Assembly (NCBI RefSeq): GCF_036321535.1 | Contig: NC_087451.1 | Span: 31,558,001 to 31,622,000 of the forward strand | Reading direction: 5' to 3' | From: Camelus dromedarius | Lineage: Eukaryota | DNA length: 64,000 nucleotides | Shown: positions 1-64,000 of the stretch, piece after piece | How the letters are laid out: every line of letters starts with the position of its first letter | Position numbering within the stretch: the first letter of the stretch is position 1 | Notes under the pieces: model-generated | Database searches by the model: none | Told to the model about the DNA's origin: nothing | What the model saw: the letters and a program-made list of their open reading frames with translations, nothing else | Translations under genes and position numbers: made by a program

Positions 1-1136
1 AGTGATGCTGGGCGAGCCCCTCTGTCATTCCAGCCCCTCTTCCCCTAAGAAGCTTCCGGGTCTTCTTGGGCCCCAAGACCAAGGCGGGGGTGGTATTATG
101 TTCTGGATTGTTCTGCAAGGTTCTCAAAGGGGGGAAGTCGGAGCTGACAGGTACAGGTGGTGAGATTAGAACTGTGAGGCTGTGCTAAGTTGGCGTGGTT
201 CCAGGGAGTCTGATGAGGTATCACACAGGTGGCAGGATGGTGGTCAGGGGACCAGTGATAATTCTGTGAAAAGGCTCCGGGGGGTGTGACGGGAAAAAGC
301 AAAGCTAATATGGGTTCGTTAGTGGAAATACAAGTGTATTTTTAAATGACAGCATTGTGCAGGAGTGGGCATAGGCAATGAAATCTAAAAATACCCACGG
401 AGACGTGAAATAACCCAAGACTAAGACCCTACTAGGAAGGGTTACACTTTGCAGACAATAAGGAAAAATCTGAATTAACTTTCCCTTTCCCCTGGAGAGA
501 AACTACAAGACACTGGAACTGTTACAGCCCTTTAATTAGTGGCCGGGTAGAGTCAGAAAGTGGGTGTGCGAAATCTCCCTAAACGTGCTCCTCAAATCTG
601 CCTCTAGAGGTCTCTTCACTCTCTGATTTCTGAGTCCCCAAAATGGAATTGAGTGGGAGGCGCCTTTATTTATCTCCCGAGGAGGATTTTGCATCTCCAG
701 GCTGTTTTCTGGTTTGCCGGCCGAGGGCAGGACAGAACCGGAGCACGCACTCAGGAAGTCCTCCTGCGCACCCCGCTGGCCCTCCCTCCTCTGGACAGGG
801 GAGCTGAGCAGCGAGGTTCTGCCCAGGCCCGTGGGGGGACTTTCTGAAGGAAAGGGTGCCACTGAGTGTATCAGGAAGCCAGGGGAGGATAGAGACGTGA
901 GATCTGGGTCTTGAGGCTGTTTCGGAAGGAGTCAGTTTGGGCCCTGGCTCAGGGTCTGGGATGGTGGCATTTGCAGCAAAGACTCGTGAGAATTCAGGGC
1001 CAGGCAGCCCGACGGTCGTGTGTCGCGGCAGGGTGCCTGCAGTGGCGCGGTGGTGGCGGCGGCGTGTTGACTTTGTGCATGCATGTGTGTCTTCTCTCTC
1101 GTTTACCATTTGCTTTTGGTCTTTCCTACCGAACAG

Positions 1137-1178
1137 CCGCAGTTCCCGGAGTCCTGCCCCATAAACATTGAGGAATAG
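1137..1178 (+). other. RNF157: Candidate 42-nt stop-containing alternative exon of RNF157
   Basis: Polypyrimidine tract and gaacag| acceptor; TAG|gtatga donor; overlapping TGCATG motifs at 1076-1085; one frame reads PQFPESCPINIEE*. Confidence 0.5.
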
Positions 1179-2964
1179 GTATGAGATCTACCAAATTACG
1201 TAAATGAACAAACAGCTCATTTTATGTGGGGGGTTCCTAACTTGAAGGGCAGCCTTGCCTTCTCTTCTCTCATCCTACTTCACAGTGCCACCCTTCAAGG
1301 GGAAAAGCACTGGTGACCCATGTCCCTGACTCTGGTACCCCCAGGGGTACAGAGGTCCCCACATTCCATCTGGCTGGGAGAGATGCCTACGAATTTCCTG
1401 TTCCACTCACTCCTCTTCCCCTGGGGTCCACCTCCACAGAGCCCTAGGATGGATTATCCCACCAGGACATTTACGGGAAATAAGCAGTTTATACCCATTT
1501 AATCCCAGTGTTTCTGCCATTAAAGGGTTTCATGTCTTGGGCTGGTCTACCTGAGACTGACCCCAGACATTCGTGAGCGGCCCCCCTCACACATGAACAC
1601 AGGGAGCCCCAGGCCCGCCCTCCAGGATTGTCAGCTCGGTGCATGGAGCGAGTCCTCTGATGGGCCAGGCGCTGCTCTGGGCCCTGCCCAGGAGGAGGTC
1701 GAGAATTCAGCAGTTTCCACGCAGTGTGAGAAGCAGGGTGGCAGCACAGGCTGCAGGGGAGCATTCTGGAGCACGCTGGACCCCATCCGGCCGAGGGGGC
1801 CTTGTGAGGTCAGGTGCTGGGAGATGCGGCTCAGAGGTTGTCCAGCCAGAGGATGGGAGGCTTTCCTCAACCCCAGGGAGTTAGGGCTTCATGCTGAGCA
1901 TGTGGGCAGCCATGACCCTGCCTTTCATCTCAGGAGCTTCTTGCTGCACAGGAGGGGATGAGTTGGATGGAGCCAGTCTGCGGGCTGGGAGGGCAACGGC
2001 GGCGGGGATGAGGGTGGCCTGAACAAAAACAGGGATGGGGAGTGTGTCGCTGGTTGTTGACCACATTCTACGAGTCAGGTGCCCTGTGGGGTAAGTACTC
2101 CTCTCCCATTGGATGGATGGTAAAACCAGGGCTCCAGGTACCATGACCTGCCCAGGATCACGCAGTCAATATGTAATAAACTGGGGGTGTGCCCAGGTTT
2201 TCTGGCTGCAGATTTAGACATGCTGAGGAAGTGAACAAGCAGGAGGTCGTGATGGATTGGATGCAGAGCACACAGCAGGGAGAAGCACCAAGAGCTGGTT
2301 TCCAGCACAGGCAGCCAGTGCTTCTGGTGCAGGGGCTGTAGGATTTGGGGGAGGATGATGAATTTAGTGGACGGCACCTGCGGGACCCCAAAGCTCTGGG
2401 GCTAAAGTCTCCTGGGGCTGATAGCAAACCTCAGCAGGCCGTTTGGGTGTAGAAAGAGAGGAAGAGCCATCACACCGTCTTCCCCTATGCCATTGGGTGG
2501 TCCCTGGCCCCCTGCTGGGCGGCCAGTCACTTCCTGTCCCCTCCCCCAGACCCCCACAGCAAACACTAACTCACAGCCTCCATGAACCCTCTTCTTACAG
2601 CCCCCTACTTCCTCCTGCCCACATGAAAAATCTCAGCTAGACCCAGTTTCTTTTCCTTGTCCACCATGACACGTAGGCCAACTTCGAAACCAAATAAAGA
2701 TGCCGAAGTGGGTCCTGGGGCACAAAACGGGATCATCCTGCGTGTCCCTCCATCAGTGGACCACAGCAGCCGTGACTGCACCTCGCCCAGTGGCAGCCAC
2801 TGCTCCCCATTCTCCCTCTCCAGGGCCGGGCTGCACACCCTGGGAGTTCCAGGTAGCATGCATCCTGCCAGCTTTCCTGCCGAACTCCCGGGCTGTCCTG
2901 CTGGGGACCATGCCTGGACCGAGCTGAAGGTCCGGCTCCTATGACACTCCTCTCCCCTCCTCAG

Positions 2965-3086
2965 GTGCCTGGCAGGTGGATGACAACGTTGTCAGTCGTC
3001 GAAACACACAGCGCCGGCGCTCGTCATCTGGCAGCCTGGAGGACCCCGAGAACAGGCCCTGCACGTGGGGTCCCTTGGCCGTCTGA
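2965..3086 (+). CDS. RNF157: RNF157 E3 ubiquitin ligase, last coding exon (partial gene; earlier exons lie upstream of the window)
   Basis: Acceptor ctcctcag|GT at 2965, phase 1. Reads (G)AWQVDDNVVSRRNTQRRRSSSGSLEDPENRPCTWGPLAV*, matching the recalled RNF157 C-terminus (GAWQADDNAVSRNAQRRRLSSSSLEDSETRPCVWGPLAV). Synteny with FOXJ1. Confidence 0.93.
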
Positions 3087-3784
3087 GAGCCCCAGCCCCT
3101 GGTCCGGGGCTCCCCTGCTGCCCTTGAATCCCCTCCTGGCCTCCCTGCACTGCTGACCTCCTGGGCATCCTCAGCAAGACACCTGGAGACTTTTCATACC
3201 CACGTGAGAGCGGGCTGCTCCTCCTCCCAGCCTCGTCTTCTGTAACCGTCATCCTTCCCCTCTCAGAAGGGACCGGAAGCCTCCTTTCTCCTTATGGGCT
3301 AACGCCACTCGATGAACTGCAGCTCCTGAACCCTTGGCAGAGACCCTCTGGAATGTTTTCGCTGTATCTTGATCTTCAGGGGGAGCCGAGATCCACAGAC
3401 TGGTTGTTCTTGTGCGTCTGTTTTTCTCCTTGGTGGGGAGACCAAGAAGCCTCGGAGTTTCGGTGGCTTCATTACAAACACCCACCTGGCATTTTCTGGT
3501 CTCTGGGACATCATAGCCAATTTGAAACCTCCAATTTGTGGTGGGGGTTGGGAGGTGACTCCTGCGAGAAGGGAAAGCCATATTGCACTGTAAGTGGAGT
3601 TTCCCTCAGAAAGCAGTAGGAGCCCCTTTCTCAAGGACAAGAAACAGGGGCTGGTTGGCAAAACGGTTCTTGCTTCTGGTAGCAGAGCCAGTGCCTCATG
3701 TCTGTCTGCTTAGGAAGGAGGCCTTGAATCTGGGAATCCCCCCACGGAGAGTCAGGTGACATTACAAAAACACTTTTTGACCCT

Positions 3785-3970
3785 CTCTATGTGCCAGGCA
3801 CATGTTAGGAGCTGCCGTATGTGATCACATTTCATCACTACTGCCCCATCAGGTGGTATTCTGATTCCTGCTGTCCCTGTCTCCACTCCCTTTTCTTTTT
3901 TCTTTCTTTCTTTCTTTTTTTTTTTTTTTTTTTTCATGCCCTTAACAGTTGAAGAAACTGGCTGAGAGAG
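3785..3970 (+). mobile_element. MIR-like SINE fragment interrupted by a T-rich tract (in the RNF157 3'UTR)
   Basis: atgtgccaggcacatg...cagttgaagaaactggctgagagag. Confidence 0.5.
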
Positions 3971-5710
3971 AGGGTGGAGCAGTTCGGCTCAGTCAGTGTC
4001 GGAAGTTGGGGGAGGGCTGAGCTGGGGACAGCGGTGGTCTGGGAGCCTCCCCACCCCACCTGATTTCCTTCCCTGCCCTCCAGATCTGTTGAGCCCAATG
4101 AGGGAAGGGGGAGATACTGCCTTCCATAGTCTCATTAGAGATTTAGAGATACTGTTGTTCAAATCATGTGCCCACTGCAGCCCACCCCACTGCAGCCCAG
4201 TGTCGGGCATGTAAATAACAGCCCGAAACAGCAAGGCCAGACTGTAAGCTGTTGGGTCTTCCTCCTCTCTCAACACTGGTGTTATCAATGGAGTCCACGT
4301 AGCCCTCTGATAATGCATTGGCTACTGGCTCTCGGAAGAGGTGCTGGTTTAATGGAGCATGAGATTGGGAAGCAAAGTCAGATCTGAGCGTTTGTGAGGC
4401 TGGGATGCGGCAGAGCCTTGGCTGTGCCCATCACGACGGCATGTCTTCATATTTGAAGTCGTTTCCCTAGAAGAGCTTTTCAGGGTTGTTTCCACAGCCT
4501 CAAAGAGAGCCCGGTGCCCCGGGAATCCTCTGCACCTTCTGCGTGGCTTCTTTGCACCGCCAGGCGGGTGACCCTCAGGCTGCCTGGGGGTTGCACCTCT
4601 GTCTGCCCTGCTTGGGGAGGCCTGTTGTCCTCACCCACCCTCCAGGAGCCAGGCCTGAATCTAAGCTTGTCTCAGGTTCCCACGTCCACCCGCTCAGAAA
4701 TCCTGCAGTGGACTCTGCTGTTTCAGGCCCCACTTAATGTCCTATCTTCCTCCGAACATTCTTATAGCCCCTTCCGTATTTAAGATTTGAGCAATAACCC
4801 CACTTCCTCATTTCCTTAAGTTTGAGCCCCAGAAGCACCAGGGAATGGGGGGCTCCCCGTAGCCTGGGGTGGTGGCCCACAGACCCACCTCCTTTCCCTC
4901 CCGGCAGGTAGTAGTCACAGTGTGGTGTCACCTGAGTTGAAGGAGATGCAGGAAAACAGTAGCCATGGTGGCCAGGAACCCTAGGAGGAAGCCATTGTCT
5001 TCACCCCTCCTTGGAGGGTCTGTGTCTTCTCCAGGAAGAGGCTCAGAGAGATTCCCCAAGGCCTTGGTTCCATAACCAAGACACGTGGGTTAGAAATGGC
5101 CCTTCACTCCTTCTTTGTCAGACAGTCCGTTCTCCCCCACCCCATCCCCTTTGTTCTCATTTAGCTCTTTGACAAGCAGAAATATCCCGTCCAAAGGGGC
5201 TGGTCCTCAGCCTGATCAGGGAACAGGGCAGCTGCCCCTCCATCATCTGGAGACAGCCACATTATAAGCAGTTGGCCCAGAGAGAATGTGAAGGGGCCTG
5301 ACTTCGCACAGGAGGGCATAGACTAATCGGAGGCCTGTGGCTCCTTCCTGCCTTGCAAAGGTCTGAGCTCCCCTGGTGTGGGGATCCCGGCCTCCACATG
5401 GAGCCCTCTGTCCTTCCCCTACCCAGTTCCATCCCACAGAGGTCATGCCCACACTGGGGCATCTCCTGGGCACAGATACACACACACTTTAAGCCATCTC
5501 ACCTGGGGAGAGTCAGCGTCCTGTCCACCTGATCTTGGCATGCTGGTTGCTCACTTTGCTTTAGGATCTGCACACCTAGAGTGTGTGAGTGTATATGTAC
5601 TGATGTGCCATCTGTGGACCCCTCGCTCCCCGGAGTACACTCGTGGGCACACTACAGTGGGGACGTCAAGGATGCAATATTTACGGATTGCTGCATGATT
5701 CTTAAAAATG

Positions 5711-5716
5711 AATAAA
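5711..5716 (+). terminator. Probable RNF157 polyadenylation signal
   Basis: AATAAA about 2.6 kb after the stop codon and about 0.5 kb before the FOXJ1 CpG island. Confidence 0.6.
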
Positions 5717-7790
5717 ACTGTTTACAAGGGAAGGAGAGCTGTTAACTGCGCAGTTGGCCTATTTGTGAGTTTCTGTCCAACTTTCTCTGGCACTCTTTAA
5801 TATTTTTGCTCAAGAGAAACTGGAGGTGGAAGAGTGAGAGAGGGCAAGGGGAAGGGAAAGATGTTTCTGGGTGGTTGATGTACCAGCCCCTGGGCAGGCC
5901 CAGCTCCTGGGCAAAGGCCTGATAGGGAGCCCTCACCCCCACCCCTGCCTTTAAACCGGAGAAGTGCTAACACTGCAGCTCCTCAATAATTGAAGAGCAG
6001 GAAAGCTGGTGACTGGAGGGAGGCTGGGGGCGGGGAGGAGGAAGGGCCACCGTCCACCGTTAGTCCCTGTCACTTAATGGTTAGTGAGATTAACGGGGCA
6101 AATGACCCAGGGAGGAGAATTTGGCAAGTCCATGGCTTTTCTGAGTTTCACCTACCGGCTCTGCTTCCTCAGCTGTCTGGAAAGGAGGGAAAGAACTTCA
6201 GAAGAAACCTCTGGAATGTCAGCTTCCGGGAACCTTACTGAGGACGGGGCGGAGAGGGAGCGGCTTACCGGGAAACACTGGATTACCCTGCCCGTCTTGG
6301 GGTGTCTGCGACCGGTGCTGCGGTTTCTGTGGACCTGAGCGGCAGGTGGCATCGGAGAGTCAGATCTTCCTGCGGGCACCCAGACGACACTCAGGGTCGG
6401 GAGAGAGGGACGGGCCGCAGAAACGTGAGGAAGCGCCACTCGCGGCCCAGAGGAGAGGAAAGGAAAACCCCAAACACACGGTTCCCCAGCCTGAGCCCGC
6501 TCGCTGCCTTGGCCACCGCGCGAGGGGCTGGGTCCCAGGAGCCGTCGACACCTCGGAGCAGCCAGACGGGAAGGGGGTGGGGCAGGAGTGCTGTTCCTGG
6601 GGCGAATGGCTCGCCCGGGGGCCCGGGTTCTCGGCGAGAGCGCCGAGCCGCGCGCCTCTCCGAGCCCTGCGCGGGGCCCTCGGGCGGGAATGCGCGGAGT
6701 CGGGACGCGGCGGCGGGTAGGGGGCTGGGTGGCGCGGGAGAGGGCGGCAGAAGGAGGGTGTTCGAAGAGAGTTACCGCCAGAGAGCGTGGCAGGAGCTCG
6801 CGGTCTCCTTGGAGACATGCTGACCAATGGCAGCAGCGGAAGCTGTTTATGGGGGCGGAGCGTCGCCATGGCAGCAGGAGAAGCCTTCTGAACGGCTACT
6901 TATTGCTGGTCCCCGGGCCGCTGGCGTTCAGAGAGGCGCCGTCGAGCTGGGGGGCGACGAGGATTGCTGGCAGTGCTCTCGAGGTGGAGACAGAGAGTCG
7001 CGGGGGGTGGGAGGGACGTCTTCCAGAACCTTTCTTTATCCGGGCTTCGCTCTGAGCCAGGTAAGGGACGGGGAGGGCTGCGGGTAGTGGGAAGGGAGGG
7101 GTTCAGTACCAGCCTGCTCTCCCATCCGTCCGCGACGTAAGTGGTGGGCCCGGGGACCGACATCAGAGAAGTTTGGGGGACATTCACTTTCGGCCCCCCT
7201 GTAACTCTCTGTCATGTTCCCTTTTTTCCCCTTGATCCCCCATCCTAATATCCCTTTTCAAAGATCAGAAGACCTCCCGCGCCCCACCGCCGGGTTGTAC
7301 TGCCCTTCTTGGCTCTCTCAACCATTTCCATTTGTTGCGGAGGGAGGGGGTTTGATTTCCCGCTCTTGAGGTAAAAGGGATAGCCTCGGATGCCTCTTCT
7401 CTCGTTTAGCTAATTAAGTCTCCTCTAAAACATCGAAGAGGGAAAGTGTGAGGTGGACCCTGTGGGGGTCGGGCCCCCGGCACTGCTTCTGTTTCCCAGA
7501 CCTCAGCAGTTAAAGATCCTTCCCAGCTGAGGGGACGATTTTAAAGGAGAATCCCACTTCGCACACATTATCCCCTCGGAGGTTAGGGAAGAGGGTCAGC
7601 TCCCGCTGTGGTCCCCGCAGGTATCACATTCGTATTCGGAGGAGGCGACCCCCCGGGTCGCGGGATGGAAGCGCGCTTCCAGGAGGCCTTGTAACTGGAG
7701 CCGCGGGAGTTAGCGGGCCGGAGAGCGCGGCGGGCCACCGTCGGCTCAGCTAGTGGATGCTGACCGCCCCCTCGGAGAGTCCCCGGAGAT

Positions 7791-10719
<2,929 letters not shown>

Positions 10720-11690
10720 GAAGCCCGCCCCCACCTCCAGACAGTGCCCAAGTCAGGGCCCAGACTGCCCCCCAACACAGACCCACAGACACCCTACCGC
10801 CCAGGCAGGGGCTGGGCAGGTCTCCCAAGGCTGGCCCCACGAGGCCATATGGCCCCCCCACCCAGGCGGTCCTCATATTCCAGCCCAGGAGGCTGAGAAC
10901 TGGGGCCCAGGACCCGAATTGCTGCCTCCCCTCCCCAGCCCCTCATATACACAGTGTTTCATTGGCCCACTTCTTCCCTGTCCCGGGGACACGCTAAATG
11001 CCCTGCACTGGGAGAGCTGCGGCCTGGGGGCGGTAGGGGGTGCCTGGCCAAGCGGGGAGCAACAGTACAGGACCGGCCCCAGAGCCTCTTAGCTTTGATG
11101 CTTCTCGCTCTCCTGCTCTCCTCCCCAGGTCTCTATCCAGAGAAAGTTCCCAGGTACAACAAATGCTAATTAGGTGACTGCAAATTAACCCCCTGGAGGC
11201 CTCTCCCGGCAAAGCCTCCCTGGGGCTGGAGCCGGCAGTACGTAGGGTGGAGCCAGGGGGAAGGGGGCAGAGAGAGAAGACAGAAATGAGGTGGTGTGCT
11301 GGGGCAAGGAGAGTTTCTAAGGCCTCTGGGATTTCCTGGCCCCCATCCCTCAAGGTGGGGCAGAGGGTATAAAGCCCTAATCTTTGAGCCTGACTTGAGG
11401 CTGAGAGCAGCAGGGAGTTGGGGTTCTGGGGGGTTGGGGGCAGGGCAGCCAAGCTGCAGAGGGGAGGGGAACAGACTAATGTAGTGAGTGTAGCTAGAAC
11501 TGAGGCTTAACCAGGAGGGACACCAGGCTCGCTAGAACCACTGGGACCAGGAAGGGGGGATCGCCCTGGGCCCCCGCCTGCACTTGTGTGGGGGAGTGTC
11601 TTGCTCTACCAGAAGCCCCCTGGGCTGCGTCCCACATCCACCCTCCTGCCTCATGGGGCGATTTAACCTTTTTCATGGAAAGTTATTTAC

Positions 11691-11779
11691 AATAAAATTT
11701 TTTTTAAATTTGGAACTGAAAAATGGACCTGCTTGCAACTTTTTTTTTTTGCTTGCAAATTACTTTGGGGAAAAATAAA
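11691..11779 (+). terminator. FOXJ1 tandem polyadenylation signals
   Basis: AATAAA at 11691-11696 and 11774-11779, with U-rich sequence between them. Confidence 0.7.
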
Positions 11780-13359
11780 TGCAGGCTAGTTTGGGGGGAG
11801 GGGCCTTCTCTTCACTGCGGGAGGGCAAATGGCTAGGAGGAAGATGGAAGATGGGGGCACTGAGGGCTTGTGCCCCTCCGATGAACTCCCCTTGACCTCC
11901 GTGTCCCCAGGGAGAAAGGGGCTGAGGGGCAGCCTTGGGAGTCCGCTGCAGCTTCAGTGCCTCTATCTGTGCAATGGGAAGACTGCACCCACGGGCCCCC
12001 GGGAGCTGGTGGCAAAGGAGGGGCAGCCCCCTCCCTGGCCCTGGGGACTCACAAAGGCCAAGCTTGCCCGGGGCTGGGCTCACGCATCCCCTACCTCCCC
12101 CACCGCGAGGGCCTGCCCAGGCTCGCCTCCTGGAGCCTGCGGTCCTCGCCTGGGCCTGTCTCCAGCTCCTCCCTCCCTCGGTCCTCTGCTGGAGGGACAG
12201 GGTGTGAGGTCAGAGGGCCCCAGCCCCAGGGGCCCTACCCCCCACCTTGGCATCGGTTCATCCAACCCGGAGCCCTCCCTCCAATGCAGGCTGGAGGCTG
12301 AGGAAGGCCACCAGGGAAAGGGGGCGCTAAGATGCTACTCTTCCACTCACTCCTACCCGCAGGTCCACCCTGTGAGGAGCCAACCTGCCAGAGGTCTGAT
12401 GGGGAAACTGAGGCATGGGAAACATTTGTTTGGGTGACACTCAGCAGGCACCCTTCCACCCCTTCACCCCAGTGGGGCCTGGAACCCAGTTCTCTACCCA
12501 GCCCTTCAAGCGCGCCCTCGTGGTGCACAGCCCCTCCCCCCAGTGCACACACGTGCGAGCACACACACACACACTCTGAATCCCACACAATCCTGCCCAG
12601 TCTCCGAGGACCCCTTTCTCCTGAAGCCCCTTTCTTCTCTGCACTCAAGGTTGGCTCTAGGCCAACCTGCTGCTTGCTGCTTTTACTTGCTAATTATTCC
12701 AAATATTTCAGGAGGGCGTGCACACAAGGCAGGGCCAGCAGGGTTGGGGGTCCTTACTGAGCTCGGAAGCCAGCCCACCCTCTTCCCGAAGCTTGCTGAC
12801 ACGGCTGCCCCCGCCTCCCTCTGAGACTCCCTTCACCAGCAATGGCTCCCTCCCTCTCCCCACCACCCACCGGCCTTCCTCTCCACGCTCCTCAGCATTG
12901 GGAGAACAAGGGGGGCTCCAGTGTCTCCACTGGCCCCCAGGATCAGCCTCTGGCATTCGCCAAATGAGGTACGCCCTGGATTGGCAGGTGGGGTGTGCCG
13001 CTATCCCCCTCCTCACCCTCTGCCTGGGCCCGCGGGGAGGAGAGGGGCAAGATCAGGGCCAAGCAGAACCGCCCACCAGGTGAGGAAAGGCTAAAGAAGC
13101 CAGCGGCTGCCAGGAAGACCCACCAGGAGCTCCTGCAAATCCCTGTGCCTGGAACTACGGTCTCAGGGGTGAGGCCCAGGCATCAGCACTTTTAAGAGCC
13201 CCCAGATGTTCCCAATAGGCCGCCCAACCAGAGAGGGGGCCCTGGAGGAGCTGGAGTGCAGGGCTTTGCAAACGCTTATAGCAGGAAGCAGGGAAAGGGC
13301 GTGTCACGTCCTGTCCGTCCTACCCATCCCTGTGCTGGCCCTTGGCTGGGTGGTTTTTT

Positions 13360-13690
13360 AAAAAAGATGTTCATTTGCTCCTTATTTATTTATAGGTTCA
13401 ACGTAATCCCAATCAAAATATATTTTGCCCCACTGACATTGAGTTGCAGATGTGATATCCATTCGCACTAAATTCTTTAGTATATATTTCCTTAGAACAA
13501 GGACACTCCTGCATAACCCTAGTACCACCATCACAATCAGGAAATCAGCATTGACTGGTAACCCCAGCTAACCGCAGGCCCCTTTTAAATTTTGCTGATT
13601 GCCCTCATGACGTTTCTCTCCATTCCAGCATCCCAATCCAGGAGCCCATGTTGCATCGAGTGGTCCTTTCTCTTTTGAGCCGTGTGGCTT
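13360..13690. mobile_element. Old L1 (L1M-type) fragments
   Basis: AT-rich island with L1-like motifs (ttcaacgtaatcccaatcaaaat; ttccttagaacaaggacactc...accatcacaatcaggaaat). Bounds approximate. Confidence 0.45.
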
Positions 13691-15580
13691 TGAGCCCATG
13701 ACTCAAGCTCTCTGAGCAGGTTTCTCATTTCCTTTGACTGCCACCTTTGAGGTGAGAAGCCACTTCATTCCTGGGTGTTGGAGTGTCCTGGGTGTCCCTG
13801 GGGACAGGGATGGCCCCCTTCCCAAGGCAAGGAGGCACTCTTCTGTCTCCAAACTTGCTGCCTTTTCCCCATCTTCCCTCCCCCATGTACCCCGCAGCCA
13901 GAAAGGTGATGGGGGAAAGGGCTGGAACTCAGACCTTGGGGGTCCTCCCCGCTCCCACCCAGAGCACATCCTGTTCCACAGGAAGGCCACCCCCAGTTCC
14001 AGTGACTCAGGATGTCTGGAAGGCCCCCGGGGATGGGGATAGGATTCCATGCTGTCTTGGAGCAAGTGGGCCAGGCCTCCTGCAGAGCTGAGCAGAGGGC
14101 AGGAACCAATCTCCTCCCTGCCCCCCCACCCCCCTGCACACTGGGGACCCAGACTTTTCGGAAGGAAGAGGGCACGAAAGAAGGCCTGTGAGGGCGGGTG
14201 CGTGGAGGTGGTCAGGAGTCAGGCGCTTCCATCCTGGGCTGAGGCCCAAAGGTAAACAGGTGTATTTGGACTCCCGGCAGCGGGGAGTGGACTGGCCCCA
14301 CCGGGCAGGCCTGGGCCTGTCAGGGGTGGGGATGTGGAGAGGGGCCTGCATTAACAATGGAGTGGGAGAGTGGCCCCGGTCCTGCTGACGCATTCTTGTC
14401 TGATGAAGAGGAAAACACAGGTGACAAGGGAGGGGAGGCACACTGGAGCAGGGGAGGGGCTTTGTGAGACCACCCAGGCTGGGCCAGTGCTGGCCGGGCA
14501 GGTGTGAGCCAAGGAGCAAGTGGAAGCCCCGCAAGTCAGCTTCCTCCTAGGGCACATGTGTCTAGCCTGCTCTGTGGCTTCTAGGTGGGACAGGTCAGAG
14601 CCACCATGACTGGCATGTGGGGGCTGAACTTCCCTGTGTGGTCAGGAGCAGGCAGGGACCAGCCTAAGGGTACTGTCCCCCAGAAGGCAACCAGGTTGAG
14701 CAGCAGGGCAGGGAGAGGCAGGGAGGGGGGAAAACAGGTCTGAAGTTGTCGCTGCTGCCGCCCACTCCAGCTCCCAGCACAGCCCCATCACCCTGACACT
14801 GTTCCAAGGGCAGGACAGCAGCTGGGTCCGAGCCCCAGACCCCCTTTCCCCTTGAAGGGAGCAGCTCCCCGAGCTCCCAGGGAAGCAAGAGTCCCAGGAA
14901 GTGGGGAGGGCAGGCTGCCTGCCTACAGCCCACCCCACCCACAGCCCCCAGGGCCCTTTGAAGCCGCAGCGGATGGCTGGTAGCCCTCCCAACGCTGCTG
15001 TGTGCCCAGGAATTAAGCCGAGGCTGAGGCTGCCAACTGTCCTCCGCCCCTCGCCCAGCCACCCACAGGTCTGTCAGCGGCTCTGCCCCTGCCCCCAGGC
15101 CACCCCACATCCCCTTCCTGCCTCACCCTGGGCACCAAGCCCTGTCCCCATCCCCAGTGGCATCCCAGTTTCCTCCAACTGACCTAAAGTGAGTGTGGGC
15201 AGGGGGAGGTGGAGGGGCAGAGTGGCATACACACCCTGTCTCTGAGAATTTTCAGTCTCAGGAGCCCACGAGTCTGCGGCAGACCCCGGTGGGCAAATAA
15301 CCTGCCTCATTCCTACACTGCAGCATCCAACACGAGGCCCAGCGCCTTAAGTGTTGAATGAATGAATGAATGAATGAATGAGCTGGCTAAGCAGATCAAC
15401 AAAAGGCAGAAAAACAGCCAGGTCACCTTGGCAAAATGTGACTGCAGAGAGTAACCACTCAGGGATTCTCAGTCACTGGGCCTGGGTGCTTCCTGATGCC
15501 CCCAGGGGTGCGGAGCACTCAGCCAGGGGACCTTTGAGGAAAGGTCATGCCGCCTTGTTCTGGAAACAAATAAGATCCCC

Positions 15581-15895
15581 TTTGCTGACCTTGTGGGTTT
15601 GGGTGGGGTCATAAAAGAGGGAGTGGGGCCCTGAATGCCAGCTGATGCGTGGCAGGTGCGAGCTAGGTGAGGAGGGAGGGACAGGGGATACAGGACAAGA
15701 GGGAAGGGATGGAGGGAGGTGGGAGAGGCCTGGCCTTCCTCATTCTCATCTGCTCCTTCTGGTCCCCAACTCCTGTGGGGCCCAGGTCCTGGGAGTGAGG
15801 ATCACAGAGGGTCAAGAGGCAGGGCTGCTGTGGTGAAACCGGCATTCAAGCCCCCCGCCTTTTATGACCCCACCCAAATCCACAGGGTCAGCAAA
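15581..15895. repeat. Imperfect inverted repeat (arms 15581-15639 and 15841-15895)
   Basis: The reverse complement of the left arm matches the right arm. The 36-nt core TTTTATGACCCCACCCAAA(C/T)CCACA(A/G)GGTCAGCAAA has 2 mismatches. Confidence 0.85.
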
Positions 15896-18394
15896 TGGCT
15901 TTTGACCTGTTTTGTGCTCAACTACAAGGTCACCAGGTCAGACTTGTGCCCAGCTCAGCTGTCCCTGCTGGTCCTGCCCTGCTGTGCACCAGGACCTGGG
16001 GCCGCTGGACTTGACAGTCCTGGGGCCCAGCTGCCCAGGATCTAAGCTGAGGCTGGGAACCCTGTGAGGGTCCTGAGAGCCCCCAGTGCCTGCTGTTTGG
16101 CTAAAGATGAACTCTGGCCTGGTGGAGACTGCCTGGGAGGCTGGGCCCAGAGCTGGCACTGTGCCACAAGGCCCGGCGGGCTCGGGCCCACCAGTTCAAG
16201 GCCAGTTTTGGAGAGAGGGGTGGGGTTTCAGGGTAGGGTAAGTGGAAATCATTGAGGGCCAGGACTCAAGCTCCAGCCACCTTCCCTGGGTCCCTCTAGG
16301 CTCCCTATTTCATATGTGGGTTCTTTTAATTGGGAGGGGGACTTGAGGGTCTCCCAAGCAAACAGGAAGAAAATCGCCAGCTAGGCCCAACTACCTCCAC
16401 GCAGGGAGGGAGGGCATGCAGAGTGGGCCATCCCCACCCTGGCCCCGACCCAAATGCTCGGCTCAAAGGCTCCATCACCCTCAGGCCCAGGAGCACCTGA
16501 ACGAAGGAAGAGTTTGGAACAAAACCAGGTCGGAGAGGGGCAGGAGGGCCCTTGACACCTGGCTCCATGTGGCAGGGACCACCGAGCAGGCCCCATGCCC
16601 CCGCTTTGCAGAGGAGGAAACCGACCTCTGTGGCTTCATTCCTAACTCTGGAGCTGAGCGGCCCCACGGCTGGTCAGGGTCAGAGCCAGGCTGATGCCCA
16701 GAAGGGAGGGCTCCCTGCACTAGGCTTGAACTTTGACCTCCAGACCCCCAGTCCAGTTCCTCGTTTCCAGTTGCCTCCCAGGTCCCTCCACATAGATGAC
16801 CCGTGCTAACCTGCAAAGGGACTTAGAAAGAGACAGGCAGGAGTGACAACCAAACATGTGGCTACAAAATGAAAATTAATCCCGCCGGGGGAGATGGAGG
16901 ACGGTTGGAAGGAGTGGGAAGTAACAGATACTTGTTGAATTCACAGGGAATGAATAACCGTATGAATTAGTAAGTGGAGTGGAGCCATCTGGGGGAGAGG
17001 AGGAGACGACACTGGCCTTAGCCCTGTCCTGTGGAGGTCACCCCAGGTTATGCCGCGGAAACAGTGGAGTCTGTTGGTGAACAGATACTCAAAACCAGAA
17101 GGAGACAGAGCCAGAGCTAAGACAGGGGAAACTGATGAAGGTAAAAGCTGCAGCCCAAATGCATGGACTCTTCCAGAAGTGAGACAGAAGAGGAGAGCAG
17201 AGAGCAAGGACCAAGCCTTGGAGAAGGACCACTGTTAGGGCAGGAGGGAGCCCTTCTCCCCGCCCCCCACCCCCCTACCCCCCACACCTACACACACACC
17301 TGTTCCTGGCTGCTCCACCCCAAGGAGCCTGCAGTGAGAGTCAACAGGCCAGAGTGGGCGTGGGAAGGAAGCCAGCATTTGCCCAGGAGGGCCTGTGACC
17401 TCCCATGGGGCATTTCATAAACAGGATGGGGGTAGAACCCAGGGTCTGAGGGCAGGCAGTAAAGTCAGAGCTCAGAACAGGGAGAGAGGAAGGAGCAGGT
17501 GGGCAGTGGTGAAGACAGGCCCAAGGGAAGCTTTTTTAAGATGGGGAGACCTGCGTGTGCTTGAAGGAGAGAACGGGCGAGCCCAAGGAGAGGGTGGATG
17601 GCAGGTGCTGGGGAGACGGGACATTGGGAGAGCAAAGGATGGGCCCTTCTGGTGGGAGCAGGAGGAAGAGGGTCTCAGAGGAGCTAGGAAGGGTGAACCT
17701 GCCCTAGCCCAGTGGAGCCCTTCGTCACTTTGCTCTTGCTTGGAGAGGGAAGAAGAAGGCAGGGGGAGGGAGCTGTGCCAGGATACCCTGGAGGATCGCG
17801 GGGGGACTCCGGGTCCAGCTCCAGCTTGTGGGCAGCGCAGTGGGCATCAGGAGGGAGGAGAGATCTGGATTAACACAGTAGTGCACTCAGGAGCCGGCGA
17901 GAAGCCGCAGAACATTCCATTCTCGCGGGGAGGAAGGCCAGGGTCCCAGGCGCTGGAAACTCTGGTCAGTCATCACCTGGTTCCCTGGTCCACGTTCCCT
18001 TGCACCTGTGGACCTGAGTTTGCGCAGGGACAGAGATGAGTGAGGCCTGGTCTTAGAGAGCTCCTTTGACCCATGGAGTTGGGGCGTGGGTGGTCTTACC
18101 CAGGCAACTCCCCAGTTTCACTCCCTGGATCAGGCAGAGCAGTTTTCTCAGGGCTCAGCGGCCACGGGAGATGACTCAGCGGCCTCTGAGCCTGGTGGCC
18201 GCTGCTGCTATTGTCCCCTAAGTGGGGAATGCAGCATGAAAGGAAAAGCAGGGAGGCAGGCTGGAGGCACAGAGAGTGTGAGGCACCCGTGGCAGTTGAG
18301 GGGTGACTGAGAGGCTTCTGAGTAATGAAGGAGGGTTCTAGGAAATTCAGCTGCGAGAAGAAGCCACACTGTGTGAGCCGAGTTCAGTCAACCC

Positions 18395-18740
18395 CTCCCG
18401 GCCTTGCCACTCCCCAAGCAACAACCGCTTATTTGGTTTCTATCACCAAAGGCCCGCTTTGCCTAGCCTAGAATTTCACGTTCGTGAAGTACGGTTTGTA
18501 CTTTGCGTTTGGCTTCTTCCACTCAACATATTATTTTTGAAATTTAACTGCGTTGTCACACCCATCAGTAGTTTGCTCCTATTTAGGGCTGAGCACTGGT
18601 GTTCCATCAGATGACCACAGCAATTTGCCGATCCTGTCTCCACTTGATGGACAGCTGGGCTACTTCCAGTCTGGGGCTACTGTGAATGGAGCTGCTATGA
18701 ACATTCTTGTACAAGGCTTTTTTTGTAGTAGAGCTTTTCT
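18395..18740 (-). mobile_element. Old L1 3'-region fragment
   Basis: L1M-like text (ttggcttcttccactcaacata...gggctactgtgaatggagctgctatgaacattcttgtacaag). Bounds approximate. Confidence 0.55.
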
Positions 18741-18746
18741 AAATTT

Positions 18747-18780
18747 TATATATATATGTGTGTGTATATATATATATATA
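18747..18780. repeat. Compound microsatellite (TA)5(TG)4(TA)8
   Basis: Read directly; it abuts the SINE tail. Confidence 0.9.
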
Positions 18781-18875
18781 TTTTTTTTCTTTTTTTGGTG
18801 GAGGTACTGGGGACTGAACCCAGGACCTCATGCATGCTAAGCATGCACTCTGCCACTGAGCTCTACCCTACCCCT
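18781..18875 (-). mobile_element. tRNA-Ala-derived SINE (camelid vic-1-like)
   Basis: Reverse complement reads GTAGAGCTCAGTGGCAGAGTGCATGCTTAGCATGCATGAGGTCCTGGGTTCAGTCCCCAGTACCTCCA plus an A tail. Confidence 0.85.
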
Positions 18876-19973
18876 GAGATGATTCTTAAAAGAGCCAGCC
18901 AGGGTATTCAGCCAGATGCAGAGAGGACAAGCATTTCAGGGAGAAGGAGAGGAGGTGAGCGAGGCCATGAAGGTGGAAATCCACCTGGGTGGCTCCCTAC
19001 AGGAGTGGGTTTGAGGCCAGTGGGACCTTTCTCGGGTGCACTTCCGACTATATCACACATCTGGTGAGAACACTGCAACGATTTCCCTCACCTACCGAAG
19101 AATCTCCAGGCCCTCTAAGCACCATCACAAGGTTTGTTGGGGAAGATTTTGGGTTGAGATCTGGGATGGCTGGGCCTCTGGCAGACCCCAGGTTCCAAGG
19201 TTGGTCTGAGGCCTCTGCAAGCCCAGACTCCCGGGGTGGGGGCAGGTGTGGGGAGGGGCGGGAGAGGGCATTACTGATCTGTTTACCGCCTCTGCGGGAT
19301 GGATGGGGCAGGTGGAACTGGCATCAGTTATAGAGGCATAGACCTTTAGTCTGCAGGAAATATTAGGAGACTTCTACTGTCACCTACGGAAGAGGAAACT
19401 GACGCACAGAGAGAGGACACGGCTCTGAGGATGTCAGCACAGATGAGGTTGGCTTCCCCTGGGCGCTATCAGCTGGGGGACCTATCTGGCCGTTTGCCAC
19501 CTCTCCACTCACTGTGGTCCTCCAGTGCCCTTTATTTCACCACGTTGGCAGTGTGGGCCTTTCCTCTCAGATGGGGAGCTCCAGGAAGGCAGAGGCAGTG
19601 CCTGGTTCTCCATGGCACTTGCCAGGAGCTGGGAGTGGCACATGGTGTGTGCTCAACAGACCATGGCGGAATAGATGGAGGGGGTGGCAGTGCATGCCCC
19701 AATCCTCACAGTGACTTACTGGCAGAGCTAGATCCAGACTCCAGTGCTCTGAGCTGGGCAGACAGTGGAGAGCCAGGGGAAAGGCAGCTCAGCCTGTACC
19801 CCCTGTCCTTGGGGACACCAGTCCTTGCCTCCCGGCCCAGCCTCATTAAAAAGCCCTTGCTGAAGATGTAATTGTGCATGGTGCCCTGCAGGCAGCATAC
19901 ACTGAGAACCACATACACCTGTCACTGGCCTCTGTGCTCATTCATTCATTCAACAAATCTCAGACATGGTAGT

Positions 19974-20150
19974 GGGGGTATAGCTCAGGGATAGAGCATG
20001 TGCTTGGCGTGCACAAGGTCCTGGGTTAAATCTCCAGTGCCTCCATTAAGAGGGAAAATATTTTAAAATAAATAAGTAAAAATTAACATAAATATATGTA
20101 CAAAAAAGACCAGGAAAAAGATTTTTTTAATAATAATCAGAAAAAAAATC
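19974..20150 (+). mobile_element. tRNA-Ala-derived SINE with A-rich tail
   Basis: GGGGGTATAGCTCAGGGATAGAGCATGTGCTTGGCGTGCACAAGGTCCTGGGTTAAATCTCCAGTGCCTCCA followed by an A-rich tail. Confidence 0.8.
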
Positions 20151-20884
20151 TCAGACAGGAGAACCCTCCCATGGGTGTAGTGGGCACACACACAATAGAA
20201 GACCAAACCCACAGAGCAAGTGGGTCCCAAGCATGCACCGGGGATGACGCCCTCCCAGGCAGGTCATCTCACTCCATCCCCAGTCTCCAGGAAGCTATAA
20301 CTCAGGGAAGGGGAGACCTCGTGGCTTCCCACGGCAAATACAGAATCCATCAGTCCTCAGCATCTTTGCGGAAGACTTGCACTCAGCCTGTTCTCAACAG
20401 GACTTCCCTATGTCCCCTCCTTCCCAGCCAGTGGATCTAGAATCGCCCTGAGAAATGCCATTTTCTCTCACTGCCGTCTCCCTATGTCCACTATAGTTAT
20501 CGTCAATTATGTCCCAGCCCCAGGCCACCCCGCTGAGGCCCCCCACCAAATGCAGTCAAGCCTTAGCCAATGCGTGGTCCCCGAGATCAGTCTCCCACCA
20601 CTCGAGCCGCTCTCCTCTCTGGACACTCTGCCCCCTTCCCTACTTCCCAGTTGCCATAAGACCAGGCCCTCTTCCTGGGGTCCCCCGTTTCCACCCTTCA
20701 AAATCCAGTCAACACACCCGTGCCTCCAAGTCTCCCTGATCTGCCCTGCTGTCTGGGAACACTGTTCTCCCCAGGCCAGGCCTGGAGACCTTTGTCCCTC
20801 CTGTGGCCTGAATCCCACAGGCCAGCAGTGCACCCCAAATTCCCCAATATTTCCAAGAGAACTATCTTCTTATCTGCAAACTTA

Positions 20885-21510
20885 GCCAGCAGGAAAGACA
20901 AAAACTATATGATCTCACTTACATGTGGACTTTAGAAAAACCACTAAACTCGTAGAAAAAGATCATATTTGTGGTTATCAGAAGCAGGGGGTGGGGGTGG
21001 AATTGGAGGAAGGTAGTTAAAATGTACAAACTTCCAGTTATAAGATAAGTAAGTGCTAAGAATGTAATACACAACTTGATGGCTAGTTAACAGTGCTGTT
21101 TGACACACAGCAGTCATTGAGAGAGCAGACCCTGAGTTGTCATCACAAGAAGAAAATTTTTTTCTTTTAATTCTATCTACACGCGATGATGGTTGACAAC
21201 TAAACCTACTGTGGTTTAAACCCTTGAACAGCAGGGGTTAGGGGCACTGACCCCTAGGACAGTGGGAAAATCCACATATAACTTTACGGTCGGCCCTCTC
21301 CACCCACAGTTCTGCATGACAGAACTAGAGTGTACCACCTAGTACGCGTTTATTGAAAAAAAAATTTACGTCTAAGTCGATTCCCCAAGTTCAAACTGTG
21401 TTGTTCAAAGGTCCGCTGCATATGTAAATCAAACCATCATGCTGTGCTGGGCACCGTAAACTTATACAGGGATGTATGTCAATTACTTCTCAATAAAACT
21501 GGAGGAAATT
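20885..21510 (+). mobile_element. L1 3' end (laurasiatherian L1MA-like), interrupted by a DNA transposon
   Basis: atatgatctcacttacatgtgg...aaacttccagttataagataagtaag...aaacttatacag...tcaataaaactgg. Confidence 0.7.
21214..21418. mobile_element. TcMar-Tigger MITE (MER8-like)
   Basis: TIR cores CCCTTGAACA (21221-21230) and TGTTCAAAGG (21402-21411); internal ggggttaggggcactgacccc...aaaatccacatataactt resembles the recalled MER8 consensus. Confidence 0.75.
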
Positions 21511-21639
21511 AATTTAAATAACAGCCAGCAGATGGGGTTCAGGGCGCCCTGCGTAGGCTGCGAGCCCCTTAAGGCCCTCCCCTCTTGCCCCCCTGCTTAC
21601 AGTACGTTCTCAGTCGGCTCCTGGGGTTAATGAACAAAT

Positions 21640-22450
21640 GATTGAACCTGCCTCCTCCCCGCAAAGATCCACCTGCCAGGAGGCAACGCCTGTGTGCTGG
21701 CGTTTCCAGGCCCCTGCCCGTAAGCAGAGGGAGGCCCAACCCTCCAGCTGGGATCCGCTGGCGGGGTCGGGGCTCTTCTAGGCTACGGCTCAGAGAAAGC
21801 GCTGAGTCACGTTCCGGGCACGCGGCCCCGGGAGAGGCCGGCCTTCCGGGCGCGGGGCGGCGGGGACACGCGCGCGCCCAGGGCTGCAGGGCGGGAGCGC
21901 GCGAGGGGCTGGAGGGGGCGGGGGCGCGCGGGTCTCCCGGCTGCTCCGCGGACCCCAGCCCGGCCCCGGCGTCCTCTGTTGCCAGGAGCTTCGGGGGCCG
22001 AAGTGTGGCGGGTGCCAGCGGCTGGCATCACCGCCGCCCGCCGGCCCAGACCCTCCTTCCGGGCCCGTTTGGGAAATGGAGGGAGGGGAGGCCCGCAGAC
22101 AGGCCCTGAGCCGTCGGCCCCAGCCACGGGTTTGTGCCCCACGTCCGCACGTTCCCTCCCCTGTGCCCTCTGAAGTTTTCCTCATTTATTCGCTTTCTCC
22201 CCTTCTCCACGTTCCTCTTCTCTTCGGTGCCCCATTTGCCCCCCTTTTTTCTGTTTCCAGCCAGCCAGCCACCTGCCCTTTGGCCTCTCTCTCCTCCTTT
22301 CCTTGCACCCCTTGGACTTTCTCAGAGGCTCCAGGGGGCGCGGTGGGAAGGTACAGGTGGGCGTCGGGCGCCCCCTGGTGGCCCGCTTGCCCGGCCTGGC
22401 CTGGGGCCTGGGAGGGGACCAGGCACTCGCCCTCCCACGACCTACCCGCC
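21640..22450. promoter_or_regulatory. Orphan intergenic CpG island / candidate distal promoter
   Basis: Dense CpG, GC boxes, CGCGCGCG, AP-1 TGAGTCA at 21803-21809; no convincing CDS. Confidence 0.65.
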
Positions 22451-23394
22451 CAGGGCTGGGGTTCAAGTCCTGGGTTAGAGGAAGCAGCGCGCCTCCCAGC
22501 GGCACAGCCACGTCCTCAAAACCCACTCACAGGGTTCTGGAACGTGGAAAGTGGCCTACTGAAAAAGGCCTCTTGAGGCTGAAGCTAAGCAGGCTGAGAA
22601 GGGGCAATGTTGCTGCAAGCAGAGGTAGAAAGAAGAGAAGAATCTCAAATTTCTTCACACATTTTTCCATTGAGTCAGCACAGGGATGTGCTGGGAAGTC
22701 TGTGGTCTGAAATGGAATGGGAGGGAAAGGAGCATGTGTGTGTGTGTGTGTTGGGACAGGGGCAGCGGTGGGGGAAGTGAGCCAGCAGTGAAGGCACAGG
22801 GTGTGTCCACGATCCATGAGGAATCAGTTGGCCTTCCTGGACTGGGCCTCCACGGCCGGCTTCCTGCCAGACCTCAACCCTGGGATCAGAAGCAAATCCC
22901 TGCCATCCTCCAAGCTCGGCTGACGAGAGTTTAAAAAGCTAATGGGAAAATTTCCCTTAAGCTTTGGTCATCCTCCAAACACAGACAGTGGAGAGCCTCT
23001 TGCCTGGCACCCAGGACCATCCAATGTCCTGGAGGCAAAGGCTCACCAGGCCCAGGGACAGCGGCAGGGTGGTGACACTCAGACCAGCAGCAGCAGCAGG
23101 GAAGTAGCTGGGTGACCCACTTTCTCACTTTGGGGTCTAAAGGGGTAAGGTCTTTGGGATTGCCTCAGGAGCACTGGCTGTTGTAGCCTCAGGGACACCA
23201 TCTTGCCAGGTGGGACTGTGGCTGTGGGCCTGGAATATTCCAGCTGGTCCCAGCAGGGTCGTTCATTCAGATGTTTCTTTGTGAGCCAGCCTGTCAGCTC
23301 ATGAGGGACAAAATGGAGCATCTGCTTCCTGGCTCTGGCACCTTCCAGACATTTCTCTGCACCTTGAGTTCTCCTTCTGTGAGGACAAAAATAC

Positions 23395-23395
<1 letters not shown>

Positions 23396-23429
<34 letters not shown>
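23396..23429. repeat. (AC)17 microsatellite
   Basis: Read directly. Confidence 0.9.
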
Positions 23430-23431
<2 letters not shown>

Positions 23432-24879
23432 AGTGCACACTCAGGGGTTGTCAGGACTCTGGGAGAGAATCATTATGAAGGCTCAGTGTCAGCACAGGGT
23501 AATACTCATACCACAGGCTTACTTCCTGGCCTGTAAAATGTGGTCAATGTCACTCATATGTCCCCTCAGCCAGTGCTTTGTGGGCCCTGCTTGTTAAACA
23601 ACCCATCCAGCTTGCGGCTCTCACTGCCTGTTGATTTTGTCTCCTTAATCTTCAACAACGACCTCACTGGGTGGAGCCAGGGCCAGGCCACTCAGGATGC
23701 AGTCAGTGACTCAGGACTGTTTTGGGGGCAAATAAGAGGAGTCGGGGGGGGGGGGTCATTTCCAAAGGTGCTGGATAAATCAACAATTTGGAACTCAGAA
23801 CACATTTCTAAGCTGTGGAAGTTACCTGCAGAAACCAATTTAGCTCCTAACATACTCCAGCTATAGCTGGAAAAGCTGGTGGAGGGTGGGCACTAGTTAA
23901 CATCTTTTGAGCACCTGCTACGTGCCAGGCCCTTTCTATTTGCTGTGGCATTTAATTCATGTGGTATGTTATTTAGAGGGACCCTCCCTTGGCTGAAGTC
24001 ACACAGCTGGTGGGTGGCAGGACTGGGCGCAGATGAGACCTGTCTGACCTCAGTTCTCGGCTGTGATTTCCACAGGAGTCAGCCACCACGTGGAACACAG
24101 TCTCATGGAAATGCGTGTCCAAGGCCAGACTCCCACCTTCTCCATAGACCTCTCCTGGGACCTGCCCTGGGTAAGGTGACAAGTGGGGGTGGGAGGCCGA
24201 GGAGGGAGGTCCACAGAGGGGCAGGAAGGGACACTGATTCTTTTCAGCCACATCTCTGGGGGTTGTTTCTGCCCCTCCTGAGCATGTTGTCTTGATTCTC
24301 AGGGCAGAGAGGCTCACAGTGGCCTCAAAAGGTACATGCGACCAACCCCCTGCTTCCTGGTTCTGGGACACACACCCACCAGTTTCTCTGCCCTTTGGTC
24401 CTCCCTCCAGGCCCCTGCTCCTCCCTTGTCGTCCTGATCAGCCATCACACGTTTGTTTGTTTATTTGTTCTTCACGGGTCTATTGGGCATCCTCTCTGCG
24501 AGCATCTTCACCCACTCAGGCCACAGCTGGGTGCTGGGGAGGCAGCCCTTTAGAAGGCTGGCCCAAGGTCTTGTCACCCAGTTCTCCTCTCACTTTCGTC
24601 ACTCAACTAACTGTGAAGAATGGTTGCTCCATGCCTGCCTTTGATCTGCCCTCAGCAGGACTCCCTTGTCCTGGCCACTCCTCACTCCAGCTCTTACCAG
24701 TGAGGTCCTTCTTCTTGGCAGTGGCCACTTCACAGGCTCTGCTGGGAGGACTCTGGCCAGCCTTCCAGCCCTCCCTCTCCAAAGTCACACTTTGCCTCTA
24801 TCCCTCAAGCAGGCTTGATTCCCCAAGGGACTCCCCAGCCACTTTGAGAACCTGAACTCAAATCAGTTTACTCAGGGGA

Positions 24880-27420
24880 CATTCAATTTCCAGTTGTGAA
24901 ATTAATTTTAAAGCTCACCTGAAAAAAACAAGCAATATTAGAATATCTAGAATTTTTTGAGGAAATTAGAATACCTACAAGATTTGTGTTTTTTTGAGGA
25001 GAAAAAATCAAGAAAGAATAATATCCCTACCAAATATTAAATTAAATATAATTGTCATAAAGCTACATTGCCTTAACTGGTTTGGTACTGGTGCTGAAAT
25101 AGGTAAAAGCAGTTCATTTAAACAGAATATATCCCAAATATCTGTGGGAACTTATTTATGATATAAGTAGCACTTCAAGGCAGTGTTTGAATAATTATTG
25201 AAAAAATTGTTGAGACTATTGAAAAAGTGTTGAGACTATTGGGTATCCATCCAGGAAAAAACACAGATGGTTCAATGTTGTAAACACTTTTTAAAAAGAA
25301 AAAGAAGAGGAAGAAGAAAGAAAGTAATTTTTTAAAAGTGTTTTGGGTTTTGTTTTTTTTTAAAAAAGCTTAGATGGGTAAGCCTTTCCAAGCAAGACAC
25401 AAAACCAAAAAGTTAAAAAATAGAAAGTCTGATCACTATGAATAAATTAAAATTCTGGTAGAAAAAATCAACAACAACAACAAAATTAAACCACATAATA
25501 ACGAAAAGAAATGTTTTTTCCACATAAATGATAAAGGCTAATTTCTTTAATATGTAAAGAATTTTGAAAAACTAATATGGCCATTAAACAAGAAATTCAA
25601 TCTTACTTTTAACTGAAGGAAAAAATTAAACATGAGATGCCACTGAAAAAATTTTTACTAATAGACAATTTTTTAGGTTTACAGAAAAGATATTGTGCAG
25701 AAAGTACAGAGTTCCCATATGCCCCTTCTTGTCTTATTGCGTTAGCTAGGATTTCTAGTATGATGTTGAATAGGAGTGGTGAGAAGAGGATATCCTTACC
25801 TTGCTCCCAATCTTAGGGTGAAAGCATCTAGTTTTTCACTATTAAGTATGATATTAACTGTAGGTTCGTTGTAGATGTTTTTATTAAATTGAGGAAGTTA
25901 CTCTTNNNNNNNNNNNNNNNNNNNNNNNNNNNNNNNNNNNNNNNNNNNNNNNNNNNNNNNNNNNNNNNNNNNNNNNNNNNNNNNNNNNNNNNNNNNNNNN
26001 NNNNNNNNNNNNNNNNNNNNNNNNNNNNNNNNNNNATGGATTACCTTAACTGATTTTCAAATGTTGAACCAGCCTTGCATACTTGGAATAAATCCTTCTT
26101 AGTCATGGTGTGTAATTTATTTTGGTACATTGTTGGATTCTNNNNNNNNNNNNNNNNNNNNNNNNNNNNNNNNNNNNNNNNNNNNNNNNNNNNNNNNNNN
26201 NNNNNNNNNNNNNNNNNNNNNNNNNNNNNNNNNNNNNNNNNNNNNNNNNNNNNNNNNNNNNNNNNNNNNNNNNNNNNNNNNNNNNNNNNNNNNNCTGGAG
26301 AAGAATTGTAGAGGATTGGTATTGTTTCTTCCCTAAATGTCTGGTAGAATTCACCAGTGAAACCATCTAGGCCTGGTGCTTTCTACTTTGGAAGCTTATG
26401 AATGACTGATTCAATTACTTTAAAAGAAATAGGCACATTATCTATTTCTCCTTGTGGGAGTTTTGGGTGATTGTGTCTTTCAAGAAATTGGTCCATTTCA
26501 CCAAAGTTATCAAATTTAGGGGAATAGAGTCATTCATAGTATTCCTTTATTATTCTTTTTAAAGTCCATGGCACCAGTAAGGATGACGCCTATTTCATTT
26601 CTGATATTAGCAATTTGTGTCTTCTTTTTTTCTTGATTGGCCTGACTAGAGATTTACCCATTTTTTTCATCTTTTCAAAGAACCAACTTTTGATTTCCTT
26701 GACTTTCTCTGTTAATTTCCTATCTTCTGTTTCATTGATTTCTGCTCTAGTTTTTATTATTTCTTTTCTTTTGCTTATTTCAGATTTGATTTGCTTGTTT
26801 TATGCTTATGTTTCCTAAGGTGGAAGCTTAGATGAGTGATTTTAGCTCTTTCTGTTCTAATGTATCTATTCAATGTTATAAATTTATCTCTAAGCACTAT
26901 TTTCACTGCATCCCACACATTTCTATAAATTGTATTTTCCTTTCCATTTAGTTCAAAAATTAAACATGATATGCCACGTTTCATCTATCAGATTGGCCAA
27001 AATGTTAAAGCTTGACAGTATTGAGTGTGGGTTAAGGTCTGGGGGTGTGTAAGGTGCGCTTGTACATTGGTATTGGAAGTATAGACTAGTTCAACCATTT
27101 TACATGACGATTTGTATGTATCTATACAAATTTAAAAGGGATATACATTTTGATTGAGCAATTCCACTCTCAGAAGGCTAAGAGCAGAATGTATGTATGT
27201 ATAGGGTACAGAGTTTGCAGTAGTTAAAAAGCCAGAAACTATAATACATGTCCAATAATAAGAGGACTGCTTCAATATATTATATCTATTCGAGGAAATA
27301 CTATTGAAAGAATTCACACTAATGCTAAAAGGATGATCAAGGTACACTGTTACCTGAACACATAGGCTATAGGAATAGTATGTTTAATGTGGTAGCATTT
27401 GTGTTTTGTTTAAAAAAAAA
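24880..27420 (+). mobile_element. Old degraded L1 (pieces 24880-25643 and 26955-27420) split by a younger insertion
   Basis: L1 ORF2/3'UTR-like A-rich sequence on both sides; 23-bp duplication at 25621-25643 and 26955-26977. Confidence 0.6.
25644..26954 (-). mobile_element. L1 insertion with ORF2 remnants
   Basis: Minus-strand translation ELNGKENTIYRNVWDAVKIVLRDKFITLNRYIR resembles L1 ORF2p (ETNENKDTTYQNLWD...RGKFIALN); flanked by a target-site duplication. Confidence 0.85.
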
Positions 27421-29749
27421 AAAAAAGGAAGAACTTATTCTGTCTATAACAGGCTTGGATTTGCATGGACACATCTGAAAAGTCGTAACTGGGGTTACTT
27501 CTGGGACAGAGGTGCTTGGGGGCCAAGGAGGGCACTTTTTGCTTTTCCCTTTACACCTTCTTTACCGTTTGAACTTTCAACCCTCAATAAGTATCACATT
27601 TAATTTGAGAAACAGTTTTAAACCCAGCTTGCAGATTTGGGCCCCCAAGTTGCTTCAGGCATGTTAAGCATTTCCTTTGCTCTCTCTTCCTTATGAACTA
27701 TTTGAAAGGCTGCCCATGCCTGGCCTCTGTATACCCTGGTCCTTTCTCTCATTTTTTATCTANNNNNNNNNNNNNNNNNNNNNNNNNNNNNNNNNNNNNN
27801 NNNNNNNNNNNNNNNNNNNNNNNNNNNNNNNNNNNNNNNNNNNNNNNNNNNNNNNNNNNNNNNNNNNNNNNNNNNNNNNNNNNNNNNNNNNNNNNNNNNN
27901 NNNNNNNNNNNNNNNNNNNNNNNNNNNNNNNNNNNNNNNNNNNNNNNNNNNNNNNNNNNNNNNNNNNNNNNNNNNNNNNNNNNNNNNNNNNNNNNNNNNN
28001 NNNNNNNNNNNNNNNNNNNNNNNNNNNNNNNNNNNNNNNNNNNNNCTATCAGATGGCACTGTTGATGGCTGGTGGTTTCTAAATGAGGAAAATGAACTAA
28101 TTTTAATCATTATGGAAAAAAAGGAAAATTTGTTTTCTTAGAAGTGTTTTTATAGAAAGGTCATTTAAACTCAGCATCTTTAGAAACTAGAGGGGGGAAA
28201 AATTCTCCAACTACTCTACTTACCATTTCAGTATGTTGTGGTGTTCTCCTGAAGTTTTTTTGCTGTGCATCTATCATATTTTAAATGGCTGTAACCCCAG
28301 GGAACATATGCTATTGTGATCTGCTTCTGTGATTCTGCCATACCATATTCACTTTCAGTATTGCTGCAGGGCCAAAAAACATTAATTTGGAGGAATTGTA
28401 CACCTAATTCCTCAGAGCACAAAGTCTTGAGTTAGGAAGTTGCCAAACTAAAGAACAGGCTGTTGGGGGAGCAAGCTCTTCCTCCTTCCCTCCGGAAAGA
28501 GACTCTCCGGGAGTGGGCAGCGGTGGGGGCTCCGTTAGGACCGGCACCTTTGTGTTCTGAACATTTACAAATGAAAGGCAAGTATCTGAGGCTGCAGCTG
28601 AAACACTACTTTCTCCTTTTGCTCAAGCAGTTTGTGCTGAGTGTAGTTGGGAAAAGACAACTTTTCCTGAATCAATGTCCCCTTGTCAACACCTACCCGA
28701 CATGGGGTTGGGACTTACCAAAGCTCACCATTTCATTCTGTCTGCCCTTTACCAGATATGGTCATCATAAATGGAACCTGCTTTTCACAATGGATTTTCC
28801 TGAAAATCAGATCGGCAGCTTCTCATAACAATAAACGGAACTCCTGAGCTACCCAGCACGGGGAGGCCGAGAACAGCCTCAGCTGTACCCTCTCCTGGCC
28901 AGCTGTGTTGACTTAGCGCAACTGACTCTCTGAGCCTGACCTTCCTCATCTGCAGAAGGGAAACCACAGCTGTGCCTGACTTGTAAATTCATTGTGAGGA
29001 TTAGGTTAGGTGGTGTTTGTAACAGAGATGGGCAAACAGAAAGCTCTCAGTACATGGTAGCTAACTACCACATTACACTTAGAGGAAGAAATCTGAGAAA
29101 ATGTGAAAACACACACACGTAGTTTATTTAAAAATTGCAGTGGTATTGTACAAGGTTCAAAGTGTTTGTTCACAACCCTAGAGAATTCCTTCCTGAGACC
29201 TATATAACAAGGTGTTACCACGATTTTCTGGAGTGTCTTCTGTGGACTGGGTGCTGTTCAGAGCCTCTCAGCGCTGGTCCATCTGAGTCCAAAGCCCTTT
29301 GCACCACAGCCCTCAAGCTCACTTATTCTTCACTGTGGCACCTAACAGTTTAAACCTTTCCTTTCTCTTAGTTCTCGAGACTGCATAAGGACCCTTTACA
29401 GGTCAGGATTATGGTTTTGGATTCCTCTGGGTCCGTGGGCGACCACTCTGTCCCCATCCCAGGGCTTACACACAGGGCCCACTCCATGAGCTTTTTTCCC
29501 AAAGGGGAAAACGACTACATAGGCCTTTCGTTCATTAAATGGGTACATATTAGGCGACTACTGTGTGACAAGCTCTGTGCTGTGCTTTGTGGGGAATGTG
29601 ACATCGGTGTCTGAATTCAGAAGTCGATCTGGAGGAACGAATTCATCAGCAACCTTTGTGAGAATGAGCCTTCCCAAATCTTGCCGAGAAGACAGCAAGT
29701 GAACTATAGTTGTCCTGCCAGCCGAGGGACAGACCACCGCTCGAAAACC

Positions 29750-30480
29750 TTCTCTGATAAGAGCGGGAACCCTCACCAAGGTAAAACCCGGCCATAGACC
29801 CTCCGGCCACACCCAAGATGGCCACCTGCCCCGGCCCCTGTACTGAGCACGCAGGCGCACTTCCGCTTGCCACTCCCANNNNNNNNNNNNNNNNNNNNNN
29901 NNNNNNNNNNNNNNNNNNNNNNNNNNNNNNNNNNNNNNNNNNNNNNNNNNNNNNNNNNNNNNNNNNNNNNNNNNNNNNNNNNNNNNNNNNNNNNNNNNNN
30001 NNNNNNNNGCGGAAGTGGGTGTGACAGGGACGGGAGCCGAGAGGGCACTCTGAGGCACGATCCTGGGCAGGGGGAGCCGCAGGGTCGAAGCCATGATTCC
30101 CCCGCAGGAGGCGTCCGCCCGGCGGCGGGAGATCGAGGACAAGCTGAAGCAGGTGGGGCGGGGGCCGGGGAGGCGGGGGAGAAGGTGAGGGAACGGGCCG
30201 AGATCTGGGCCGAGCGGCTACTCAGGGAGGAGGCTGGAGTGGAAGGGGGCATTGCCTACTAGGAGACCGGGCTGGGGGCGAGGCCGTAGGGCGGGGACGC
30301 GAATGATCTGTAGCCTCCAGCTTCTGGTGATGTCCTCCCTTGCTCTCCCCCTAGGAGGAGGAGACACTGTCCTTCATCCGAGACAGCCTGGAGAAGAGCG
30401 ACCAGCTCACCAAGAACATGGTAAGTAACCTCTTAGCTGGGAGGGCCTCCAGACGCTGGAGAAGAACGCCGCCGCCACTG
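29750..30480. promoter_or_regulatory. EXOC7 CpG-island promoter with ETS motifs
   Basis: CACTTCCG 29858-29865 and GCGGAAGTG 30009-30017 flank a 130-N run. Confidence 0.7.
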
Positions 30481-33400
30481 GTGGTTACGTATGTAAGGCC
30501 CGGGGGTTCTAGTCTGGGTAATGCATGGGTTTCTTTAGCAGCAGTGTGGCATGTCTCTTACCCAGCTCCCTTCCCCTTGTCCGCCCCTTTGCTGAGGATG
30601 CTGCAGCCCTCCCGCTGGCCTTGGCTTTCTGCTTTCTCTCCTTCCACGAACATTTAGTGAGACTGACCTAGTGGGCCATGTGTCATTCTCAATTCAAGTG
30701 ACTGTAGGATTGCCTGGTTACCACTTGTGAGATTACCGAAGGCAGAAGAACACTCAGCCTTCACCCTAGAAGGCTGTGGAGCTAAAATGAGCTCTGAAGT
30801 TAAATCTGGGATCTAGTCCTCGCCCCTCCACTTATTTCTGTGTGGCTCCTGACAGGTAACTCTGAGCCTCAGTGAACTCGTCTGCTAAAACAGAGACAGT
30901 GCCAACCTCCAATGTGGCTGTGAAGGTCAGCCACAGAAGCTAGTGTGGGGAGACACACCTTGCACAGTGCCTGGTGTACAGTAGGTACTCAATAAATATG
31001 AGTTTCCTTCCTTAATCCTGGAGGAGACTGGGAAAGCACAAACTGAGTATGTTCAAACTTGGGTATGTATTTAGTAACACAGTCATCAAATCCTAGTCTT
31101 TATTTAATAAAATGCAGCCTTAGAGGGTTTTGAAGGTTCCAGCAATGCATTTGAGGCTACTCTGTATGAAACTACTTCTTGTTCAGTCTAGGAAAGCTTC
31201 AGAGAGAATAGAAATTCAGATTTGGCTTCAAAGGGTGGAAGAAAAGCTGTCCCGAGTTGATTATCTGAAGAGGAGTTAATGTAATTCTTGATTTGCCTTC
31301 AAATCAAACTTCAGCCAATTCATTTGAACCACCTCCTATGTGCCAGCCACGTGGTAGGTCCTGAGGACACAGTAGTGAACAAGGAGACTCTGAGGCCTGA
31401 GAGCACATGGCTTCCCCCCGCAGGTGTCTATCCTGTCATCCTTTGAGAGTCGCCTTATGAAGCTGGAGAACTCCATCATCCCTGTGCATAAACAGACAGA
31501 GAACCTGCAGCGGCTGCAGGAGAATGTTGAGAAGACGCTGTCCTGCCTGGACCACGTCATCAGCTACTACCATGTGGCGAGTGACACTGAGAAGATCATC
31601 AGGGAGGGGTGAGCTAGGGCCAGAGGTCCCAGTCCTGATGCATCCTGGATCAGGGGCTGCAGGCCTTGGAAGGGAGGGGTATAATGTATTTAACCCTAGA
31701 GCCCCCTCGGTTAGTTGTCTTATCCCCTTTCCAAATACCATTCCCTTGGTCCTTCCTCCTCATCTTCCGTCTGCTCAGGCTGATGTGGCTCTTTTCCTTT
31801 TCAGCCCCACAGGTAGGCTGGAAGAGTATCTGGGAAGCATGGCCAAGATTCAGAAGGCTGTGGAGTATTTCCAGGACAATAGCCCAGACAGCCCAGAGCT
31901 CAACAAAGTGGTAAGAGGGCCAGCACAGTGATGTGGGAGGTATGGGGACACCAGTCCCTCCCCTGGTCTCAGGAGAGAGACTAGACCAGCTTAAAGGAGA
32001 TTATAGTAGAATAAACAGAAGTATATAATACAATATACACACTACAGGCATGAGACCTCTGTTTCAGGCAGATATATGTCTTAAAAATTTAACTAAATGA
32101 TAAATTACTTATAGAATATAAATTTAAATTTTGACTATTATAAATGCATTGGTTTTTTATTGTAGTAAAAAAATACATAATGTAACATTTTAACCTTTAA
32201 AAGTTTTTTTTATTTTTTTTTTTATTTTTTTTTTTTGGCAGAGAAAGTAATTAGGTTTGTTTGTTTATTTTTAGAGAAGGTACTGGGGATTGAACCCAGG
32301 ACCTTACTCTACTACTTGAACTATACCCTCCGCCTTCCATGTTAACCATTTTTAAGTGAACGGTTCAGTGACGTTCAGTACATTCATGCTGTTATATAAC
32401 CATTTCCAGCAGTCTTTTCATCATCCCAGACTGAAGCCCTGTGTCTATTAAACAATAATTCCCCTTCTCTCCCCCCCAGCCCCTGGCCATCGTCATTCTA
32501 CTTTCTGACCCAATGAATTTGACTACTCTAGAGACCTGCATTCATGTTTTGTTTTTGGTTTTTGTTTTTAACATTTTTTATTGATTTATAATCATATTAC
32601 AATGTTGCGCCAAATTCCAGTGTAGAGCACAATTTTTCAGTTATATGTGAACATATATATATTCATTGTTGCATTTTTTTCTCTGTGAGCTACCATAAGC
32701 TCTTGTATATATTTCCCTGTGCTATACAGTATAATCTTGTTTATCTGTTCTACAATTTTGAAATCCCATCTATCCCTTCCCACCCCCCGTGCATTCATGT
32801 TTTTATATTTGATTTTTGTGTGTCATATCTTTGTGGTTAAGTATTGGGGTCATCGGGTCCCCAGAGCGAGATCACGAAGGGCTGGGAAGTGAGGTTTACT
32901 CCCTGCACTGAGGAACGGAGAGAATGCAGGGGAGAATGCAGGCGGGAGAAGGGGCGGGAGCAGAGGCCCAGACATCCGAGAGGGCGAGGAGCTAGAGGCA
33001 GGGCCTCCTTGGCCCCAGTCACCTGGCCTACCTTCCTGGGGGCCCCACAGCTCCAGCCCTGAGGTATGTGTCTCACCCAGCGGAGGGAGTAGGCTGACAA
33101 ACAAAGATGGGAAACTGGCTTTTCTCCCACCCAAAACGCTTTTGCTTAGAACAGTGCTTCCAGCCTTTCTCCCATCATGGCTCTGTCAGAAATGAGAATA
33201 TTTAAATGGCACCCAGGGGTAAACTGGTAACTAACCAGTGGTGTCTGGCTGCCCACAGCCCCACCTGGCTGCCCAGAGGACTGACAGAATCAGTGCCTTG
33301 GCGCTCCAGTAACTCAGTGAGGACACACCAGTATAACCAGTGTCCTGCAGCCCGTGGGTAGGAAGCCTAGACTCAGAGATTAGGGATGCCAGGGGCTAGA

Positions 33401-36400
33401 GAACTTTGTTCCTGAGGGTATCCATCAGGTTTGGATGACACCATGAAGAGCTCTGTCCTAGAACGTGGGTATGGGAGTGGGCTAGAGATGGAGAAGACAA
33501 AAACTGTAAACCTGTAGGTTTACCCCACTTGTCTTTTCAGCAGACACACTCCAACTCCTCTCTCCATTTTTAAAGCATCTCTATTGAGATGTTTTATTCA
33601 CATACCATAAAATTTACCCATTTAAAGTATAAAATTCAATGGTTTCAGTATAATCACAGAGGTGTGCCACATCACCGGAATACATTTTTTAACATCTTCA
33701 TCACCCCGAAAAAAGAAACCCGAACCCCTTGGCAATCGCACTTCTTCCGTCCCCTCCCCCAGCCACCCAGCCTCTGGGAGTCACTAATCTACTCTCTGTC
33801 TCTGTAAATTTGCCTTTTCTGGACTTCTGTAAATGGAATCAGACAAGCCTGGCTTTTATAATGCAGCATTAATGTTTTCAAGTTTCATCCACACGGTAGC
33901 CTGTGTCAGTGCCTCATCAACTCTGTGGCTGAATAATCTTGTGTTGCAAGGATCTGCTACATTTCATTTATCCGTTCATCACTTGATGGATGCTCCACTT
34001 TTTGGCTGTTGTGAAGAGTGTTGCTATGAACCCTTGTGAATATCCTTTTGTGGGGACGTGTTTTCAGTTCTCTCATGTGGTCTGGGTACCTGTCACTTAT
34101 GAGGTACATGATCTGCAGGTATTTCCCCTCATTCTGTGGATTGTCTTCTCACTTTTTTGATGGTATCATTTGCAGTACAAAAGGCTTTAACGACATAGCC
34201 CAATTTATCTATTTTTTTCCTTTTGCAAACTCTTTTCTCACAAGAATGCAATGAGAGAGTAATTGGCTGGGATTTATGAAGTGCCTACTTGTAAAACTCT
34301 GGGTTTCACCTGCGAACATACATTTTTGAGAGAACACAAGGTAAAGAACTAATCAAGGAAGCCTTTCCGGTGTATCTTCTCTGGGAGAAAGGAAGTGAAG
34401 GCAGAGGAGGGCCGAGGCCCAGAATCAGGAAGGCAAAGGAAGGGGGTGGGAAGGCGAGGGCTGGCTGAACTCCGCCGTGAACCCCCTTCCGTCCTTCCTT
34501 CCCTCCCTCCACTGTCCCTGCAGAAGCTGCTCTTTGAGCGGGGGAAGGAGTCGCTGGAGTCCGAGTTCCGGAGCCTGATGACCCGGCACAGCAAGGTCGT
34601 GTCCCCTGTGCTCATCCTGGATCTGATCAGCGGTGAGGATGACCTGGAGGTCCAGGAGGAGGTGCCCCTGGAGCACCTGCCCGAGAGCGTGCTGCAGGAC
34701 GTGGTCCGCATCTCCCGCTGGCTGGTGGAATACGGCCGCAACCAAGGTGAGCCCGCCATGCGGCGGGGCCCCCACGGCAGGGCCGGAGTGGGTGGGACTT
34801 CCCACTTTGTTTCTTTAATCCACCTGCATTTCTTTTAATAAAAAGAAGTTTGAGGGAGAGGGGAACAGCTCAGTGGTAAAGTGTATGCTTATCATGCACA
34901 AGGTTCTGGGTTCAATCCCTAGTACCTCCAGTGAAGAGAGAATAATAATTAAAAGGAAAAGAATTTTAATAGGGGACAATATGAGCAATAAATCTACGCT
35001 TATATATCAAATTATAAATCTAGCCAGACCCAAGTTTTTCTTTAATATACCTTACTTTCCTGTTTCTTTACCTCTTTTTGATTAGTTATAGAAATTTTAA
35101 ATAGCACAGGGAAGCTTAGGTGGAAGCAAAGGTCTGTCTCCCCACTTCCCTGATGCCTACAATATCATAACCCAAAGATGAGTACTGTTAAAGCTTATTT
35201 ATAACTGTCCGAAAAAAATCTTTATGTAATTTTGTGTGTATGTGTGAGAGAGAATTAATGTGTGTAGTGTGTCCTCTCCTTGCTCCCAAATGGAAGGGAG
35301 CGTACTAAACACTGTCCTACCATTGTTTTGGGGTTTTTGTTTTTCACTTAGTGATGTGCCTTGAGAGTGTTCCACGTCAGTACTTGTATAGGTGCTTCAT
35401 TTCATTCTTTTTAGCACCTGCATAATATTCCATGGAGTGGTGGTACCATCATTTCTTAAGCCAGTCCCAGGATTTAAAAAAAAAAAAATCTTGAGTTAAA
35501 CAAAATTTAAAAACAAAAAACCAAAACTCTAATGAATATTCAGTTTGAAGCTTTTTAGCCGTCCAAGCTTTTCTCTGTGTTAACGTTATACACACACCAA
35601 ATTGTCAGCATGCGTCATTACCATCCCCGCCTTCCCTCAAGGACTGTGCGGTGCTGCCCTGTACTGACCACACGGACACGTCTGTGGCTCACAAGCTGCG
35701 CTGTGGGAGCTGGGGGCCCTTGTGGATGCCTCCCAACCCCTTAGCCCCCTTCAGACAAAGCCTCTGTGCTTTTGGTCCGTTTTTCACATTGGCATTCCTT
35801 GCAACACGTTGTTGGGAACTGCTGAAATGTACCATGTATCGATGTCTTTCTCCTCACTTGTTTGCATTTGGATTTTCAAGTTTTCCGGCCAGTACTGGAA
35901 TAAATAGTGCTGCAGACCCGACTTGTATGGCTTGCTTTTCTTATTTAGGAAGTTCTTTGGGGGTATTTTCCCAGAGGTGCAGTTATCAGGTAGAACTGTC
36001 TGACCAGATCTGTGACTTTCTTGGCATCTTGAGTTCCTCTCCAGGTAGATGGGGCCCATCTGGTGACCCATCAACAGACCCATAGCTATTTGTTCTTTTT
36101 TTTAATTGAAGTATAATCAGTTACATTGTGTCAATTTCTGGTGTACTGAATACTTCATTAATTTTATTTATCTGAGTTATTTGACAGGGTTGTCACTGTC
36201 CTTTGTTTTTTTTTTTATTTGCATTTCATGAACATCTAAAGAAATGGTGTTTTTTCATTCACTGATGCTTGTCTCTTTACCACCAATAAATTACATCCTT
36301 TGTTTGACCCCTTACCAAGCTGAATCTGGATATTAACTTTATATATATGTATATATATTTATCTAAAAACTTTACTTTCAAAACTTACAACTAATTATTG

Positions 36401-39400
36401 GTTTTCCTGGGGGATATTTTCCCTTTTAAGACTTTGCCTGACTGGGAACGAGGCCACGTGGGTGGCTGCTAGGAGGGAGTTAGCAAGCAGCTGTAGTGGG
36501 CTCCGCTGCTGCCCTGCGGGCTGCTCCTGCTGGGGAAAGGGAGGTTCCCATGGCCAGGCAGAGGCAGACACCCCAGCAGTCGCCTGTCTCTCCTCAGATT
36601 TCATGAATGTCTACTACCAAATCCGCTCCAGCCAGCTGGACCGCTCCATCAAAGGCCTGAAGGAGCATTTCCGGAAGAGCAGTTCTTCCTCTGGGGTTCC
36701 CTACTCCCCTGCTATCCCCAACAAGAGGAAAGACACGCCCACCAAGAAGCCAGTCAAGCGACCAGGTGAGCCCCAACCCTGGCCCACCTGAGAACTAGCC
36801 AGAAGGCTGCACAGGACCCGGTTGCCTTCAGCCACCTTGGGGTTAGCAGCGTCCGCCCCTCCAGAGCTGGTTCCCACAGTAACCCCCGACCGTAGGTACA
36901 TAAGACAGAAAGCAAGTATCTACCACCCGGCAGGGCGCCGTCCAGTGAGCTCCTCCCTCCACCCAGCCAAGTCTGGAGGTCTTTGGAGTGGGGAGTCATA
37001 GGTGTGGGGAGGTGGGGTGACGGGGGTGCCAGGGCTGGGCCACTTGCTGGGTCCCCTTCCCCTCCCTTCGTTGTCCTGTCAGGAGGCAGGCACCCTGCTG
37101 CAGCCGAGACTGTGGGCTGGGATGGGGACAGGCACTGCAGCCTTCACCCTCCAGAAAGCCGGGAGTGGCTACAAAGGGTGTAGGGGAGAGGTGACACTAC
37201 CACAGTCGTCCCAGAAAGGAAAAAAATCCCAGGCCATCCTCTCCAAAGAGCTTAATCTGGCTTTTGGGCTCCACACGAAGTTAGTGCCTTGTGGTGGGAG
37301 AGTCGAGGGAGGGGTGTTGAGGTGGGAGAGGCCTGGGCTGTGGATTGTTGGTGTCCTGGGCAAACAGCTTGCTGTCTGTCCTCATCGTCACGTCCCCTGT
37401 AGTCTGTGCTCCAGGTAAACCACGTCCCCTTGTGTCAGCTTCGGCTTGGCAAGCCTGGCTGTTTCTGGCTGCTAAGAGGTGTTGCCCTCGAGGGGCTGGG
37501 GTATCCCAGGGGTGGGGGCTGCAGGCACCAGGGAGAGGAGGTCAGTAAAGCTGGGGGCTACTCCCACCTTAGCCCGCCCTGTCCAGCTGCTGCTGCAGGC
37601 ACACACCCTCGGGTGCACTAGTGGGACCTGCTCCTCGTAGCAGCGTCTTGCCCACCTGCTCATGCCCCTCAGAGAGCAAGATGCCTCTTTGCACTCGCCA
37701 TTAGCCCCTGCCACTCCCCAGGCCTTTGTTTAGGGTTTGGAGAAATGGTAGAGCAGGGGCTGCCTGCAAGGGACAGGTGAGTACGGCATCAGGGAAGCCT
37801 GATGGCCCCAGCAGGAAGTGTGCAGCCTTCTCCCCTCCAGTGTGGGTGTCCTGGCCACCCCCCTGGAGAACCTGCCACGAACAGTGACTCTTCTAAGCCA
37901 GCCTGGGCAGCCACAGCTGCCTGCAGGCCCATCTCTGCCCTGTGCGTTGGGCAGGGGCTCTCTGTGGGGCGACGAGGCTGCCTGGGCTCTCTTCCCCTCC
38001 GTCTCTTCTCTGACGGGCCCACTGGAGGCCCCAGGACCCAGCTGTACCCAAGAGTGCTGGCTGGCCACGCGGGGAGCAGGGATCTGACCCTGGGGCTCCC
38101 TGTGGATCTAATCCATCTTTGGCTTCTAGCCCCAAGGGGAAAACTCTGCCTGTGAGCATCCCTCTGGCTTCTTTCAGGCTTCAGCAGTTGTTAAGAGCTG
38201 GTGGGCTCAGGACTGATGTCAGGACCTAGGGCTTCAGGCCCCTGGGACATCAGTTCCTAGCTCTGAGGAGAGGAACAGGGAGGCCTCAGTGGGTAATGAA
38301 ACACCAGCCCCAGCGTTGTCTGCAGTAATTGGGCACCTGATGGGTTTGGCACCTGCCAGATAGTGTCCCAGCCCACATCCGTGCCAGTGCGCTGATGCGG
38401 CTCCCAAAGGCCCGGTGGGCCCATCTGCTCCTGGTCGGTTGTGGGGCAGGAATCTGATTGGCTCATTAGCGGGGCCGCTCACCGAAGGGGGAAAACACAG
38501 CAAGACAGCTGCTGAGCCGGGGCCCCAAACTTGCTTATTAGTAGCTAATTGTGGTTGGTGCAAACAGAAATGAGACACTCCGGATGCGCTCCCTTCTCCC
38601 CCAGACTTTTGGGAAACTGCCAGGACCCAAGCAGCCTCACTGTGTTCAGAGACGCGGGGTGGGGGAGGGGGGGAGGCGGGGGGAGCAGCACGGGAGTCTC
38701 CAGGGGAAGGGGACCAGAGTTACCCTCATGGGTTCCTGCCGTGCCCCCAGTACATTTTATTAATAGGGCAGCTGTATGCATCTGTTTTAGTGCTGTTTTA
38801 CCGTCCCACATTCTCTGCTCTGAGATGTCTCATTGCCCCGGAGGTAGCTGACTTGGAGGCTGTGGGCGCTGTAGTTTTGTTCTCATTGTTCTCACTGTGA
38901 TACTAACTGTTGGTTTCTCCCCCACGCCGAGAGCAGGCACCCATTCCCGCTGCCCTCCCTCCAGCTCTCTGTGTGGTGGCTTCTGTTAATTTCTTGGCTT
39001 TTGAGTTTTTCCCAATGGCTCTGGTGGTTCGGGTAACTCCTCTGGTGTGTGGGGCCCGTCTGCCTCGGGGTCTCCGAGCCTTTCGTCTTGGGCACCGCTC
39101 TCTCAGGGAGCTCAGCCCCATCTCACCGACTCCTGGGTTCTGCTTCCCATTGACTGCTGTTTGGCCACGTCCCAACACTGAGCATGCCCAGAGAACTCTG
39201 CCTGTGCTCGGGGCAGGGCCACAGCCTGCTCCAGGGTGCCCCCAGGCTCAGCCTGGCCACGCCCTCTGGGTGTGAGAGCTTTCTCCCTAGCTCTTCCATC
39301 CCAAACCCTTGTCTCTTCTGATTGAAAGACCACTCAGTACTTCTGGTGGATCTTCGCCCGGCTCATCTCCTACTTCCTCTGCCCTTCCTAAAACGAACTC

Positions 39401-42400
39401 AGATCCAGAACAGTGAGGGGCACTGGCAGAATCAGGAGCTCCACTGGAGGAACAAAGTGTGTTCATCCCTCCAGCTCCACCGGCAGGGCCCCCGCGGTCC
39501 CGGGCAGGGCCCGCCGGGAGAGCCGCACGTGGGCATGCTCACTGCAGGGCCGGGCGTGGGGCCTGGGGGGCCGGGGGGGGCTGCTGCTGTTCTCTCTNNN
39601 NNNNNNNNNNNNNNNNNNNNNNNNNNNNNNNNNNNNNNNNNNNNNNNNNNNNNNNNNNNNNNNNNNNNNNNNNNNNNNNNNNNNNNNNNNNNNNNNNNNN
39701 NNNNNNNNNNNNNNNNNNNNNNNNNNNNNNNNNNNNNNNNNNNNNNNNNNNNNNNNNNNNNTCCTATTCCTCTCCTCTTCCCTCCTCCTCCACCGTGTGT
39801 TCGCTCACGTGGCAGGGCAGAGCCACCAACCCCCCAGAGGGCCTTGGGAGCAACCCTGAGAGGGGAGCAGGGGTGGGCACTGCAAGTCCTTGGGGCCGCT
39901 GACCCCGCTGGCTCAGGGACAGGTTTCGTGGCCCTCGGCCCGGTCCTGTCTGGTGGACGGCAGCTCTGCCCTTCCTGAGGCTTCCCACTCCCTCCCCTCC
40001 CTGTCTCTGTCCTTATCTCCTGTTTGAACTCAGAGAAAGTTCTTTGTCACGGGCAGCCCTTTCACGCTCAGACCAGCAGTGGCAGGACCAAGCCACTCAG
40101 GCCTCCTGGCCGCTCCCCTCCCCACCGCGACTTTAGAAAGGGGAGCCAGTATGCCGTGTCCCTCCCTCCTTCCCATCAGAGGAAGGACAGCCCCGCCCTG
40201 GTGGGCCAGACCCTCCTTCAAAAGAATGACCCTGGGGGACAAAAGAAGGCTGTCCCCATTCACTTGGCAGTGACATTTCTTTAACTGAATCGCTCCCCGA
40301 ATGTGGTGAGACATACCCCCTGGGCTGAGCATCAGACTCTTGAAGCTTCCAGAAGCTCTTCAGAACCCTCTTTGGTCCTCACAGCTTTCTCTTAGCCTTC
40401 GGGAAACCAGCTCCCAAGGATGGTCCTGGACACTGCAAGTCAGGCTTGAAATGGCTGTTCCCAAGGTGGTCTGAGGCAGAGGAGGGGCTCAGAGCCCTCC
40501 CCATGCCCCTTCCCCTCCACCCCATCTCACATTCCCCCCCGGAGATTGAGGGCTTCTTCCCAGTCCCCCGAGGGCAGCCGCCCCACCCCTGGATAAACGC
40601 TGCTTGTGTTTGCGGCCAACGTCTCGCTAGGTCACGAGCATGATTTCCGAGTAAAGCACCTGTCCGAGGCCCTGAACGACAAGCATGGGCCGCTGGCCGG
40701 TGAGTACCGCAGCCCAGCCCAAGGGCAGCCGCTCTGCGTTCACGGCAGTCCCCAGAGGGCCTGCTCCGGCCTGGCCCAGCCAGGCCATTCTGCTCCGAGG
40801 ACCAACCGGGCCTACTCGCCTCTCTCTCTCCAGTCTCTCTCTCTTTTGGGCACCAGGTCTCCTTGCCTCTCTCCAGACAGGAGTGCATTCCTGGCTCTCA
40901 GGGTCTGGGCCAAGGGGAGAAGTTTCTGCTACTCAGAAGGCGGGCAGAGAGGGAAGGTAGCCCCTGAAGGGCAGGGAGCTCCGACATCTGATTCCAGCCA
41001 CAGCTCCAAAGCTCTGACTCCTCAGAGCTCATCCCTTGCATGTAGGACCAGGTTGCCTGCAGGCATCCCTGCCCCGGCCTCCAGTATAGGGATTCGGTCT
41101 CCTCCTGGGACAGCTGACAACCAAGGAGCCCTCCCTTCCTGGGGCTCACGTTGCCTCTTCTCCAGTTTTGACTCCATGCCAGCTAGCCTCGTGGACCAGA
41201 GCCCACCACCTTTTTATATGTTCTAGGAGGCCTGGCTGGCTGGTAACTGCCTTCAGAGGCTCAGCATTTTCTGAGATGGATAACCACGGTGCCTGCCTTC
41301 TTGAGGTGGACACTGCCACCTGCCCATCCCTTGCTGTCCTCCTCCCAGTACAATTCAGAATCCTCGGTCCTGAGGTCAGACAGACCTTATCCAGGAAGTT
41401 GATTGAGGGATCTTCTTATCCTTCTATCCGTCTCCCCAACGCCTAATACGCGACACTCCGGAACTTAAATACTGTCCTTAGCAGAGCTGGAGAAGAAGCC
41501 AGGACAAAGGCTGGACTTAGCCCGTTTTTCCCCTTGAACCCTGTCGGGCTGGCTGGAGGCCTTTCAGCTTTTCTGCCAGAGCAGTCTTCCTCCCCATCTG
41601 TTACCGGTCTGGCTACAAGCCAGGAGCTCGGGAGACTCATGCCCCCCAAGCAGGGAGAGGGGCTGCCCCCAAAGCAGCAGCTCAGGGGCACTGCTGTCCC
41701 CCCAGGGAGAGATGACGTGCTGGACGTGGAGACCGATGCCTACATTCACTGCATCAGTGCCTTTGTCAGGCTGGCCCAGAGCGAGTACCAGCTGCTGACG
41801 GACGTCATCCCTGAGCACCATCAGAAGAAGACCTTTGACTCTTTGATACAGGTCCTGTCTCTCCCCGCCCCACCCCTGGGCCCTGACCAGATGCCCAAGC
41901 AAGAGCTGACATTGCAGAAACTTGAGTTTAAGCCAGGCCTGTGGTTCATGGCCCTCAACTCAGCTACCACCTCCACCTCCCATCCTGGGCAATCTGTCCT
42001 GGGTGGCATGTCTGGGTTGTACCTCCCCATCAGAGGTGTACTTCCCCCATGGCCCTCCAGGTGCCCTCAGTGTCCCTGGGAACCAGCTGTCTGCCCAGTC
42101 CCCTGAGCCGTCTCCATGCACCTCACAGGACGCCCTGGACGGGCTGATGCTGGAAGGGGAGAACATTGTGGCTGCTGCCCGGAAGGCCATCATCCGACAC
42201 GACTTCTCGGCAGTGCTCACCGTCTTCCCCATCCTGCGGCACCTCAAGCAGACCAAGCCTGAGTTTGACCAGGTGCTCCAGGTACATGAGTGAGGAGGCC
42301 CTGGGGGACACCAGGAGTTGGAATCCTGCCACCCGGCTTGCTTCTGTTCAGAGGGTGAATGGAAGCAGCCTCCTCAGGGCCCCAGGCATGTGGAGGGACT

Positions 42401-45400
42401 CGCAGGGTGAGCGAAGAAGAGACCATCCCCTGGGGTGAACGCCAGGGAAGCAGCTGGGAAGGAGCGGGGCTCCACACACAGCCTGCAGCCGAGGGCCGGG
42501 CTGGGGCTCTGGACCGCCGTGCAGCCTTGTGCTTCCTCAGGGCACGGCCGCCAGCACCAAGAACAAGCTGCCCAGCCTCATCACCTCAATGGAGACTGTT
42601 GGAGCCAAAGCGCTGGAGGACTTCGCTGACAACATCAAGGTGCTCTCCCTCCCTCCCACTGCCACCCAGGCAGCCCACAGGGCTGTGGGCAGGGCCACCA
42701 GTGACCTGGCCAGGGGCAGGCCTGCCCTGTAGGGAAGCCGACTGTGCCACTAGTCTGTCTGTCCCCATGTGCCTCCCTTTCTTTCCCAGGGGCTCCAGAG
42801 GCCCCACCCCAGGCGTCAAGTTCCTGCCCCACTTTTCCCATCATGTCTGGCTCCCCTTTTTGCCCAAGGTGGGGGTCCTGACACCTGCTGGCCAGGAGGT
42901 GGCGCCATAAGCCAGCCGACTGGGGCATAGGGTTGGCTCGGGCCTTTTTGGGAGCTGCTTGAGGCAGTTAGGCTGTTTTTCCCGCAGAATGACCCGGACA
43001 AGGAGTACAACATGCCCAAGGATGGCACCGTGCACGAGCTCACGAGCAATGTAGGTGCTGCTCCAGGACAGCTGGGGAGGGAGGGAGCCCAGCCTGGCCC
43101 AGAGCCTTCAAGGGTGTGCAGCTGGCAGGACAGACTGGGAAATGCTTAGTGCCTCCTGCAGACAGGGCCTTTCCCAGCAGGCCGAGTCCACAGGGTGAAG
43201 CTTGAAGTTTGCAGCCACGCTTTCCACTGAACAGACCCCCAGCCCTGCATTCCTGGAATGGTCAGAGGGGATGAATTGTGGGAGGTGATCCGAACTTTGG
43301 GTCCTGCCCTTGACCTTCTTTCTGGACCCGTCTGTCCCTTCGCAGGCCATCCTCTTCCTGCAGCAGCTCCTGGACTTCCAGGAGACGGCGGGCGCCATGC
43401 TGGCCTCCCAAGGTACTTGGCACTCCCAGTGGGGCCCCGTGCCCCATTCCTCTCCCTTGCATAGAGATGTGGGATTGGGCCCCCCAGGGGCACTGGCCAC
43501 CTCTCGGTGAGGAGATTTCCCCCCTGCCCTGTGGAGTGGGAAGGAGATGTGGCCTGTGGGGGAACCCCTGAGCTACCTGGGCTGAGCATCAGGAGAGCAG
43601 GGTTTGACCACCCCTCCTGGCCCCTTCCACCATCCTCACTCTGGAGAGCAGAACTCACTTGTTTGAAAGTGCCTTTCCCACCCCAGCCCTCCTTCTGCAT
43701 TTCCCCACCTCTTGTGTCGCCTGTCCTCCTAATTGGTCTCACACATCTGACCCTTGCAGTGGGCTGGCATCTCAGGGCCAGCCTGCTGTCTCGCTGGGAC
43801 CGCTGCCCTGGGACTGGGGCTCGGGAGGTGAGCGCATGGGGAAGAGCGTGCTTCCGAGCACTGAGACCAGCCCAGCTTGTTGGGCTGCCGGGCCCTCGCT
43901 TTCCACCCTGTTTTGGGGACAGGGAGCCACGGGGCAGCCTCTGGCCTGCAGTTCTCTAGATGTCTACTTCCCACTGTGTCCTGGGTCTTCAGGGGTCCAG
44001 CCCAGGCTGTCCAGCTGTGTTCTGGCGTCGTGGGGAGTGGTCTGCTTGAGTCGGGGTGGCGCTGCCGTTTCTAACCTGTTTTTGCACTTTGCATCTTTCT
44101 CCCTCCTTTGTCTCTCCCTCCTTCCCCTCTGTGCGCACTGCTTCTCACTCCGTAGTTCTTGGGGACACATACAATATTCCTTTAGACCCCCGAGGTAAGC
44201 AGCAGGGCTCTGCAGCCCCATCCTCCCCCTCCGAGGCCCCATGGGTGAGGTTCCCTGGGGACAGAGGCACCTGGACAGACTTAGGACCCATTGGGGAGCT
44301 GGGTCAGAGGGGACACAGGTTCCTGTAGGGTGCTCCCAACCCTCTCAGCTCTCTGAAAGCCACTTTCTGTCTCTGGGCTTCTCCAGGCAGCATCCTGCTG
44401 TGTCCAGCATGCTGAGTACACCCCCAGGCTGGTCCAGCACCTCCCTGTCCCCTCTCCCATCCACTCTCCTCCCTGCTCAGCCTTCTGCTCTGTGCAGGCA
44501 GCAAGTCTCCTCTGTTCACACGGGCCTGGTAGAGGAGGCTGTAGGCAGTGCACAGGCCGTGGGGAGCCTGTGCTAAGACTCTGCAGTTGGCAAATGGGAT
44601 AAGTGGGCCTCGTAGATACCACCCAGCCTGGGTCGGGGGATGGGGGGCAGAGGTGTCCCACTCCTGTCCTGCCGGCCTTCCTCCTGATCCTGGGCCAGTT
44701 TATTAACCACACCACTCGTGACCATAGAGGGGCCTGCCCTGGGTTCCAGAAGAGTCCAAGAGTCCTACAGCAGGAGGGGAGCCCTGCCGCTCGCACACCC
44801 CCAGCTTTGCCGGAGTTAGGCTCAGGGGCCCTCCCAGGGTCTCCTCAGCTGCTCCTTGGGCCCAGGGGAGGCCAGAGAGGGTCTCTGCTGCCACTGCCCG
44901 CACCGCAGCAACAGGACGTCTCCCCTCACAGAGACCAGTTCTTCAGCCACCAGCTACAGCTCCGAGTTCAGCAGGCGCCTTCTGAGCACCTACATCTGTG
45001 AGTCCGCCAGCTGCCCCCAGAGCCCAGACTCCCCACCTTTTCCCTTCCTTTTTGTGCCTTCCTGCTAGTCCCGGTCCCGCTCCTGAGCCCCCCGACCTTT
45101 GGAATTGCACCCTAACCTCTAGTTCAGGGGCCACAGGGCCTGGGCAGAGGGCTCCCGAGGCTGTTGTGGGGTCTGGAGTCAGGGAGGGATGAGGAGTAAC
45201 AGGTGGGAGTTGGTTTGTGGGTCATTTTGGTCAGACTGCCAGGGTAGGCGTGCCCACATCCTCCCCTGTGCAGGTAAAGTCCTGGGCAACCTGCAGTTGA
45301 ACTTGCTGAGCAAGTCCAAGGTGTATGAGGACCCAGCTCTGAGCGCCATCTTCCTGCACAACAATTACAACTACATCCTTAAGGCCCTGGAGAAGTAAGT

Positions 45401-47476
45401 GGCCCCCAGTGCTAGTCTGCAGCTCCCACCTGCCCCTCCCTGGCTTCCCAGGACTGGCCACGCCCTCCTGTGTCCAGGTGGGGAGGGCTCTGCTTTACCC
45501 TTCGCAGCCCCAGGACCCAGGGGGTGGGAGGCAGGCCCCACTGGGGTGGCTACAGGGGCTGGCAGCCTTTGGGCCCTAGAGCCAACTCTGTCCTCCTCTC
45601 CCCTGCTCCCACCCTAGGTCTGAGCTGATCCAGCTCGTGGCGGTGACCCAGAAGACTGCCGAGCGTTCCTACCGGGAGCACATCGAGCAGCAGATCCAGA
45701 CCTACCAGCGCAGGTGGGCCCCTGGCTGACCTCCCATTCCTGCCCCCTCCCCTCCCCCAACCTTGGAGCCACCACTCACTCTTCCTTCTCAGAGCTTCAG
45801 GACACTGGGCCCAGTCAGAGGCGGGTCAGCAGCTGTCTTGTGGACCCCAATCCTCTGCTTTTTTTCAATCACATTCATGGCATGGAGCAGGAGGCCCCCT
45901 TCCCCACCACTCCCTGTGCCCTAGGGGGCCACTTTGCCAGCCTCTTCAAGGGTAGTCTGCCAAGGGTGACACCTAATAGTTAAAGGGCTGACAGAGATGC
46001 GGGTGACATTTAGGCCAAGCAAAGAGCAAGACTGCAAGAGGAGTTGAACTTGGCTGAGCCTCGCTCTGTGGTGGTCTCTCTGCTCCTCTCCTCCTGCTTC
46101 TTAGTTTGTGTGTGTCTGTCTCTCTGTGTGTTTCTTCCTCATTGGTGTGTCTCCCCCTCCCTTCCCATTTGTCTGTCGTCTGCTCCCTCCTTTCTTTCTC
46201 ATCTTAATTGGCCACGATATCGATATGAAGTGTAGTTGGTGTTTGTTCAATGTATTGAGCGCTCTATTTCCTGTTCTTAATTGTAAAACTGAGCAGCTTG
46301 AACACTTTTATTCCCAAGGAAAAATCTCAGCTGTGTTTTGCTTCATTGTGACCCAGATTGATCCCGCCTTCCCCCCTCCCCCAGTAGAGCAAGAGATTTA
46401 AAAAACAATAAAACCAACCAGCCCCAGGGAAGGAGCAGCTACCTGAGGCTGTCCCTTCTCTGCTGCTTCTCTCCCTGCCTGGCAGTTGGTTAAAGGTGAC
46501 TGACTACATCGCTGAGAAGAACCTACCTGTGTTCCAACCCGGAGTCAAGGTGGGCTGAAGGCCTGGGCCGGAAAGGGATGTCTAGCAGATGGGATGCTTT
46601 CTGTTGTGTTTCTGGGGTTAAAAATAGACAAGCTCCCAACTGGGATGAGAGAGTAAAAGATGTCTAGGGTGGGAGTGGGGGAGGGTATAGCTCAGTGGTA
46701 GAGTGCGTGCTTAGCATGCATGAGGTCCTGGGTTCAATCCCCAGTACCTCTATTAAAAAAAAAAAAAGCCATCAGGGCAGCAGGAGAGGGCTGGGCTTGG
46801 GTGTCGGGAAGGAGCAGGGGCAAGGCAATCCTGCTCTGAGGACCGCTGTCTCTGCTGTCTCCCCCATCCCCCCAGCTCCGGGACAAGGAACGGCAGATGA
46901 TCAAGGAGCGGTTTAAGGTGAGTTGGGAACCTCTCCCCTCCACTGCCTGCTGCTGCTCTCGTAGCAACACTTACCCAAACGTTTGCCTCTGGGTGGATTC
47001 CATTTCCACCTTTTTGGTGGCCAGGGCTTCAATGACGGCCTTGAAGAATTGTGCAAGATCCAGAAGGCCTGGGCTATTCCCGACACAGAGCAGAGGGACA
47101 AGATCCGCCAAGCCCAGAAGAACATTGTTAAGGAGACCTACGGGGCCTTTCTGCACAGGTGAGCCTCTGTCTCCGCCTTTCCGTCTCTATACTCCCCACT
47201 TCCCCAAGCTGGGCCCCTGTGCTCTTCTTCAGGCAAACATGGAGACGGTGGTGGGTTGGGCGGCAGAGCCAATGTGTGAAGCCAGACGGGCATCGCCTCA
47301 CCAGGAGGGGCTTAGGCTGAGGAAGAGCTGTGGAGGGGCTCGGCCTCCCCCGCTGACCTCCGCGCCCTGTCAGGTTTGGCAGCGTGCCCTTCACCAAGAA
47401 CCCTGAGAAGTACATGAAGTACCGCGTGGAGCAGGTGGGCGACATGATCGATCGCCTCTTTGACACCTCCGCCTGA
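30093..47476 (+). CDS. EXOC7: Exocyst complex component 7 (Exo70)
   Basis: Core exons 30093-30152, 30355-30420, 31424-31608, 31805-31910, 34524-34746, 36598-36765, 41706-41851, 42129-42281, 42541-42639, 42988-43050, 43346-43412, 44932-44997, 45274-45394, 45618-45713, 46486-46549, 46876-46917, 47025-47158, 47374-47476. All are GT-AG and total 1962 nt (653 aa), [20 protein letters not shown]...DRLFDTSA*. Confidence 0.98.
30790..31000 (+). mobile_element. MIR fragment
   Basis: taactctgagcctcagtgaactcgtctgctaaaacagag...acagtgcctggtgtacagtaggtactcaataaat. Confidence 0.6.
32140..32535 (-). mobile_element. L1 3'-end fragment containing an internally deleted tRNA-Ala SINE (about 32200-32334)
   Basis: L1-like aaaatacataatgtaac...cagtgacgttcagtacattcatgc; SINE remnant aggtactggggattgaacccaggacc...ctataccctcc. 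Confidence 0.7.
32551..32789 (-). mobile_element. 5'-truncated younger L1 3' end with TSD
   Basis: T-rich tail at the left; 14-bp direct repeat TGCATTCATGTTTT at 32537-32550 and 32790-32803. Confidence 0.7.
33560..34250 (-). mobile_element. L1M 3'UTR fragments
   Basis: tattgagatgttttattcacataccataaaatttacccatttaaagt...ttcaagtttcatccacacggtagcctgtgtcagt. Bounds approximate. Confidence 0.7.
34860..34960 (+). mobile_element. tRNA-Ala-derived SINE
   Basis: GGGAACAGCTCAGTGGTAAAGTGTATGCTTATCATGCACAAGGTTCTGGGTTCAATCCCTAGTACCTCCA plus an A-rich tail. Confidence 0.8.
37403..37414 (+). CDS. EXOC7: Candidate 12-nt EXOC7 microexon (VCAP)
   Basis: cccctgtag|TCTGTGCTCCAG|gtaaac; phase 1-1, in frame. Confidence 0.4.
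40631..40699 (+). CDS. EXOC7: EXOC7 alternative 69-nt exon ([23 protein letters not shown])
   Basis: ctag| acceptor, |gtgagt donor, phase 1-1, in frame. Confidence 0.92.
44156..44194 (+). CDS. EXOC7: EXOC7 alternative 39-nt microexon ([13 protein letters not shown])
   Basis: Long polypyrimidine tract, ccgtag| acceptor, GAG|gtaagc donor, phase 1-1, in frame. Confidence 0.9.
46677..46767 (+). mobile_element. tRNA-Ala(AGC)-derived SINE, best-preserved copy
   Basis: GAGGGTATAGCTCAGTGGTAGAGTGCGTGCTTAGCATGCATGAGGTCCTGGGTTCAATCCCCAGTACCTCTA, then TT and an A13 tail. Confidence 0.88.
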
Positions 47477-48415
47477 GCTGCCACCCCTGCCTGGCCCTGC
47501 CAGACCAGCCATGTTATTGGCCAGATAAACCAGTGTTAACCTGCGCCTGGGCCCGGTGAGTCTGGTGTCCTTTGAGACAGGGGTCTTTCTTCGCCACCCC
47601 AGCCAGGAGCCCTGTCCCTGAGTCCTCGAGTCCTGGTTTGCGCTTCCTCTCACAGCCCCCGTTCCCACCAAAGCCACACTCTCCCAGAACACTGGGGTCC
47701 TTTCACACCTGGAGTTTTCTGACCCTGAGCACAGCCTGCAGGGGCCACGTGATGGCTTCAAGACAAGAAGGACAGAGAAGGAAGACAGACAGAGGTCTGT
47801 GCCCACAGCTGCCTCTGCATACAAGAGTAGGAGGGCAGGGAAGCCCCCCTGCAGCCCAGCTCAGAGCTGGGGAGGGAGAACTCTCGCTTCAGCCCAGTGG
47901 GGGTTGGGCTCGGAGGAGCAGGCCACATCTCAGCCAGAGGGCTTGGAGAAAAGCAAGCAGGATTGACCTGCCCTCGAATTCAGTGCAGAGACACATTCCC
48001 GATCACTCGCAGCCCTGTCTGGGCTGTTCTGTTCCCAAGGAGTCCCTGGCCCCCAGCCGATGGCTGGAGCCGGGGTGCTCTCTCCCCATGCCCTCTGAGG
48101 TCCAGCACACCCCAGGAGTTCAGAGAAGGAGTTCTGACCACCCTGGGCAGCCAGACACTCAGCGCCTGTGTCCCGGTCCCCAGTACCTTCTGGCCCGGAG
48201 CCAAGAAGCAGTGGTTGCACAAGGCACAGTTAGGCCACTAAGTGTGGGGACTGGGTGATGCGTGGACAATGGTGAGATGCTCAGGGGCAGAGTGGGGGTC
48301 GAGGCCGCGAGACGGGGCCCCACCTAGTTTGACAAGAGCGAACAGTGTGAACAAGTGTGAAGCGTGAGCTCAGTGAAAACAGACCACTGAGGCACCGGGG
48401 CGCTTGGGCGATGGG

Positions 48416-48421
48416 TTTATT
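48416..48421 (-). terminator. Probable ZACN polyadenylation signal
   Basis: TTTATT on + (AATAAA on -), 150 nt past the ZACN stop. Confidence 0.65.
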
Positions 48422-48570
48422 CCACATTCTTCGCTTCCATGCTAACCAGAGGGAGAGCTCAGCACGGCCTGGGGTCCTCCAGGCGTCAGGAAGAGAGTCG
48501 GCCTCCCTCCGCCTCTCTCCAGAGACCCCGTCAGAGCCCTCTCCCACATCTGCAGCCTGGGCCCTGCCCG

Positions 48571-51951
<3,381 letters not shown>

Positions 51952-53111
51952 TCAGTCACTTCTCTGGGGGACCTAGCAGTTGGTTCGAGGCAGCCGTTCT
52001 GTGCAATGACCCTGGAGCCTTGGAGTTGGCACACCCCCACCCTGGTTCTGCAAACACCTGAAGACAAAGCCCAGGACCCAGCCCCGCCCACCTTGCACCT
52101 GCCTAGGCTTCCCTGTCCCGCTCCATTTCCACCACCTGGAACCAGTTACCACGTTCAAAGCCCACCAAGCAGACCAGGCAAGCATGGGACCCCTCCCCCT
52201 TGCCACACACTCTGTGACATGATCCTTCCAACCTGGGCAGGTGCAGCCTGTGTTTCCATAGCAGGTGCCCTCCTGGCTAAGTACCCAAGTCCTCACCAAA
52301 GTGCCCTCTGCTCAACGATGTGAGGTGGGCACATCCTGCCGCTCCTTAAACACCAATCTGATTTTATGGAAAAACAAACAAACAAAAAAAAACCTTGGCT
52401 CAAGAACTCTAGGAGTAGGGCAAATCTGGGAATAGGAAGAGTCTAACTCCTGACCAAAGCCCTGGGACATTTCTATTCTGGACTGGATTCTCAGCCTCCC
52501 TAGTTCAGCAGTGCCTTAGAACGGCTGCTCTGCACCTTGGAGTAGGACTGGTGGGTGTTAGGGTGGCTTTCCTGGCCCAAGGATAAATGGAACCAGTGGA
52601 GACCAGGTCCCAGAGAGCTGCAGCAAGGAAAGGAGACTCCAAGGCTGAAAGTGGATAGGCACTGATCTGGCTGCCCAAATCGAAGAGGCCCCAGGGAGCT
52701 GAGAACAGGCGAGGACCCGTCACACCGGTGCACAAACGCTACTGGGAACACACATAGTGTCTAAATCTCATCCACCTAACTTGATCGAGCGCGCTAAAAC
52801 ACTGTCTGCCTTTGTCGCACGCACTAGCGGCTGCTGGTTCGCAGATCTATATACACCTGTCGCCTCCGCATGGCCATGTGCAAAGAGCCTTAGGCCGTCC
52901 TGCGCTCCCCAGCCTCAGGGATGTCTACGTGGATTTTAACTCTGCTGCCTTCAGTGCCACCGCCCTTTTCCCTCGTAACTCGGCAAAGCACCCAGCACTC
53001 ATTCATCCAGAGCTCCCCTGTGAAGTCCCGGAGGCTTCCTACCACGGAGCCTCATGACCATGAGAGATGCGGAGACACAGCGCGTCACTGCACATGAAAT
53101 GGTTTGCGTGT

Positions 53112-53117
53112 TTTATT
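53112..53117 (-). terminator. Probable GALR2 polyadenylation signal
   Basis: TTTATT on +, about 75-90 nt past the stop. Confidence 0.7.
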
Positions 53118-53206
53118 AACAGATGACACTTCCTCCACGATCCCCCGACCTCTGACTCCAATTTTTTAACACCCAAGCATACCCCCTACTCAGGTCACAT
53201 TAACTG

Positions 53207-55630
53207 TCAGGATGCCTTTGCGGGCATTTTGGTCCCGCAGGACAGGCTGGGGACCAGGTTCGAGGGCTGGCCGCTGAGAGGCGCCGGTGCAGGGAAAGAG
53301 GGCCCGGCCACCTCGCTCACGTGCGTTAGGTCGGTGGACTCGCGCTCCAACACGCTGCTGCCGTGGGCGCCCTGGACCGCGACGCACACGCGGCCAGAGG
53401 CTCTGCGCGGGGCGCGGCGCAGCAAGCCCGCACAGATCTTGCGGAAGCCCTTGCGGAAGTGCTTGGAGACCAGAGCGTAAACGATGGGGTTGACGCAGGA
53501 GTTGGCGTAGGAGACTAGGTGCGAGAGGATACGCAGCGCGTAGGTGGCGCGCGTAAGAGGGAAGCGGCCGAACCACACGCAAAGGATAAGCGTGTGGTGA
53601 GGCATCCAACAAAGGCAGAAGAGTGCGGCCACGATGATGATCATACGCGTCACCTTGCGCTTGGCCCGCCGGGCGCCCGAGCTGGCGGCCACCGGGTCGA
53701 CGGCGCGCCAGAGGTAGCGCAGGGTGCGCGCGTAGGTCAGGCCGAGCACCAGCACGGGGAGCACGTAGCTGAAGACAAAAGTGCAGAGGTCCATGGCGCG
53801 GCGGCGAGGCGCGCTCCACGCCGGGTGGCACACGGTCAGGTTGGCCAGCCTCGACTGGCGGTAGTAACTCAGGTAGGGCCCGGAGAAGAGCAGCGATAGC
53901 CCCCAGATGAACGAGATGGCCGCCAGCGCGTTGCGAGGCGTGCGCAGCTCGCGAGAGTGCAGCGGGTATCGGATGGCCAGATACCTGCGGGTCAGGCCAG
54001 AAAGAGAGACGTCAGGTGAGCCGGCGGATTCTCTAGGCAGGGCTGGGTCCCTCCACCTCGAGCCCTACACCCGCTCTCGAGAAAGAGGAAGGTCCCTAGC
54101 GCAGGTTAACACCGCACAGCGCGCAGGGCGACACAGCGCATCCAGGACACCCTAAGCCGCGCCTAAATGGGGGGTGGGGGGCGTATAATATAGGACTTTC
54201 AGTGGCCCTTCCCGAGACTACTACCACAGCCATGCTCCACCTGGTAGGGCACCCCGAAGATTAAACTGGCTTCGGGACTCCAGAGGATGGAGCTATGATT
54301 ACCCATCAACGATGGTGCCCGGAGAGGTAGGACCCAGGTGCTTGGAAGCTCTAGTAGCAGACAGCCTGGAGATACGTCAGGCAAGGTACCGTGAGGGAAT
54401 TCCTTAGAGAAGCCAACGCTGGGTGCCACCAGCGCTCTTGGAACCAACACACTTCGTATTCAGTGGAATGGGAAGTATACGGGGAATGTAGCCTCACCTG
54501 CTGCCTGTCCAGGGAAGGTCGGGAGGACGTGGGGGCGGGGGGTGGGGGAGCCAGGTGGATACTGGAGTCAGACTCAGATTTTTTCCCCCGGGAATCATCC
54601 AGGTGTCCTTTCAAGATTCAGCTTTGGTGGTGGGGGGGGGACCCTTGGGCGGGCACTCCTCTCCTGCCCTTGACCCCACAGCGGGCCTGCTGTGGGGTAT
54701 GTGCTTGCTGGGACTTTGGTGTGGGCCCTCGCGAAGGACCCAGATTCCGCAGGAAGAACCGGAGAGTCGACTGTGCCCAGCAAACTGTGGCTTCGAGATG
54801 AAGGAGGTGGGGGCGCCTGAGTATGACTCTGGGAGACAGACTTCATGCACAGGATTACTGGATGGGCGACTCTGAGCACATCACTTAGAAACTCCCTCTT
54901 GTCTATAAATTGGGCGCAGTAATCCCTCCCATCCCAGCCTCACAGGGGCGCTGAGCTTCAAGGGAGATCCAACACGCGAGCACGCTTTGTACCCGGAAAC
55001 GCTGTGCTTTGTTAGACGCGGGTGGCGCCATAGAGCTAAGGTCTCCAGCCTGCAGCCTCGAGGACGCATCTAAGAGTACACCAAGGTCCCCCATTCCTAT
55101 TCCTCTTTCTCCTCCATCCTCTCCTGCTTGTCTTTCACTCCCTCCTGGACCCCATGATTTCTTAATGTCCTTTTCTACTCTGCGCATCTCTCCCTGACCA
55201 GCCCCCTTCTCCAGCCCCAGCCTGCGATCCCGACACCCTGGGCCGCCAGGGCCCTCGCTCACCTGTCCAGGGAGACAGCGGCCAGCGTGAAACTGCTGGC
55301 GTGCATGGTGAGGAAGATGAAGAAGTGGACGGCTTTGCAGAGCAGCGAGCCGAACACCCAGCCGTCCAGGGTGTAGATGGTGGCCTGGAAGGGCACGCAG
55401 CACACGATGAAACACAGGTCGGCCACGCCCAGGTTGAGGATGAACAGGTTGGTGGTGCTGACCGCCTGGCCGCCGCGCAGTAGCACGGCCAGCACCAGTG
55501 CGTTGCCCACGGTGCCCACGAAGAAGATGAGCGCAAATAGCACAGGCACGATGACTGCCTCCGGCTGCCAGCTCCCCGCGCCGGCCGCCTCGCTCGCGTC
55601 CTCAGTATCCAGGCCACCCGAGCCATTCAT
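53207..55630 (-). CDS. GALR2: Galanin receptor 2 (class A GPCR); as read 381 aa with a frameshifted C-tail (ancestral-type stop at 53190-53192)
   Basis: Exon 1 55630-55263 (368 nt; MNGSGG...[16 protein letters not shown]...VSLDR) and exon 2 from 53984 ([19 protein letters not shown]...CWMPHH...NSCVNPIVY). The DRY motif is split by the intron. Confidence 0.95.
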
Positions 55631-56300
55631 GATGCCGCCGCACCCGAGGCTGCCAGGGCTTCTGCAGCCGTCTGTGTCCTGGGGAGCGCGCAGCTCCGGC
55701 GGCTCCAGCCGCCGCAGAGCCCAGCTCAACTCCGGGGAGCTGCAGGCGGAGTGAGTCTCGCTGCGGCTGGGGCAGAAGAAGGGGGTGCGCTGGGGCCAGG
55801 GGGAGGAGCGAGCAGCCGCAGGGTGGGATGATCCCCCGCCGCTCTGGGGGAAGGGCTGTCCAGCGGCTCCCGCGCGTCCCGGCCACGGCACAGGCAACCC
55901 ATCCCGGGGACGGAGGGCCTCACTTGTGCCTGCCCGCCGGCCCTCCCGCGTCGTCGGCACGCTCCAGCCTCCAGGTCTGGGCTGTGCCGGGCTGAGCGGT
56001 GAACTGACCTGCCGAGCAGACACTGGAGTAATGGAGGGACCGACCACCGGGACCTGCATGTGCGCAGCGCTGCCAGGAGCGCCCGTCGGCTACCCCGCGC
56101 GCCTAGGCTGGCGCGCCGGACCTCCCGGGGCAGGCTAGTGGCGGGGGAGGGAGGGGTTGTCTTCGAAAGAGTTGCAGGCGGCCCCTACAGTGTAGGGGTG
56201 AGGAGCGATGAGGAGCGGAGGCGGATGAGGGTCTGCAGTTTTCCACAGCTATCGAGTAGGACGGCCCTGGCGGCCCTGCCGTGTGCTCCACTCTTCTTCC
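55150..56300. promoter_or_regulatory. GALR2 CpG island / promoter
   Basis: CpG-dense sequence spanning exon 1 and upstream. Bounds approximate. Confidence 0.7.
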
Positions 56301-57039
56301 CACTGCCAATTCCCAGGAGCACCGCACCTCACAGGAACCCAGGCAGCAGCGGTGCGGAGGGTGGAAGGAGGTTTCTGAGAGAATTTCATTCCCTTCTCTT
56401 CCCCATTGAGTGTTTTCCCCTTTAGTTCAATCCAATAAAAATGTATTGAGCATCTGCTGTGCATCAGGCTTTGTACTTGGCGCGGTGCCTCAGTTTCCAC
56501 AATATTACTATATGGGCCAATAACACCTTCTCCGGGGGCTCTGGTGACGATGGAATGAGATGTATGTGAGACCTGAAGCCAGCAGGTAGAATGAATCAAA
56601 TTCTTCTCTTTCTCTTTAACCTATTCAGATATCCAAAAAGAGAAAACTTGAGGAAATACAAAACACCAGAGTTCCATGCATCAGTACTAGTTTCCTAGAT
56701 GGCCAGGAGAGTGTTTAGGTCACAATAAAACTTAGATATTTGTTTCTGATTTTGTCATACTAGGCACTAAATATTTGTGACCCAGAATCATGTTTCTACA
56801 GATTTTAAAAACTGGGTCTGAAAATCACCGCCTTCTGTAGCTTGACTTCCTGCTTCACCTGTTCCTGTCCTGTTCTTTGAGTCCCAGACAAAAACATTTT
56901 TTTTCTATACTCTCTCCCCCATCTCACCTTCAGGAACCCAGCTAATCACCCCTCTTGGTAGGGAAGGCTTATTCACACCTCTGCCCTGCTCGCTTATTCA
57001 TTGAATAGGAAGATAATAACCATTCATGTTTCTGTGATG

Positions 57040-57600
57040 CTTGCCCATCATTTATTCAGTATGCATTTATAAAGCACCTACTCCTTTTCCAGGCACTGTT
57101 CTGGGTCTTTGGGCTATATCGATGAGCTCTACAAAGATCAAGGCCCTCCACGAGCTTCCTTTCTAGCAGGGGAGACAGACAAGAAACATAACTCAAGTAA
57201 GTTATGAATCAATTACAAGTTGATAAGTACTTGCAGGAGAAGTAGATTAGGGTGAGGGAACAGGGACTCCCAAGGGGGTGGTGATGGTGTAATTTAAAAT
57301 AGGGTGGTCAGGCAGACCTCATTAGGAAGGTGACATGTGAGCAAAGACTTGAAGGAGATGAGGGAGCTAGCTTAGCAGACACCTAAGGGAAGTGCATTCC
57401 AGATAAAAGAGCCAGTGCAAAGACCCTAAAGCAGGAGTGTGACAGTGTCCCTAAATAAGAAGGCTGGTATGGCTTGAGTTGAATGAACCAGAAGGAGACT
57501 GGTAGGAGGGGAGGTGGGAGGCACAGCATGCAGGACTTTTTTTCCATTGTAAGGAGGACTTTTAGTCTGAGAAGAGGAGCCATTGCAGAGTTTCGACTAT
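57040..57600 (-). mobile_element. L2 LINE fragment
   Basis: tttattcagtatgcatttataaagcacctact...aggaaggtgacatgtgagcaaagacttgaagga...gagccattgcagagtttc. Confidence 0.65.
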
Positions 57601-57624
57601 AGGACTAACATGAACAGATTTTTT

Positions 57625-58870
57625 TTTAAAGCGTTACTGAGATATAATTCATATGCCGTACAATTTACCCATAGATAGTGTTTGTTTGATTTTTCGCATA
57701 TTCACAGAGTTATGCAACCATCACCACAAACAGTTTTAGAACATTTTTGTCCCTGCCAAAAGACACCTCCCACCCCTAGCCCTAGGAAACCACTCTTTCT
57801 GTCTCTAGATTTGCCTATTCTGGCCATTTGATATAAATGGAGTGATACAATNNNNNNNNNNNNNNNNNNNNNNNNNNNNNNNNNNNNNNNNNNNNNNNNN
57901 NNNNNNNNNNNNNNNNNNNNNNNNNNNNNNNNNNNNNNNNNNNNNNNNNNNNNNNNNNNNNNNNNNNNNNNNNNNNNNNNNNNNNNNNNNNNNNNNNNNN
58001 NNNNNNNNNNNNNNNNNNNNNTTTAAAATTATTTTTAATCATGGTAAAATATACAATGCACAATTTGTCATCTTAAACATTTTAAGAGTACAGTTCAGTA
58101 GTGTTAAGTATGTTCACATTGCTGTACAACCAATCTCCACAACTTTTTATTTTTAGAGGAGGTACTGGGGATTGAACCCAGGACCTTGTGCATGCTAAGC
58201 ATGAGCTCTACCACTTGAGCTATATTCCTCCCTGTCCAGAACTTTTTGATTTTTGCAAAACTGAAACTCTATAACCATTGAACAATAACTCCCCATTTCC
58301 CCTGCCTCCAGCCCCTGGCAACCACCATTCTACTTTCTATACATTTGACTACACTAGATACCCCATATAAGTGGAATCATACCATATCTGTCAATTTGTG
58401 GCAGGCTTACTTAACTTAGGACAATATTTTCAAGATTCATCATGTNNNNNNNNNNNNNNNNNNNNNNNNNNNNNNNNNNNNNNNNNNNNNNNNNNNNNNN
58501 NNNNNNNNNNNNNNNNNNNNNNNNNNNNNNNNNNNNNNNNNNNNNNNNNNNNNNNNNNNNNNNNNNNNNNNNNNNNNNNNNNNNNNNNNNNNNNNATGTC
58601 TTTTCAAGACCAGCTTTCAATTCTTTGGTATATATATCCAGAAGTGGAATTGGTGGATCATATGGTAATTCTTTTAATTTTCCAAAGAACTGTCATACTG
58701 TCTTCCATTGTGGGCATACCATTTTCTATTTCCACCAAGCTTATAATTTCTCCACATCTTCACCAATACATGTTATTTTCTGTTATTGTTATTTTTAATA
58801 GCAGCCATCCTAATGAGTGTAAGGTGATAACTCATTGTGGTTTTGATTTGCATTTCCCTGATGATTAATG
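57625..58870 (-). mobile_element. L1M 3'UTR fragments with two N-runs and a nested SINE
   Basis: gagatataattcatatgccgtacaatttaccc...ggaatcataccatatc...gatttgcatttccctgatgatta. Confidence 0.75.
58145..58232 (-). mobile_element. tRNA-Ala-derived SINE
   Basis: gaggaggtactggggattgaacccaggaccttgtgcatgctaagcatgagctctaccacttgagctatattcctccc. Confidence 0.85.
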
Positions 58871-59299
58871 TAGATTTACTTTCAAACGCACCATTTCATT
58901 TAGTCTTCATAACCGTCTTAATTGGTTATCACCAGTCACAGATGAGGGTAAAGCTTTAGAGGGAGATTAAGTTATTTGTCCACAATCTCCCAGCTAATAA
59001 TGGCGGAGCCAGAATTGGAGCTGCAGAGCTGACTCTAGAGCTCGCACTGTCATACTGCAGAGTAAAGATTTATAGTATCCCTCGCTTTAAAACTTCTCTC
59101 TCCTCGGATTGCTCGCCCCAGAGAAGAGCACAGATCCCCATCGGTCTGAGAAAGTCCCTGTATTATGGTCGGCTCCAGAGGAAAGCGCAGACACAGGCTG
59201 TTCCCTCACAGACGGGGTGATTCGATCCGTAGGGTGAGAACCCCATCTCCTGAGTCCCCAGGGAGGTAGACATTCCGAAATCCAAAGGTCTTATCCAAC

Positions 59300-60000
59300 C
59301 GCCCTAGCCCTTTGTGCACGGGACATGAGCCGGATCCCCGGTGCAGGGATGCGGGGTCTGGGAGCGCATCTCTGGGTCCTCCGCCTTTGGTGGACGGGAA
59401 ATGGTATTTCCCTAAAAGACCTCAGCAGCTACGGTCTCCTAGCATGTCGGGGCCCTCGGACTATCCCGCCACCCTTCGAGCCGCCGGAATCTAAGCCCAC
59501 GCGCAAGCACGCTCCAACAAGTGGCCGCAGTCTGCGGGCAGGGCCGTCGGCAGCGGAGTCCGCCGCTATCCCGTCAGCCCGTCCGAGCAGGTCCCGCTCT
59601 CTCCCGCTCGGGTCGTCCCGCCTCCTCTATCCCGTCCTGCTCTGCGGCGCACGGGCAAGATGGCTGCTGAGAAACAGGTTCCTGGAGGCGGCGGCGGCGG
59701 TAGCAGCAGCGGCGGTGGCAGTGGCGGTAGCGGTGGTGGACGCGGTGCCGGAGGAGAGGAAAATAAGGAAAACGAACGGCCTTCAGCCGGATCGAAGGCA
59801 AATAAAGAATTCGGGGATAGCCTGAGTTTGGAGAGTATCCTTCAGTAATGGGGCCTAACTCGCAATGACTACGTGTCGATCTGGCGGGCCGGGGGCGGGA
59901 GAGGCGACGGGGCCCGGCACGTCCTGGGCAGAAGAGGCCGAAGGTTGCAGTTTCTCTCGCCCCTACTTTTTTGGCATTTAGAATTCCAAGGTCTCTGTTT
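59300..60000. promoter_or_regulatory. SRP68 CpG-island promoter
   Basis: CpG-dense around the start codon. Bounds approximate. Confidence 0.7.
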
Positions 60001-61471
60001 CGACCGGCCTTTCCTTGCATCTCCTTTACCCTCCAGTCTGGGGAACGTCCTCTTCTTTCAGGCAGCACCGGAATCCTGGGCAGTTTTCTGTAGTTTCCCC
60101 GCAGTTGCCCAGTTGGAGAGCTGGTGAAGGGGCAGACACTGTGGCCACCTTGGTGAACTACTGCCTTGGCACCTTGGGCCACTGTATCAGGGAAAGGAAA
60201 CTGCAGTCTTGACCTGTCGACTCAATATTTCTGACAACCGTCGAAGAATAGATAATGAAAATTACAGTCTGATGCTCTGGAAGTGGAGGCAAAAGTTGAC
60301 TGTTCTAAGGAAAAACTTATTGCCTGTTTTGAATATAAACCAAAGCAGGTTGTGAACATTACTTGTATACCTTACTTAGCAGGTCTGGAGGCATTTTATC
60401 TTGTTGAGAGTAGTTCATATGAGCTGGAGGAATTGGTTACTAGTTTTCACCAGAGTGTATCACAGTTGAGTGCTTATGACACTAATTTGTGGCTTTTTGA
60501 AATGAAAAGTAGTGGAGAAAATGGAAGTGAATTTTTGAAATAACACATTTAGCCTGACATCTTAATATAGTGAAGTTTTCAAGGGGTTGGGAGTTTAACT
60601 TTCTGAACTGGTGACATACTTCCAAATGGATGTTAGAATGCCTTAATTTTACTACAAACCTTATATTTCCTTGTCTCTTTTTAGTTATTGAAATAGTCTT
60701 GTTTATTTTAAAATACACCTATAGAGAAGCATTGAGGAAACTTTAAAAGAAAACTAAAATTGTAGACAAAGGTCACTGGACTTACTAAAGTTTGAGACAG
60801 TCTTAAAATATTTTGAGATCCTTAAGGAGAGTTTGGTCAGTGCTTTTTCTTTTAAAAGACAAACTGGGATTTTAATGCAAACTGTGGTCTTGTTTGGTTG
60901 GCGTGTGCTTACCATAGGCACTTGCAACGTCACAGCTGTTAAGGAAAGTCAGGTTTAGCAGATGTAGGAGGTTATGCAAATAGAGAAGTAATACACGTCA
61001 TTTATAGCCTGAATCTGCTTGAATGAGTAAAATATTGGGTCCAGGTGTAAATCAGTGGGAACCACCCCAGATACAGCCAGCCTTTAGAATCCAGCAGCTT
61101 TATTTAAGCTGTTGGGTTTCATTAATCCTCAATGGCCAATAATGCCCTCCTTTTTCAGTTTGAAAGTAGTAATAGTTCAGGCAATCAACTTTTCTGCATG
61201 CTTACAAGATAGCTGTCCTATTACAAGATAGCTATTGAAAATGGTTACCAGAGATTTCACTAGTTAATGTACTAAGTATTTCAGAAATGTTTAATGTGCT
61301 ATAGTTTGATGCAAATATAAACTAATGATACTAATATATAAGACTAATGTTTTGATTTATTTTGATTCTTGCCATTGTGAGCTTTTCCTTAATCTTGGCT
61401 CTAGTTCTTCAGATAATTAAGGAATCCCAGCAGCAGCATGGTTTACGGCATGGAGATTTTCAGAGGTACAG
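59660..61471 (+). CDS. SRP68: Signal recognition particle subunit SRP68, exons 1-2 (gene continues beyond the window)
   Basis: Exon 1 59660-59834 (MAAEKQVPGGGGGG...EENKENERPSAGSKANKEFGDSLSLE) and exon 2 61405-61471 (ILQIIKESQQQHGLRHGDFQRYR). Confidence 0.96.
59835..61404 (+). other. U12-type (minor spliceosome) GT-AG intron 1 of SRP68
   Basis: 5' splice site GTATCCTT; branch point TTCCTTAAT at 61385-61393, 11 nt before the intron end, with no long polypyrimidine tract. Confidence 0.9.
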
Positions 61472-62199
61472 GTTAGTATCATGTTCAAGATGTATAGAAA
61501 TCATTGTGGAATTTCCAAACTTGGTTTGCTTTCATTAATAACCTACTTACTCTGCTCTATCAGAAAGTCTAGCTCTTAACTTATATTGAATCCTCAAAAA
61601 GATACTTAATTTTCCAATTTAAAAGGAGCCCATCTTTTTATCCATTTTGCCTCACAGTATTGCAGATACATTGGAGACTTCTGAGAATAACAAGCAGTTA
61701 TTATAATCTTTTTAAAATTTTAACCATGTTACAGAATCTTGGTTAAGTTCAGATTTTTGGTATTTCAAGCATTGTTTAAAGGGAATTTCTATACTGTCAT
61801 TAAAATTTATTGGTAAACTTTTGTAACAACCTTCAAGTTGAAAAACATTTAATGACAAAAAACTGAATATGTGCTTAATATATAATACAATTCAGTACTT
61901 TGAAAGCAGACATATCCAACTATTTCTATATTGTAGATACAGGCTTTGATTACCTGATTTTTAAAAGTACTACTAAAACACTCTACATCTCAGATTCTAA
62001 GAAATTAGCTTTGTGGTGAAGGGCCAAGCACTGCAGCAAAGTGATCAAGATGAGGAGAGATGCGAGAGGAAGTGGGAGAAGCAGGCAGGGCCAGGACGTG
62101 TGGGACCCTATCGGCCAGGGTGACTCGTTCAGGTGTTAATCCAGCTGTACTGGGAAGCCACGAGTTTTAAACAAAAGATTGTTAGAATTTGATTTTTTT

Positions 62200-64000
62200 T
62201 TTTTAATTATTAAAGAAATTTTCGAAACTAAATGTGGAGATGTTAGTATAGTGAACCTATTACTCAGTTGTTACGTAATCAGCTTCCTGCCCTATTAGTT
62301 TCCTCTGTTCCCTCTCCTTTTTAAAAACATTTTATTGAAGGATTTTTAAAAATCATTTTATTGAAATATTGTTTATGTACAGGAAAGTGTACAGAAGATG
62401 ATGAATTTTTTACAACCTGTAACCAGCACCCAGATTGAGATGGAACAAACATTACCAGCATCCCAGAAGTCCCTCTTTTGCTCTTCTAATCACAAACCCT
62501 TCCTCCCCAGGGATCATCACAATCATGACTTCTAATCCTTAGATGGCTTTGCTTATTTTTGAAATGTATCTACATAGCATCACATAGTATATATAGTACT
62601 CTTTTGTGAGCGCCATCTTTCTTTGCTGTCTTTCTTTCAACATTATGTTTGACATTCTTCCATGTTGTTGTGTATAGTTGTAGTTCTTTTATTCTCATTG
62701 CTTTATGGTATTCTCTTATGTGATTGTACCACAATTTATTTTCTACTGTACCATTGCTGGGCATTTGGCCAGTTTCCTGTTCGGGCTGTTACGAAGAGTG
62801 CTGCCATAAACATTCTTATACATGTCTTGGTGGAGAGAAGTATTCATTTCTATTGAAAATATACCCAGGAGTGGAATTCAATAGAATATGTTTATGTTCA
62901 GCCTCAATAATATACTGCCAAGCGGTTTTTCAAGTTTGTTGCACCAGTTTACACCTCCTACCAGCAGTGTTTGAGACCTCAGCTGCTCCACGTCCTTGCC
63001 AGCGTTTGGTATGGTCTGTGTTGCATTTTTTGCTGGATTATTTGAAAGCAAATCCTAAACATTTTATCATTTCAACCATCAATACTCTAGTTTGTATTTC
63101 TGACAAATAAAGCTTTTGAAAAACATAAGCAAAATAAAATACTGTTATCCCACTTAACCAAATTAGCGATAATTTCTCAGTATCATCATATATAATGATG
63201 CAAATAATGTAAAAATGCCATCGTTATTAAGTTTGCCCTGATTTTTTTTAATGTTTACTTATTTCTTAATGGAGGTACTGGGGATTGAATCCAGGACCTC
63301 ATGCATGCTAAGCAGGCACTCTACACCGAGCTATATCCTCCCCCTTGCCCTGATGTTTTTTTAAAAGTCTTCATAACTTTAAAAATTTGAAAGTCTCAGA
63401 CTTACAGAAAAGTTACTAGTATACTACAAATAACACTTTATTCCTGAATCATTGAGGGTAGATTGCGTACCTGATGCCCATTGCCCCGGAATACTTTTAA
63501 TGTGTATTTGCTACAAACAAGGACATTTTCCTACATAACTGCCATAATCAAAAGCAAGAAACTAATGATAAATTGTTATCTGATCATCAGACCCCATTCA
63601 GGATTTCCTAACTGTCCCAGTAATTTCCTTTATTGCAAAAGGATCCAGTTCAGAATCACTGCATATGGTTGTCATAGCTCTTTAATCTTCACTGCAGCAT
63701 GGTCCCTCAGTCTTTGATTTTTCAAGATCTTGATGCTTCTGAAGATTACAGGCCAGTTATTTTGTGGAGTGTCACTCACTTTCAGTTTATTTGATGTTGC
63801 CTCATGATGAGATTCAGGTTATCCATCTTTTTCAGGAACATCACAGAAGTAATGCTGCATTCATCTCATTGCACCCATCTGGTGGTCCACAATTTCAGTT
63901 CGTTCCATTAGTGATGTTCATTTTGTTCACTTAGGATGACCTCGGCCAGACTTCGCCACTGTAAAGTTACTCCTTTACCCTTTGTAATTACTAAGAATTT
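62200..64000 (-). mobile_element. L1M 3'UTR fragments in SRP68 intron 2
   Basis: cattttattgaaatattg...aaccagcacccagattgaga; acaaacaaggacattttcctacataact...ggatccagttcagaatcac. Bounds approximate. Confidence 0.65.
63243..63344 (-). mobile_element. tRNA-Ala-derived SINE with TSD
   Basis: ggaggtactggggattgaatccaggacctcatgcatgctaagcaggcactctacaccgagctatatcctcccc; TSD TTGCCCTGAT at 63233-63242 and 63345-63354. Confidence 0.88.

What the first reader, a model, noticed from the sequence alone, without database searches (positions are those of the whole stretch)
53190..53310. 1-nt frameshift in the GALR2 C-terminal tail with the ancestral tail intact in the next frame
Seen: after ...[10 protein letters not shown] the frame reads [31 protein letters not shown] (381 aa). 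The adjacent frame reads [36 protein letters not shown], resembling the recalled human tail (ALRPCPGASQPCILEP...GDSILTVDVA*). Adding one G to the GGG run (plus-strand CCC at 53303-53305) gives exactly 387 aa, the human length. Inference: either a recent lineage or individual frameshift that rewires the GRK/arrestin-binding tail, or a homopolymer sequencing error.
Basis: partly seen in the sequence, partly recalled or inferred. Interest (0 to 1): 0.7.

Follow-up and report, generated by a model that had tools for sequence, protein, structure and literature searches.

The report
Real GALR2 tail frameshift, misplaced by reader
This animal's galanin receptor 2 gene has a real one-base deletion that replaces its last 16 amino acids with 10 new ones.

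Summary
The window carries an intact, single-copy, two-exon GALR2 orthologue on the minus strand (381 aa). The placement of the shift and the polarity are wrong.

DNA alignments with 11 other mammals show no indel at the GGG run (53303-53305). There the window has the state shared by Laurasiatheria, rat, sloth and manatee. The one primate examined (Chlorocebus) is the shifted one: +1 at that spot and -1 about 58 nt later, a compensated frameshift. That explains why the window's other frame resembles the human tail.

The only window-specific coding indel is a 1-nt deletion between 53239 and 53238 (Trp codon TGG becomes TG). It replaces [16 protein letters not shown] with [10 protein letters not shown]. 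The conserved Ser/Thr cluster upstream is untouched.

It is not an assembly error. All sampled 31-mers spanning the site occur in read-derived contigs from three organism labels, five DNA studies and three RNA studies.

The lost ...ITFNVT-COOH end is conserved from fish to mammals. It has nevertheless been lost or extended independently in rodents, pangolin, sloth, cattle, pig, serow, horse, cetaceans and others. Verdict: real, lineage-level, modest in effect, low to moderate interest.

The parts
55263..55630 (-). GALR2 exon 1 coding part (ATG at 55630-55628; ends GACAG followed by a GT donor). Encodes the N-terminus to TM3, up to the DR of the DRY motif.
   Evidence: Pfam 7tm_1 E=1.2e-19
53985..55262 (-). 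Single GALR2 intron (GTGAGC donor, CCGCAG acceptor). It splits the Arg codon of the DRY motif.
53207..53984 (-). GALR2 exon 2 coding part, from TM3 to the present stop (TGA 53209-53207).
   Evidence: Pfam 7tm_1 E=4e-32; 86-96% identity to proteins that sources name galanin receptor type 2
53312..53362 (-). Conserved Ser/Thr-rich block of the C-tail ([17 protein letters not shown]), upstream of the shift and unchanged. It is the likeliest phosphorylation region for GRK/arrestin, by inference from conservation only.
   Evidence: the same block is seen from birds and turtles to mammals
53303..53305 (-). No indel here in any non-primate. Chlorocebus has one extra base at this spot.
53238..53239 (-). 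Site of the 1-nt deletion. All aligned species that cover this column (ten, pig) except rat have a G between these two bases (TGG Trp codon, TGT in Rhinolophus). The window reads TCC TGC GGG.
   Evidence: site-spanning 31-mers held by runs of organisms A, B, D and by RNA runs
53207..53239 (-). New C-terminus [10 protein letters not shown] plus stop. The stop is the out-of-frame TGA inside ancestral ATC CTG ACA, the same TGA that ends the cattle protein (...PPKAS*).
53190..53237 (-). Former coding sequence of the ancestral C-terminus ([15 protein letters not shown] plus TGA). It is now out of frame and partly 3'UTR.
53112..53117 (-). AATAAA poly(A) signal in a 3'UTR conserved across Laurasiatheria. 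A window-specific 6-nt deletion lies at 53189/53188, just 3' of the ancestral stop.

Best explanation
The locus is the intact, expressed, single-copy orthologue of galanin receptor type 2.

In the lineage of this animal one G of the Trp codon TGG was deleted, between window 53239 and 53238 on the minus strand. Three organism labels in the read archives carry the allele. Translation therefore leaves the ancestral frame 16 codons before the old stop. It reads ten new residues ([10 protein letters not shown]) and ends at an out-of-frame TGA, in the last exon, so nonsense-mediated decay is not expected.

The following parts of the receptor are unchanged:
- the seven-helix core;
- the DRY and NPxxY motifs;
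- helix 8 and the cysteine that follows it;
- the conserved Ser/Thr cluster;
- the proline-rich part of the tail.

Only the extreme C-terminal ...[12 protein letters not shown] motif is lost. That motif is conserved from fish to mammals.

Shown: the deletion, its polarity, its presence in independent DNA and RNA data, and the integrity of the rest of the gene.

Inferred: the receptor still signals normally. Any effect would be limited to whatever the terminal motif does, such as trafficking, recycling or binding of a partner. That function is unknown, and the motif is evidently dispensable in many mammals.

The resemblance of the window's other frame to the human tail at 53303-53240 comes from a separate, primate-side compensated frameshift, not from an event in this genome.
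For: Gene identity:
- Pfam 7tm_1 matches both exons.
- The best named hits are galanin receptor type 2 at 86-96% identity.
- The intron sits in the DRY codon.
- The 1.3-1.45 kb downstream of GALR2 in six relatives aligns to the window downstream of its GALR2. In those relatives that flank reaches a Neur_chan_LBD gene.
- There is one copy in the window's own 2.3-Gb genome.

Position and polarity of the shift:
- In MAFFT alignments the only window-specific coding gap is one column between 53239 and 53238.
- All seven Laurasiatherian relatives have G in that column. Chlorocebus, sloth, manatee and deer also carry the base.
- There is no length difference at the GGG run in any non-primate.
- BLOSUM62 local scores for the proximal segment in the window's actual frame versus the other frame: beluga 61 vs 21, horse 64 vs 27, tiger 45 vs 25. 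For Chlorocebus the order reverses, 31 vs 66.
- The distal segment scores best in the other frame for Laurasiatheria, primates and manatee.

Reality of the allele:
- 14 DNA runs (8 samples, 4 studies, organisms A and B) hold 1.00 of 52 sampled 31-mers of 52950-53500.
- In the 61-nt stretch 53208-53268 every 31-mer spans the site. It was held at 1.00 by DNA runs of organisms A, B and D (8 samples, 5 studies) and by six RNA runs from three studies.
- RNA runs held at most 0.73 of the 551-nt stretch. That equals the fraction lying upstream of the expected cleavage site after the AATAAA at 53117-53112 (my arithmetic).

Conservation and lability of the motif:
- 58 of 96 full-length vertebrate representatives end in the ...[FV]N[VI]T-type motif.
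- The exceptions are mostly mammals.
Against:
- The read support is therefore presence of k-mers in Logan contigs. These show presence of this allele, not absence of an intact allele. Only three sampled words span the site.
- All DNA rows are flagged as possible sources of the assembly. Only one sample can be the source, but the independence of the rest rests on the record labels.
- Organism names are coded, so the phylogenetic depth (one genus or a whole family) is unknown.
- Proteins and contigs of the window's own genome and near relatives appear to be withheld from the protein tools. No sister-species sequence could be aligned.
- No functional data exist for the terminal motif.
Confidence: 0.85

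Rival explanations
1. Assembly or sequencing error: the true genome has TGG at 53239/53238 (or GGGG at 53303-53305) and encodes the 387-aa protein.
For: Single-base indels in G+C-rich sequence are a common assembly artefact. The out-of-frame remnant is still nearly perfect (GILTVNVT*).
Against: All sampled 31-mers spanning the site are present in read-derived contigs of many Illumina-era runs. These come from three organism labels, five DNA studies and three RNA studies. The whole 551-nt stretch, including the GGG run, is held at 1.00 by 14 runs. The site is a GG dinucleotide, not a long homopolymer. The remnant is conserved together with the neighbouring 3'UTR in all relatives, so its intactness says little about recency.
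Confidence: 0.03
2. One reading: a 1-nt deletion in the GGG run at 53303-53305 shifted the whole 37-residue ancestral, human-like tail.
For: The other frame from 53303 on resembles the primate tail (score 66 vs 31 against Chlorocebus). Adding one base gives 387 aa.
Against: No non-primate (nine species plus the window, covering Laurasiatheria, rodent, xenarthran and afrotherian) has an extra base there. Chlorocebus alone has +1 there and -1 about 58 nt downstream. The window's actual frame matches beluga, horse and tiger over that segment.
Confidence: 0.02
3. The deletion is real but is a segregating polymorphism, possibly shared between related species, and not a fixed difference. Intact 387-aa alleles coexist with it.
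For: Logan contigs drop minor variants and show presence only (tool notes). No pile-up was possible.
Against: Every listed holder carries the deletion k-mers: 8 DNA samples and 6 RNA samples across three organism labels. Such breadth fits fixation or very high frequency.
Confidence: 0.08
4. GALR2 is on its way to becoming a pseudogene in this lineage, and the tail frameshift is the first lesion.
For: The C-tail has been damaged repeatedly in related lineages: cattle 82-nt deletion, pig 5-nt insertion, serow +1.
Against: The rest of the ORF is intact, with DRY and NPxxY present. It is up to 96% identical to ruminant GALR2 over the 7TM part of exon 2. Splice sites are intact. RNA runs hold the transcribed part, and the 3'UTR and poly(A) signal are conserved.
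Confidence: 0.03

Closest known systems
Galanin receptor type 2 (GALR2) of other Laurasiatherian mammals (e.g. Rhinolophus and walrus, 387 aa; tiger, 388 aa)
   Same: Same two-exon structure and same genomic neighbourhood. Identity over exon 2 is 86-96%. The proximal tail is in the same frame ([12 protein letters not shown]...VPSLS).
   Different: The last 16 residues ([12 protein letters not shown]) are replaced by [10 protein letters not shown] through a 1-nt deletion, giving 381 aa instead of 387.
Cattle GALR2 (NP_001098480, 354 aa; the cluster also lists GenBank entry AAI47996)
   Same: It also ends in ...KAS*, using the same out-of-frame TGA inside the ancestral ATC (C/T)TG ACA. It is another cetartiodactyl with a remodelled tail.
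   Different: The cause differs: an 82-nt genomic deletion that also removes the Ser/Thr cluster. This is an independent event. Deer and serow genomic DNA keep those 82 nt.
Primate GALR2 tail
   Same: Same length, and the same distal ...ILTVDV(T/A) end as the ancestral form.
   Different: Primates carry a +1/-1 compensated frameshift that rewrites about 20 residues of the proline-rich segment. The window does not have it.
Rodent GALR2 (rat, 372 aa; to my knowledge the classical pharmacological model)
   Same: A natural receptor lacking the ...NVT-COOH end. This suggests the motif is not needed for basic function, though that rests on my general knowledge of rat GALR2 pharmacology.
   Different: An earlier stop with a different replacement sequence (...TASSRALDPAC). 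The ancestral coding remnant is still visible in the rat 3'UTR.

Membership tests
GALR2 orthologue (galanin receptor type 2, class A GPCR) | Rhodopsin-family 7TM domain | tested here: met
   Pfam PF00001 7tm_1: exon 2 E=4e-32, exon 1 E=1.2e-19. DRY and NPIVY are present in the translation.
GALR2 orthologue (galanin receptor type 2, class A GPCR) | Closest relatives are proteins named GALR2, not GALR1, GALR3 or kisspeptin receptors | tested here: met
   Nearly all named proteins among the top 120 hits are called galanin receptor type 2 or 2a by their sources (a few have generic names). Mammalian hits are mostly 82-96% identical.
GALR2 orthologue (galanin receptor type 2, class A GPCR) | Single intron after the DR of the DRY motif (two coding exons) | tested here: met
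   GACAG|GTGAGC ... CCGCAG|GTATCTG. The spliced ORF is 1146 nt with no internal stop.
GALR2 orthologue (galanin receptor type 2, class A GPCR) | Conserved synteny (a ligand-gated channel gene, ZACN-like, immediately downstream) | tested here: met
   Relatives have a Neur_chan_LBD gene about 1.0-1.4 kb downstream. Their downstream 1.3-1.45 kb aligns to window 53160-51683 at 67-76% identity.
GALR2 orthologue (galanin receptor type 2, class A GPCR) | Conserved extreme C-terminus ...[FIL]T[FV]N[VI]T-COOH | tested here: not met
   The motif is out of frame in the window. It ends 58 of 96 full-length vertebrate representatives but is also absent from many undoubted mammalian GALR2s. It is therefore typical but not defining.
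Lineage-specific frameshift (real) versus assembly artefact | The same allele in independent read sets | tested here: met
   Site-spanning 31-mers are held at 1.00 by DNA runs of three organism labels (5 studies) and by 6 RNA runs (3 studies). No raw-read pile-up could be obtained.
Lineage-specific frameshift (real) versus assembly artefact | Fixation in the species or lineage | not testable with these tools
   Contigs show presence only. Sequences of close relatives are withheld by the protein and contig tools.

The most novel reading that the evidence does not exclude
The ...ITFNVT-COOH end of GALR2, conserved from ray-finned fish and coelacanth to mammals, may be a functional trafficking or partner-binding motif. 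Mammals have dismantled it many times independently. Examples are this lineage's 1-nt deletion, the cattle 82-nt deletion, the pig 5-nt insertion, the serow +1, the rodent, pangolin and sloth truncations, and the stop-loss extensions in horse, cetaceans and deer. This lineage would then be a clean natural 'motif-only' knockout, because its Ser/Thr cluster is intact. It could show altered GALR2 recycling or signalling bias relative to relatives with the 387-aa receptor.
Probability: 0.2. Interest if true: 0.45.

Novelty: new member of a known kind. Interest (0 to 1): 0.25.

Why it matters
The finding corrects a plausible misreading. Judged against human, the window seemed to have lost a 37-residue ancestral tail. 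In fact it lost only the last 16 residues, and the primate tail is the derived one over the preceding segment.

For annotation, the 381-aa product should stand and need not be 'repaired'. Models copied from cattle onto deer and serow look wrong.

For receptor biology, this is one more natural variant lacking the deeply conserved C-terminal motif while keeping the phosphorylation cluster. That makes it a convenient comparison for testing what the motif does.

Since many mammals, including rat and mouse, lack the motif, a large physiological effect is unlikely.

Tried and rejected
Nothing was laid. As a substitute I used the second sequencing-run search on a 61-nt stretch in which every 31-mer spans the deletion site.
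- Protein and contig look-ups returned no sequence closer than 96% over 78% of exon 2. Records of the window's genome and near relatives seem to be left out. Sister-species comparison was therefore impossible.
- After I thought that deer shares the window's terminal frame (...PKAS*). I rejected this. Deer genomic DNA keeps the ancestral frame, and the 354-aa model depends on skipping 82 nt that only cattle lack.
- Literature searches gave nothing on the tail motif, on a frameshift, or on this lineage. The searches were GALR2 with C-terminal tail and internalization, galanin receptor with compensatory frameshift, GALR2 with frameshift, and GALR2 with camel. A 2026 review states that no galanin-receptor/arrestin structure exists and gives no mapping of tail sites (PMC12938440).
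The N-terminus [11 protein letters not shown] is shared with cetaceans and ruminants, and nearly with pig, which fits a cetartiodactyl.

Full report
**What is in the window**

On the minus strand there is a two-exon gene. Exon 1 coding sequence runs from the ATG at 55630 to 55263 and ends GACAG, followed by a GTGAGC donor. Exon 2 starts at 53984 after a CCGCAG acceptor and runs to a TGA at 53209-53207. The spliced ORF is 1146 nt, 381 aa, with no internal stop.

Four lines of evidence identify it as the GALR2 orthologue:
- Both exons match Pfam 7tm_1.
- Nearly all named proteins among the best 120 database hits are called galanin receptor type 2 or 2a. Mammalian hits are mostly 82-96% identical over exon 2.
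- In six relatives a Neur_chan_LBD gene lies about 1.0-1.4 kb downstream of GALR2. The 1.3-1.45 kb downstream of GALR2 in those relatives aligns to the window just downstream of its GALR2.
- The window's own 2.3-Gb genome holds one copy.

The real frame ends ...[35 protein letters not shown]. The neighbouring frame reads ...[37 protein letters not shown] with its stop at 53192-53190. The GGG run is at 53305-53303. One added base anywhere upstream of the stops would give 387 aa.

**Where the shift really is**

The tails of other Laurasiatherian GALR2 proteins read ...[35 protein letters not shown]. This holds for beluga, horse, tiger, walrus and Rhinolophus. The first part of that tail is the window's actual frame. 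Only the last part is the window's other frame.

I fetched the genomic DNA of beluga, serow, horse, tiger, cow, pig, Rhinolophus, Chlorocebus, sloth, rat, manatee and deer. I aligned the tail region with the window, using window bases at or below 53450 only.

- The only coding indel unique to the window is a single column between 53239 and 53238. All seven Laurasiatherian relatives have a G there, in a TGG Trp codon or TGT in Rhinolophus. Chlorocebus, sloth, manatee and deer also have the base.

**Why the other frame looks human**

It has one base fewer about 58 nt downstream (GGTCCC-GGCCC against GGTCCCCAGCC). Rat, sloth and manatee share the window's state at both places. The primate state is therefore derived: a compensated +1/-1 pair that rewrites about 20 residues.

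BLOSUM62 local scores say the same. The table gives scores for the proximal segment read in each frame.

| Species | Window's actual frame | Other frame |
|---|---|---|
| Beluga | 61 | 21 |
| Horse | 64 | 27 |
| Tiger | 45 | 25 |
| Chlorocebus | 31 | 66 |

The distal segment scores best in the other frame for Laurasiatheria, primates and manatee.

**Is it real?**

The k-mer evidence is nevertheless strong:
- 14 DNA runs (8 samples, 4 studies, organisms A and B) hold all 52 sampled 31-mers of 52950-53500.
- I then searched the 61-nt stretch 53208-53268, in which every possible 31-mer spans 53238. All 3 sampled words were held by DNA runs of organisms A, B and D (8 samples, 5 studies) and by six RNA runs from three studies.
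- At most one sample can be the source of the assembly.
- The site is a GG dinucleotide, not a long homopolymer.
- RNA runs hold at most 0.73 of the 551-nt stretch. That is the fraction lying upstream of the expected cleavage site after the AATAAA at 53117-53112. This fits real mRNA better than contaminating DNA. It is an inference, not a measurement.

Contigs show presence only, so a coexisting intact allele is not excluded.

**Consequence for the protein**

The deletion replaces [16 protein letters not shown] with [10 protein letters not shown]. The 7TM core, DRY, NPIVY, helix 8 and the cysteine that follows it are unchanged. So are the conserved Ser/Thr block [17 protein letters not shown] (53362-53312) and the proline-rich segment. 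The number of Ser/Thr in the exchanged piece stays at two. The new stop is in the last exon.

I therefore expect a working receptor that lacks only the terminal motif. The idea that the GRK/arrestin region is rewired has no support. A 2026 review notes that GalR2 recruits beta-arrestin and recycles, but that no arrestin complex structure exists (PMC12938440). It contains no mapping of tail sites.

**How unusual is it?**

The ...[FIL]T[FV]N[VI]T-COOH end closes 58 of 96 full-length vertebrate representatives. These include coelacanth, sturgeon, gar, teleost galr2a, amphibians, reptiles, birds and many mammals. It is an old, conserved motif of unknown function.

Mammals have repeatedly lost or buried it:
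- Rodents, sloth, pangolin, aardvark, marsupials and several bats end earlier or differently.
- Horse and cetaceans have TGA changed to CGA and a 10-residue extension. Deer has TGA changed to TGC.
- Cattle have an 82-nt genomic deletion that removes the Ser/Thr cluster. The cattle protein ends at the same out-of-frame TGA as the window...PPKAS*.
- Pig has a 5-nt insertion in the proximal tail, seen in a Logan contig whose ORF is on record in dozens of contigs.
- Serow has an extra C that shifts the end to ...QRHLDS*.

The window's event is one more independent case, and one of the mildest.

**Verdict**

This is a real, lineage-level 1-nt deletion in the GALR2 tail. The likely functional effect is small. 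Interest is low to moderate. The broader pattern may deserve a short comparative note: a deeply conserved C-terminal motif dismantled many times in mammals, plus a compensated frameshift in primates.

Noticed in passing
L009 (Chlorocebus GALR2 locus), tail region; corresponds to window 53305 and about 53247: The one primate examined carries a compensated frameshift in the GALR2 tail: +1 base at the position of the window's GGG run and -1 base about 58 nt downstream. About 20 residues (ALHPCPGASQPCTLKPGP) are read in a different frame from all other mammals examined. Rat, sloth and manatee share the non-primate state, so the primate state is derived.
   Followed up: partly
L005 (cattle), L013 (deer), L002 (serow): Cattle genomic DNA lacks 82 nt of the tail (frame-shifting, and it removes the Ser/Thr cluster). 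Deer and serow genomic DNA keep those 82 nt, yet their 354- and 360-aa database proteins skip them. These models look like annotation copied from cattle through an artificial 82-nt 'intron'. Read unspliced, deer gives the ancestral tail with a stop-loss (NLTCGHLEGTLGC*) and serow gives ...QRHLDS* because of one extra C.
   Followed up: partly
L006 (pig Logan contig), aligned to window 53412/53411: Pig has a 5-nt insertion (CCCGG) in the proximal tail that shifts the frame right after helix 8 (...[32 protein letters not shown]). Near-identical ORFs (269 aa, cluster of P0034) are on record in dozens of Logan contigs. UniRef pig models avoid the insertion with odd exon structures.
   Followed up: partly
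L001 (beluga), L003 (horse); window 53192-53190: The ancestral stop TGA is CGA in both horse and cetaceans, giving similar 10-residue extensions (RGHLGGTLEC / RRHLRSTLGC). Platypus also reads on past NVT, and the two tenrecs read on past a diverged form of the motif. The stop codon seems to toggle repeatedly.
   Followed up: no
window 53189/53188: There is a window-specific 6-nt deletion (GGCACT in relatives) immediately 3' of the ancestral stop. It lies inside a 3'UTR that is otherwise strongly conserved across Laurasiatheria, up to the AATAAA at 53117-53112.
   Followed up: no
L012 (manatee): The straight genomic reading of the manatee tail is frame-shifted soon after helix 8 (...[33 protein letters not shown]). 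The database protein is labelled LOW QUALITY PROTEIN, which suggests a corrected frameshift. This is either another lineage with a damaged tail or an assembly error.
   Followed up: no
window 25906-30008, 39598-39761, 57852-58595: Seven runs of N (1180 bases in all) lie in the window. None is near GALR2.
   Followed up: no
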